Part shown: positions 1-64,000 of the stretch, piece after piece
Position numbering within the stretch: the first letter of the stretch is position 1
How the letters are laid out: every line of letters begins with the position of its first letter
Origin: Squalus acanthias
Lineage: Eukaryota
Assembly: GCA_030390025.1 (NCBI GenBank)
Contig: CM059432.1
Coordinates: 32,428,001 to 32,492,000 of the forward strand
Direction of reading: 5' to 3'
Length of the DNA: 64,000 bases
Notes under the pieces: generated by a model
Told to the model about the DNA's origin: nothing
What the model saw: the letters and a program-made list of their open reading frames with translations, nothing else
The model's database searches: none
Program-made: the position numbers and the translations under genes

Positions 1-646
1 TATCATATTCTGATTGCTCCTCCCCAAGGGGCCTCACACAACAAGATTGCTAATCAATCCTTTCTCATTACATAATACCCAGTCTAAGATGGCCTGATCT
101 CTAGTTGGTTCCTCGACATATTGGTCCAGGAAACCATCCTGTATACACTCTAGGAATTCCTCCTCCACAGTATTGTTACTAATCTGGTTAGCCCAATCTA
201 TATGTAGATTAAAGTCACCCATGATAACTGCTGTGCCCTTATTGCATGTGTCTCTAATTTCCTGTTGAATGCCACCCCCAACCTCAGCATTACTGTTTGG
301 GGGTCTGTATACAACTCCCACTAACGTTTTCTGCCCCTTGGTATTTCTCAGCTCTACCCATACAGATTCCACATCATCAGAGCTAATATCCTTCCTTACT
401 ATTGTGTTAATCTCCTCTTTAACCAGCAATGCTACCCCACCTCCTTTTCCTTTTTGCCTGTCCTTCCTGAATATTGAATACCCCTGGATGTTGACTTCCC
501 AGCCTTGGTCACCCTGGAGCCATGTCTCCGTAATCCCAATTATATCATATCCGTTTACATCTATTTGCGCAGCTAATTCATCCACCTTATTATGAATGCT
601 CCTCGCATTAAGACACAAAGCCTTCAGGCTTGTTTTTTTAACACTC
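1..646 (-). mobile_element. CR1 LINE, ORF2 APE endonuclease region (continues off the window edge)
   Basis: ORF 34..675(-) has the APE motifs LNARS, ITETW, GGGVAL, VYRPP, MGDFN, LDWVLCN. Interrupted at 650 by a Harbinger element. Confidence 0.93.
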
Positions 647-1003
647 TTAGGGGTAGAAATTAGGTCGCGTCCCATTTGGGGCGCAAATATCGTCCGAGCG
701 CAAATATTAGCGCCTGGCGCTAATTATCGGCACTGACAGGAAACTTCACTTTTACTGCCCCGGGAGGTGAGTGTGAGCGCTAAATTAGGCGCTGCACACC
801 TCTCTTAAGGCGCAAGGCCTAGGAGTGAGGCCTACCTCAGCGCACGAGCGCAGCGCAGCTGCTGCCAGTTAGCGAGGGAACACAGACACACTGGCGCCGG
901 ACACTTCTTAAAGCGGGGGGGCCACTTGCTCCCAGCCACACCCTGCTCATTGCAGCCTTGAATCTCAGCCTGGAGAGACCTGTAATCCATTTTGCTGCCA
1001 AGC

Positions 1004-2040
1004 ATGGAGAGGGTGAGAAAACGCGCTCATCGCTTCACCGAGCGGGCCTTGGATGCTCTGGTTGACGCAGTGGAGCGCAGACGATGCATGCTGTTCCCGG
1101 AGAGTGGCAGGAGGCCTTTGCCACGCGAGTTCAGAAGAGTGTGGAGGGAGGTGGCTCAGAGCGTCTCCTCCAGGAGCATGGTGCCCAGGACCCATGTGCA
1201 GTGCCGCAAAAAGTTCAACGACCTCACTCGGGTCGTCAGGGTGAGTGGCTTTTTCTCAATACCTCTCCATCCCTCCATCTCAACCTCACTCTATGGCCAG
1301 AGGGTCTTAAAACCCCAATGCACAACACTCATCCAACACCTATGGCCCTTTCATCAAACACACACACACATTCACACTTTGCATACAGTAAGGGCTATTC
1401 ACCTATGGGAGGCACATCAGGCAAGACCATGGCTGCATATTGTAAGGGCTATTCACCTATGGGAGGCACATCAGGCAAGACCATGGCTGCATATTGTAAG
1501 GGCTATTCACCTATGGGAGGCACATCAGGCAAGACCATGGCTGTATATTTACTCAGATGCTGTCCTTTTTCTTGCAGGCTAAGCTGGCTCATAATCGGAG
1601 ACAGCAGCAACGGACGGGTGGAGGGCGGCTTCAGCTGCAACCCCTCAGCGATCTGGAGGAGCGCGTCCACAGGATTGTGGCAAGCCGGTGATCGGTCCCG
1701 TCGCCACTGGGGACGCCGACCCCGTTGTGGACAGCAATGGTAAGGTCATCACCTTTTTGTCCTCTGTCCTTCCACTTGTCCCTCACAATACCAGCCTTTG
1801 ACACTTTCAATCCAACTTGCTAACTCGCTGCACTTATTCCTCCCTTACTGCCACCCTGTCCTCACGCTAAAGCCACTCTTGTACCTCCCTGCTTTCAGAT
1901 GGTGATTCACCAGCTGAGAGGACGGGCCTGAAGCTGCCACTGGGAGTGATGCTGCAGCTGAGGAGGAAGAGGAAGCCGGAGCATCAGTGCCACCCTCTCC
2001 CGAGGAAGCCCATGGCCACACTGGGAACCCAGGAATTTGA
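1004..2040 (+). pseudogene. Harbinger Myb/SANT DNA-binding gene, 3 exons (1004-1240, 1578-1739, 1899-2040), frameshifted
   Basis: RFTERALDALV..W.EVA..V....RT..QCRKKFNDL, then GTGAGT donor. Exon 2 after TTGCAG reads AKLAHNRRQQQRTGGG. Frameshifts in exons 2 and 3. Confidence 0.8.
1381..1542 (+). repeat. 54-bp minisatellite, 3 near-identical copies
   Basis: Unit gcataYWgtaagggctattcacctatgggaggcacatcaggcaagaccatggct starts at 1381, 1435 and 1489. Confidence 0.95.
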
Positions 2041-2085
2041 ATCCCTCCCCCTTGCACCATTCTTCTAGCCACGTAGAAATAGAAA

Positions 2086-3345
2086 TATCCTTCTATTTCT
2101 ACTCTGACTAGTATGTGGCACTGGTAGCAATCCTGAGATTACTACCTTTGAGGTCCTATTTTTTAAATTTACCTCCTAACTCCCTATATTCAGCTTTTAG
2201 GACCTCATCCCGTTTTTTACCTATATCGTTGATACCAATATGCACCACAACAGCTGGCTGTTCACCCTCCCCCTCCAGAATGCCCTGCAGCCGCTCCGAG
2301 ACATCCTTGACCCTTGCACCAGGGAGGCAACATACCATCCTGGAGTCTCGTTTGCGGCCGCAGAAACGCTTATCTATTCCCCTTACAATAGAATCCCCTA
2401 TCACTATAGCTCTCCCGCTCTTTTTCCTCCCGTCCTGTGCAGCAGAACCACCCATGGTGCCAGGAAGTTGGCTACTTCTGCCTTACCCCATCTCCCCCGA
2501 CAATATCCAAAGCGGTATATCTGTTTGAGAGGGGGGTGGCCACAGGGGACCCCTGCACTACCTCCCTGCACCTACTACTCTGCCTGGCGGTCACCCATTC
2601 CCTTCCTGCCTGTGCAGCCTTTACCTGTGGTGTGACCAACTCCCTAAACGTGCTATCCACGATGTCCTCAGCATTGCGAATGCTCCAGTATGTATCCATT
2701 CGCAGCTCCAGTGCCGCGATGCGGTCTGCCAGTAGCTGCAGCTGGATATACTTCCCGCACACATGGTCGTCAGGGACACAGGAAGTGTCGCTGATTTTCC
2801 ACATAGTGCAGGAGAAGCATGCCACGGGGCCGAGCTGTGCTGCCATGACTTACCCTTTAATTAATTCAAATTAAATTAAATCAAATCAATACCACTAATT
2901 ACACTACAATTAAATTATATACTCAAGGGCCCTTGTTTACTAACACTCCCCGCTACACAACAGAGACCCTAGAAACTATAAATCACAAAATTTAAGTTTG
3001 GATAAAAGCGAGAAAGAGAGAAATACTCACCGACCAATCACTTACCTGCTTTCTGGTGACGTCACACTTCGATTAATTTTTACTTCTCTCTCTCCCCGCT
3101 CCTTAAATCCTCGGTCTCTGCGCTCAGTCTCCACCCAGGGCCACTCTCGCTGCTGCCACCGGTGAGTCTGGGCTGCTGTCTCTCTCTCCGCTCCTTAAAT
3201 CCTCAGTCTCTGCGCTCAGTCTCCACCCAGGGCCACTCTCGCTGCTGCCACCGGTGAGTCTGGGCCTCTCTCTCTCTCCCCGCTCCTTAAATCCTCAGTC
3301 TCTGCACTTAGTCTCCACCCAGGGCTGCTCTCGCTGCTGCTGCCG
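2086..3345 (-). mobile_element. CR1 LINE ORF1 (zinc finger/leucine zipper plus SGNH esterase) and 5'UTR
   Basis: ORF 2472..2846(-) CFSCTMW..DHVCGK..LQLLADRIAALE and ORF 2156..2455(-) IVIGDSIVRG..CLPGA..HIGIND. Confidence 0.9.
3085..3345. repeat. ~92-bp tandem repeat (about 2.8 copies) in the CR1 5' region
   Basis: cgctccttaaatcctc recurs near 3096, 3189 and 3281. Confidence 0.9.
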
Positions 3346-4799
3346 GTGTTAAGCATCGCCTGGATGGAGCACAGAGAGGAAAATCATATGGGGAGGATTG
3401 CATGCCTATTACTGACCCTACCGGATTTTCTCTCCATTAATTTAAATGGAGGAAAAACCAGGCAGGAACCCTCCTCCGCAAGTCTTTCCTTTCTATACTC
3501 CGTCCAGACAGTGCTTCAAGCCCAGGTGGTGAAGGGGAAAAACTACCCCTGTATCGCTCAGAGACTTTTCAAAGAACTTCATGTGCAATTAATTATTTTG
3601 AAGTGTAGAGACCATTATTATGTGAGGCTTTGTTAGGAATGTGAATTTTTATAATATTACTGTTCCCAAGAATGAATCCACGCACAGTCAGACCCTTGAA
3701 GGTTTATTACGTGTTAAATTAACCTGAACATACTAACCACCAACAACCTGATGTTACATAGGGTGCCGTCGTAGAAGAATAATCCGTTACAGGCAGCTGA
3801 GCACAGCTTTACACTTCCTTTTGTGATCATGATCTCACTTCTTTTATACTATTTCTGAGCTGTTCTAATCCATAGCCTTTCACATACTTAACTCTTTATC
3901 CACTTTCGGTACCATCCCATATAAAATGTCTGAGGTGCATATGTTCCCAAAGTTGCACACAAAGGACTAATATTTTGGTTAGAAAGGCCAGAGTCTCCAG
4001 TTGGGGGTAATAAGGTGAATCTAAATGTAAACATGTGCCAGCTGCCCTTAGAGACTGCTGTAATAACCTTTGGTACAGATACACTGTCGGTCCTTCAATT
4101 TTAGAGTTTTTAAACTACAGAAATAATCTAAGAAAATGGAATATAAGTAATTATTTTGTGTAAAATGGTTTCCCTTACTATTTCTCAATCTTCATCTTTA
4201 ACTGCTTCTCTCAGAGCACTGGGTTGCTATTGCGATCTGTAGTGGAGCGTATTGTGCATGATGTCTGGAGGGAGCATGTTTATTCCATGCTTTTTCATAT
4301 TCTGATTCAAATGCTCCTGATATTCATATCACAGCCTATCGTTAAGGAGCAAGAGAAGCATATCTTCACTTCCTCTGAAAAGCAAACAACTATGAGAAAG
4401 CTCAAATATCTTCAGGCCATAAATAAGTTGTGATGGAAAAGGAACATTAGCCTCCCCTGCATATCTTTACACCTCCCTTTAGCCTGCCAAGAGTAACTTT
4501 CAAAACACCTTATTTTGGGTTACTATAGATACCTCGGAGGGTATATGTTGCTCCTTCCGCATAGAAAACAGCTGGGGATTTTCAGATTTAATTTGAGTAA
4601 TGTTAGAACAATTGAAAAGCAGGAACCACCTCGATTACCATTATAAAAGGAGGTGTAATGTGTCACTATAATGGACATAAATGTTATTGGGACATTCCAC
4701 CAGACAAAAGCCAAATTACCGTAGTTATGGAAGCTCCACCTGGACTCTTGAAAAGGGAAGGGGTTCTTAAGAAACTAGTTATCTGGTAGAGCTAAAGAA

Positions 4800-5360
4800 C
4801 TATAAAAATCTGGAACTCTCTCCCCAAATCTGGAACTCTCTCCCCCAAAAGGCTATGGATGCTGGGTCAATTGAAACTTTTGTTATTTTGTTAGGTAAGG
4901 ATCTCAAAGGATATGAAGCAAAGGTGGGTAAATGGGGTTGAGGTACAGGTCAGCCATGATCTAATTGAATGGCGGAATGGGTTCGAGGGACTGAATGGCC
5001 TACTCCTGTTTCCATGTTCCTATATTCCTATAGATGTTTACAGCACAGATGAAGGCCATTTGGCCTATCGTGTCTATTCCAACTCTTTCTTAGAGCAATC
5101 AAAATCTAAACCTATTGCCCTACAGTCTCTCCACAGACCTGCATCTTCCTCTATTCCAAATATTTATTTATCTAACCCTTAAAAGATGCAATGGTGTCTA
5201 CCTCAACTATCTCCTGTGGCAAAACATCCTATGCTCTAACAACTCTCTACAAAAAGAAATTCCTCCTAATCTTCTCCTCACTCTTTTAGTGACAAATTTT
5301 AATGACTCCTTGTCACTGACTACCCAACCAGAGGAAATAATCTTTCCCTATTCACCCTGG
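4800..5360. mobile_element. Two tail-to-tail CR1 3' fragments (+ then -)
   Basis: WNSLP-type coding remnants and the CR1 3'UTR motif gaatggcctactcctg. Confidence 0.7.
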
Positions 5361-5646
5361 TAGTTGGCACTGGTGGCTCTTGATTTGATTGACAACTCTT
5401 TAGGATATTTATGCAAACAGACCAGGCCTCTCCTCCTCTTTGCCCCTTAGCCCTTCATCATTCAGGACTGAGTCTTCTTCTGTCTCCCTGTTTAGAACTG
5501 ATAGAACTGTGGTGAAGGTAACTGTACAATAGTGTGAGCGTATATGGTTATAAATTGTACTTGCCTGTAATGTGCTGTAACTCTAATATTTTTGGTTGTA
5601 CAGAGTGAGCCCTGTTCTGTTGGTAGGAGGCAAAATAGAATTATTG

Positions 5647-5825
5647 GGGTCATTTTAACTTTTGGTTTTAGTGTAAAATGGGTGAAATTGGTTGGGCCGC
5701 TCACTATACACCATTCCTGATTTTCCTTGATTTCATGATGGAAAGGAAAATCGGGGATGGTGTATAATGGGCGGCTAATTCGATATTGCTTGTTTTACAC
5801 CAATGCACAAAGATCAAATTAGCCC
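5647..5825. mobile_element. Short palindromic MITE
   Basis: Degenerate termini ggggtcattttaac...aaattagccc with inverted gtgtaaaa/ttttacac. Same family as 27695-27877. Confidence 0.6.
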
Positions 5826-7332
5826 ATTATGTTGTGTGTTTCATTATCCATTGCTTTCTGTAATAATGTCAGAAAGTATTTATTTATATAGAGAGTGATC
5901 AACAACTCAAATGGATAGCTAGGATGGGTAGTTCAGGCCAGGTCACTGAACTCATTTAAAACACAGCTGGATGCTGTAATGGGAAGATAGTACGCTGGTA
6001 TTCTAGAAGAATAGGATCAACTGGATTGAACTGATACTGTGTTACATTTCTTTTCTCTTACATTCCACATGATTGGAAGAAATGAGTAAGGAGCTCTGGT
6101 CTGTGAGGTAGAACATTCAGCGAGATGAAGCCAGGACCTTCACTACACTAGATGAAGAGCCTATTGCAGGACACAATCAGGGTTGAAAAGAGTAGGAGAA
6201 AAGCAAGATAAATCAATACGTTGTTGGTTAGGTAACACAAAACTTGAGTTTTAAAAGCCTGTAGATTACTGGACGACTGAGGGAGATAAGGAGTTCCATA
6301 GTTTAGATGTTGTGTCAAAGGCCATGGTAATACAGCTATCTGGAGACTTGTCCCTCTCTTACAAAGTGCAAAAAAGAATGAGTGCTTAAATTATAGATAA
6401 TATAATCCTTTAATCTGAGAGATGAATTACCCATTAGCAAGATTGTTCCTTATCCAGCCTTCATGTATGATGATGTCACCAACATGTCTGTAATACTCAT
6501 TCCCATCAACCCAATCTGGGTTGTGTTTACCAAGAGCCACACGGTAGAATGCTCCATCATCACTGGGGAAAGAATTAGGGAGAAGCATTATGACCTCTGA
6601 GAAACTGATGTCCCCATAACAAATTCATCCCGCATTCATCAAAAATTGGTTTGAGAAAGAAGAAAGCAAAACATGGATGCCTGGACCATAGCAGACAACT
6701 TTATTCCCCTCTCATCTTACATAAGCATCATCAAGTTAACAATAGTCAGCACGTGGGCACTTGTTGGTTAATGAGGTGGGCCAGTCTGAACTGGGTACAT
6801 ATAATACATTTCTTTGCTATCTAGTAAATTACCTGAACCTAAATTTTCTTGATGCATTTTTCTCTTATATGGCTGTACAGGAAAACAATCAAAAAAATAC
6901 ATATACAATGATGACTTAAGTCATGATACATTCTACCTGTATGACAGCTTACAGGATCATACTCTTGTGTATTGAGTCAAGTTATTTATACAATGAGAAC
7001 AACTATAAGCAATAGGAAAGACTGTTTTACATGGTCGAGTCTGGTCCATTCTGTCTGGTTTTATCTGAGGTTGATTAGTTTGATCCAGCCAGACCTTGGC
7101 TAACTTGTTCCAGTTGGACCGACCTGGTATAGCTTGCTCTAATTATGCCTATCCTTCATCTGATCTATGCTGGTCTGGTCTGTCCTGATTTGGTTATCTG
7201 GTATGTCGTGGTTTGGTCTGTTGTGATCTGGTTTGACCTGCTGTTGCTGTACTGATCTACAGTACTTACAAGTCCACACAATGTGCAGCTGTCATCATCC
7301 ATCAAGGAGCAATCAAAGTTCCACCACAGGTA

Positions 7333-7805
7333 GGATTCCTGGGATGGGGGGATTGTTCTATGAGGAGAGATTGAGTAGACTAGGCCTATATTCTCTGGCA
7401 TTTAGAAGAATGAGAGGTGATCTCATTGAAACATACAAAATTCTTACAGGGATTGACAGGGTAGATGCAGGGAGGATGTTTCACCTGGCTGGAGAGTCTA
7501 GAACCAGGGGTCACAGTCTCAGAATAAGGGGTTGGCCATTTAGGACTGAGATGAGGAGAAATGTCTTCACTCAGAGGGTGGAGAATCTTTGGAATTCTCT
7601 ACCCCAGAGGGCTGTGGAGGCTCAGTCGTTGAGTATATTCAAGACAGAGATCGATAGATTTTTGGATATTAAGGGAATCAAGGGATATGGGGATAGAGCA
7701 GGCAAGTGGAGTTGAGGTAGAAGATCAGCCATGATCTTATTGAATGGCGGAGCAGGCTCGAGGGCCGAATGGCCTACTCCTGCTCCTATTTCTTATGTTC
7801 TGATG
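7333..7805 (+). mobile_element. CR1 LINE 3' end
   Basis: YEERLSRLGLYSL..RRMRGDLIETYKI..RTRGH..WNSLP, followed by the CR1 3'UTR. Confidence 0.92.
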
Positions 7806-7897
7806 TATTGCCCCAGCCTCCTGCATTAGAGTAAGTATACTGCAAAGCAATCTGTGGAAATAACAATAAAAGAACCAAGTCACTCAGCTTCTATTCA

Positions 7898-8252
7898 CCA
7901 GGACTTCCCAAGTGCTTCACTGCCAACGAATAATTTTTGAAGCGTAGTCACAATTATAATGTAAGAAAATGCAGCAGCCAATTTGCACACAGCAAAGTCA
8001 AAAGATCCCATGGCACTATTTTGAAGAAGAGCAGGGGAGTTCTCCCCGGTGTCCTGGCCAATATTTATCCCTTAACCAACATCACTAAAACAGATTATCT
8101 GGTCATCATCACATTGCTGTTTGTGGGACCTTGCTGTGCGCAAATTGGCTGCTGCGTTTCCCTATGTTACAACAGTGACTACACTTCAAAAAGTACGTCA
8201 TTGGCTATAAAACGTCCTAACGTCATGAAAAGTGCAATTTAAATGTAAATTC
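7898..8252. mobile_element. DeuSINE fragments joined in inverted orientation
   Basis: A minus-strand tail piece (7898-7997) abuts a plus-strand Deu-domain and tail piece (7998-8252). Confidence 0.75.
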
Positions 8253-8350
8253 TGTAAATACAGGCTGCTAGACAATTTGGACGTGGCAAGGAAAAGAGGT
8301 TACTTGTGTCGAATGAATATAATGCAAGTAAAAAAAATCTTTGACACACT

Positions 8351-8847
8351 GGCGTAGAAATTTGTCGGCGCCCAATTTTGGGGTGAAGGTGGGCTGCCTG
8401 CCTCGCCAACAGTGGCCCTCAAATAAGTGTGGATGGGGGTGGGGGTGATCACGGGTCAGCAGATGCCCTCAAGAGGGCTATGGAACCGGGAGGAGCGTTC
8501 CTGCTCCTTCTGGCTCCACAAGAACGTTTTTTAAATTAATTATGTTAATAAAAACTCACCTTTCATTGGTGGCTGCTGCTTAGGCTGTAGCAGCCACTGA
8601 AGAATCCTTTGTGGGTCAGGTCCAATTCCTGACCTGCTTATTGCAGACCAATTTCAGCACAGGGGCTTACAACAAACGTTAGACCCCTCATTTACATATG
8701 TCAGGGACCTAACGCCTGTTTTAGGCGGCTGTCAAGGATGCTTGAAAAATGGTCCAACCAAATTTTGGATCGAATATTGTTCAGGCAGCCTTGGGGTGCA
8801 GGACATTGGTCCTCGAAATTAGATCTCATTGCACCCAATTTCTACCC
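8351..8847. mobile_element. Harbinger-type MITE
   Basis: Termini ggcgtagaaattt ... aatttctaccc. Confidence 0.65.
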
Positions 8848-8968
8848 AAATTTTTAAAAGCATTAGTTGATCTCCCAAGGCATTACTCAAAGACAAATGT
8901 TAAAGTAAAATATTTTTGAATTGAGTTGACATCTCTGAATAAACATGGCCAGATTATCCAAGGACCCA

Positions 8969-10570
8969 GGGTGTGACCCAGGGTCAGCCTAACAACTGTC
9001 ATTGGGAAAATGCTGGAATCCATTATTAAGGAAGTAATAGCAGGACGTTTAGAAAATCATAATACAATCAAGGTAGTTAACAGGCAGTTTTTTGGATAAT
9101 CCCTATTTTAAAAGGTGAAATGTGGGCTTCCCGACAGGTGGCAACCACGCCAAGTTATCGGGGCGGACCGTGGGTCTGCAGGGGTTGGAGGGGTCGATAT
9201 GTCCGGTGGGCAGGTGAGTGATGGGTGCATGTGTGCAGAGGTAAGTGTGTAAGGTAAGTGCTAAGTGTGGGAAAAAGTTTTACTTACCTTAACTTCCTCC
9301 TGCAGGTGTCAGCCCTTCAGTTCTCGGGAGTCAGAAATCTCACCAGCACAGAAAGCAGAAAAGCCGTGGTCCTGTCAAAAACTGCAGCCTTCTGTTTTCT
9401 GTGGTGGAATGATTTCTAACTCAGCCTGAGAGGAAGGACTCAAGTTAGAAATCATATTGTCAGTGTTTGACAGCTTCACAGAGCTGTCAAACGTTAATAT
9501 TTCATCTATCAAAAGCTCTTGACAGATGAAATGTCAATCTGTGACGTCACCTGTTGCCGGGTGGTCCTTAATTGGCCTGCTGAGCCCACTGGGCGGGCTC
9601 AACAAGGTCAATCAAGGGAAAATACAGTGGGTTGGCCACATCTCGATGGAGGCGGGTTTACAAGCCAAAATGTGGGATTCACGACACCAACCCGACCTGA
9701 GTATCAAAATCCAGCCCAAAGAGTCTGCAACGGGATATAGATAGGTTAAGTGAGTAGGCAAAAATTTGGCAGATGGAGTATAATGTGGGAAAATGTGAGG
9801 TTATCCACTTTGGTAGGAAGAATAAAAAAGCAAATTATTATTTAAATGGAGAGAGACTACAGAATGCTGCGGTACAGAGGGATCTGGATGTCCTCGTACA
9901 TGAAACACAAAAAGTTAGCATGCAGGTACAGCAAGTAATTAGAAAGGCAAATTGAATGCTGGCCCTTATTGCAAGGGAGATGGAGTATAAAAGTAGGGAA
10001 GTCTTGCTACAACTGTACAGGGCATTGGTGAGACCACACCTGGAGTACTGCATGCAGTTTTGGTCTCCTTATTTAAGGAGTAATATACTTGCATTGGAGG
10101 CAGTTCAGAGAAGGTTTACTAGGTTAATTCCTGAGATGAAGAGGTTGTCTTTTATGAAGAAAGGTTGAGCAGGTTGGGCCTATATTCATTGGAGTTTAGA
10201 AGAATGAGAGGTGATCTTATTGAAACATATAAGATTCTGAGGGGGCTTGACAGGGTAGATGCAGGGAGGATGTTTCCCCTCGTGGGGGAATCTAGAACTA
10301 GGGGGCATAGTTTCAGAATAAGGGGTCGCCCATTTAAAACGGAGGGTCGTGAATCTTTGGAATTCTCTCCCCCAGAGAGCTGTGGAGGCGGAGTCATTGA
10401 ATATATTCAAGGCGGAGATAGACAGATATTTGAGCTACAGGGGAGTCAATGGTTATGGGGAGCGGGCGGGAAAGTGAAGTTGATGCCAAGATCAGATCAG
10501 CCATGATCTTATTGAATGGCGGAGCAGGCTCGAGGGGCCAAATGGCTCCTTTTTCTTATGTTCTTATGTG
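8969..10570 (+). mobile_element. CR1 LINE RT 3' half, interrupted by a TIR element
   Basis: ORFs 9773, 9956 and 10165 give KCEVIHFG, LVRPHLEYC and RRMRGDLIE. Ends in a (ttcttatg)n tail. Confidence 0.9.
9071..9717 (-). mobile_element. Truncated non-autonomous TIR transposon, near-identical inverted copy of 46718-47570
   Basis: Reverse complement of ~46718-47365. Ends aaaatccagccc. Confidence 0.85.
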
Positions 10571-11739
10571 ACCAGTCCCAAACTTCAACTCAGTTAAATT
10601 TCAGTTAGACTGTGATGTTCTTAAAATGTTAAGTAGTTTACTTAAGTTAAAATTTCAGTTTCAGTTAAAATGATTTAAAATTAATGAAAGTTGCTTAAAC
10701 TTTGAGTTGGTGGGGAATTTGCAATAGCTGCCTTCTGTATTTATTGCAGAATGCAATCACAGCTCGCAAGAGGATGCTTTGCCCCAATTGATCCACTTCT
10801 GATGGAGGTGTCAGACAGCTTCAATCGGCTGTTCGCACTGTTAACAATTACGAGAGTGCAGCCCCGCCACCTTCAGTCATCCCCCCCATGGCCTCTCGAA
10901 CTCCTGCAAGCCCATCTTGCCACCTTGTTGAGCCCCACGTCTGTAAAGAACTTTTTTAAATTTTTTAATTGGTGACACCAACGTGCCCACTATATTTACT
11001 TTATTCCATTAAGTATCTTATATGCGTGGTCATCTCTGATATGTCTCCTTCCAAGGCTGAAGATCATAGCTTATTTATTCTTCATTGCTCATCCTACCGA
11101 CACCAGAGATCATAGAATGGCACAGCACAGAAGGAGGCCATTCAGCCCATCGTGCCTGTGCTGGCTCTTTGAAAAACCTATTAGATCAGCCTTGTTGCTC
11201 TCCTGCAATGTGTCTGGGACATATGCATCCCTTGACCTCGATTTTAACTCCCCCCACTTGGCAGAAACCAGGTGGGGGGGGGGGGGAGGAGGCAGTTAAA
11301 AAGAAGCCGGGGACGTGCCTTTCCCACCCCGATCTGACTAACTGACTTAAATGGAAAGGAAAATCAGACAGGCGGCCAATCCAATATTGCCCATTTTACA
11401 CTGTCATCCAAAGTTTAAATAACCACCAGTATGATAACGATGAGCAAGAATTGAGACTGCATCACACACACACTCACCCGTTTACCTACCTGCCAAGGCC
11501 AGCTGTGATGAACTGCCTCCTCTCCACCTATAACCCTTTCATGTAGAGTTTTGTCATGTTGGGCTGGGGCTGCAGAAATTGCTCCTTGTTTGGAAAATAC
11601 AATTAATTAGAAAACAGAGTTAATCATTTATTGTTCTAGTCATTCCATTAATTGAGTCAGATCGAGTTGATTTGAATTTGTAAAAGAGAGTGGTTTATTG
11701 GCTGCAAAGAAAATCATTTGCTGAAGTTTCTCTGCTTAT

Positions 11740-12050
11740 TATCAACGTATTTAAAATGATAAAAGTATTTGATAGGCTAGATATAGAGAAACTATTTACT
11801 CTGGTGGGGGAATCCAGAACAAAAGGAACACATCTTAAAATTAGGGCTAGCCCTTTTAGAAGTGAAATCAGGATGCACTTTTTCACACATAGGGTAGTTG
11901 AAGTCTGGTACTCTCCCCCAAAAGGCTGTGGATGCTGGGAGTCAAGTTAAATTTTCAAGACTGAGATTGATAGAGTTTTCTAAGGGTATCAAAGGATATG
12001 GAGCTAAGGCAGGTAAATGGAGTTGAGGTACAGACCAGCCATGATCTAAG
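11740..12050 (+). mobile_element. CR1 3' fragment
   Basis: FKMIKVFDRLD..LF.LVGESRTKG remnant plus 3'UTR. Confidence 0.75.
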
Positions 12051-12261
12051 TCAGGGGTCTCAAACATATGGCTCGGGGAACAGTTTCATCTGGCCCGTGG
12101 TGCTTTATTTTACGGTAGAGATGTTTAGGGAGGGAATTCCAGAGCTTAGGGCCTAGACGGTTGAAGACACAGCTGCCAATGGTGAGAGGGGGAGGCGGGG
12201 GGGTGGTGGGGGGGGAGCAAAGGAAGTGGGAGATTCACAGAGAACAGAGAACACACTCCCT

Positions 12262-15200
12262 GGCCGCGATTTTGCCAACACTCAGCGGACCCGATTGGTG
12301 GCTGGTCAGCTGTGAAATTTAAAATGATTGACAACAGGTTGGGAACCCGCTGTCAAAATGCGCACACCTCCATTTCCCGATGTCGGGTCTGCCAGCGCTG
12401 AGCAGTGGCGGGGGACCCAATTCAAATCATTAGTGGCTTATTTACAGCCACTGAACAATGCTTTTTTCCCCAGCTTTTTAACTTTCACAGGTCTCCCGCG
12501 GATTTCCCACTGTGCCTAGACCTCGTCAGTGAAGCTGAGGCGGGAGGTCAGTGACCATTGAATCAGCTGATCAACTCAAAGCTCCCAGCTGATTCAGATA
12601 GCTTCCCTTAAGCACTAGCATCTCTAAACTGCATTTCCACTACAGATTCAGGATGCTGCAAGTCTTTACACAAGTCTCCATGCAGTCTGACCTCATTACC
12701 CCTCCCACCATTGACAGATCGCTTCTGTCATCTCTACTTCACCTGTCATCTATTCCATCAGCATGGGTACACTTTATAATCTCTCACCTTGATCCTCAGA
12801 ATCCCACCACAATCAGCCTGAACACCTCAGCATCACCAAGCACACCAGCAGCACCAACACCACCACTAAACTTTTTTTTTATTCGTTTATGGGATCTGGG
12901 CGTCGCTGGCAATGCCAGCATTTATTGCCTATCCCTAGTTGCCCTTGAGGAGGTGGTGGCGAGCAGCCTTCTTGAACCGCTGTGGTCCGTGTGGTGAAGG
13001 TACTCCCACAGTGCTGTTAGGTACGGAGTGCCAGGATTTTGACCCAGCGACGATGAAGGATCGGCGATATAATTCTAAGTCAGGATGGTGTGTGACTTGG
13101 AGGGGAACTTGGAGGTGGTGGTGTTCCCATGCACCTGCTGCCCTTGTCCTTCTAGGTGGAAGAGGTCGCAGGTTTGGGAGGTGCTGCCGAAGAAGCCTTG
13201 ACAAGTTGCTGCAGTGCATCTTGTAGATGGTACACACTGCAGCCACGGTACGCCGATGGTGGAGGGAGCGAATGTTTAAGGTGGTGGATGGGGTGCCAAT
13301 CAAACGGACTGCTTTGTCCTGGATGGTGTCGAGCTTCTTGAGTGTTGTTGCAGCTGCACTCATCCAGGCAAGTGGAGAGTATTCCACCACACTCCTTACT
13401 TGTTCCTTGTAGATGGTGGAAAGGCTTTGGGGAGTCAGGAGGTGAGACACTCGCCACAGAATACCTAGCCTCTGACCTGCTCTTGTTGCCACAGTATTTA
13501 TGTGGCTGGTCCAGTTAAGTTTCTGGTTAATGGTGACTCACAGGATGTTGATAGTGGGGGATTCGGCGATGGTAATGCCATTGAATGTCAAGGGGAGATG
13601 GTTAGACTCTCACTTGTTGGAGATAGTCATTGCCTGGCACTTCTGTGGCGCGAATGTTACCTGCCACTTATCAACCCAAGCCTGAATGTCTTCCAGGTCT
13701 CGTTGCGTGCGGGCATGGACTGCTTCATTATCTGAGGAGTTGTGAATGGCACTGAACACTGTGCAGTCATCAGCGAACATCCCCATTTCTGACCTTATGT
13801 TGGAGGGAAGGTCATTGATGAAGCAGCTGAAGATGGTTGGGCCTAGGACACTGCCCTGAGGAACTCCTGCAGCGATGTCCTGGGGCTGTGATGATTGACC
13901 TTCAACCACCACAACCATCTTCCTTTGTGCTAGGTATGACTCCAGCCAGTGGAGAGTTTTCCCCCTGATTCCCATTGACTTCAGTTTTATTAGGGCTCCT
14001 TGATGCCACACTCAGTCAAATGCTGCCTTGATGTCAAGGGCAGTCACTCTCACCTCACCTCTGGAATTCAGCTCCTTTGTCCATGTTTGGACCAAGGTTT
14101 TAATGAGGTCGGGAGCCGAGTGGTCTTGGCGGAATCCAAACTGGGCATCAGTGAGCAGGCTATTGGTGAGTAAGTGCCACTTGATAGCACTGTCGCTGAA
14201 ACCTTCCATCACTTTGCTGATGATTGAGAGTAGACTGATGGGGCGGTAATTGGCTGGGTTGGATTTGTCCTACTTTTTGTGGACAGGACATACCTGGGCA
14301 GTTTTCCACATTGTCGGATAGATGCCAGTGTTGTAGCTGTACTGGAACAGCTTGGCTAGAGACATGGCTAGTTCTGGAGCACAAGTCTTCAGCACGATAA
14401 CCGGGATGTTGTCAGGGCCCATAGTCTTTGCTGTATCCAGTGCGCTGAGCTGTTTCTTGATATCACGTAGAGTGAATCGAATTGGCTGAAGAATGGCTTC
14501 TGTGATGGTGGGGACCTCAGAAGGAGGCCGATATGGATCATCCACTCGGCACTTCTGGCTGAAGATGATTAGTATGATTGGACTAGGATGAGGGCGAGTG
14601 TGAGGGGTGGCTACTGAGATGGGGAAGTGATAATGTAGATAGAGAGGGATAGGTGGAGGTGCAAGGTTAGTTGGTGTGCGTAAAGATGTACAGGAGTAGG
14701 GTTGGGAACGCAGAGTGATGGGGAGGTGATGAGTGGCACAGCAGGATGAGGTTGAGTGTGGCTTTGTCGTAACGTTTCGTGATCTACTGAGATCATTGAA
14801 AGGTTTGCGCCACTGCAGCCTGGTCCTCCTGACCACATCCCTGCTTGTGCTCTCCTGTGCAATGTGCAACCAGGCTGCGTTGGCCTCCTGGGGAGGTCTC
14901 TTCCGCCCACTGGAAGGGAAGAGAACCTCCCTGCGTGCTGTGACTCTCTCCATAAGCGTATGGAGGGCATCATGAGAGAGCCTGGGTGCAGCCCTGTGCC
15001 TTTGTGCAGTGCTTGTCAGTGTTTGCAGCACCTCAATGCTGTAGAACACTGACAGCACAAATGTCAAAGTAAATTTGAGCATGGTCTCTTTAAGGAAACC
15101 GACTGATGACGTGTCATAAATGACGTCATCAGACCCGCTTCCTTCAATTGGTCGGGAAACTCTCTGGACAATCAGGGGAAAGTCGTGGCGGAGGCCTGGA

Positions 15201-15277
15201 TGGAGCCAACAGCAGGGCCGAGACCCGCCACCAACATCGCCCGCCTCGGACCCGCCAAGGTAGGGAAAATCGCAGCC
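12262..15277 (-). mobile_element. Harbinger transposon remnant with a Myb/SANT exon, split by a LINE
   Basis: TIRs ggccgcgattttgcc / gggaaaatcgcagcc with CCT on both flanks. Myb segment APRLSHDALHTLM..RREVLFP..W..IA..RT..QWRKPFNDL at ~14780-15000(-). Confidence 0.75.
12871..14568 (-). mobile_element. Non-LTR LINE RT (CR1-Zenon/RTE-X-like; clade unresolved), 5'-truncated, with poly(A) tail
   Basis: GPDNIP, LDIKAAFD, GVPQGSVLGP, FADD and YKEQVRSVVEY motifs in ORFs 14270, 14012, 13610 and 12935. T-run at 12872. Confidence 0.9.
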
Positions 15278-15693
15278 CCTGTCTTTTTCCCATTGAATGG
15301 TATTGCTTCCTAAACTCATAATAAGCCAGCTTTCTAAGAATTCTAAACAACAAAGTCACGATACATCGTACTTAACAAGAAGGGCCAGAGTCAGCACGTA
15401 CCACATTGTTGGGCTTGAAGTGATACTAATGCAGAAATGCTTGATTATTTAGAAATGAGTTGCACATGTGATCTGACAACTAATTGCTTTGAAGAATGAA
15501 AAATTATAGTTTTAAAAATATTTTATTGCCATTGCAGCTGTGTGGTCAAGTTATTAGTACAAGATGTGTTCATTACCAATGTACTTTAAAAAGAATGAGA
15601 TAAAGAAAGAAAGAAAGAAAACAAGAGCGTGGGAGTTTTTCAACATGTTTTGGATGTTGCTGTGGAGTTGCTCAAATACCTAATATGTATTTT

Positions 15694-16427
15694 AAACAAT
15701 AACAACAACTTGTATTTATATAGCATCTTTAACGTAATAAAACGTCCCAAGGCACATCACAGGAGTGTTATAAAACAAAATTTGACACCGAGCCACATAA
15801 GGAGAAATTAGGGTAGAAGCTTGGTCAAAGAGATGGTGTTAAGGAGCATCGTAAAGAAGGAAAGAGAGGCAGAGAGGTGGAGAGGTTAAGGGAGGGATTT
15901 CCAGAGCTTAGGGCCTAAGCAGCTGAAGGCACGGCCACCAATGGTTGAACGATTAAAATCAGGGATGCTCAAGAGGGCCGAATTAGAGGAGCGCAGATAT
16001 CTCGGGGGGTTGTGGGACTGGAGGAGATTACAGAGATAGGGAGGGGTGAGGCCATGAAGGGATTTGAAAACAAGGATGAGAATTTTAAAATCGATGTGTT
16101 GCTTAACCGGGAGCCAGTGTAGGTCAACGAGCACAGCGGTGATGGGTGAACGGGACTTGGTGCGAGTTTTGACACAGACGGCCGAATTTTGGATGACCTC
16201 AAGTTTACGTAGGGTAGAACATGGGAGGCCAAACAGGAGTGTATTAGAATAGTCAAGTCTAGAGGTAACAAAGGCATGCTTGAGGGTTTCAGCGGCAGAT
16301 GAGCTGATGCAGGGGCATAGACAGGCGATGTTACGGAGGTGGAAATAGGCGGTCTTGGTTATGATACGGATATGTGATCGGAAGCTAATTTCAGGGTCAA
16401 ATATGACACCAAGGTTGCGAACAGTCT
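15694..16427 (-). mobile_element. L2 LINE 3' end
   Basis: LHWLPVKQHIDFKILILVFKSLHGLTPPYL..GGRAFS..PKLW with a (ttg)n tail. Confidence 0.9.
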
Positions 16428-16469
16428 TATACAGAATATGCTGGCATCTGCTGAAGCTTTACCCTAATA

Positions 16470-17575
16470 TGAGCCTTGGCTCAGTGATAGCAGTCTCACC
16501 TCTGAGTCAGACTCCAGAGACTTGAGTACATAATCTAGGCTGACACTCCAGTGCAGTACTGAGGGAGTGCTGCACTGTCTGAGGTGCCATCTTTCTGATG
16601 AGACATTAAAACGAGGCCCTGTCTGCCTTCCCAGGCAGACATAAAAGATCTCACACACTATTCAAAGAAGAGCAGGGGAGTTCTCCGAGTGTCATGTCCA
16701 ACATTTAGGCCTCAACCAACACCTAAAAGAGATGGGGGGCTAAATTCGATTGATTTGCACCTCCCATTAGTGCCCTAAGAGGGCGCTAACGGGGCGCAAA
16801 TCAACTAACGCCTGGGCGCGACGCCGCTAACGCCTCCAGCAAAATTCAGTGGGAGGTTATCGGCGGCGCTAACCGTTAGCACGCCACCAGCGATGACGTC
16901 ATCACCGTGCGCAGCGCCCCGCTCGCGCCCCGGCTGTAATATTGGGTGGCGCCCCCCGACTTACCGCCAGACATGGGTCAGGGGGGCCTACCTGCGGCCG
17001 GGGCAGCGCTAGTTAAAGGGGTGGTGGCGGGCGGCCATTTTTGTTTCTCTCTGTCTGCCAGCACCTGCCCCCGTTGTTGTCCCCGGCCCCCGTGAACCCC
17101 CCCGCAGGGTGCCGGCTGCTCTCCATGAGCCCGGCACTCCTCTTGAGTGCCGGGCTCATTTGCCGGCACTCCCAATCCCTGGTGGCCCAGCTGGGTGCCG
17201 GGACACGCTGCGCCAGGCCCCTCCCCTTTAATAAGGGGAGGAAGGCCTGCAGTACCGCAGCACATAGCGCCGCGATATTTGCTCGCAGCGTCCCAAAAGG
17301 GACGTGGGCCACTTCCAGTAGCGCCCCTCCTCCCTCTCAGGGCACTACCTGGGAAAATCGGCCGCCGGGGCGCTCATTTTTTGGGGCGCTAAAATTAGCG
17401 CCTCAGCGAAGGTAGTACCCCCTACCCCATGATCTTGTAATTTATTTAATTGCTGTTTGTAGGATCTTGCTGTGCACAAATTGGCTGCCGTGTTTCCTAC
17501 ATTACAACAGTGGCTTCACTTCAAAAGTACTTAATTGGCTGTAAAGCGCTTTAGACATCCTGAGGTTGTGAAATC
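16470..17575 (+). mobile_element. tRNA-derived DeuSINE (SacSINE1-like), split by a MITE
   Basis: A-box tggctcagtg, Deu-domain gatgagacattaaacgaggcc, and tail. Confidence 0.85.
16735..17428. mobile_element. GC-rich Harbinger MITE
   Basis: ATG TSD (16732-16734 / 17429-17431). Inverted relative of 54721-55457. Confidence 0.8.
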
Positions 17576-18603
17576 AATGAAAATAAAATTCAGAAGAGAT
17601 GTAAAACGGGCTTCTGATTCTCTATCACCTGTTTTACACTGTCACACAAAGTCAAAATTACTCCCGTAGAGTAAATTGGGTGGAAAGCCACCAGATTTTG
17701 TTTATATGGATTTTGGGTTCTACAACTCTCATCGCATTTCCTTTATTAATATATGCTGCAATTTCCTGACAAAAATAAATTAGTCAAGCACAATGTCCCC
17801 TTTATTCTTGAGGAGCCCTAGCCTTTCTAAGTGTTCACTAATTTCTTCCAATATAATAGACTTTGGAAGCTTACCTACAACTAAAGAAAGACTCATTTGC
17901 TTGTATTTTTCTTTATCTTTGAACAGGAGTTACATACTCAATAGATTTTTTAAATTATTTATGTTATAAACTAGGCAACTAAATATTTACCTGACCGTTC
18001 CTGCGATGGCTCGGTGGGTAAATGGTGTATTACCAAAGCATACAGATCAGGAAAGTCGCAAGTTCAGTTGCTTGTTTCTGCTACAATAGCAGGTCTTAGC
18101 GTGGGCAGTGTCGGGGACATTGGGGGAAAAATTTGTGTGTTTTGCGCCACACATTAGCATCACGAGATGGCGCTAAAACGCCCTTCAAAGCTCTACCGCC
18201 ACCTGATTCCGGTTCCAGCGCTGCACGCCATATAGTCTTGCTGGTAGTGCTGCTGCTAAACTCAATCACCGGGGACCTCGCCGTCACGGAGATCATGACG
18301 TCAGTGAGTGTGCAACGCTCACTTGACGCCCGATCTCCCAACTTCATTATTGCCATTGAACCGACCGGCTGGAGAAAACAACAACAGCTTGAGGTGGCGT
18401 GTAGTAGCAGGAACCCTGCTCCAGCGATGTCATTTAAAGGGATCATCATCAATCACTCGCACCTGACAGGGTTTTGAAGTTTGAGTGGCTGTGTGCTACT
18501 TCCTGCTACTGCAAAAGTTTTCTTTAGTCATTTCAAGGTTCTTTGGTACCAGGGATCATAATTATTTCTGAAAAGCTTCAACTTACAACACTTGCTAAAA
18601 GTC

Positions 18604-19762
18604 ATGGGGGCTGTAGTGGCAGTGGACCTCTCCCTCCAGGATCTATGGTGGAGGGAGCAGAGGCAGCGAGAAAGACGGGAACATGTGTGCAGAGGGAGGA
18701 GGGGGGCCATCAAGGCTCTCAACAGGAGGCCTTATGCTCCTAGGGTGTTCCGACATCACTTCTCCTTCCTTCAATTAAGCGAGGAGCAGTGTATTAAGAG
18801 GCTTCACTTCCCCAAGGAGGTGGTCACAGAACTCTGCCACCTCCTGAAACCAGACCGCCAGCCTCAGACCAGGGCGACCACGGCTCTCCCAGTGGCAGTC
18901 AAGGTCACCGTCGCCCTCAATTTCTTCGCAAGCGGATCCTTCCAGTCTGCAGCAGGAGACATAGCTAACATCTCACAGTTCGCCATCTATCGACTCACTG
19001 AGGCTGTCTACAGCAGGAGAAGGGACGACATTAGCTTCCCGATCACCAGAGAGAAGCAGGACAAGCGTGCTTGTGGCTTTGCCAGGATAGCGGGATTCCC
19101 GATGGTGCAGGGCACTATCAAATACACCCACGTGGCTTTTCAGGCACCGTATAATAATCCTGAGATCTTCCGTAACTGCAAAGGCTACCATTCACTTAAT
19201 GTGCAGTTGCTGTGCGACCACATACAGCAAATCCTCAACATCAATGCCCTCTATCTTGGCAGCAGCCACGATGCCTTCATCCTGCGCCAGACCGGTGTGC
19301 CAGCACTCATTCAGCCACCACATCAAGCTCGCTGCTCAGAGACAAGGGCTATCTGCTCTCCACCTGGCTCATGACTCCCCTCCGCAACCCCAACACTCGT
19401 GCCCAGCACTCATATAATGAGAGCCATGCTGCCACCAGGAACATCATCGAGCAGCCCATCGGCCTACTGAAGCAACGGTTCCGTTGCCTTGACCGCTCTG
19501 GAGGAGCTGTCCAGTACTCACCAGAGCAGGCATCCCATTTCGTGGTGGTCTGCTACATGCTCCACAACTTGGGTATCCTGAGGGCACAGCCCTTGCCAGC
19601 AGGGACCACCTCAGGAGGACGACGAGGCAGAAGAGGATGAGGAGGCGGAGGACAAGAAAGAAGAGGACGAGGAACAGGAGGGAGGGCGGAGACAGCAAAA
19701 CAATCGGCTTTCCGGATGGGCTGTCTGTGACCGACTCATCAGACTGCGATTCGAATGGATGA
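18604..19762 (+). pseudogene. HARBI1-like DDE transposase, frameshifted
   Basis: LNFFASGSFQ, GFPMVQGTIKYTHV (first catalytic Asp lost), [46 protein letters not shown]. Confidence 0.9.
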
Positions 19763-20109
19763 AACCCCAGATCCCCATTGCTCACCACATCCCATCATAC
19801 AATCCCTGTCTCACGCCATATCACAGCATCCTCCTGGGCGCAAAGCTGAAATGAGAGAGACCACAAAATATTTCAAACACAATGAATAAATTTATTTATA
19901 AACATATCAAACATATTACATGAATTCTAATAACTAATGGCCCTCGTGCCTGCCTTAGTTGAATAGTTGTCATTGTGTGCAAGGTGTGAGACGTGGGCGT
20001 GAGTGTTGCTAGGTAGAGATTGTTGGTGGGTGAGTGCTGGGGGTGTGGTGCATTGAGCTGTGTGTGAAGCTTATGGTACAGATGGTGGTATGTAGCATTT
20101 GTTGAAGCC

Positions 20110-20340
20110 TTCACTCACCCGGACCACCCGTGTGAGCTCGTTAAATTTCCTCCTGCACTGGGTGTGGGAGCTGGGGAGCACAGTGCTGCCCGTGATGTGG
20201 TGTGCCACCTCCCTCCACATAGTCTGGCAGACTTGTGGTGAGGGCCTCCTGCCAGTTGGTACAGGACCACCCGCCTTCTCTCCACCGTTAAAACCAATGC
20301 CTCCAAAGACCCTCGGAAAACCTCCGGGCTCTCTCCCTGG
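20110..20340 (-). pseudogene. Harbinger Myb/SANT remnant
   Basis: LEALVLTVERRRVVLY, then TQCRRKFNELTRV in a shifted frame. Confidence 0.7.
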
Positions 20341-20566
20341 GGCGGCAATCTGCCATCAGGGTTTGTAAATAACTGCTCCTTCTCCTTGTTGAGGCAGCTG
20401 CACACCCAACAATGCTGAGAATGAGCTGCTACAGCATCAATGAACCTTCCCTTTAAGTAGTGAAAAAGCCTGTAGCAATTCATTACTTGCGTTTAGACAG
20501 CTTTTCAGTGTAACGCCAATGAGCTTGAGTTTTTAGACGAGAATCATGACTGCAATCATTTTAATG

Positions 20567-21026
20567 AAGAAAGAAAGACTTGCATTTATATAGCGCCTTT
20601 CACGACCACCGGACGTCTCAAAGCACGTTACAGCCAATGAAGTACTTTTTTGAAGTGTAGTCACTGTTGTAATGTAGGAAATGCAGCAGCCAATTTGCGC
20701 ACAGCAAGCTCCCACAAACAGCACTGTGATAATGACCAGATAATCTGTTTTTGAGGGATAAATATTGGCCAGGACACCAGGGATAACTCCCCTGCTCTTC
20801 TTCGAAATAGTGCCATGGGATCTTTTACGTCCACCTGAAAAAGCAGACGGGGCCTTGGTTTAACGTCTCATCTGAAAGACGGCACCTCCGACAGGGCAGC
20901 GCTCCCTCAGCACTGCACTGGAGTGTCAGCCTAGATTTTTGTGCTCAAGTCCCTGAAGTGAGACTTGAACCACACAACCTTCTGACTCAGAGGCGAAAGT
21001 GCTACCAACTGAGCCACAGTTGACAC
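20567..21026 (-). mobile_element. Full-length DeuSINE (SacSINE1-like)
   Basis: tRNA-like head (TGGCTCAGTTGG, GGTTCAAGT), Deu domain and (tttc)n tail. Confidence 0.92.
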
Positions 21027-21153
21027 CTGAGTGAGGATGAATTTTGCATGCAGTCTTGACAATTTTCAGGTGGTGCTACTTAACCATTTTTAGTCTAAAC
21101 ACTGCCCATTTCTTGGCTATAACGAATTTCTAGCCCATTATATTTGGTTCTAA

Positions 21154-21894
21154 GGGGGAAAAATTAGGTCGCGCCCCGTTTGGGGCGCAAATATCGTCTG
21201 GACGCAAATATTAGCGCCTGGCGCTAATTATCGCCACTGACTGGAAACTTCACTTTTACCGCCCCGGGAGGTGAGTGGAGCGCTAAATCAGGCGCTGCAC
21301 ACCTGTCTTAAGGCGCAAAGGCCGAGCAGTGAGGCGCTAACTCAGCGCGATAGCGCAGCGCAGGTGCTGCCAGTTAGCGAGGGAACACAGACACACTGGC
21401 GCCGGCCAGTTCTTAAAGCGGGGGGGGCCAACTGTTAGGATCAGTAGGCAAAACTACCTCACAAAGCGTTGACTCAATGCAGAAGTCTCTCTTTCTCTCT
21501 CTCCGAATCTCTCTCTCTCTCTCAGAACGAGTGGTGCAAAAATGTCAACCACAGAAAAAGACAGGAAGAGGCCCCCTTTAAATAGGGCCCCCCCCCAGCC
21601 CCACAGCGATTGATAGCGTTCCAGTCTTCCGGTCGTTGGATGCGCCAGGCGGTAAGGTAGGGGGCGCCACTCAATTTCCACTCCGGGGCGCCACAAGGGC
21701 GTTGCACCATGGAATGAAGTCACAATCTGCGCGCGCAGGTGGTCACAGCGGTAAAGTTTAGCGCCGCCGCACAATCTCTAGTTAAGTTCCCGAGCGGCGC
21801 AAACATCGCTGCGCCCGGGCGTTAGCGGCTTTGCGCCCCATTAGCGCCCTCTTAAGGCGCTAACAGGAGGCGCAACCAACTGAATTTTTACCCC
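21154..21894 (+). mobile_element. Harbinger MITE
   Basis: TIRs gggggaaaaatt / aatttttacccc with TAA TSD. Left ~280 bp match the element at 650. Confidence 0.9.
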
Positions 21895-21991
21895 TAAGTA
21901 TCAAGTTAAAGAGGATGAAAAAAGACAGCAGGGGATTGCTAACCCATGCCCCCTGCTGGAAAGAGTCACTATGCAACACTTTTGCCTTTGA

Positions 21992-23180
21992 AAGTAAGAA
22001 AGAAGAACTTGCATTTATATAGCGCCTTTCACAACCTCAGGACGTCCCAAAGCGATTTACAGCCAATGAATTGTAGTCACTGTTAAAATGTAGGAAATGT
22101 AGCAGCCAATTTGCACACAGCAAAGTCCCATAATCAGCAATGAGATAAGGAACAGATAATCTTTTAGTGATGTAGGTTGAGGGATAATTATTGTCCAGGA
22201 TACTAGGGAGAACTTCCCTACTCTTCTTCAAATAGTGCCATGGTATAATTTTGTAAGCCTCGCTGTCCATTTTGACCCTCGAATTACAAGGGAAATAATT
22301 AATGAATCACCCAAAAGCTCTTGTAAAATAAGATTGTTTATTAAAGAAAAAGGAGAAAAGAAAACAAAAACGCTTATAGATTTAAATGGCAATACAATGC
22401 CCTTCTTAGTCTACCTGGCAATAGAATGCCTTTCTTACTCTACTCTTGGCAATAAAGATGCTCTAGCAATACAATGCCCAAATATGTTCGAAGTAAATGG
22501 TCACACAATCACCCCGAAGTGGCCAGCTCCTGTTGATTGCAGCTCTCTCCTTCCGACGATCGGTCGGGTTCCCTTCTTGTTGACTGCAGCTCTCCTTCCG
22601 ACCCCTTGACTGCAGTAACGAAGTTACCTTAACAGCTTCTTTTATATCTTTCTCCTTTCCATGGTGGACAGGATGTTACATCACCAAGGCCTCATTGACC
22701 TATCGATGATAGCCTTAGATCACGATAACCAATAATATATTGCTATCGCAATATATTGCGGTTTTTGTTTAAAACTTAAAGTTAAAGCCCTCATGTGAAG
22801 ACCACAGTAACAGTTGATTGGCTGGATAGCTCATGCAAATCTCAACCATCTAGCTTGCAAACTTTCTGATGAGGATTGTTTATTGAAGAGGCCCATTAAG
22901 TTCTGTGTTATCTCATCAAGGCCTAATTCCTCATTGTTTACACAGACGTCTCCTTTAGCTACTCAATGTTCCTTCTTGATAGCACCGTCTGGTTTCACTG
23001 TTTTGCCACAGCTCAGCAGGTTTTAATGTCCAGCTTGAAAATTGTGTCAAAAGAGGGCTTCTCTTCCTTACAATTTACATCCCTCAATACTAGCCTGGAT
23101 TATGTGCTCTTGTCTCTGGAGTGGAGCTGGAACCTTCTGACTCAGAAGTGAAATTGCTACCAATGAGCAAAGGCTGAGAC
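21992..23180 (-). mobile_element. DeuSINE split by a solo LTR
   Basis: Tail half at 21992-22251, head half at 23073-23180. Confidence 0.75.
22252..23072 (-). mobile_element. Solo LTR (821 bp)
   Basis: TGTAAG...CTTACA termini and 4-bp TSD ATTT (22248-22251 / 23073-23076). Minus-strand TATA-like motif near 22640 and AATAAA near 22337. Confidence 0.75.
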
Positions 23181-23363
23181 CTGACTCAGATGATTTGGGT
23201 TTCAAGGCCCACATCAGGACATGACTGCATAAACAGCAGAGTACTGCATTGTCAGAGATTGTGACCTTTGGATGAGATGTTAAACTGAGGTTCCCTCTGT
23301 CTGATCAGATAATAATGAGAAGTCACACAACACCAGGTTATAGTCCAACAGATTTATTTAAAA

Positions 23364-23401
23364 TTACAAGCTTTCGGAGCTGTCGCCCCTTCGTCAGGTA
23401 A
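23364..23401 (-). ncRNA. Minimal type I hammerhead ribozyme (Penelope pLTR)
   Basis: UUAC-CUGACGA-A-GGGGC-GACA-GCUCC-GAAAGCUU-GUAA on the minus strand. Confidence 0.85.
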
Positions 23402-23626
23402 AGGTGCAATGAAGGAATCTACAATATTACACAGTATATAAACACAGAAACTGCAGAGATACAATCTTTCAGGGAAGCATTACTTCAAAGACACACCAGA
23501 GCACAGCCAAGACAATGAGATGGATCACAGGGGGTCCAACGTGTCAAATCCTGCTGTCTGCAGTTGAGCTTTTAACTTTTTTTTTGTGTTTTTTTAAAAA
23601 CTGGAAAGACAGACAACGATGTCGAG

Positions 23627-25193
23627 TCACGTTCTGTAGCGTGACATGAACCTGATATCCCTATTGAGGCCGTCCTCATGGGTGCGGAACTTGGCTATCA
23701 GTTTCTGCTCGATGATTTTGCGTTGTCGTGTGTCTCGAAGGCCGCCTTGGAGAACGCTAACCTGCAGATCCGAGGCTGAATGTCCTTGACTGCTGAAGTG
23801 TTCCCTGACTGGGAGGTAACAATCCTGCCTGGCGATTGTTGCGCGGTGTCCGTTCATACGTTGTCTCAGTGTCTGCATGGTCTCGCCGATGTACCATGCT
23901 CTGGGGCATCCTTTCCTGCAACGTATCAGGTAGACAACGTTGGCCGAGTCACATGAGTATGTACCATGTACCTGGTGGGTAGTGTCCTCACGTGTGATGA
24001 CGGTATCTGTGTTGATGATCTGGCATGTCTTGCAGAGGTTGCCGTGGCAGGGTTGTGTGGTGTCGTGGTCGCTGTTCTCCTGACAGCTGGGTAATTTGCT
24101 GCGAACGATGGTACTTTTGAGGTTAGGCGGCTGCTTGAAGGTGAGTAGTGGAGGAGTGGGGATGGCCTTAGCATGGTGTTCGTCGTCATCGATGACATGT
24201 TGAAGGCTGCGAAGAACATGGCGTAGTTCCTCCGCTCCGGGGAAGTACTGGACGACGTAGGGTACTCTGTTGGTTGTGTCCCGTGTTCGCCTTCTGAGGA
24301 GGTCTATGCGGTTTTTCGCTGTGGCCCGTCGGAACTGTTGATCGACGAGTCGAGCATCATATCCCGTTCTTACGAGGGCGTCTTTCAGTGTCCGTAGGTG
24401 TCCATCGCGTTCCTCCTCATCTGAGCAGATCCTGTGTATTGGCAGGGCTTGTCCATAGGGGATGGCTTCTTTAACGTGGTTAGGGTGGAAGCTGGAGAAG
24501 TGGAGCATCGTGAGGTTGTCCGTGGGCTTGCGGTAGAGTGAAGTGCTGAGGCGTCCGTTTTTGATGGAGATTCGTGTGTCCACGAATGAAACCGATTCTG
24601 AGGAGTAGTCCATGGTGAGTTTGATGGTGGGATGGAACCTGTTGATGTTCTCGTGTAGTCCTTTCAGTGATCCTTCGCCGTGGGTCCAAAGGAAGAAAAT
24701 GTCGTCGATGTATCTGGTGTACAGCGTTGGTTGGAGGTCCTGTGCAGCGAAGAAGTCTTGCTCGAACTTGTGCATGAAGATGTTGGCGTATTGGGGTGCG
24801 AATTTGGTCCCCATGGCTGTTCCGTGTGTTTGGGTAAAAAACTGGTTGTCGAAGGTGAAGACATTGTGGTCAAGGATGAAGCGGATGAGTTGTAGGATGG
24901 CGTCTGGAGATTGGCTGTTGTTGGTGTTGAGTACTGAGGCTGTCGCAGCGATGCCGTCATCGTGGGGGATATTGGTGTAGAGTGCCGATACGTCCATCGT
25001 GGCGAGGAGTGTTCCTGGTTCAACTGGTCCATGGGTGCTGAGTTTCTGCAAGAAGTCTGTAGTGTCGCGACAGAAGCTGGGGGTTCCCTGTACGATGGGT
25101 TTCAGGATGCCCTCGACGTACCCAGAGAGGTTCTCACACAGGGTTCCGTTGCCTGATATGATAGGACGTCCGGGTGTGTTGGCTTTGTGTATC
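23627..25193 (-). CDS. Penelope reverse transcriptase plus GIY-YIG endonuclease (5'-truncated, frame open)
   Basis: IHK..PGRPII, MDVSALYTNI, GTAMG, RYIDD, YRKPT, Cys-rich linker PCHGNLCKTC, VVYLIRC..YIGET, GLN. Confidence 0.93.
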
Positions 25194-25865
25194 CTCAGAA
25201 GGCGAACACGGGACACAACCAACAGAGTACCCTACGTCGTCCAGTACTTCCTCGGAGCGGAGAAACTACGCCATGTTCTTCACAGCCTTCAACATGTCAT
25301 CGATGACGACGAACACCTTGCTAAGGCCATCCCCACGCCTCCACTACTCGCTTTCAAGCAGCCGCCTAACCTCAAAAGTACCATCGTTCGCGGCAAATTA
25401 CCCAGCTGTCAGGAGAACAGCGACCACGACACCACACAACCCTGCCACAGCAACCTCTGCAAGACATGCCAGATCATCAACACAGATACCATCATCACAC
25501 GTGAAGACACTACCCACCAGGTACATGGTACATACTCATGTGACTCGGCCAACGTTGTCTACCTGATACGTTGCAGGAAAGGATGCCCCAGAGCATGGTA
25601 CATCGGCGAGACCATGCAGACACTGAGACAACGTATGAATGGACACCGCGCAACAATCGCCAGGCAGGATTGTTACCTCCCAGTCGGGGAACACTTCAGC
25701 AGTCAAGGACATTCAGCCTCGGATCTGCGGGTTAGCGTTCTCCAAGGCGACCTTCGAGACACACGACAACGCAAAATCATCGAGCAGAAACTGATAGCCA
25801 AGTTCCGCACCCATGAGGATGGCCTCAATAGGGATATCGGGTTCATGTCACGCTATAGAACGTGA
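25192..25865 (+). CDS. Penelope C-terminal GIY-YIG fragment (inverted arm)
   Basis: Near-identical to the C-terminus of the minus-strand ORF. Confidence 0.88.
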
Positions 25866-26101
25866 CTCGACATCGTTGTCTGTCTTTCCAGTTTTTAAAA
25901 AAACACAAAAAAAAACAAAAAAAAAAGTTAAAAGCTCAACTGCAGACAGCAGGATTTGACATGTTGGACCCCCTGTGATCCATCTCATTGTCTTGGCTGT
26001 GCTCTGGTGTGTCTTTGAAGTAATGCTTCCCTGAAAGATTGTATCTCTGCAGTTTCTGTGTTTATATACTGTGTAATATTGTAGATTCCTTCATTGCACC
26101 G

Positions 26102-26139
26102 TTACCTGACGAAGGGGCGACAGCTCCGAAAGCTTGTAA
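26102..26139 (+). ncRNA. Minimal type I hammerhead ribozyme
   Basis: ttac ctgacga a ggggc gaca gctcc gaaagctt gtaa. Confidence 0.85.
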
Positions 26140-27190
26140 TTTTAAATAAATCTGTTGGACTATAACCTGGTGTTGTGCGACTTCTCATTTTTGTCCACCC
26201 CAGTCCAACACCGGCATCTCCGCATCATGATCAGATAATGTTAACGATGGGAAGATGGTATAGTTGGAATTCAGGAAGAATGAGAACAAATGGGCCGAAG
26301 GGTCTTGTTCATCCAAACTGATCCTGTGATCTGGTGCTCTCTGTCTCAGCAGGTGGCACCTATGGAAGCCATAATTCACTGTGAGCCCGAAGGACAGAGG
26401 GAGAAATTGGAAAAGAAACAAAACAATTATTTATTGATTAACTCATACTACAGATACATCAGTGTCTGTCTGGCCTTAAACATTACTGAGTGGCCTTCCA
26501 TTATACACAGGTGCCGTTTTTCCCATTGCACAAGGAGAGGGAGATATTGTGAGCGTGACACTGATAAACTGGACTAGTTTCAAATATTAAGTGGAAATGT
26601 ACCAAATTAATAAAGTATTGGGACAAAGTTTGCTACATAGAGAATATCAGAGGCCTGTGAATGAGTTCGTAGCATACTTGAGTTAGTTAGGATATGCCAT
26701 GAAGGACAAAGTGTCTAACCCTGGAGAGGTGGACTGGAGTCCAGTGGCAATGGGTGGATCTTATGTCTATTTTCCCCGATAGCATCTGCTTGTTCGTGAA
26801 TTTATTCTCAGAATGTGGGTGTTGCTGATGAAGCTGACATTTATTGCCCATCTCTAATTGCTCTGAGAAGGTGGTGGTGGATCTTCTTCTTGAACCGTTG
26901 GTAGCGGTTTAATACAACTGAGTGTCTTGCTAGGCCACTTCAGAGGGCAGTTAAAAGTCAATCACTTTAGTGTGTCAAACCACTGGAGTCACATATAGGC
27001 CAGACCAAGTAAGGACAGCAGGTTTCCTTCCCTAAAGGACTTTAGTAAACCAATTGGATTTTTACAATAATCTGACAGCTTCATGGTCACTTTTACTGAT
27101 CATGATGCGGAGATGCCGGTGTTGGACTGGGGTGGACAAAAATAAGAAGTCGCACAACACCAGGTTATAGTCCAACAGATTTATTTAAAG

Positions 27191-27228
27191 TTACAAGCTT
27201 TCGGAGCTGTTGCCCCTTCGTCAGGTAA
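27191..27228 (-). ncRNA. Minimal hammerhead ribozyme
   Basis: Same core as 23364, with stem II loop AACA. Confidence 0.85.
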
Positions 27229-27519
27229 AGGTACAATGAGGGAATCTTCAATATTACACAGTATATAAACACAGAAACTGCAGAGATACCATCTTTCAGG
27301 GAGGCATTACATCAAAGACACACCAGAGTACTGGCAAGACAATGAGATGGGTCACAGGGGGTCCAACGTGGATTTGACACGTTAGACCCCCTGTAACCCA
27401 TCTCATTGTCTTGGCTGTGCTCTGGTGTGTCTTTGATGTAATGCCTCCCTGAAAGATTGTATCTCTGCAGTTTCTGTGTTTATATACTGTGTAATAGTGT
27501 AGATTCCCTCATTGTACCT

Positions 27520-27557
27520 TTACCTGACGAAGGGGCAACAGCTCCGAAAGCTTGTAA
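27520..27557 (+). ncRNA. Minimal hammerhead ribozyme
   Basis: ttac ctgacga a ggggc aaca gctcc gaaagctt gtaa. Confidence 0.85.
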
Positions 27558-27694
27558 CTTTAAATAAATCTGTTGGACTATAACCTGGTGTTGTGCGACT
27601 TCTCACTTTTACTGATACCAGTGTTTTATTTCTAGATTTTTTTTAAACTGAATTCAAATTCTCAAATTGCCACAGTGGGATTTGAACTCACAGT

Positions 27695-27877
27695 GGGGTA
27701 ATTTTGACTTTGGTCGATAGTGTAAAACATGCGCTATCAGCTCGGCCATCATTAAACACCTCTCCTGATTTTCGTTTCCACTGATTTCAATGGACACCAA
27801 AACCAGAAGAGGTGTTTAACAGGCGGCCAAGCCGATATCGCGCATTTTACACTAAAGTCTAAAGTCAAAATTACCCC
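27695..27877. mobile_element. 183-bp palindromic MITE
   Basis: Perfect 17-bp TIR ggggtaattttgacttt / aaagtcaaaattacccc. Confidence 0.85.
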
Positions 27878-29049
27878 TACTTTCTCTGGATTATTAGTCC
27901 AGGCCTCTGGATAGCTAGTCCAGTAACGTAACCACAACACTACAGTATCGGTGTCAGGCACTGACTTCATGGATACCCTAATTTAAGGTATTTGTCCTCT
28001 AAATTTTCTCCCACACTAAAGAAACACTTGGCTTCTGCTCCGTACTTACCCCCAATTCCATGGAAACTCAGTCAAATTTGCACAACAGTGTTCCATTAAG
28101 GTTCAAACCATTGCAACACCATCGTACATAAGTTTATGCTCATTAGTATTAATGTTTTTTTAAGTATCTGTGCTTTAAACTCAGAGAGGAAATGCACCAC
28201 TCAGAACTGAGCCACACAAACCAGAAAGGGATCAGGTCCAATTTCAGGTCTGTGCTAAGTTAAATGATCTCAGCTGGGATAACAGTAGAAGCACGACATT
28301 CAGCCTCAGATTCAGGGGGAAACAAATAGGCCGTGGTTCCTGTTCCTGATCACTGCCTAGTGATCCAGTGATCCTCTGCTAGAAAGTGTGTGTCTGTGGA
28401 CAGTGATTGAGGACCAGACTGGGCTCCCCTCTGATGATTGCCCTGCTACTCAAACACTCAGGGCTTTTGCCCAATGATAGACACTCATCAAAGGTACAGG
28501 AGGATTACCGGCACCTATGTAGGGACACCCCCATCGTGAGTCAGTGACTTCAGGAGAGTAGGGGTGTAAGTTGGAAACAGATGTAAAATTTTAGGGCTGT
28601 TTTAACTTCACTTTGAAATCCAAGGGCAGGATCTGCTAATGGGATCACCCAAGCCAGAAGGAAGAGAAGTAGAGAAAAAGGGAGTGAATTTGGTCTTGGG
28701 CAGTGGCGCAAAGCAGGTGATTGTGTTGACTTCAGTGGAAAAAAAATCAAGCGGGGTGTAAAATGGGCTGCCGATTCGCTATTGCCAATTTTGTGCTATC
28801 GCCCAAGACCAATTTCACCCCAAAAATGCCTACAACTTTTGCCATGACAAATCACTTGCCCTATATACAGCTTTTGCAGGTCAATCTATATACCAAGTGA
28901 TGGGGAGTGAGCCTTAAATTATTATTTTAAGGACAACCCAAGAGGCTGATTCTTACTACTGGCATTGATTTCTGCTCCTGTAGCTGCCTTCTTGCAGTGC
29001 TGCTGATGCCTATTGGATCATCTGTGGCCAGCTTTGTGAACAGTGGTGA

Positions 29050-29775
29050 GTTTATTTTTATTCGTTCTTGGGATGCGGGCGTCGCTGGCAAGGCCAGCAT
29101 TTATTGCCCATCCCTAGTTGCCCTTGAGAAGGTGGTGGTAAGCCGCCTCCTTGAACCGCTGCAGTCCGTGTGGTGAAGGTACTCCCACAGTGCTGTTAGG
29201 GAGGGAGTTCCAGGATTTTGACCCAGCGACGATGAAGGAACGGCGATATACTTGCAAGTCAGGATGGTGTGTGACTTGGAGGGGAACTTGGAGGTGGTGG
29301 TGTTCCCATGCGCCTGCTGCCCTTGTCCTTCTAGGTGGTAGAGGTTGCGGGTTTGGGAGGTGCTGCCAAAGAAGCCTTGGCGAGTTGCTGCAGTGCATCT
29401 TGTAGATGGTACATACTGCAGCCACGGTACACCGGTGGTGGAGGGAGTGAATGTTTAAGGTGGTGAATGGGGTGCCAACCAAGCAGGCTGCCTTGTCTTG
29501 GATGGTGTCAAGCTTCTTGAGTGTTGTTGCAGCTGTACACATCCAGGCAAGTGGAGAGTATTCCATCACACTCCTGACTTGTGCTGGTCAATGGTGACCC
29601 CCCAGGATGTGGATGGTGGGGGATTTGGCGATGGTAATGCCATTGAATGTCAAGGGGCGGTGGTTAGACACTCGCTTGTTGGAGATAGTCATTGCCTGGC
29701 ACTTGTGTGGCGCGAATGTTACCTGCCACTTATCAGCCCAAGCCTGAACGTCGTCCAGGTCTTGCTGCATGCGGG
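29050..29775 (-). mobile_element. LINE 3' end, same family as 12871-14568
   Basis: MEYSPLAW..KLDTIQDKA..HHLLKGN. Ends about 290 bp upstream of the elastase ATG. Confidence 0.9.
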
Positions 29776-29959
29776 TCTGGTGCCTGTCCGTCTCATGCTG
29801 TGGCAGGGAGCGATGGTGGATGTTGCCAGTGTGCGGGTGAGCTGTTGGTAATACAGTTGGCCTTGAATAACAAGTCATTTATTTCATTGATGACTTCAAA
29901 TTGGCCTGGTCAGTTTCACAGACATTTTGGCACGGCCTCCTAATATTTCCCTTTGAATA

Positions 29960-30025
29960 GTTGTTATCTTGTTTATGGCAACAGATCTTATCTTGTGCCG
30001 CAAGCAGAAATGTACTATTTATGGA
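29960..30025 (+). promoter_or_regulatory. Candidate proximal promoter of the elastase gene
   Basis: Two GATA sites (TTATCT at 29964 and 29988) and TATTTAT at 30016-30022, about 40 bp before the ATG. Confidence 0.4.
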
Positions 30026-30062
30026 AAGTTGCTTGCCAGTTGAGCTCAGTTGAGGATTCAGT

Positions 30063-30096
30063 ATGTTCCAGTACCTGCTCTTGACTCTTTGCCTCA
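30063..30096 (+). CDS. Chymotrypsin-like elastase (CELA/CTRC family) exon 1, signal peptide
   Basis: MFQYLLLTLCL, then phase-1 donor GTAAGG. Confidence 0.8.
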
Positions 30097-30274
30097 GTAA
30101 GGATTGACTATGATTGAAATTTTATGCTTCTGCTTGTTTGTCAGCTTAGAATGCATTGACTAAAAGGAATTAAAAGAAATGACCAGTCTTAAGGCAATCT
30201 TTATTGTATATATTGAATGTTAATGAAATCATTTTTTTGTTTATTCCCTAATATGTTTTATTTTGTCTATATAG

Positions 30275-30351
30275 GGGCTATTGCTGCAAGCCCGCTTTCA
30301 GGACGTGTCGTTGCTGGAGAGGAAGCAATACCACACAGCTGGCCATGGCAG
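30275..30351 (+). CDS. Chymotrypsin-like elastase exon 2
   Basis: AIAASPLSGR|VVAGEEAIPHSWPWQ (activation site), bounded by AG and GTAAG. Confidence 0.95.
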
Positions 30352-30537
30352 GTAAGGAGTCCTCGTTACCCCTTAGCTCACTGTCTGCACGCTACAGGGC
30401 AGTCGTAACACAGCAACAGGGTCTGCTATTCTCTATATTGTATCATGGATTTGCTATTCCCCATACTACATGCTGGTTGTAAGACCCCAAATGCGAAATT
30501 CAGGTACAAATGGGAAGAGCTTGCACTGAGTTGTATT

Positions 30538-31354
30538 GATGCAGAGATGCTGGTGTTGGACTGGGGTGGACAAAAATGAAAAGTCGCACAACACCAGATT
30601 ATAGTCCAACAGTTTTATTTGAAATTACGAGCTTTCGGAGCGCTGCTCCTTCGTCAGGTACAGTGAGGGAATACAAATCGATTACACAGTATATATAGAC
30701 AGAGAACAATGTGTCTGCAGAGATACAATCCGTCAGGGAGGCATTACATCAAAGACACAGCAGAGTACAGCTAAGACAATGAGGTGGGGTCACAGGGGGT
30801 CCAACGTGTCAAATGCTGCAGTCTGCAGTTAAGCTTTTTACTTTTTTTTTAAAAACTGGAAATCTGTGAACCAGACAACGATGTCGAGTCACGTCCTATA
30901 GCGTGACATGAAACCGAGATCCCGGTTGAGGCCGTCCTCATGGGTGCGGAACTTGGCTATCAGTTTCTGCTCGATGATTTTGCGTTGTCGTGTGTCTCGA
31001 AGGCTGCCTTGGAGAACGCTAACCCGCAGATCCGAGGCTGAATGTCCTTGACTGCTGAAGTGTTCCCCGACTGGGAGGTAACAATCCTGCCTGGCGATTG
31101 TTGCGCGGTGTCCGTTCATACGTTGTCTCAGTGTCTGCATGGTCTCGCCGATGTACCATGCCGCGGTGCATTCTTTCCTGCAACGTATGAGGTAGACAAC
31201 GTTGGCCGAGTCACATGAGTATGTACCATGTACCTGGTGGGTGGTGTCCTCACGTGTGATGACGGTATCTGTGTTGATGATCTGGCATGTCTTGCAGAGG
31301 TTGCCGTGGCAGGGTTGTGTGGTGTCGTGGTCGCTGTTCTCCCGACAGCTGGGT
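30538..31354 (-). mobile_element. Penelope 3' fragment (GIY-YIG, pLTR and tail) in intron 2
   Basis: ORF 30889..31140(-). TSD gttgtattg (30530-30538 / 31353-31361, with junction microhomology). Confidence 0.92.
30625..30661 (-). ncRNA. Minimal hammerhead ribozyme (variant)
   Basis: UAC-CUGACGA-A-GGAGC-AGC-GCUCC-GAAAGCUC-GUA on the minus strand. Confidence 0.85.
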
Positions 31355-32089
31355 TGTATTGGGCATTAAACAGCCGAACCAAAGATCTTTAAAAGAAAGC
31401 CGTTCAATAAAGGCCCAGGAAACTTTCAGTTTTTATTTTTGTAGGCTCAGGTGAAACAGGAGAGCTCCTCCTGAGCCCACAAAAAAACTCCAATCCATTG
31501 TTGATGCATTTGAGGTAGCTCTCGGGACCTCCTCCTCCCTCCCCGCTCCCCCCCCCCCCCCACCCCCCACCTCCCCAGGCCTGGCCTGCCGGTTGGTTCA
31601 GCGTAGGGGCCATCTAATTTCCCACCCTCTCCGACCGGTGAGCACCATGGATCACTGGTTTTGCGCCTGCAGCTCGCCAGCAACATTTCACTGAGGCTCA
31701 AAGCTGAATATGGCTCAGTTCCCAGACCTAAATGGAGCAATCCGTCCACCAGTTTCTCACTCACTTTGGGCACAGGTAGAATTTCTCGGCCTCAGTTTCC
31801 CATATCTACATTTGTTTTGCTTTCCCTTGATTTTTTCTGACGACCATCACTATTGCGCCGGAATGGCATTTGCATACTTCACAGCAGCCATCCTTGTTAA
31901 CTCTCTGGCCTTGAGTTACGGGGCACACGGCTGACGCTTATTGAGCACGCGCATACCCTCGCCCTCATATTGGATGCTTCAGTGCCCTTCTTGCGCTGAA
32001 AAATGGGCAAGGTGCCATCAGATTTCCAAGCCTCTGAGTCCATTTTGCACGTGGAAAAATAATAATCCAATGTGTTTTTTTGGTTTTAG

Positions 32090-32199
32090 GCCTCTTTGCA
32101 GTTTGCTTATGCCCACGACCCTGATTTCTTCCAGCATATGTGTGGCGGATCCCTAATTGCTCCAAATTGGGTCATGACTGCTGGACATTGTATTGTTGA
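32090..32199 (+). CDS. Chymotrypsin-like elastase exon 3 (catalytic His57)
   Basis: [25 protein letters not shown], bounded by TTAG and GTAAGT. Confidence 0.96.
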
Positions 32200-32309
32200 G
32201 TAAGTCTATTATATTAAGATATGCAACAGGCATTATACAAAATCACTTTTATACTGAAGACATTTCCTTACAGTTTATAAAATAGAATTATAACCAATAT
32301 AAAATATTA

Positions 32310-32810
32310 GACATACATAGGAACATAGGAATTGCTAGACGAATAAAGACCAAGGTCCATCAAGTTTGCCTTCTACAATCCCGGTAGTCACATGCTACAA
32401 TGATAATGGAGTTGTTGGCTAATCATAGCAATCAATCTCTATCAATTAGTTTACAACAGACCCAGACGTGAGGCAAAGAAACCCCCAGTGGTGGAGAGCT
32501 TTGGGAACCATAGGTTCAAAGTCACCTGTTCCTCCCAAGCGCGCTACACTTACCACATGTCATGTCTCAAATTACTCATACTTTATCGCAAAATATTATT
32601 TTCTGAAATAAATCTGTCTAATTTTCATTTGAATCAATATTAACTGCTTCCACCAACTCCCTAGGGAGCCAATTCCATGGACTGACCACTCGCGCAATGA
32701 AATATTGTTAGTTTTGAATTTACACCCCTTTAAGCACAGTCCGTATCTTCTGGTTATACTGTTCTGCACAAGGTGAAATAGTTTGTCATGGTTTATATTA
32801 TCTAGTACAA
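32310..32810 (-). mobile_element. Old CR1 3' fragment
   Basis: (ataggaac)n tail and a KLFHLVQNSITR coding remnant. Confidence 0.65.
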
Positions 32811-33195
32811 TTAATGAAAAATTAAGGATAATTCGACATATGTCACACAGATACATATTACAATTGTAGTTACCTTTTTAGACCTCAGTTTTGGTCAAAG
32901 CCTACAAAGTCGGGCAATTTATTTAGTTTTTAAAGCTTTTCTGCCCCTTTAAAGTCCCTTGCCACCTCTTCAGGTATGCAACAGCAGTCCCACTGCAGCA
33001 AGCCTTATTCTCCTCCAGCATTGGCAGGATCACTCTTGACTATCCTGCCAAATGAGCTCGGACCCAGGAAAATGGGTTGGGGTTAGGACAGTGTTGGAAG
33101 GGTAGGCAGAAGTCCTACCTCCCTATTCTACCTCAAAGAGGTGAAGCTCCCCCATATTCCTTTGTGATTAATTGTAGATTTTTATTCCTTTTTCT

Positions 33196-33504
33196 CGGAT
33201 GAGGCATTAAACCAAGGCCCTGTTTGCCCTCTCAGGTGGACACAAAAGATCCCAAGGCACTATTTCGAAGAAGAGCAGAGTAATTCCCCCTGATGTCCTG
33301 GCCAATATTTATCTCTCAACTAACATCACTAAAACAGATTATTTGGTCATTATCTCATTGCTGATTGTGGGAGCTTACTGTGTGCAAATTGACTGTCGCG
33401 TTTCCTACTTTACAACAGTAACTATACTTCAAAATTCCTTAATTGGCTGTAAAGTGTTTTGGGTTGTCCTGAAGTCGTGAAAGGCGCTAGATAAATGCAA
33501 GTCT
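33196..33504 (+). mobile_element. DeuSINE 3' half; its tail resumes at 34989
   Basis: Deu domain and tail ggcgctagataaatgcaagtct. Confidence 0.85.
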
Positions 33505-34988
33505 TGTGAAGGAAATAGCCATATTCCAAGAAATATATCATCCTATAAACAGATTTGATAATATTAAAACATGACAAACTGGGGTTAAAAATCTAAAAGC
33601 CTCAACGACACAAGCCATAAAGCAGAAATGCAGGCTTCTGAGATAAGATGGTTTGTTAACACAAAGCTGTAAAACACCACAAGCTTTGAAATGGGAAATG
33701 TTTGTAAATACAAAGACATGGCCCTATTGAAACAGTATGCTGGAGGTTCCTCTATGTCTGAACATTGGAACCAACACAATGGAATGACCCAAGAAAAGTG
33801 TCAAAATCTAACACGTCGAACAGGTGCACAGAACATTAAAAAAAACAAGTGCCTTTGAAAAAATGACATCAAGTAAAAGAAATACCTGCCGTAAAATAGT
33901 TTTATGTTAAACTTAGAACAAGGAGACATGGTTCTTAATATAACCAATTGAAGTAAATAAGAAATGCAAAGAACACCCTAGATGAAGTGTTTTTGAATTA
34001 CAAATTGTAAAAAGTACCTACAGAGAGACTTTGTAGATATTACATCAATAGATGACACCAAGCAATTACATTGTTTATGTGTTAAACTTGGAACGCAAGG
34101 AGACAGGAGTCTGTGTTACAAACAGCAGAGGTGATTTAGAAATTCAATAGAAAGACTTCCTAAGAATGGCATCAAATACATAAATCGATAATAACCATAA
34201 AAATGATAAGTTTTTGAACACCTAAAGGTAGAGACACAAGTCTGGTTGCAACAGTTGAATTGACAGTAAAGAATAGAAAACAATTCAATAGAGTATAACT
34301 AGAGACAATTAGCTTATATCAGCAGAATACTTCAAAGAAAATACCACTAAAAAAAAGAGTATAAAAATAAGAGCTTTTCAGATGAAAAGTCAGAAGTTGC
34401 TGGAAGGGCAAGCATTTCTCAACTTCACAGGCACGCTCTGTAAGTTTTTAACTCTGAGTCTCGGGTAATCAAGGTATTTGATTTTGCTGGATATTCTGGA
34501 TTAAGAAATAAGTAGAAGTGTGGAAATGTAATGAAGTTAAGATTTGAGAATAAGGATCTCTGATAAGAAATGTAAGCTATTTGTATTTTGAATGGTTAAA
34601 GTTGCAATTGCCATAACAACTGTTAACTAAATGTCGGTTCATTCATAAATCTATATATTTTTAGAATTGTCTCACAGAGTATTTTTGTATAAACTCGCAA
34701 ACTCAATTTCTGTACACTCAAAGGAGTTGCAGAATTCTGGGGGGTATTCCGGACCCTCATAATATCCGAAAGGTTACAGTCTAGTTAAACTTATTAAAAG
34801 TGCTATCCGGAGGACGGTAACATCTTCACGTCGTTCCTTTCCTTTAGGGAGAGGTAGTCTGACCTTTAGACCCAATTAAGCGTCTTATAGAATTCGGCTA
34901 TCTTCAACTTTAGTTGAAGGTGAACGTCTGGGGAATACGCCTGATCTGGGGTAGCCCGATAAGGGCTAGGATAATAATTATCCCTTCA
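33505..34988 (+). mobile_element. Long A-rich solo LTR (1484 bp)
   Basis: TG...CA ends (tgtgaagg / cccttca), TSD GTCT (33501-33504 / 34989-34992), TATA-like motif at 34652 and ATTAAA at 34793. Confidence 0.65.
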
Positions 34989-35011
34989 GTCTTTCTCTCT
35001 TTTCCTTTCAG

Positions 35012-35137
35012 CATCCCAGGAAGATTTGCTGTTGTTCTAGGAGAGCACAACCTGAAGCAGAAAGGCAATGAATATTTGAGACATGTTCAATCAATCATCA
35101 TTCATCCTGGATTGGATCAAATGGCCCTTCAAAATGG
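35012..35137 (+). CDS. Chymotrypsin-like elastase exon 4
   Basis: IPGRFAVVLGEHNL..IIIHPG..QNG; phases 2/2 fit the neighbouring exons. Confidence 0.95.
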
Positions 35138-36280
35138 GTAATTCAGATATAATTCAGATATGCATTTTAAAATGTAGGAGTTTCATCCACATTGAACTAT
35201 TTTTAAGCTACTCTCTCCATCACAACCTTTAAAAAAAATCTTTCTCCAGTGTAATGATGCCTTTACGGTGATTGCTAGTGATTTTTTCCTTTATTCCTAA
35301 AATTCTTCAAATACACCATTGTACTTGCTCTTCCTCTGCTCTGAATCCTCACTGTGTTGAAATCAAGATACATCTGTAACTCCTACTTCAATTCACTCCT
35401 TCCCAGAGTCTTAAAATTGTGGAACTCCTTACCCCCTCTCTTCCATTCCTCCTAAATGCTACAGGCCTTACAACCAAAGCTTAGATTCAATTAATCAATG
35501 CTTAATGTCAAGGTGTCAGCCATGGCTCAGTGGACAGCACTCTTGCTTCTGATCCAGCAGGTTCTGGGTTCAGCCCCACTCCAGAGATTTAAGCATATTA
35601 TCCAGGCTGATGCTTCAGTGCAGTACTGAGGGAGCGCTGCACTGTCGGAGGTGCTGTCTTTTGAATGAGACATTAAACTATGGCCCCATCTATCCTCTCA
35701 GGTGGATGTAAAAGATCCCACGGCATTTTTGAAGAAGAGCAGGGAGTTCTCCTGGTATCTTGGCCAAAAATTGTCACCTAAAACTGATGATCTGACCATT
35801 TAGTTCATTGCTGTTTGTGGGAGCTTGCTGTGCACAAATTGGCTGCTGCGTTTCTGACATTACATAGACTTACATAGAATATACAGCACAGAAACAGGCC
35901 ATTCAGCCCAACCAGTCCATGCCGGCGTTTATGCTCACCTCGAGCCTCCTCCTGTCTTTCCTTATCTAACTTTATCAGCATAACCCTGTATTCCCTTCTC
36001 CCTCATATGTTTATCTAGCCTTCCCTTAAATGCATCTATACTATTCGCCTCAAACACTCCCTGTGGTAACGAGTTCCACATTCTCACCACTCACTGGGTT
36101 AAGAATTTTCTTCTGAATTCCCTATTTGATTTCTTGGTAACTGTCTTATATTGATGGCCTCTAAGTTTTGCTCTTCCCCTCAAGTGGAAGCACTCTCTCT
36201 GGGCTGAATTTTAATGGGGAAGGCGGGTTGGGAGCGGGGGAGGGGGGGGGGGTCCAAAGTGGTTGGGAAACCCGGGAGAG

Positions 36281-38196
36281 TAAGATGAAGCAGAAAAAGA
36301 GCACATATTACAAATGTCAGGTTCAGAATACAAGTGAGAATTAGGCTGAATATGGAAAGTTCAGAGGGGAAGTGAAAAAGAAAATAAGAGGAGCAAAGAG
36401 AGATATGAGAATAGATTGGCAGCTAACATAAAAGGGATTTCAAAAGTCTTCTATAGGCATATAAATAATAAACGGGTAGTAAGAGGAGGGGTGGGGCCGA
36501 TTAGGGACCAAAAAGGGACCTACGCATGGAGGCAGAGGGCATGGCTGAGGTACTAAATGAGTACTTTGCATCTGTCTTCAACAAGGAAGAAGATGCTGCC
36601 AAAGTCATAGTGAAAGTGGAGGTAGTGGAGATACTGGATGAGATAAAAATTGATAAAGAGGAGGTACTAGAAAGGCTGTCTGTACTAAAAGTTACTAAGT
36701 CACCAGGACCGGATGGGATGCATCCTAGGATGTTGAGGGAAGTTAAGGAAGAAATTGCAGAGGCATTGGCCATAATCGTCCAATCCGCCTTAGATATGGG
36801 GGTGGTGCCAGAGGACTGGAGAATTGCAAATGTTACACCCTTGTTTGAAAAGGGTGTAAGGATAAACCCAGCAACTACAGGCCAGTCAGTTTAACCTCGG
36901 TTGTGGGGAAGCTTTTAGAAACGATAATCAGGGACAAAGTTAACAGTCATTTGGACAAGTGTGGACTAATTAAGGAAAGCCAGCACGGATTTGTTAAAGG
37001 CAAATCGTGTTTAACTAACTTGATCGAGTTTTTTGATGAGGTAACAGAGAGGGTTGATGAGGGCAATGCGGTCGACGTGGTGTACATGGACTTCCAAAAG
37101 GCGTTTGATAAAGTGCCACATAATAGACTTGCCAGCAAAGTTGAAGCCCATGGAATAAAAGGGATTGTGGCAGCATGGATACGAAATTGGCTAAGTGACA
37201 GGAAACAGAGAGTAGTGGTGAACGGTTGTTTTTCAGACTGGAGGAAGGTATACAGTGGTGTTACCCAAGGGTTAGTACTAGGACCACTGCTTTTCTTGAT
37301 ATATATTAATGACTTGGGTGTACAGGGCACAATTTCAAAATCTGCAGATGACACAAAACTTGGAAGTATAGTGAACAGTGAGGAAGATAGTGATAGACTT
37401 CAAGAGGACATAGACAGGCCGTAGAATGGGCGGGCACGAGGCAGATTAAATTTAACGCAGAAAAGTGTGAAGTGATACATTTTGGTAGGAAGAATGAGGA
37501 GAAGCAATATAAACTAAAGGGTACAATCCTAAAGTGGCTGCATGAACAGAGAGACCTGGGGGTATATGTGCACAAATCGTTGAAGGTGGCAGGGCAGGTT
37601 GAGAAAGCGGTTAAAAAAGCATACGGGATCCTGGGCTTCATAAATAGAGGCATAGAGTACAAAAGCAAGGAAGTTATGATGAACCTTTATAAAGCACTGG
37701 TTCGGCCTCAACTGGAGTATTGTGTCCAATTCTGTGCACCACACTTTAGGAAGGATGTGAAGGCCTTGGAGAGAGTGCAGAAAAGATTTACAACAATGAT
37801 TCCAGGGATGAGCGACTTCAGTTACGTGGATAGACTAGAGAAGCTGGGGTTGTTCTCCTTAGAGCAGAGAAGGTTGAGAGGAGATTTGATAGAGGTGTTC
37901 AAAATCATGAGGGGTCTATACAGAGTAGATAGAGAGAAACTGTTCCCATTGGCAGAAGGGTCAAGAACCAGAGGACACAGATTTAAGGTGATTGGCAAAA
38001 GAACCAAAGGCGACATGAGAAACAACTTTTTTACGCAGCGAGTGGTTAGGATCTGGAATGCACTGCCTGAAAGGATGGTGGAGGCAGACTCAATCGTGGC
38101 TTTCAAAAGGGAATTGGGTAAGTACCTAAAGGAAAAAGAATTGCAGGGCTACAGGGAAAAGGTAGGGGCGTGGGACGAGCTGAAGTGCTCTTGCAA
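36281..38196 (+). mobile_element. CR1 LINE ORF2 RT
   Basis: ORFs 36526, 36903 and 37472 with SPGPDG, DFQKAFD, ADD and LVRPQLEYC. Confidence 0.95.
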
Positions 38197-38630
38197 AAGA
38201 AAGAAAGACTTGCATTTGTATAGCGCCTTTCACGACCACTTGATGTCTCAAAGCACTTCACAGCCAATGAACTATTTTGGAGTGTAGTCACTGTTGTAAT
38301 GTGGGAAACACGGCAGCCAATTTGCGCACAGCAAGCTCCCACAAACTGCAATGTGATAATGACCAGATAATCTGCTTTTTAGTGATGTTGATTGAGGGAT
38401 AAATATTGACCAGGACACCAGGGATAACTCCCCTGCTCTTCTATGAAATAGTGCCATGGGATCTTTTACATCCACCTGAGAGAGCAGACGGGGCCTCGGT
38501 TTAACATCTCATCCAGAAGACGGCACCTCCGACAGTGCAGCACTGCACTGGAGTGTCAGCCTAGATTTTATGTGCTCAAGTCCCTGGAGTGGGACTTAAA
38601 CCCACAACCTTATGACTTAGAGGTGAGTGT
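38197..38630 (-). mobile_element. DeuSINE
   Basis: Near-identical to 20567-21026, lacking the extreme 5' end. Confidence 0.9.
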
Positions 38631-41600
38631 CAGCAAAGATCAGTGACCGGAGGAGCAGGGTGGAAGGAGGAGCAGGGGGGAGAGGCAAATGACATTGGAG
38701 GGCCGGAGGAGCATGGGGCTGGGGAGGCCTCATGGTGGGGATCGGAGTCCTGGCAGGGGGGGAATAGGAGGCCTGGGGCGGGGGGATCGGAGACCTCATT
38801 GTGGGGATGGGGGGGGGTGTCGGAGGCCTGGGGGGGGAAATCGGAGGCCTGGGGAGGGGGGAATCAGAGGCCTCATGGGGGGGTCTCCGATCATGGGGTG
38901 TGGTTGAGGCAGGGACCCTGGATTCAGGAGGTAAGTGTAAAGGCACTTACCTCTTGGGTCCAGCAGTCCTTGCCTTGCATTAGCTGGTGGGTTTCATGAG
39001 CCCTGTAAAACCTGACTAGCTAAAGTTCAATTCAAAATGTAGATTAAAGCAGTGGCTTCCAGCCTCATTATAATATTTAAATAGACGACCCGCCTCCTGG
39101 CAGCGGATTGGCTGCCCGCCCCTGTCCGCCCCCGTTAAATCCAGAAGTGGGCGGGTTGGAGGCGGATTCAGGTCGGGATTCAGTTTTTTTAACACTTTAT
39201 CTTCCTACACACCCCCAACCCATCTGTTTCTTTAGGTTAAAATTCCCCCCTCTGTGTCTACTCTATCAAAAACTTTCATAATTTTAAAGACCTCTATTAG
39301 GTCACCCCTCAGCCTTCTCTTTTCAAGAGATAAGAGACAAAGCCTGTTCTTCCTTCCCTAATAGGTATAACCTCACATTTCTGGTGCAATCCTTGTAATC
39401 ATTTTTGCAACTTCTCCAGTGCATCTATATCCTTTTTATAACATGCCGACCAGAATTGTATACAGTACTCCAAGTGTGGTCAAACCACGGTTCAATACAG
39501 GTTTAGCATAACTTCTCTACTTTTCACTTCTATCCCTCTAGTGGTTGCTTTGCTTTTTTATGGCCTTATTAACCTGTATTGCTACTTTTAGTGATTTGTG
39601 TATTTGTTCTCTGAAATCCCTTTGTTCCTCTACCCCATTTATATTCTTATTTTCCAAGTAATATGTGACCTCCGTATTTTTCTTACCAAAATGTAATACC
39701 TCACACTTATCTGTGTTGAAATTCACTTGCCAATTATATGCCAATTCTACAAGTTTAATTATGTCTTCTTGTAATTTGTTGCAGTCCTCCTCAGTGTTGA
39801 CTATCTCCGCCCCCCCCCCCTCACAATTTGGTGTCTTCCACAATTTTAGAAATTGTGTTTTTGATTCCAAAGTCTAAATCGTTAATATAAATTGTGATCA
39901 GCAGTGGTCCCAGCACTGATCCTTCTGGGACCCCACTTTACACCTTCTGCCACTCTGAATAGCTACCCTTTACCCCTACTCTCTGCTTTCTGTCATGAAG
40001 CCAGCTAACTATCCATTCTGCTACTTGTCCCCTGACTTCGAATGCACTGACCTTATTCATTAATCTATTATTCCGCATCTTATCGAAGGCCTTTTGGAAA
40101 TCTAGATAAATTACATAAATTACATCTACTGCATTATCCTTGTCTACTCTCTCTGCTACCTCTTCAAAGAATTCAATGAGATTGGTCAAGCAAGACTTTC
40201 CCTTTTGAAATCCATGCTGACTATTCATTATTATATTGTTGGTTAGTAGGGATTCCATTATTTTTTCTACCACCGATGTTAAGCTGACTGGCCTATAGTT
40301 CCTTGGACATGTTCTATCTCCCTTCGTAAATATAGGCATTACGTTAACTATCCGCCAGTCCTCTGGCACTACGCCTTTTATTACAACAGTGACTACACTT
40401 CAAAAGTACTTCATTGGCTATAAAATGCTTTGGGACATCCTGAGGTCATGAAAGATGCTATATAAACATTTACTTCATTCTGTCTTCTAATCATTTCAAT
40501 CTTAGTGATGTCCTGTACAATGGCCCTTGGCCCTTCACCTAGGTTTTTCAATTTTTTAAAAATCGGCATGTACTTAAGAACATAAGAAATAGGAGCAGGA
40601 GTAGACCATTTGGCCCCTCGAGCCTGCTCCGCCATTCAATAAGATCATGGCTGATCTTCTACCTCAACTCCACTTTCCTGCACTATCCCCATATCCCTTG
40701 ATTCCCTTAATATCCAAAAATCTATCGATCTCAGTGTTGAATATACTCAACGACTGAGCCTCCACAGCCCTCTGGGGTAGAGAATTCCAAAGATTCACCA
40801 CCCTCTGAGTGAAGAAATTTCTCCTCATTTCAGTCCTAAATGGCCAACCCCTTATTCTGAGACTGTGACCCCTGGTTCTAGACTCCCCAGCCAGGGGAAA
40901 CACCCTCATTGCATCTACCCTGTCAAGCCCTGTAAGAATTTTGTATGTTTCAATGAACTCACCTCTCATTCTTCTAAACTTTAGAGAATATAGGCCTAGT
41001 CTACTCAATCTCTCCTCATAGGACAATCCCCCCATCCCAGAAATCTGTCTGGTGAACCTCCGTTGCACTCCCTCTGTGGCAAGTTATCCTTCCTTAGGTA
41101 AAGAGACCAAAACTGTACACAGTACTCCAGGTGTGGTCTCACCAGGGCCCCATATAATTGTAGTAAGACATCTTTACTCTTATACTCAAATCCTCTTGTA
41201 ATAAAGGCCAACAAACTATTTGCTTTCCTAATTGCTTGCTGTACCTGCATGTTAACTTTCAGTGATTCGTGTACAAGGACACCCAGGTCCCTCTGAACAC
41301 CAACATCTCTCACCATTTAAAAAATACTCTGCTTTTCTATTTTTCCTACCAAAGTGGATAACTTCACATTTCTCCACATTATATTCCATTTGCCATGTTC
41401 TTGCCCACTCACTCAGCCTGTCTATATCCCCTTGAAGCCTCTTTGCATCCTCCTCACAACTAACATTCCCACCTAGCTTTGTATCATCAGCAAACTTGGA
41501 TATATTATATTTGGTCCCCTCATCCAAATCATTGATCTAGATTGTGAATAGCTGAGGCCCAAGCACTGATCCTTGCGGTACCCCACTAGTTACAGCCTAC

Positions 41601-42277
41601 CAACCCATTTATTCCTACTCTGTTTTCTGTCTGTTAACCAATCCTCAATCCATGCTAGTATATTATCCCCAATCCAATGAGCCCTAATTTTGTTTAATAA
41701 CCTCTTGTGTGGCACCTTATCAAATGCCTTCTGAAAATCCAAATACACCACATCCACTGGTTCCCCCTTATCTATTCTGCTAGTTACAACCTCAAAAAAT
41801 GCTGACAGATTCGTCAAACATGATTTCCCTTTCATAAATCTGTGTTGACTCTGTCCAATCCTATTATTATTTTCTAATTGCCCTGTTACCATGTCCTTAA
41901 TAATAGATTCTAGCATTTTCCCTACTACTGATGTCAGGCTAACTGGTCTGTAGTTCCCCATTTTCTCTCTCCCTCCTTTCTTAAATAGTGGGGTTACATT
42001 TGCTACCTTCCAATCCGCCGTAACCGTTCTAGAATCTATGGAATTTTGGAAGATGACAACCAATGCATCCACTATCTCTATAGCCACCTCATTTAAACCC
42101 CTAGGATGTAGGCCATCAGATCCAAGTGATTTATCGGCTTTCAGTCCCATTCATTTCGCCAGAACTATTTTTTTTACTAATACTAATTTCTTTCAGTTCC
42201 TTATTCTCGCTAGACCCTTGGTTCTCCACTATTTCCGGGAGGTTTTTTTCATCTTCTTCCGTGCAGACAGACACATA

Positions 42278-44316
42278 GGGGGCGATTTCGCCAATGGGGG
42301 CGCGTTGGAGGCAGGACTGCTGCTTGTCGGGTTAATGTCCCGCCTCCATCGATTTGTGGCCAACCCACGCTATTTTCCCTTGATTGACCTTGTTAAGCAC
42401 ACCCAGCGGGCTTAGCAGGCCAATTAAGAGAAAGCCGGTTACAGAGAACGTCAGCGTATGACGTTTCATCTGTCAAAAATTTTTGACAGATGAATTGTCA
42501 TCATTTGACAGCTCTGTGAAGCTGTCAAACACTAACATTCTCTGTAGTTTGATGAGTTCTTGAATTCAAGACCCATCAAACCTCTTTCTTTAGCAGAAAT
42601 TAGATGGTTGTTGCATTGGCTACAGCCATCTGTCATCTCTGCCGCAGAGGTGCGAGATTCTCTGCATACCCAACTCTTGAAGCCTGCAGGAAGAAACAAA
42701 GGTAAATAAACTTTTTCTAACACTTTCCACTTATCTCACATACTCACCTCTCCACACTTGCACCCATCACTTACCTTCACAGCGCACTTTTGCACCCCTC
42801 CGACCCCCGCAGACCCACTGCTTGCCTCGGTGACCCTGGTGTGGTTTCCCAACGTCGGGAAGCCCGCACTTGTGTGGGTAAAATGGGGATAATCCTTTTA
42901 TCTGCCTGTTAACTACCCATTAACAGGCAGTTAAGTGGCTGTAGTCCCCTTCCCGCCTCCAAGGAGATGGGACCTGGCGCGGTGTATTTGGGACCCGGAT
43001 GTGGTGTATTTGGACTTTCAGAAGGCTTTCGATAAGGTCCCGCATAAGAGATTGGCGTGCAAAGTTAAAGAACATGGGATTGGGGGTAAGGTACTGACTT
43101 GGATAGAGAACTGGTTGGCAGACAGGAAGCAAAGAGTTGGAATAAACGGGTCTTTTTCCAAGTGGCAGGCAGTGACTAGTGGGGTACCACAGGGATCGGT
43201 GCTAGGACCCCAGTTATTCATAATATATATTAATGATCTAGACGAGGGAACTAGATGTAATATCTCCAAGTTTTCAGATGACACAAAGCTGGGTGGGCGT
43301 GTGTGCTGTGAGGAGGATGCAGAGAAACTCCAGTATGATTTGGACAGGTTGGGTGATTGGGCAGATGCATGGCAGATGCAGTATAATGTGGATAAATGCG
43401 AGGTTATCCACTTCGGTGGCAAAAACAGGAAGGTAGATTATTATCTGAATGGCAATAGATTGGGAAAAGGGGAAGTGCAATGAGACCTACCTGGGTGTCC
43501 TTGTGCACCAGTCGCTGAAGGTAAGCATGCAGGTGCAGCAGGCGGTTAAGAAGGCAAATGGTATGTTGGCATTCATAGCGAGAGGATTTGAGTACAGGAG
43601 CAAGGATGTCTTGCTGCAGTTGTACAGGGCCTTGGTGAGACCACACCTTGAGTATTGTGTGCAGTTTTGGTCGCCTTATCTGAGGAAGGATGTTCTTGCC
43701 ATGGAGGGAGTGCAGCGAAGATTCACCAGACTGATACCTGGGATGGCAGGAATAACGTATGAAGAGAGATTGGGTCGATTGGGCTTGTATTCAGTAGAGT
43801 TTAGAAGAATGAGAGGGGATCTCATTGAAACTTATAAAATTCTAACAGGACTAGACAGACTAGATGCAGGAAGGATGTTCCCGATGGCGGGTGAGTCCAG
43901 AACCAGAGGGGTAAGCCATTTAGGACTGAGATGAGGAGGAATTTCTTCACCCAGAGAGTGGTGAACCTGTGGAATTCTCTACCACAGAAGACAGTTGAGT
44001 CCAATTCATTAAATATATTCAAGAAGGAGTTAGATATATTTCTTAAGACTAAGGGGATCAAGGGATATGGGGAGAAAGCAGGGACAGGGTACTGAATTTG
44101 GATGATCAGCCATGATTGCATTGAATGGCGGAGCAGGCTCAAGGGCCGAATGGCCTACTTGCTCCTATCTTCTATGTTTCTATGTTTCTATGGGTCAGCT
44201 ACCCGCCTCCTGGCAAGATGGCATGGAGGCGGGTTGGGCATCCGCTCCCAGATTCTGCCATTTTCCCGGCAGTCCCGCCTCCATACCCGCCTCCCTAGGG
44301 CTGGCAAGATCGCGCC
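42278..44316 (+). mobile_element. TIR element related to 46718-47570, with a nested CR1
   Basis: Termini gggggcgatttcgcc / ggcaagatcgcgcc and a shared internal gacagctctgtgaagctgtcaaacact. Confidence 0.75.
42998..44190 (+). mobile_element. CR1 LINE RT 3' half
   Basis: YLDFQKAFD, GVPQGSVLGP and FSDD motifs with a (tctatgtt)n tail. Confidence 0.93.
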
Positions 44317-45760
44317 AAAAGTATTTGTTTATTTTCTCTGCCATTTCCTTATTCCCCATTATAATTTCTCCTGTCTCAGCCTGTAAGGGACCCACATTTA
44401 CTTTCGCTAATCTTTTTCCTTTTTACACACCTATAGAAGCTTATACAGTCTGTTTTATGTCTCTCGCTAGTTTTCTCTCATATTCTATTTTCCCTTTCTT
44501 TATCAGCCTCTTCCTTTAATCTAATACTATTTTTAATTTCTCTTGTTAGCTACGGTTGGACCATTTTTCCCGTGGTGTTTTTATTCCTTAAGGGAATGTA
44601 TATTCATTGCGAATTATGAATTATTCCTTTAAATGTTTGCCATTGCTATTCTACTGTCATATCTTTTAATCTAGTTTCACAACCTACCTTAGCCAACTCA
44701 CTTCTCATATCTATGTAGTTTTCTTTGTTCAGGTTTAGGACCCTACTTTTGGACTTAACTAAATCACTCTCAAACTCAACATAATATTCTATCATATTAT
44801 GATCACTGCCCCCCAGAGTCTCTTTTACTACAAGGTTATTAATTAACCCTGTCTCATTGCACAGTACTAGATCTAAAATGACCAATTCCCTTGTAGGTTC
44901 CTCGACATACTGATTGAGAAAACTATCTTGAATGCATTCCATGAACTCTTCCTCTGCACTATTTCTGCAAATTTGGTTTGTCTAGTCTATATGAAAGTTA
45001 AAATCCCCCATGATTACTCTATTACCCTTGTTACATTCATCTCTAATTTCCTGATTTATAATCTGCCCGACACTACAACCAATTTTAAAGAGTACTCCCA
45101 CTAGCGTTTTCTGCCCTTTGCTGTTTCTTAGCTCCACCAAAACTGATTCTACATTTTGTTTTTCTCAGACAAGATCCTTTCTCTCTACTGTCTTTATTCC
45201 CTCCTTTATTATCAGGGCTACCCCCCCTCCTTTTCCATTCTGCCTGTCTCTTCTAAAAGTCAAATATCCTGGAATATTTAGTTCCCAATCTTGGTCACTC
45301 TGCAATCACATCTTTGTAATGCCTATTAAATCAAACCCATTTATTTATATCTACGCTATTAATTCATCTATGTTGTTGTGAATGCTTCATGCATTCAAAT
45401 ATAGTACCTTTAGCTTTAACTTTTTCTATTTTTCCCTCATGTCACTTTACTCACTAATGCCCTGTTACCTTTATTAATCTTTCTGTCCCTTCCTGACCCA
45501 CTCTGCTTATCTTTACCCAGATCACTACTCTGCTCTACAGCCTTGACATTTCTCTTACTGCTTTTGAATTTACCCTTTCCTTAATCCTCCCACCCCAACC
45601 CCCCCCCTTCATTAGTTTAAAGCCTTATCTACCACCCTAGTTATTCGATTTGCCAGGACACTGGTCCCAGCCCGGTTTGAGTGGAGCCCGTCCCCACGGA
45701 ACAGCTCCCTCTTTCCTCAGTACTGGTGCCAGTGCCCCATGAATTGAAAAAAAAGGGGAG

Positions 45761-45833
45761 TGGAGAATGCGGGCATCAATTCTGCTACCTCTCACATGCT
45801 AAGCGAGCACTCTACCATTTGAGCTAATTCCCC
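45761..45833 (-). tRNA. tRNA-Ala(AGC) retro-pseudogene
   Basis: GGGGAATTAGCTCAAATGGTAGAGTGCTCGCTTAGCATGTGAGAGGTAGCAGAATTGATGCCCGCATTCTCCA matches the vertebrate tRNA-Ala-AGC type. T-arm is mutated, no CCA, followed by CTCCCC and T8. Confidence 0.92.
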
Positions 45834-46665
45834 AGTAGCTTTGTGTACTTTGTGGAGTGTTGCCCCGTTATTTGGTGTGGTTGGTGGCCAAATCTCTATT
45901 ATTGCTATTGAACAATCCGTTAAACCAAATTCCATATTTTAAAAATATTTTGAGTTGCTACAATGGGGTAAATACACTGGTGTGGTACTGAGTGCTACAG
46001 ATGTAGTCTCCAATACTGAGTTAGTCGATCTCAGCTGGAACAATGACAGGAGATGCTATCATTGTCCCCAGCTGAAGTTCTCCCAATGTCCTGGTCAACA
46101 TTTCTCTTTCAACCAACCAGCACTACAATACAGATTCACTGCTCATTCTCATTGCTGCCTGTGGGATCTTGCAGTGTTCATTATTGCTGCTGCATCTGCC
46201 TACTTAACAACAGTTAGTGCACTTCAAAAGTAATCAATTGTGCATTAAGTATCTTAAAAGTTTCTGGGATATATAAATTGTAGCAAATCTACAAGAAATT
46301 CTTTCTCACAATTTGTCTCAGTACCCCAGGCTAAGTAGGGTAGAAATTAGTCAGGAGATCTACTATTGCCCACCAGCCAATGACCCCTTCTGTAAAGTGC
46401 ATTTCTATGGATTTCATGGCCTAGGTTTTTCATTTGAAGTCAGCCCCTAGTCCATAATTAAATGCAATGGGTGAAAAATGTTTTAAGGCACCACTTCACC
46501 AGCTCTCCCTCACCACTTCCGGAATTTTCCACTGTAAGTGACAGGGGACGTACAATATATCTGCCTATATACGTGTGAGTGTATTGAAGTGCGATGAAAA
46601 TGATGGAAATGCATGCTGAATTATGGGTCCGTAAGTATTGACTACCCTCTGGTACTGCTGGACTT

Positions 46666-47915
46666 AGGGTACGGTAGTCTAGTGGTTATATTACTGGACT
46701 ACTAATGCAGAGAATATGGGCTGGATTTTGAATCTGGGGTCGGGTTGGGGTCGGGAATCACACATTCTGGCTTGTGAACACGCCTCCATCGAGATGTGGC
46801 CAACCCATTGTATTTTCCCTTGATTGACCTTGTTGAGCCCGCCCAGTGGGCTCAGCAGGCCAATTAAGGGCCACCCGGCAACAGATGACGTCACAGACTG
46901 ACATTTCATCTGTCAAGAGCTTTTGACAGATGAAATATTAGCGTTTGACAGCTCTGTGAAGCTGTCAAACACTGACAATATGATTTCTAACTTGAGTCCT
47001 TCCTCTCAGGCTGAGTTAGAAATCATTCCAGCACAGAAAACAGAAGGCTGCAGGTTTTGACAGAACCACGGCTTTCCTGCTTTCTGTGCCGGTGAGATTT
47101 CTAACTCCCGAGAACTGAAGGGCTGACACCTGCAGGAGGAAGTTAAGGTAAGTAAAACTTTTTCCAACACTTAGCACTTACCTTACACACTTACCTCTGC
47201 ACACATGCACCCATCACTCACCTGCCCACCGGACATATCGACCCCTCCAACCCCTGCAGACCCACGGCCCGCCCCGATAACTTGGCGTGGTTGCCACCTG
47301 TCGGGAAGCCCACACTTTTCTTTTTAAAATAGGGATTATGCAAAAAACTGCCTGTTAACTACCTGTTAACAGGCAGTTAATTGTCACTAATCCCTTCCCG
47401 CCTCGGGGAGTCGGGTCTCAGAACAGGTCAGGTACCCGCCGCCAGAGAAACTGGCATGGAGGCGGGTTGGAGTTGGGATGGGGTCGGGACCCCCGAATCT
47501 GCAACTTTAACCCCCCCCCGCCCCCTGCCGCCTCCAAACCCGACTCCACGGGTCATTGAAAATTCAGCCCTATGAGTTCAGATCCCACCATGGCAGTTTG
47601 AGAATTTGAATTCAGTTTTTTAAAAGTCTGGAAATAAAAATCTGGTATCAGTAAAAGTGACTATGAAGCTGCGGGATTGTTGTAAAAACCCAAATGGCTC
47701 ACTAATGTCCTATAGGGAAGGAAACCTACCATGTTCTGACCTAATGTTCTCTGGTCTCACGCCAGTGTGGCTGACTCCTAAGTGGCTTAGCAAGGCACTC
47801 AGTTGTGTCAACCGCTCAAGAAGAAGGCCCACGATCACCTTCCCATGGTAATGAGCGGTGGGTAATAAATGCCAGCCATGCCAGCAACGCTTTCATCCCG
47901 AGAATGAATAGAAAG
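46666..47915 (+). mobile_element. tRNA-headed SINE (family of 26790-27950), split by a TIR element
   Basis: A-box tagtctagtgg, B-box gagttcagatcc after the insert, and a LINE-like tail. Confidence 0.75.
46718..47570 (+). mobile_element. Complete non-autonomous Harbinger-type TIR element (853 bp)
   Basis: TIRs gggctggatttt / aaaattcagccc with TAT TSD. Confidence 0.9.
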
Positions 47916-48029
47916 AAATCACCATTGTCCATGTGTGAGACCACACAATGCGTACACAAAGTACACTTTATTCTACATAAGAACATAATAGTCAAGATGC
48001 AGGCCATTCAGCCCACTGATGTTACATAG

Positions 48030-49113
48030 TATTACTTAGTAGTATTACACAGTATTTACAGCATAGAAACAGGGCATTCGGCCTAACAGGTCCATGGCAG
48101 TGTTTATGCGCCACACGAGCCTCCTCCTGCCCTTCTTCATCTAACCCCATCAACATATCCTTCTATTCCTTTCTCCCTCATGTGTTTATCTAGCTTCCAT
48201 TTAAATGCATCTATGCTAGTCATCTCAACTACTCCCTGTGTTAGCAAGTTCCACATTCTCTGGACAATGACGTTTCTCCTGAATTCCCTACTGGATTTAT
48301 TAGTGGCTATCTTATATTTATGGCCCTATGTTCTGGTCTCCCCCGCAAATGGAAACATCTTCTCTACATCTACCCTGTCAAACATAATCTTAAAACCGCT
48401 ATCAGGTCACCCCTCAGTTTTTTCTTTTCTAGAGAAAAGAGCCAGAGCCTGTTCAATCTTTCCTGATAGGTATAACCTCTCAGTTCTGGTATCATTCTAG
48501 TAAATCTTTTTTGCACCTTCTCCAGTGCCGCTATATCCTTTTTATAATATGGAGACCAGAACTGTTCACAGTACTCCAAATGTGGTCTAACCAAGGTTCT
48601 ATACAAGTTTAACATTAGTTCTCTCCTTTTCAATTCTATTACTCTGAAAATGAACCCCATTGTTTTGTTTGCTATTTTTATGGCTTTATTAACCTGCATC
48701 GCCAATTTTAGTGATTTGTGTATCCGTACCAACTCTGCTCCTCTAACCCATTTAGGCACTTATTTTCCAAGGAGTATTTGTCACAGCCCTCCTCTGTATT
48801 AACTACACACCTCCTTTGGTATTGTCTGCAAATTTTGAAATTGTACTTCCGATTCCAGAGTCCAAATCATTTATATAAATGGTGAACAACAGATGTCCCA
48901 GCACTGATCCTTGTGGAACACCACTTCGCACCTTTTGCCAGTCTGAGTAACTACCTTTAACGCCTACTCTCTGTTTTCTGTTTTGTAGCCAGCTTGCTAT
49001 CCATTCTGCTACATGACCCATGACTCCACATCTTCTGACCGTAGTCATGAATCTACTACGTGGTACCTTATCAAAGGCCTTTTGAAAATCCAAATATATT
49101 ACATCTACTGCAT
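48030..49113 (-). mobile_element. CR1 LINE RT 3' half
   Basis: ORFs 48803..49093 and 48370..48759(-). Confidence 0.9.
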
Positions 49114-49589
49114 GTTTATTCCTCTAGTATCCTAACTTTCACGTCATTGCATCGACTGCATTTAAATGCCCCTGGGCAGTATTCCAAACATTTGTCCCTC
49201 TGATTAAAATGGCTGATCCTAAAATCTATATTAACCTTATTTTGAATCTTTTTTTATTATTATTTGTTCTTGGGAAGTGGGTGACACTGGCAAGGCAGTA
49301 TTTATTGCCCATCCCTAGTTGCCCTGAGGGCATTAACAGTCAACCACACATTGCAGGACTGGAGTCACACATAGACCAGCCTAGGTTCCCACGGTGGCAG
49401 CACACAGTTATCAAATTTATTCAATTCAGTTACACAATTTACCATGGTGGTATTGAACTCACAACTTCCAGGCTGCTAATCCACTATCATAACCAATTTT
49501 GTACCCTTGTTCGCTGGTCCGGCATGGGCAGCATCAGAGCCAAGCCTGATCTTGTCCTTAAATTGTATGTTTTGGATTATTTTTCAATA

Positions 49590-50250
49590 TGTGTCAGCCT
49601 TGGCTCAGTGATAGAACTCTTGCCTCTGAGTCAGAAGGTCTTGAGCTCAGCCCCACTCTAGATTTGTGAGTAAATGGCCAACACTTCAATGCAGTACTGA
49701 GGAAGTGCTACACTGTCGTGAGGTGCCATCATTTGGATCAGATGTTAAACTGAGATCCTGTCAACCATCTCAGGTGGATATAAAAGGTCCTATTGAATTA
49801 TTGAATAAAATCAGGGGAGTTCTCTCGTTGACCTGCGCAATATCTTTCCCTCAACCAACATTACCAAAACCGATCATCTGGTCATTTAATGCATTGCTGT
49901 TTGTGGAATCTTGCTGTGTGCAAGTTGGCTGCTGCAATTCCCTAGAATCCAGAGGACACAGATTTAAGGTGATTAGCAAAAGAACCAAAGGTGACATGAG
50001 GGGAAACTTTTTTACGCAGCGAGTGGTTAGGATCTGGAATGCACTGCTTGAAAGGGTGGTGGAAGCAGACTCAATCGTGGCTTTCAAAAGGGAATTGGAT
50101 AAGTACCTGAAGGAAAATAAATTGCAGGGCTACGGGGAAAGGGCGGGGGAGTGGGACTAGTTGAAGTGTTCTTGCAGAGAGCTGGCACAGGCTCGACGGG
50201 CCGAATGGCCTCCTTCTGTGCTGTAACCATTCTATGATTCTATTCTATTC
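49590..50250 (+). mobile_element. DeuSINE (49590-49940) followed by a CR1 3' end (49945-50250)
   Basis: SINE head and Deu domain, then SRGHRFKVI..WNAL and an (attct)n tail. Confidence 0.8.
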
Positions 50251-50487
50251 TCTGATATAAATGCAAGTTCCATTTTATTCCATCTCATCAATGTCATTTT
50301 TTCCAGCAGGAGTAAATAAATAATGGAAATGTTGGCTGATTTTGTTTCTTCCCCCCCTCAGCCCAGGAATACTGTGGTTAGTTGTAGCACTGTTCCTGAG
50401 GTCAGCTAATGCAGAAGTGACTGGGGATCTTTTACCAATCTGAGCCATGAGGGGAACTGCATTTCACTTCTACCCTATGACTTTCAG

Positions 50488-50624
50488 GAATGACATCGCT
50501 CTACTGCGACTGGCAGAGCCTGCATATGCTACCCCTGATGTAAAGATAGCAACATTACCGCCCTTCGACCAGATCCTACCCAATGGATATCCATGTTACA
50601 TCACTGGATGGGGATTAACTACAC
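50488..50624 (+). CDS. Chymotrypsin-like elastase exon 5 (catalytic Asp102)
   Basis: [26 protein letters not shown]; 137 nt, bounded by TTTCAG and GTAAGT. Confidence 0.96.
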
Positions 50625-50627
50625 GTA

Positions 50628-50930
50628 AGTCCAGAACAAAGGGGCATAAATATAAGATAGCCACTGACAGATCAAATAAATAATTTAGGAGGAATTTCTT
50701 TACACAGATAATGATTAGAATGTGGAACTCTGCCACATGGAATGTTTGTACCAGAAAGCATTGATGCATTTAAAGGGAGGCTTGATGCATACTCTAGGGG
50801 GAAGGGAATAGATGAATATGGGAAGCAGGGTGGGAAGAAGTAATTAGAGTGGGAGAAGGCTCGTGTAGAATATAAACACCGGCATAGAGCAGTTGGGTTG
50901 AATGGCCTGTTCTGTATTGCAGATTCTATG
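50628..50930 (+). mobile_element. CR1 3' fragment abutting the exon 5 donor
   Basis: [20 protein letters not shown] remnant plus 3'UTR. Confidence 0.8.
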
Positions 50931-51099
50931 CAATGTTACAAAAAGTACTATGTAAGTAAATATTCACAATTTTTTTTTATATGGAGTTTTGCTGGTGTCC
51001 ATCATTGGTTTCTCTTAGATGTCTGAATGTGCAGGGAATCATTAATAGTCCAAATAGTCACTATAGAAAGGATTCATGATGTTCAGGGTGGACAGCTTG

Positions 51100-52022
51100 G
51101 GAGTTATTTTGGCCAAAGGGTGAAAACAGTCGCTAAATGGGTGCTGTGCTAATAAAACACGCCTGTTTGAAAGTCTGGTTTTAGGATGCAATTTTGGTCC
51201 TAATTGCTGATTAGCATAATTTGAACTTGCTTGGAGATGCTAAAGCAGGTTTTACACTCAAGCGCTGATTAGACACAATTTTCGTAGAGCAGTCTATGTG
51301 GGCTCCATGCATTCACTTCCACTGAGGGTGTGGAGTGTGCTGGCTGGCACACAGCGGCACGTTTCAGGATGGATCAGGGACCGAGTAAGAGGGCGCACAG
51401 GTCCTTGTACGTGGCACTGGAGGTCCTGGTGGAGGAGGTCCAGAGGAGGATAGACATCCTGTACCTGCAGGGGGGAAGGATTCCACCTCGCCCTCCTGTC
51501 CCTCTCTCCTGCAGCAGCTGGTGCTGCTCTGCCTGGCCTCATGTTCTCCTCCCATTCCTCCTGCAGACCAAGGGGGACCTCTAGCATGATACCGATGACC
51601 AAGCACTCCCTTTCTTCTGGTGACTCCAATAAGGTGTCAAAAAGGTAGAGTAGCACAGCACTTACTCTTTTTAGGTGAAGTCCTCAGAGAATTTCCAAAG
51701 TAAATGTTGATAGAGTGTTGGTGAAGTCTTGACAAAGTGTCTCAGAAAGTCTCCCAATATGTTTCAAAAGTCCTCTTCAAACCTCCAGCTAGTCGCTGTT
51801 GGGAGAGGGAATTAGTTCAAGTGCTAGCCACCAAAACGCTGTGCAGTCTCCTTAATGGGCGCTAGCAGGCAATTTAAGTGAGAATCACTCCGGGCAGCCA
51901 TTCCTAGCGCAAGCTTCAACTCCTTTACCAAGATGGCATCTTGCGCTAAATACGGGCTGAACCAGCATTTCAGCTTAAGACCCCACCTTGGCCACCTCGG
52001 AGGCTCTTTAGCACCTAAAGTA
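51100..52022 (+). mobile_element. Decayed Harbinger remnant with a Myb/SANT fragment
   Basis: KRAHRSLYVALEVLVEEVQRRIDILY; right end aaaatcgcatccc. Confidence 0.55.
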
Positions 52023-52373
52023 CCCAGGTAAAATCGCATCCCTTACATTTAGTAAAATTAAAGCAAAATTGCAGCATGGGTATTTTACCACTAGATATCA
52101 CTATATGCTTCATTATATCCTCAAAGCATGCCTAAGACACTTTGGGGCAGACACTGGCTCAGATTCACCTGGAGACTTGCGGCATTCTACAACGTAATGG
52201 CGCAAAAAAAGGGGAAATTATGGTGTAAGTGACTTACACCATTACATATGCCACTTCGTCGCTGGACCGCAAGATTGACGCTGCAGGTCTGGAGGGAACA
52301 TTTGGATCATAAAATTTGAACAATAACCAAAAAAATGATTAAATAACACTAATACGCTCTGTCCTTCTTTCAG

Positions 52374-52519
52374 CTTTCGGTATTCCCTCCATCACTCTGC
52401 AGCAAGCTCTGCTCCCGGTGGTGGACTATGCTACGTGCTCATCACCAAACTGGTGGTCGGGGTCGGTCACCCGAAACATGGTCTGTGCTGGGGGTGATGG
52501 TGTGGCGGGTGGATGTCAG
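52374..52519 (+). CDS. Chymotrypsin-like elastase exon 6
   Basis: [41 protein letters not shown]; 146 nt. Confidence 0.96.
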
Positions 52520-52858
52520 GTAAGGGCCTCCATCAATTCCATATATTGTCGTTATGGTGCAGTCTCTGTAACTACTCCATATGAATAGCTGCAGTCTAGT
52601 GAGCCCTTGCATCGGTATAGCAAGTTTGTGCATTGTAGATTGATAAGGCACATTTCTGTGCCCACAATCACCCATTCGGTTGATGAACCGATTGCATTTG
52701 GGCTGCGTTGACTGATGGCTCAGCAGGTTGTGGTAGGAAGGCGTTGTGTCACACAATGGTGGATGTGGGTCTGTGTCCACATTAACCCACTCAATGATTT
52801 ACCAATCTCACCCGAGAGAAATTGTCGAGGGGAAGGGAAAATGTCAACTGAAGACTAA

Positions 52859-53002
52859 GGGGGTAGATTTTCAGTCAGCGGTGGTGGAAAATGGGCGGTA
52901 ACAGATCAGATGGAAAGGAAAATTGGGAGGGATTTATATATAACTGGCGGCCGAACCACTACCACCCATTTTACACCACTGCCAAAAGTGAAAATCTACC
53001 CC
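52859..53002. mobile_element. Short palindromic MITE
   Basis: TIR ggggtagattttca / tgaaaatctacccc. Confidence 0.75.
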
Positions 53003-53029
53003 AGGCATTTCCCCAGAGTAAGAAGAAAT

Positions 53030-53270
53030 ATAATGGAAGAGTAAATCGTTCCCCAGTGTCCTGGCCAATATTTATCCCTCAACCAGCATCACTGAAACAG
53101 ATTATGTTCATTTATCTTATTATTGTTTGTTAGATCTTGCTGTGCTCACATTGGCTGCTGCATTTCCTGCATTACAGCAGTGGCTATACTACAAAAGTAA
53201 TTATTTTGCTGTAAAGCATTTGCGGACATCCTGAGGTCGTGAAAGGCGCTATATAAATACAAGTTCTTCT
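53030..53270 (+). mobile_element. DeuSINE 3' half
   Basis: gtcctggccaatatttatccctcaac ... ggcgctatataaat. Confidence 0.8.
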
Positions 53271-54470
53271 CCTTTATATTCTATTTGAGCTTCCTAGCAG
53301 TCAGTTTGAGTGGGGCTTGAGCAGGCCATCTGTCTGCTTGCCTCACTGGGAAACAGTGCAAGGCCTGAGTGAAATATGAAGGGGAGGGTGCACAATGCCA
53401 ATGGAGCTTCGATATGTTACATTGCAGAATGATAGAAGACAAGCTCTCAGCTACTTGCGCACCACAGAGCGGTGAGGCACTCCATAGAAAGTCAAATCAA
53501 AACCAGCCACTCTCCAGGGAGGGAGGCAGAAGCTGATCACACAGCAGCATTGGCAGAGGAACTTAGCCTCCAGGCTCTCCTCTCAGCTGGGAAAGAGAAC
53601 TGGCAAGATAGATAACCAGAGAAGAATAACAAAAGAGCTCATTAAAAAGATACCGTGAATAAAAATTCAAGACATACATAAGTTTAAAATAGCTCAAATG
53701 TATTGTTCTGATAGTTCTCACAGCCCAGCCTATGCTCAACCAGTTTCCTTACCTCCAACCTTATTTAGACAGAGGTTGCATTTGCTTCAGTTTCTAGCCT
53801 ATCATTGGAGTCCTTGGTCTTACATTGTTAATGTCAGATATAAAACATGGAGTGGATATATAAATACAAGTTGTTGTTGTTGTTGGATTGATGCACTATA
53901 AACCCCAAAAAACAACACATTGCTTCCTCTGTCATGAACTTTCCTTAATCTTCTGAGGGACATGCATTCAAGCTATAGAGAATCAGTGATGAAAACTCGT
54001 TAGGCAGCACCAATTGCATCGTTCTATATCAGTCAACACGCTTTACCAAACATAATTCCTGAAGGCAGTGCGGTTACAGCTGATACCGGTTGTCTCCCTA
54101 TTTATTGAGATTCAGCGTACCGATTGAATCGACTTATTGCTTCAAAAAGGAGATAGATACATTAGGAATGGATGGGAGGTTATAAGAGTGTGTGCAGATG
54201 GTGAAGCCCAAATATTCCGTGGAGCACAATGGTCCTAGGACAGGGGAATGCTGTCCGCAGGGCAGCAGAACAAGGTGTAAGAACGGATGAGCATTCTGGA
54301 ATTTTTCTTGATTATTTGTGGTTCAGGGTGCACTTATGTATAAATTTCACTCAGGAGATTACCAGGGTAGAACAGAGTCCATGATAGGGTCAATGATGTG
54401 TGGTTCGTGTAAGGAGTGAACCAAATATCCTCATCTCAGTCTATGTTCTTACCCACTTTCTTGTTCACAG

Positions 54471-54620
54471 GGAGATTCTGGTGGCCCTCTGAACTGTAAG
54501 AATTATGATGGAATGTGGGTTGTCCATGGTATTGTAAGCTTTGGACCAATGTCCTGTATTATAGAGAGGTACCCGACTGTTTTTACTCGAGTATCGGCAT
54601 ACACTGACTGGATTTACCAG
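54471..54620 (+). CDS. Chymotrypsin-like elastase exon 7 (catalytic Ser195)
   Basis: [20 protein letters not shown]....[14 protein letters not shown]. Confidence 0.97.
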
Positions 54621-54643
54621 GTAGGCCTTCTTTATTATATTAC

Positions 54644-55502
54644 CTGATGAAAGGTCACCGACCTGAAACGTTAACTCTGTTTCTCTCTCCACAGATGCTG
54701 CCTGACCTGCTGAACATTTTGGGCGAAAAATTGAGTCGCGCCCCCTTTGGGGTGCTAATTTCGCCGGGGCGCTACTTTTACCGCCCCGGAAAAATTAGCA
54801 CCCCCGCGACGGAAATTGAGTGGTAGCGCCCCAAGAGGGAAGCGGGGTGCTACTGGAAGCGCCCCGCCTCCCTCTTGGGGCTCTGCGAGGGAATATCGCG
54901 GCGCTACGTGCCGCGGTATTGCAGGCCTTCCTCCACTTCTTAAAGGGGAGGGGCCTTGTGCAGCACGACCCGAGGCCCAGCTGGCCCCCGGGGATCGGGA
55001 GTGCCGGCAAAAGAGCCCGGCACTCAAGAGAAGTGCCGGGCTCATGGAGCGCAGCTGGCACTCCGCGGGGGGGGGGTGGCGGGGGGGTGGGGGGTCAGGA
55101 GGCCGGGGACGGGAGCAGAGGCAGGTGCTGGCAGGCGGCCAGCAACAAAAATGGCCGCCCAGCTCCTCGCCTTTAAATAACGCCTCCCCGGCTGCAGGTA
55201 GGCCCCCCTGACCCCGTCAGACATAGCATCCGGTGGTAAGTCAGGGGGCGCTACCGAAGATGGCGGCCGGGGCGCGAGTGGGGCGCTGCGCACGGCGATG
55301 ATGTAGGCGCAGCGCCGCGGGGCGCTACCGGTTACCGCTGCTGCTAACCTCCCACTGCATTTCGCGGGAGGCGTTGGCGGCACCACGCCCAGGCGCTAGT
55401 TGCTTTGCGCCCGTTAGCGCCCTCTTAGGAGGCACAAAGCAACCAAATTTTTCCCCCTTTCTGTTTTACTTCAGATTTCCAGCATTTGCAGTATTTTGCT
55501 TC
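54644..55502 (+). mobile_element. pLTR of a second Penelope family, starting at the hammerhead core and split by a MITE
   Basis: ctgatga a aggtc acc gacct gaaacgtt aactctg... matches the reverse of 63459-63585. Confidence 0.85.
54721..55457. mobile_element. GC-rich Harbinger MITE
   Basis: TIRs gggcgaaaaatt / aatttttccccc with TTT flanks. Related to 16735-17428. Confidence 0.85.
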
Positions 55503-57730
55503 TTCATTATATGACCTGTTGCTTTGTATGCCACAAGCTCTAAGGCCTTTCAAATCAAGAACAACAACAGCTATTTAAGTTTCTATAGGGCTTCTGATGT
55601 ATAGGAAAACATCCCAGAGCTCTTTACAAAGCAGAGCAGAATGGCAGACAGCAGGAAAGAATGAGGGAAAATTTAAGGGGGCAGCTGGAGAGAGGTCAAA
55701 AATAAGGGTTGTCAGTTGACTTTAGGAGGAAGGGAGGTGGTGAGGCAAAATGATTGTGTGACACAATTCTAAAGGATGTGGGGTGGGGGGGAGGGGGCTT
55801 ATGTCTGAAAGATCTAACTCCGGTGATGAAATGGAGGGAACAGTAAGTGTCAGAGGAGTGGATTGCTTTGGGAACGCTGAAGAAGATCTCTCAGATAGGG
55901 TAGGGAATGAGGCCTTGAAGGAACTTGAAAAGGACTTCCTGTAATGAGTATCTGAAGAATCTACATTGTAAGAAACTGTTACAAATCTCCTTTATTTAAA
56001 TAAATATTAGTGTTATGTTGTATCAAATGCATGATAAGCTAATCCAGATGTTTGTTTTTTTATTCCAAAATAATGATCTTGTTGACATCTGGGAGAGAAA
56101 GAATTAATTTTTTTTAAATATGAAGGGGGAAAAATTCATGTTCGCCAGCGGGAGTTAACGGCCGCTGAAAATGTCGGCAATGCTAACGGAGCAAAATTGG
56201 TCTGGGGAGCATGAAGATTGGTGGGGCAGTGCTTACATTCTGTGCAACACCGTCCTGGTGGCGCTGCTGGAGGCATCCAAGATGAAATTCCTGTCCAGGT
56301 GCGGCGTTAGAGCTTCCCACAGCCTCTGGAATCGAGGCTGTGGAGCTCGCAAGGAATTGTGGGTAATGAAGAGGTCTGAGAATTACAGGGGCCATGCACA
56401 CTGAAGCAATACAAATTAAAATGAAGTGAAACAATGCAGTTTTCAGCCCTTTCTGCCTTTGAAAAAATATTTAACATTAAAAAGAAGTCCCAAATGTGAA
56501 TATTCAGCTCTTAAAGCTGAATTCCCTTTCTAACCTCAAAAAATGGGAAAAATGCCTCAGCATTAATACTCAGCAAGCCAGGGAAGGGGCACCCAGGGTC
56601 TCGCACGCAGCTCTCCATCTTTGTGCAGGGGGTCAACACTGCAAGACATGCCCTTTACCCACAGGGGCCAGGAGGCCCTCCAGAAAGAATGATGTAGGAA
56701 TACATCACCGAGGCTGTCGCTGCCAGCAGTGTCACCCCCACCACCTGGCTCCAGTGCCCAAAGAAGCTTCAGGACCTCAGACCACTGGTTAGGGTCAGTG
56801 AATGCATCTTCAAAAGCCATCTATTACCAACTGCACCACTGCCTTTTAAAAAAATATTTAACATTAAAAAGAAGTCCCAAATGTGAGTATTCAGCTCTTA
56901 AAGCTGAAAGTGTGACACTGCTCAAAGCACGACCCACACCCCCAATCACTCACCTACCAACAATCTGCATCAATCACGAGGCACATCTCCCATTCCTAGC
57001 TTCACCTCACCTCCTTGGAGAAGATGGTGCAGGCTATTCTTGGCAGGAGCATGGCTGAGCCCTTGGCAGGGCTGAAAGGATACAAGATGCTGGTATCCTC
57101 ATAAGTTATCCTCCTTCTGGTATGCACCTCAGGCTTTCCTGCCCTCCCGTCACCACAACTCAACCCTCGTGCCTTCCTCATTTCACACACCCAAGAAATG
57201 CAACCTGCCCAGCCTGTGGGTGACCAAGAAGAGGGAGAGGAGAGTGAAGAAGAACAAGAAGAAGAAAATTGATTTGACATTCCCAGCCACCAGCTCCTCC
57301 AGCAAGGACATTTGCAGTGTCCCCCACTGAAAGTCAGCAGCCTTCCACCAGCCATGCTGCAGCCACTGGGGAAGCACTGCGTGACATCAGTAGGATACAC
57401 ACAAGACACTCACTAAGAGAATGCATACGGGTGATGAGTTGATTTCTTGACATCACATTGGATGGATAGACACATATAGGTGGATTGGAAAGTGTGCTTT
57501 GTGGTGGCTTTTATTTCAGCATTGTGGCCAAGAGGACGCTGTGATGGTCAGTAACAGAGGGAAGGTAAGGTGTGGGACTAATGTGGAAACGGGAATTGGG
57601 GTTGCGGTCACTGGAACCGCAGCCGGATGATTCCATCCCGGATATCCCAGCCACAAAGGGGCTGTCTGGGATGCATCCTTCCAGCTGATTCCTCCTCTTC
57701 TACTTCCTCCTCTTCTGCTTCCTCGTCTAC

Positions 57731-58690
57731 TGATGCACTTTGGCAGGAAAAATCCTAGAGCAATTTATTATCTTAATGGCAAGAAACTGGAGAGTACTGA
57801 AGTGCAAAGGGATCTGGGGGTCCTGGTGCACGAAACTCAAAAGGTTAGTATGCAGGTGCAGCAAGTGATTAAGAAGGCAAATGGAATGTTGGCTTTCATT
57901 GCTAGGGGGATAGAATATAAAAATAGGGAGGTATTGCTTCAGTTGTACAAGGTATTGGTGAGACCGCACCTGGAATACTGCATACAGTTTTGGTGTCCTT
58001 ACTTAAGGAAAGACATCCTTGCTCTCGAGGCAGTGCAAAAAAGGTTCACTCGGTTAATCCCGGGGATGAGGGGGTGGTCATATGAGGAGAGGTTGGGTAG
58101 ATTGGGACTCTACTCATTGGAGTTCAGAAGAATGAGAGGCGATCTTATTGAAACATATAAGATTGTGAAGGGGTTGGATCGGGTGGATGCGGGGAGGATG
58201 TTCCCGATGACGGGTGAGACTAGAACTAGGGGACATAGTCTTAGAATAAGGGGCTGCTCTTTCAAAACTGAGATGAGGAGGAACTACTTCACTCAGAGGG
58301 TGGTAGGTCCATGGAATATGCTGCCACAAAAAGCTGTAGAAGCTACAACATTAATTAAATTTAAAACAGAAATAGACAGTTTCCTAGAAGTAAAGGGCAT
58401 TAAGGGTTACGGGGAGCGGGCAGGAATTTGGACATGAGTCTAGGTTCGGATCGGTCATGGCCCTGTGGGTAGTGGAGCGGGCCCAGGGACCGTGTAGCCT
58501 GATTCTGCTCCTATTTCGTGTGTGCAATTCTGTTAGAAGCAGGAGATGGTTCTGTGATAGTAGATAGTAGATTGGCGGTTAGGATCAGATCAGCCATGAT
58601 CTTATTGAATGGCGGAGCAGGCTCGAGGGGCCGATTGGCCTACTCCTGCTCCTATTTCTTATGTTCTTATGTTCTTATGTTCTTATGTTC
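57731..58690 (+). mobile_element. CR1 LINE 3' end
   Basis: ORF 57733..58437 with a (ttcttatg)4 tail. Confidence 0.95.
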
Positions 58691-58695
58691 CCTCT

Positions 58696-58839
58696 GCAAA
58701 CGGATGCTGTAAATATGAAATGACAGCATAAAATGCTGGAAATACTCAGCTGGTCCGGCAACATCTTGACCTGAGATGTGAACTCTGTTTTTCTCTCCAT
58801 GGATGTGACCTGCTGAGTATTTGCAGCATATTCTGTCTT
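58696..58839. mobile_element. Miniature inverted pLTR pair of the second Penelope family
   Basis: Inverted repeat tgctggaaatactcagctggtc ... gacctgctgagtatttgcagca. Confidence 0.65.
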
Positions 58840-60094
58840 CTCAAAGGCCTTCATTTACCATCCGAGCCCTTGCAAGCATCCAGCAGCACTCACTACACAC
58901 TTAAAAAAACTTTTCACATCTATTGCAGCAAGCCACCACTTCAATAAAATCAAAAAAAAACAGTCCAAAACCTTAAATCCAAACTTACCTGAATGATGTG
59001 TGTGTCCCTTTAAGAGGTGCAGACATCGCCACTGTCAGTCTGCTTGCACATCAGGTTAACCTGGCGTACTTAGGATCCAGCGCTGAATTCACCACTAGGG
59101 TCGAAGTTCATGCTTGTAATGTTAAGTCGGTGTTGCTCACTGATTTACATCACAGCGCCGCCATTTTGTTCAGGATGGCACAGCCAGTTACCGGCAGCGC
59201 AAAGGTAAGGCCAAAAATGGTGGCTGCCGCGGGACCCGCCATTTCGGAGTGGGGCTAAAGCCACGAATTTCTAGCCCAAAGAGTCTTAACATTAAACTTT
59301 TTTGTTTTCATATTCAGTCATCATCACCAGGCTGGCTATAGATGTCACAAGAGATGCCCATCATTCAATCCCCTTTGCCCTCACCCACAGCTGTCTTCCG
59401 ATTGTCAATATTTGATTCAACCGTTATGATACACATTCCCAACATTTCGGCTTTTGTCCTCTCAAAGATCTGTTCCCAACTAGGTCCATTAAAAATTTAG
59501 GTGCAAATTTTCAGGTAGGCAGTGTTCTCACTGCCCAACTTCAAAATCCAGCCTCTGCTGGATATGCCACTTTCTGCTGGGATTCTACAGGACTTCAATG
59601 GGAATGAAAATCAGGAGAGAAATATAATGGGCGGCTGAATCGATAGCGCCCATTTTACAATATGACCCAAAGTCAAAATTATTCCCAGTGACCCTTGGCC
59701 ATTCTGCATTAGTAAACATGGCTAGCCAACAGCAATTGACACTGAATCATCAAATTTTTAATATTCATTGAACATACCTGTCCTTACATGTGTTTGGTAC
59801 TTCAGATGCCCCATCACCCCACCTTTAAGCATGGACATTGAGTCACAGAGTAAGAACGTTGAGAGTGAGGAAATGTAATTTTTTATTTTTTTAAAAGACG
59901 GAATCTCATGCTGATTACAAAAACAAAATAGGTTACCCATGTGGCCTAGTAGGTAAAGGCATTATCATCATAGAGACCAGAAGCTGATGTCTCTTGTTGA
60001 ATCACATTCCATAGACAGAACCCTGGTACCTTGCCCGTGGTCATTCTTCATAATTAAGCCAAGACAGTGAGTGTCATCAGACTATTCAACCGTC

Positions 60095-60650
60095 AGTGGT
60101 ATCGCCTTGGCGTCCAATCTTCCATCCTCCAAAAACTTAAGCTTATCCAAAACTCTGCTGCTCCTATCCTAACTCACACCAAGTCCTATTCAACCATCAC
60201 CCCTGTGCTCGCTGACCTACATTGTCTCCCGGTCCACCAATGCCTTGATTTTCAAATTCTCATCCTGGTGTTCAAATCGCTCCACAGCCTTGTGCCTTCC
60301 TTATCTATGCAACCTCCTCAAGCCCAACAACCCTCTGAGAACTCTGCGATCCTCCAACTCTGGCATCTGTGTAAGCCCTTCTTCCTTCATTCCACCATTG
60401 GCGTCCGTGCCTTGATCTGTCTAGGCCCTAAGCTCTAGAATTCCCTGCCTAAACTTCACCATTTCTCCACCTCTCTCTACTCCCTTAAGACATTCCTTAA
60501 AACCTACCTCTTTGAGCTAGCTTTTGGTCACCTGTCCTAATGTCTCCTTGTTTGGCTCGGTGTCAATTTTTGCCTGATTGTGCTCCTGTGAAGCACCTTG
60601 GGATTTATTACTACGTTAAAGGCGCTATATAAATGCAAATTGTTGTTGCT
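60095..60650 (+). mobile_element. L2 LINE 3' end
   Basis: KLKLIQNSAA..ITPVLADLHCLPV..FQILILVFKSLH. Confidence 0.88.
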
Positions 60651-60878
60651 TAGTTATCACAGCTGAGTCAATCCTGCCCTCATTCAACATCCGTGCACAC
60701 ACTTTCTAGAAAAAGGCAGTTGGAACCCTGGCTGAATTTTGTTTTTCTCTTCTCTATAGGCCTTGGTAATTGTAGCGTCCTGACTACAATCCCGGCTGAG
60801 AGTTAACTCAGTACTGACTGGGAATGCAATCTGGTGTCCTCAGAAATACATTTTATATTTGTTCCCTTTTTATTTCAG

Positions 60879-60905
60879 ACTATGGAACAAAATGGCGGCT
60901 TTTAA
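60879..60905 (+). CDS. Chymotrypsin-like elastase exon 8 (terminal)
   Basis: Strong acceptor tttttatttcag, then TMEQNGGF*. Completes an 807-nt CDS (268 aa). Confidence 0.75.
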   Translation, partial: TMEQNGGF

Positions 60906-60981
60906 GATGATTCCTACATATTATTGACTGAGTGACGACAAGCAGAACCATTCGCCTGCTGTGTTTTAACCCAAACCTGTC

Positions 60982-60987
60982 AATAAA
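60982..60987 (+). terminator. Polyadenylation signal of the elastase gene
   Basis: AATAAA 77 nt after the stop codon, followed by T-rich sequence. Confidence 0.7.
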
Positions 60988-62100
60988 AAAGAATGAGCTG
61001 ATTTAACCTGCATTCATTTTATTTTTCCTTTCCCATCATATGATTTGCTTTTGTGATAATAAACAGAATTTTAAAATTCTAACATTTTGGATTCTACGCC
61101 AACTTTCTAGCCATGCTGCATAGAGAAGCCGGTTTCCCACAAGTGCTTTGGCATCTGTGTCCCAGTCCCAGGCTAAATTACAGACAAGTGTCACTGTGGT
61201 CAATTATAGTATTGCCTGCTGACACCAGCTGCATAAAACTAATGCAGTACAGAGCGCAGACCAAACGTAGGTCCATTTGTGTGGCTCACTATCACACTGT
61301 GCAGTAATTTACCCATTAAACAGGGGGTTCTCACTACCGGCTGCCAGTAAGCCCCCCTGCTCTGCAATGGGCGGCATAGCTTTCCGCTGTCCTGTTTTAA
61401 TCAGGACATCACAACAGTAAACTTGATTTTGAGAAAAGTAGCAGCAATGTGCAAAATCCCAAGCCAGCATTAAACAACTGGGGGAACTCTCTCAAATGGA
61501 GAAACAACCATCATCACGTCCTGAAAAGTCATCTGTTTTGATGACTTTATTTTTATTCATTCTTGGGTTGTGGGCGTTGCTGGCAAAGCTGGCATTTATT
61601 GCCCAACCCTAATTGCCCTGGGCCTTCTTCTTGAACCGCTGCACTGTAGCAGTTAAAAGTCAACCATATTGGTGTGGGACTGGGGTCACATATAGGCCAG
61701 ACCGGGTAAGGATATCACGTTTCTTTCCCTAAAGGACATTTGTGAGCCACTTTGGTTTTTACGACAAAAAATAAACTTTTCTTGTAATGTTTGCCTCTTA
61801 TCCTATTGCTTCTATGCCAATTCAACTTGATAGGGTTTGTTGACAATACCTGCAAAAGCAGTCTCCAGGGATTCTTTTGGCCTCTGTTTGACATGTTATC
61901 AGGGCTAAGTTTGGGAACACAGATACCGTTATTCACCAATGCATTGTTTCACCGTGCCAATGTGCAGTTTCAGAAAGTTTTTGTGAACACACAGGTACAC
62001 ACACTGGGCAAGACCTCCGAATATAGGTACTTCCAGAAACACAAAAAGGCTTATTTGTCTTAAAAAATCCCATGGTCCAATTTTAAATTTATACTGATCC

Positions 62101-62359
62101 TAGGGTTGCCAACTCTGATTGGACGTATTCCTGGAGGGTTCATCACGTGACCTCTCACCTCCAACCACCCAGTCCAGCCAAATCGCCTTCTTCCCCATCT
62201 CCAATATTTTTATAATTAATAAACGAAAGTGTTCAAAGAAAATGAAAAAGCATATTTTTAATGCCCCTATGATTTCTTTTCCAGGATTGCTTACAGCAGT
62301 ATCAGTTAATCTTTAATTCCTGGAGACTCCAGGACATTCGTGGAGGGTTAGCAGCCCTA
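62101..62359. mobile_element. hAT-type MITE
   Basis: TIRs tagggttgccaac / gttagcagcccta. 8-bp flanks actgatcc / actggccc match at 6 of 8. Confidence 0.75.
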
Positions 62360-62856
62360 ACTGGCCCCCATTTGGTTGAAAAAGTTTCTACTTTAGGTAG
62401 AATTCACTTACGAGTCAACACAGTGGGCAGCGGTCATGATCTAATTAGGAGTAACAATCGTGCCACCTGTGACAGAATGCACCAGGCTTTGACTGGAATC
62501 TGTATTGCAGAGATATCTGAGGAAGAACATGGGCAGCATCAGATTGGGCTAAACACCGTGGTATGGAGTCAGCCGAGTCAGCTTCAATAAGAATTTTTTA
62601 GGGACAGTTTTTATTATTTTTCTCCTCTTCTGCCTTCCAAAATAGGAATGGGAGAAAGCACAGGATGAGAAAAGACTCTGCTGTCCATCCCAAAACCTAA
62701 TACCCCTCATTCATCCACTCCCTTAAATTTCTATCCAATTCTCCCTTAGATTTTTTCCACACTATTTTTCCCTGCACTCTTAGGCAGTCCATTTTACACA
62801 TTTACCATGCCGTACATAGCATAATTAATTTAAAAGTTTCTGTGTGCCTTCTTTCA

Positions 62857-63454
62857 TAGAATCATAGAAAGTTACAGCACGGAAGGAGGCCATTTCGGCC
62901 CATTGTGTCCGCGCCGGCCAACAAAGAGCTATCCAGCCTAATCCCACCTCCCAGCTCTTGGTCCATAGCCCTGCAGGTTAGAGCATCCCAAGTGCACATC
63001 CAAGTACTTTTTAAATGTGGTTAGGGTTCCTGCCTCTACCACCCTTTCAGGCAGTGAGTTCCAGACCCCCACAACCCTCTGGGTGAAGAAATTTCCCCTC
63101 AAATCCCCTCTAAACCTTCCCCCAATTACTTTAAATCTGTGCCCCCTGGTTTTTGACCCCTCTACTAAGGGAAATAGGTCTTTTCTATCCACTTTATCTA
63201 TGCCCCTCATAATTTTATACAGCTCAATAAGGTCTCCCCTCAGCCTCCTCTGTTCCAAGGAAAACAGACCCAGCCTATCCAGTCTTTCCTCATAGCTAAG
63301 ATTCTCTACTCCCGGCAACATCCTTGTAAATCTGTACCCTCTCAAGTGCAATCACATCCTTCCTGCAATGTGGTGACCAGAACTGCACACAGTACTCTAG
63401 CTGAGGCCTAACTAGTGTTTTATACAGTTGAAGCATAACCCCCCTGCTCTTGTA
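62857..63454 (-). mobile_element. CR1 LINE 3' end
   Basis: ORFs 62938..63351 and 63296..63496(-). Confidence 0.92.
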
Positions 63455-63458
63455 CGAT

Positions 63459-64000
63459 AGCAAAATACTGCAGATGCTGGAAATCCGAAATAACAACAGA
63501 AAACGCTGGAAAAACTCAGCAGGCGAGGCAGCATCCGTGGAGAGAGAAACAGAGTTAACGTTTCAGGTCGATGACCTTTCGTCAGAACTGGAAAGAGCCG
63601 GAAATCAAATAGATTTAAGGCCAGGATAAAGCTGGGAAAAGGGGGAGGGGATAAAGGAACAAAAGGGGAGATTAAGAGACATTAAGAGATATGCAAGGCA
63701 AGAGGTGGTGTTAATGTGACAGGTTAAGGCTGAAAGAAGTGTGAAATCCACTGGCAGAATGAAGGACAGCTGCCAGCTTCTAGGAGGAAAAAAAAGTGGG
63801 CGGGGGGGGCAAATAAAAGGGTGGATGAAAAAATAAAATATAAATGTGATTGGAGCTGAGGTTATGATCTAAAATTGTTGAACTCGATATTGAGTCCAGA
63901 GGGCTGTAAAGTGCCTAAACGAAAGATGAGGTGCTGTTCCTCGAGCTTACGCTGCGCTTCCGTGGAACAGTGTAACAGGCCGAGGACGGTGAGGTCAGAG
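63459..64000 (-). mobile_element. Penelope-like element, second family (GIY-YIG C-terminus and pLTR; runs off the window)
   Basis: Minus frame 63999-63862 reads SDLTVLGLLHCSTEAQRKLEEQHLIFRLGTLQPSGLNIEFNNFRS*. Confidence 0.88.
63553..63589 (-). ncRNA. Minimal hammerhead ribozyme (second family)
   Basis: AGUU-CUGACGA-A-AGGUC-AUC-GACCU-GAAACGUU-AACU. Confidence 0.85.

Follow-up and report, generated by a model that had tools for sequence, protein, structure and literature searches.

Results

Genomic setting of the insertion

The window considered here is the whole stretch of 64,000 nucleotides (64 kb) of Squalus acanthias DNA that was analysed. Between two divergent elastase-like protease genes it contains an insert of 502-505 bp, organised as a nearly perfect palindrome and located within a SINE-like repeat. 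The coordinates of the insert, of its parts and of the elements used for comparison are reported in Table 1.

Table 1. Features of the palindromic insertion, of its target site and of the related PLE copies; positions refer to the window.
Feature	Position	Strand	Remarks
Host repeat, SINE-like, interrupted by the insertion	26800..27693	+	alignment to paralogue
Left TSD copy	27087..27100	+	within the SINE-like repeat; 14 bp at most, 11 at least
PLE tail	27101..27142 (27145 at most)	-	left arm only; end 116 nt past hammerhead stem II start
Left arm, 5'-truncated pLTR	27143..27370	-	element sense on minus strand
Minimal type-I hammerhead motif	27191..27228	-	helix I 4 bp, helix II 5 bp, helix III not closable
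Head-to-head junction	27370..27377	+	1-nt microhomology at 27370 plus 7-nt loop
Right arm, tail-less pLTR	27370..27605	+	8 nt longer at the centre than the left arm
Minimal type-I hammerhead motif, same sequence as on the left	27520..27557	+	descriptor match
Right TSD copy	27603..27616	+	exact 14-mer
Comparison copy, same family and anatomy, larger (2.9 kb)	23314..26229	both	alignment, ORF, TSD
Comparison copy, plain 5'-truncated, related subfamily	30537..31354	-	tailed, without inverted arm; TSD 9 bp at most

The locus appears to be intergenic. The nearest probable start codon, that of the plus-strand protease gene, appears to be about 2.45 kb downstream of the palindrome; the probable exon 1 of this gene (30063-30096) has a GT donor and matches homologue P0148 at 6 of its 9 first residues, although a non-coding exon may lie further upstream. 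For the minus-strand gene, one exon contains a stop, and exon 1 was looked for in the window and not found. A candidate signal-peptide exon at 7167, which would make the locus intronic, was considered and rejected, because it falls inside the protease gene of the minus strand and the sequence at 30063 is a better candidate for exon 1. Elastase/chymotrypsin-like protease sequences form a cluster, at 30063-60902 on the plus strand and at 6430-11585 and 62411-62519 on the minus strand; the plus-strand gene looks intact where matched, and the two minus-strand ones each carry a stop codon in the exon of the catalytic His motif. Elsewhere in the window, ORFs at 18562-19640 and 986-1582 resemble a Harbinger-type transposase and a Myb/SANT-like partner, and a tRNA-like sequence at 45761-45833(-), scoring 39.3 bits and thus above the Rfam gathering score, may be a gene, a pseudogene or the head of a SINE.

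Anatomy of the palindrome

The complementary arms (27138-27370 and 27378-27610) are 233 nt long each, are 96% complementary and are separated by 7 nt. This confirms an earlier reading of the locus, based on the letters only (the sequence-only reading), which had described arms of about 230 bp, a spacer of a few nucleotides and no ORF; no ORF of at least 120 aa overlaps the palindrome. The arms are mismatched at 10 positions, one of them inside the TSD overlap, and the true differences between them are 9; the longest perfect run is 103 bp. Folded as RNA, the palindrome strand reaches -422 kcal/mol (z -40), a value as good being found in none of 100 shuffles.

The insert measures 502-505 bp, compared with the 505 bp given by the same reading, in which the 42-45-nt tail present at one end only, and with it the asymmetry of the insert, had not been mentioned. 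The PLE tail is attached to the left arm, the right one being devoid of it, and neither arm contains the other, since the left has the tail in addition and the right has the loop. The loop (27371-27377) is part of the right arm, and the G at 27370, which ends the left arm, also starts the right one, producing a microhomology of 1 nt at the head-to-head centre. This difference between the arms is the most informative feature of the palindrome. Sequences matching the tail are found at 26190-26229 and 30537-30575.

MITEs have terminal inverted repeats reaching both ends, derive from DNA transposons and are flanked by TSDs of fixed length. The palindrome was not assigned to this class, given the unpaired tail at one end, the retroelement pLTR sequence and the variable TSD lengths. 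The proposal that it is a MITE-looking, but retrotransposed, derivative of PLE pLTRs is supported by the variable-length TSD, the tail and the empty site described below. Short non-coding elements of MITE-like appearance, made up of inverted repeat for 78-85% of their length, are present at 27695-27877, 28681-28821 and 5645-5826, those near 27.7 kb and 5.7 kb being related to each other.

Hammerhead motifs

Hammerhead motifs were searched by using a self-written descriptor of the minimal type-I fold (CUGANGA, a paired helix II, GAAA, UH and a helix I of at least 3 bp). Matches at 27224(-) and 27524(+), with a helix II of 5 bp and a helix I of 4 bp, coincide with the two hammerheads already proposed for the arms. 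In all, the descriptor matched six times in the window, five times in the pLTRs of the PLE family and once in a second family; in 200 dinucleotide shuffles the mean was 0.015, three of them showing one match. A search of the whole window against Rfam, with E values up to 1, returned no match to a hammerhead family, and the stability of the isolated 48-mer does not exceed that of its shuffles (z -0.71); the hammerhead call thus rests on core sequence, pairing and context. Three weak matches to Rfam miRNA models, below the gathering score and two of them at the hairpin centre, were discarded as generic stems.

Each strand of the palindrome includes one sense hammerhead; from standard core numbering, the right one is predicted to cut between 27553 and 27554. 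The sequence-only reading had proposed that, upon transcription, the ribozyme would be sequestered by its own antisense copy, and folding predictions agree: the pair probability of helix II is 0.00 in the full hairpin, on either strand, and 0.07 and 0.21 in the single arms. A full-hairpin transcript from either strand is therefore predicted to bury the sense hammerhead, blocking the predicted self-cleavage. A single minimal hammerhead has been described as not cleaving in vitro (PMC4209133).

The second hammerhead-bearing repeat family is represented at 63456-63600(-) and 54644-54713(+). The latter copy is a 70-nt stub, which begins at the catalytic core, lacks helix I and directly follows a protease exon.

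The PLE family within the window

Three insertions of the PLE family to which the palindrome belongs are found in the 64-kb window, with TSDs of 14, 12 and 9 bp at most. The larger neighbour has pLTRs downstream of its ORF (at 23627-25231 and 25192-25865), with which the palindrome arms share 94-95% identity. This neighbour (23314-26229) resembles the palindrome in having a tail-less inverted arm, a tailed arm and a TSD, but its centre is different. Its minus-strand arm, without tail, is about 1.9 kb long and includes the 3' part, still open, of an RT/GIY-YIG ORF; the plus-strand arm, of about 1.04 kb, ends in a pLTR followed by a tail of 38-40 nt, and the junction falls near 25192. The palindromic portions of the two arms extend for about 1 kb (966 matches, 21 mismatches and 13 gap columns), with a spacer of about 890 nt, and the whole is flanked by a 12-bp TSD (23302-23313 and 26228-26239).

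The neighbour ORF matches RVT_1 with an E value of 4e-9. The GIY-YIG profile misses it, but matches its full-length homologue P0027 (44% identical), and a VVY..YIG core with two cysteines can be read in the translation. Among named proteins, the closest are from sharks, with identities of up to 91%. A C-x4-C-x2-C linker precedes the GIY-YIG core. A CX2-5CxxC linker marks Neptune and Nematis and is described as absent from Penelope/Poseidon (PMC8557442). Judged by this linker motif, the family would be an endonuclease-positive (EN+) PLE of the Neptune/Nematis type; an assignment to the Poseidon clade was rejected on account of the same motif.

Target site and host repeat

An exact 14-mer is present on both sides of the insert. 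Its first 3 nt also match the element, and the TSD is thus 11-14 bp long, in agreement with the length previously assigned to it. Elsewhere in the window the 14-mer occurs once, at 47647-47660(-), and both flanks of the palindrome align to the one uninterrupted SINE-like copy that surrounds it, at about 47570-47750(-). The empty site that had been indicated there was accordingly found, the TSD sequence being single in that SINE; it is, however, a paralogue and not an orthologous allele.

In all three insertions of the window (sites compared: 23302-23313/26228-26239, 27087-27100 and 30530-30538), the target strand next to the tail admits a reading with AT as its last letters, and the last five letters are common to two of them. 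With three cases, a preference of the endonuclease for such ends is possible.

In two of the sequencing runs described below (X1 and X2), one contig each joins the same SINE position (27100/27145) directly to the tail-less end of a pLTR. These joins are weak, the shorter side spanning 21-23 nt; possibly, another copy was inserted independently at this site of the SINE, with its ends arranged the other way round.

Junctions and family abundance

The 18-mer and the 31-mer spanning the palindrome junction occur once each in 64 kb, and both inverted insertions of the window, the only two that were compared, have a junction of their own.

Scans with exact family patterns gave no matches in viral, genome and metagenome contigs. 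A 19-nt pattern of the tail was found at 8 metagenome and 7 genome loci, and all 15 were set aside as chance matches, the similarity being limited to 19-26 nt of the pLTR. Of 24 sequencing runs listed, none contained half of the query words and none is on record as RNA. Contigs from four runs, compared with positions 26760-27410 (the left half of the palindrome), indicate a very abundant family. In run X6, which is RNA only by guess, coverage does not extend past 27375, and the depth of the DNA runs over 27376-27410 is accounted for by ordinary pLTR copies.

Over 27200-27243, just upstream of the hammerhead, the summed contig depth drops 5- to 11-fold in all four runs. Many copies of the family may begin at the 5' edge of the ribozyme, or subfamilies may diverge there.

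Probable common origin of the arms

At seven positions the two palindrome arms share a letter where both pLTRs of the neighbour carry another one; the latter two differ from each other at 3 of 228 sites. One of the shared letters (27190/27558) accounts for at most 0.55, 0.53, 3.5 and 0.1% of the summed contig depth in the four runs, and its rarity makes it unlikely that two random members of the family were the sources of the arms. Either the two arms go back to one source, or they became homogenised afterwards. The shared letters could stem from gene conversion between the arms, and a fold-back route also predicts them, but the 9 true differences argue against a recent homogenisation.

Five letters are private to the left arm. 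Each makes up 0-4% of the depth in each of the four runs, the one at 27290 being absent from all four, as expected for mutations that followed insertion. Since they are this rare, a role of the palindrome as master copy of a large subfamily is discounted, whereas it could be a daughter copy; contig depth does not measure copy number, and rare variants are lost from contigs.

End points of the arms

The outer ends of the two inverted insertions fall at similar distances from the start of stem II. Tailed ends are found at +116 in the palindrome and at +114 to +116 in the neighbour, tail-less ends at +71 to +74 (27602-27605) and at +76, respectively. The tail-less arm is the deeper of the two in both insertions, extending into the element beyond the tailed one by 8 nt in the palindrome and by about 890 nt in the neighbour, a trend which, with two cases only, is a lead and not a rule.

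The last 8 nt of the bottom-strand primer could pair with the RNA at the inner site, forming seven Watson-Crick pairs and one G-U. This pairing may be due to chance, because homology was found unnecessary in work carried out in vitro.

Origin of the palindrome

The most likely explanation of the palindrome is an ordinary back-to-back PLE insertion in its most reduced form, built once at landing, in preference to a novel mobile family or to two functional ribozymes. The palindrome has the features of EN+ PLE insertions: a pLTR linked to an RT/GIY-YIG ORF, an inverted 5'-truncated copy at the 5' end, a one-sided tail and a short TSD of variable length. We infer that it probably arose in one EN+ PLE insertion, by joining, at the moment of integration, two primed cDNAs copied from one source.

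Both target strands would have primed reverse transcription in this single event. The GIY-YIG endonuclease would have produced a staggered cut, with nicks 11-14 bp apart; at the top-strand end, synthesis of a cDNA would have begun where the tail ends, and at the bottom-strand end a second cDNA would have begun about 42-45 nt deeper in the pLTR RNA. The two cDNAs, made on RNA that would come from one source element, would have ended after about 230-270 nt and would have been joined head to head at the 1-nt microhomology. The arms have the orientation of antisense cDNA running inward from each TSD copy, as priming at both nicks would produce. Both outer ends coincide with the two apparent RT start points of the family, which speaks for formation at integration rather than for a palindromic RNA having been copied. 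A single RNA primed by both target ends, with the inner site used before the tail site and the latter followed by strand displacement, would also account for the common source of the arms and for the longer tail-less arm seen in the two cases; the alternatives considered are two RNAs on a protein dimer and self-priming. The outcome would be a dead stump, devoid of an ORF, with one sense hammerhead per strand unable to close helix III alone, and showing no sign of movement since insertion.

A second possibility, rather unlikely on the whole, is that a one-off insertion acquired its second arm by self-priming, a cDNA having folded back and copied itself. This route would explain the near-perfect symmetry around a 7-nt loop and the seven diagnostic letters common to the arms, and the deeper tail-less arm of both inverted insertions looks as if it had been made first. 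It is also the published model for head-to-head PLE palindromes, with an antisense template (PMC3846280). A strand that copies itself, however, cannot gain sequence, and here each arm has an extra part, the tail in one case and the loop in the other. An added step is thus required, either a short second priming for the tail or a later flip of the loop, and the pairing available at the junction is 1 nt only.

It is improbable that the palindrome derives from a longer inverted insertion, similar to the neighbour, whose centre was removed by a subsequent deletion between the arms. The neighbour shows a possible precursor, the arms have aged enough to accumulate their 9 true differences, and microhomology-mediated deletions of Penelope copies have been reported (PMC3846280). 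Such a history requires a second event; short truncated copies are common in any case, as judged from the drop in contig depth upstream of the hammerhead, a rough measure. Central deletions usually relieve a palindrome, whereas a near-perfect one was kept here.

Even more doubtful is a non-autonomous palindromic unit, transcribed and retrotransposed as a whole by the PLE protein acting in trans, which would mimic a MITE, with a fixed centre and ribozymes silenced by the antisense copy. The insert is non-coding and flanked by a TSD; in rotifers, pLTR sequences alone mobilised unrelated DNA in trans (PMC3846280), and non-autonomous PLE derivatives exist (PMC8557442; 10.64898/2026.07.22.740005). 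The junction, however, is found once in 64 kb and differs from that of the neighbour. If a palindromic RNA were copied from one end, the opposite end of the insert would be truncated or fused to flanking sequence, while the one observed lies within 2-5 nt of the tail-less end of the neighbour. The insert also lacks the RNA of about 55 nt beyond the RT start that the Anolis protein needs (PMC11167929), a 230-bp duplex would tie up its sense arm, and the published non-LTR retrozymes are tandem repeats (10.64898/2026.07.22.740005). The palindrome, then, probably does not move as a unit, and the mobile non-autonomous family suggested by the sequence-only reading is not supported, the junctions differing in the two cases out of two, that of the palindrome occurring once in 64 kb and its outer ends lying at the two apparent priming points of the family.

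An assembly artefact, due to a fold-back read or a mis-join, is very improbable: among the pieces listed for the four runs no contig bridges the centre, but a fold-back artefact would give identical arms and no TSD, whereas these arms differ at 9 positions and have different ends, the TSD restores the paralogous SINE, and a contig of run X2 matches the flank at 26760-26892 without any difference.

Discussion

The insertion of two primed cDNAs, proposed here for the palindrome, can be compared with several known systems. According to Craig et al. 2021 (PMC8557442), PLEs are typically accompanied at their 5' end by a 5'-truncated copy in inverse orientation and have a tail of 30-40 bp on one side, and head-to-head PLE palindromes flanked by TSDs, with the self-priming model, were described by Arkhipova et al. 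in 2013 (PMC3846280). EN+ PLE insertions, as described in these two papers, share with the palindrome the head-to-head pLTRs, the tail at one end, the strong 5' truncation and the palindromic junction. Their TSDs, of 8-10 bp, are similar in size to the 11-14 bp found here, and the tail of the palindrome is slightly longer than the published ones. The palindrome differs in having no ORF body and in that both arms are truncated within the pLTR.

In Schistosoma mansoni, remnants of PLEs contain minimal hammerheads in pairs, one on each strand, with a spacing of about 100-700 bp (Cervera and De la Pena 2014, PMC4209133). The cores of the palindrome are 300 bp apart, within this range, and the two systems have in common the minimal type-I fold, the extra base before helix II and the palindromic helix III region. 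Here the host is a vertebrate, and helix II is 5 bp long, compared with 7-8 in the Schistosoma pairs.

The only PLE reconstituted in vitro is PAc, a Poseidon element of Anolis carolinensis (Frangieh et al. 2024, PMC11167929). Cleavage and extension concern both strands of the target in that system, and RT starts at two adjacent sites, which bound the tail. The start is mostly 111-118 nt into the ORF, which begins at stem II, and the RNA needed by the protein, which extends about 55 nt beyond the RT start, corresponds to the first 172 nt of the ORF; inverted products were not reconstituted (PMC11167929). PAc and the palindrome are alike in the pLTR hammerhead, the two end points bounding the tail, the distance of about 115 nt between the tailed end and stem II, and the AT-rich target. 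The family described here belongs to another clade, as judged by its CX2-5CxxC linker, and has no start codon in the hammerhead core. Given that the Anolis element is of the Poseidon clade, the match in distance may be a coincidence.

Non-LTR retrozymes (Li et al. 2026, 10.64898/2026.07.22.740005) are, like the palindrome, non-coding, related to pLTRs and provided with type-I hammerheads. They are head-to-tail tandems with at least two ribozymes on the same strand, in contrast to the head-to-head layout, with one hammerhead per strand, found here, and the palindrome was for these reasons not classified among them.

In transformed D. melanogaster, siRNAs matched the inverted-repeat regions of Penelope (PMC3681739). 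Those elements, like the palindrome, have long inverted repeats deriving from rearranged copies; the palindrome differs in that its locus seems intergenic. By analogy, the palindrome is a plausible source of small RNAs, as had been suggested earlier: such hairpins could feed small-RNA silencing where they are inserted in transcribed DNA, as published for Drosophila.

A literature search, limited for the most part to open-access papers without their supplements, found no ORF-free PLE palindrome in sharks and no palindrome moving as a unit; the supplements of PMC4209133 and PMC3846280 may cover small palindromes in more detail.

Taken by itself, the locus is one fossil among very many copies, with an architecture described between 2013 and 2021. 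As a class, stump palindromes would be clean records of how the inverted ends of PLEs are formed, a step called "undefined" in PMC8557442 and left unvalidated in PMC11167929. The single source of both arms, together with the longer tail-less arm observed in two insertions out of two, provides a rule that can be tested on them.
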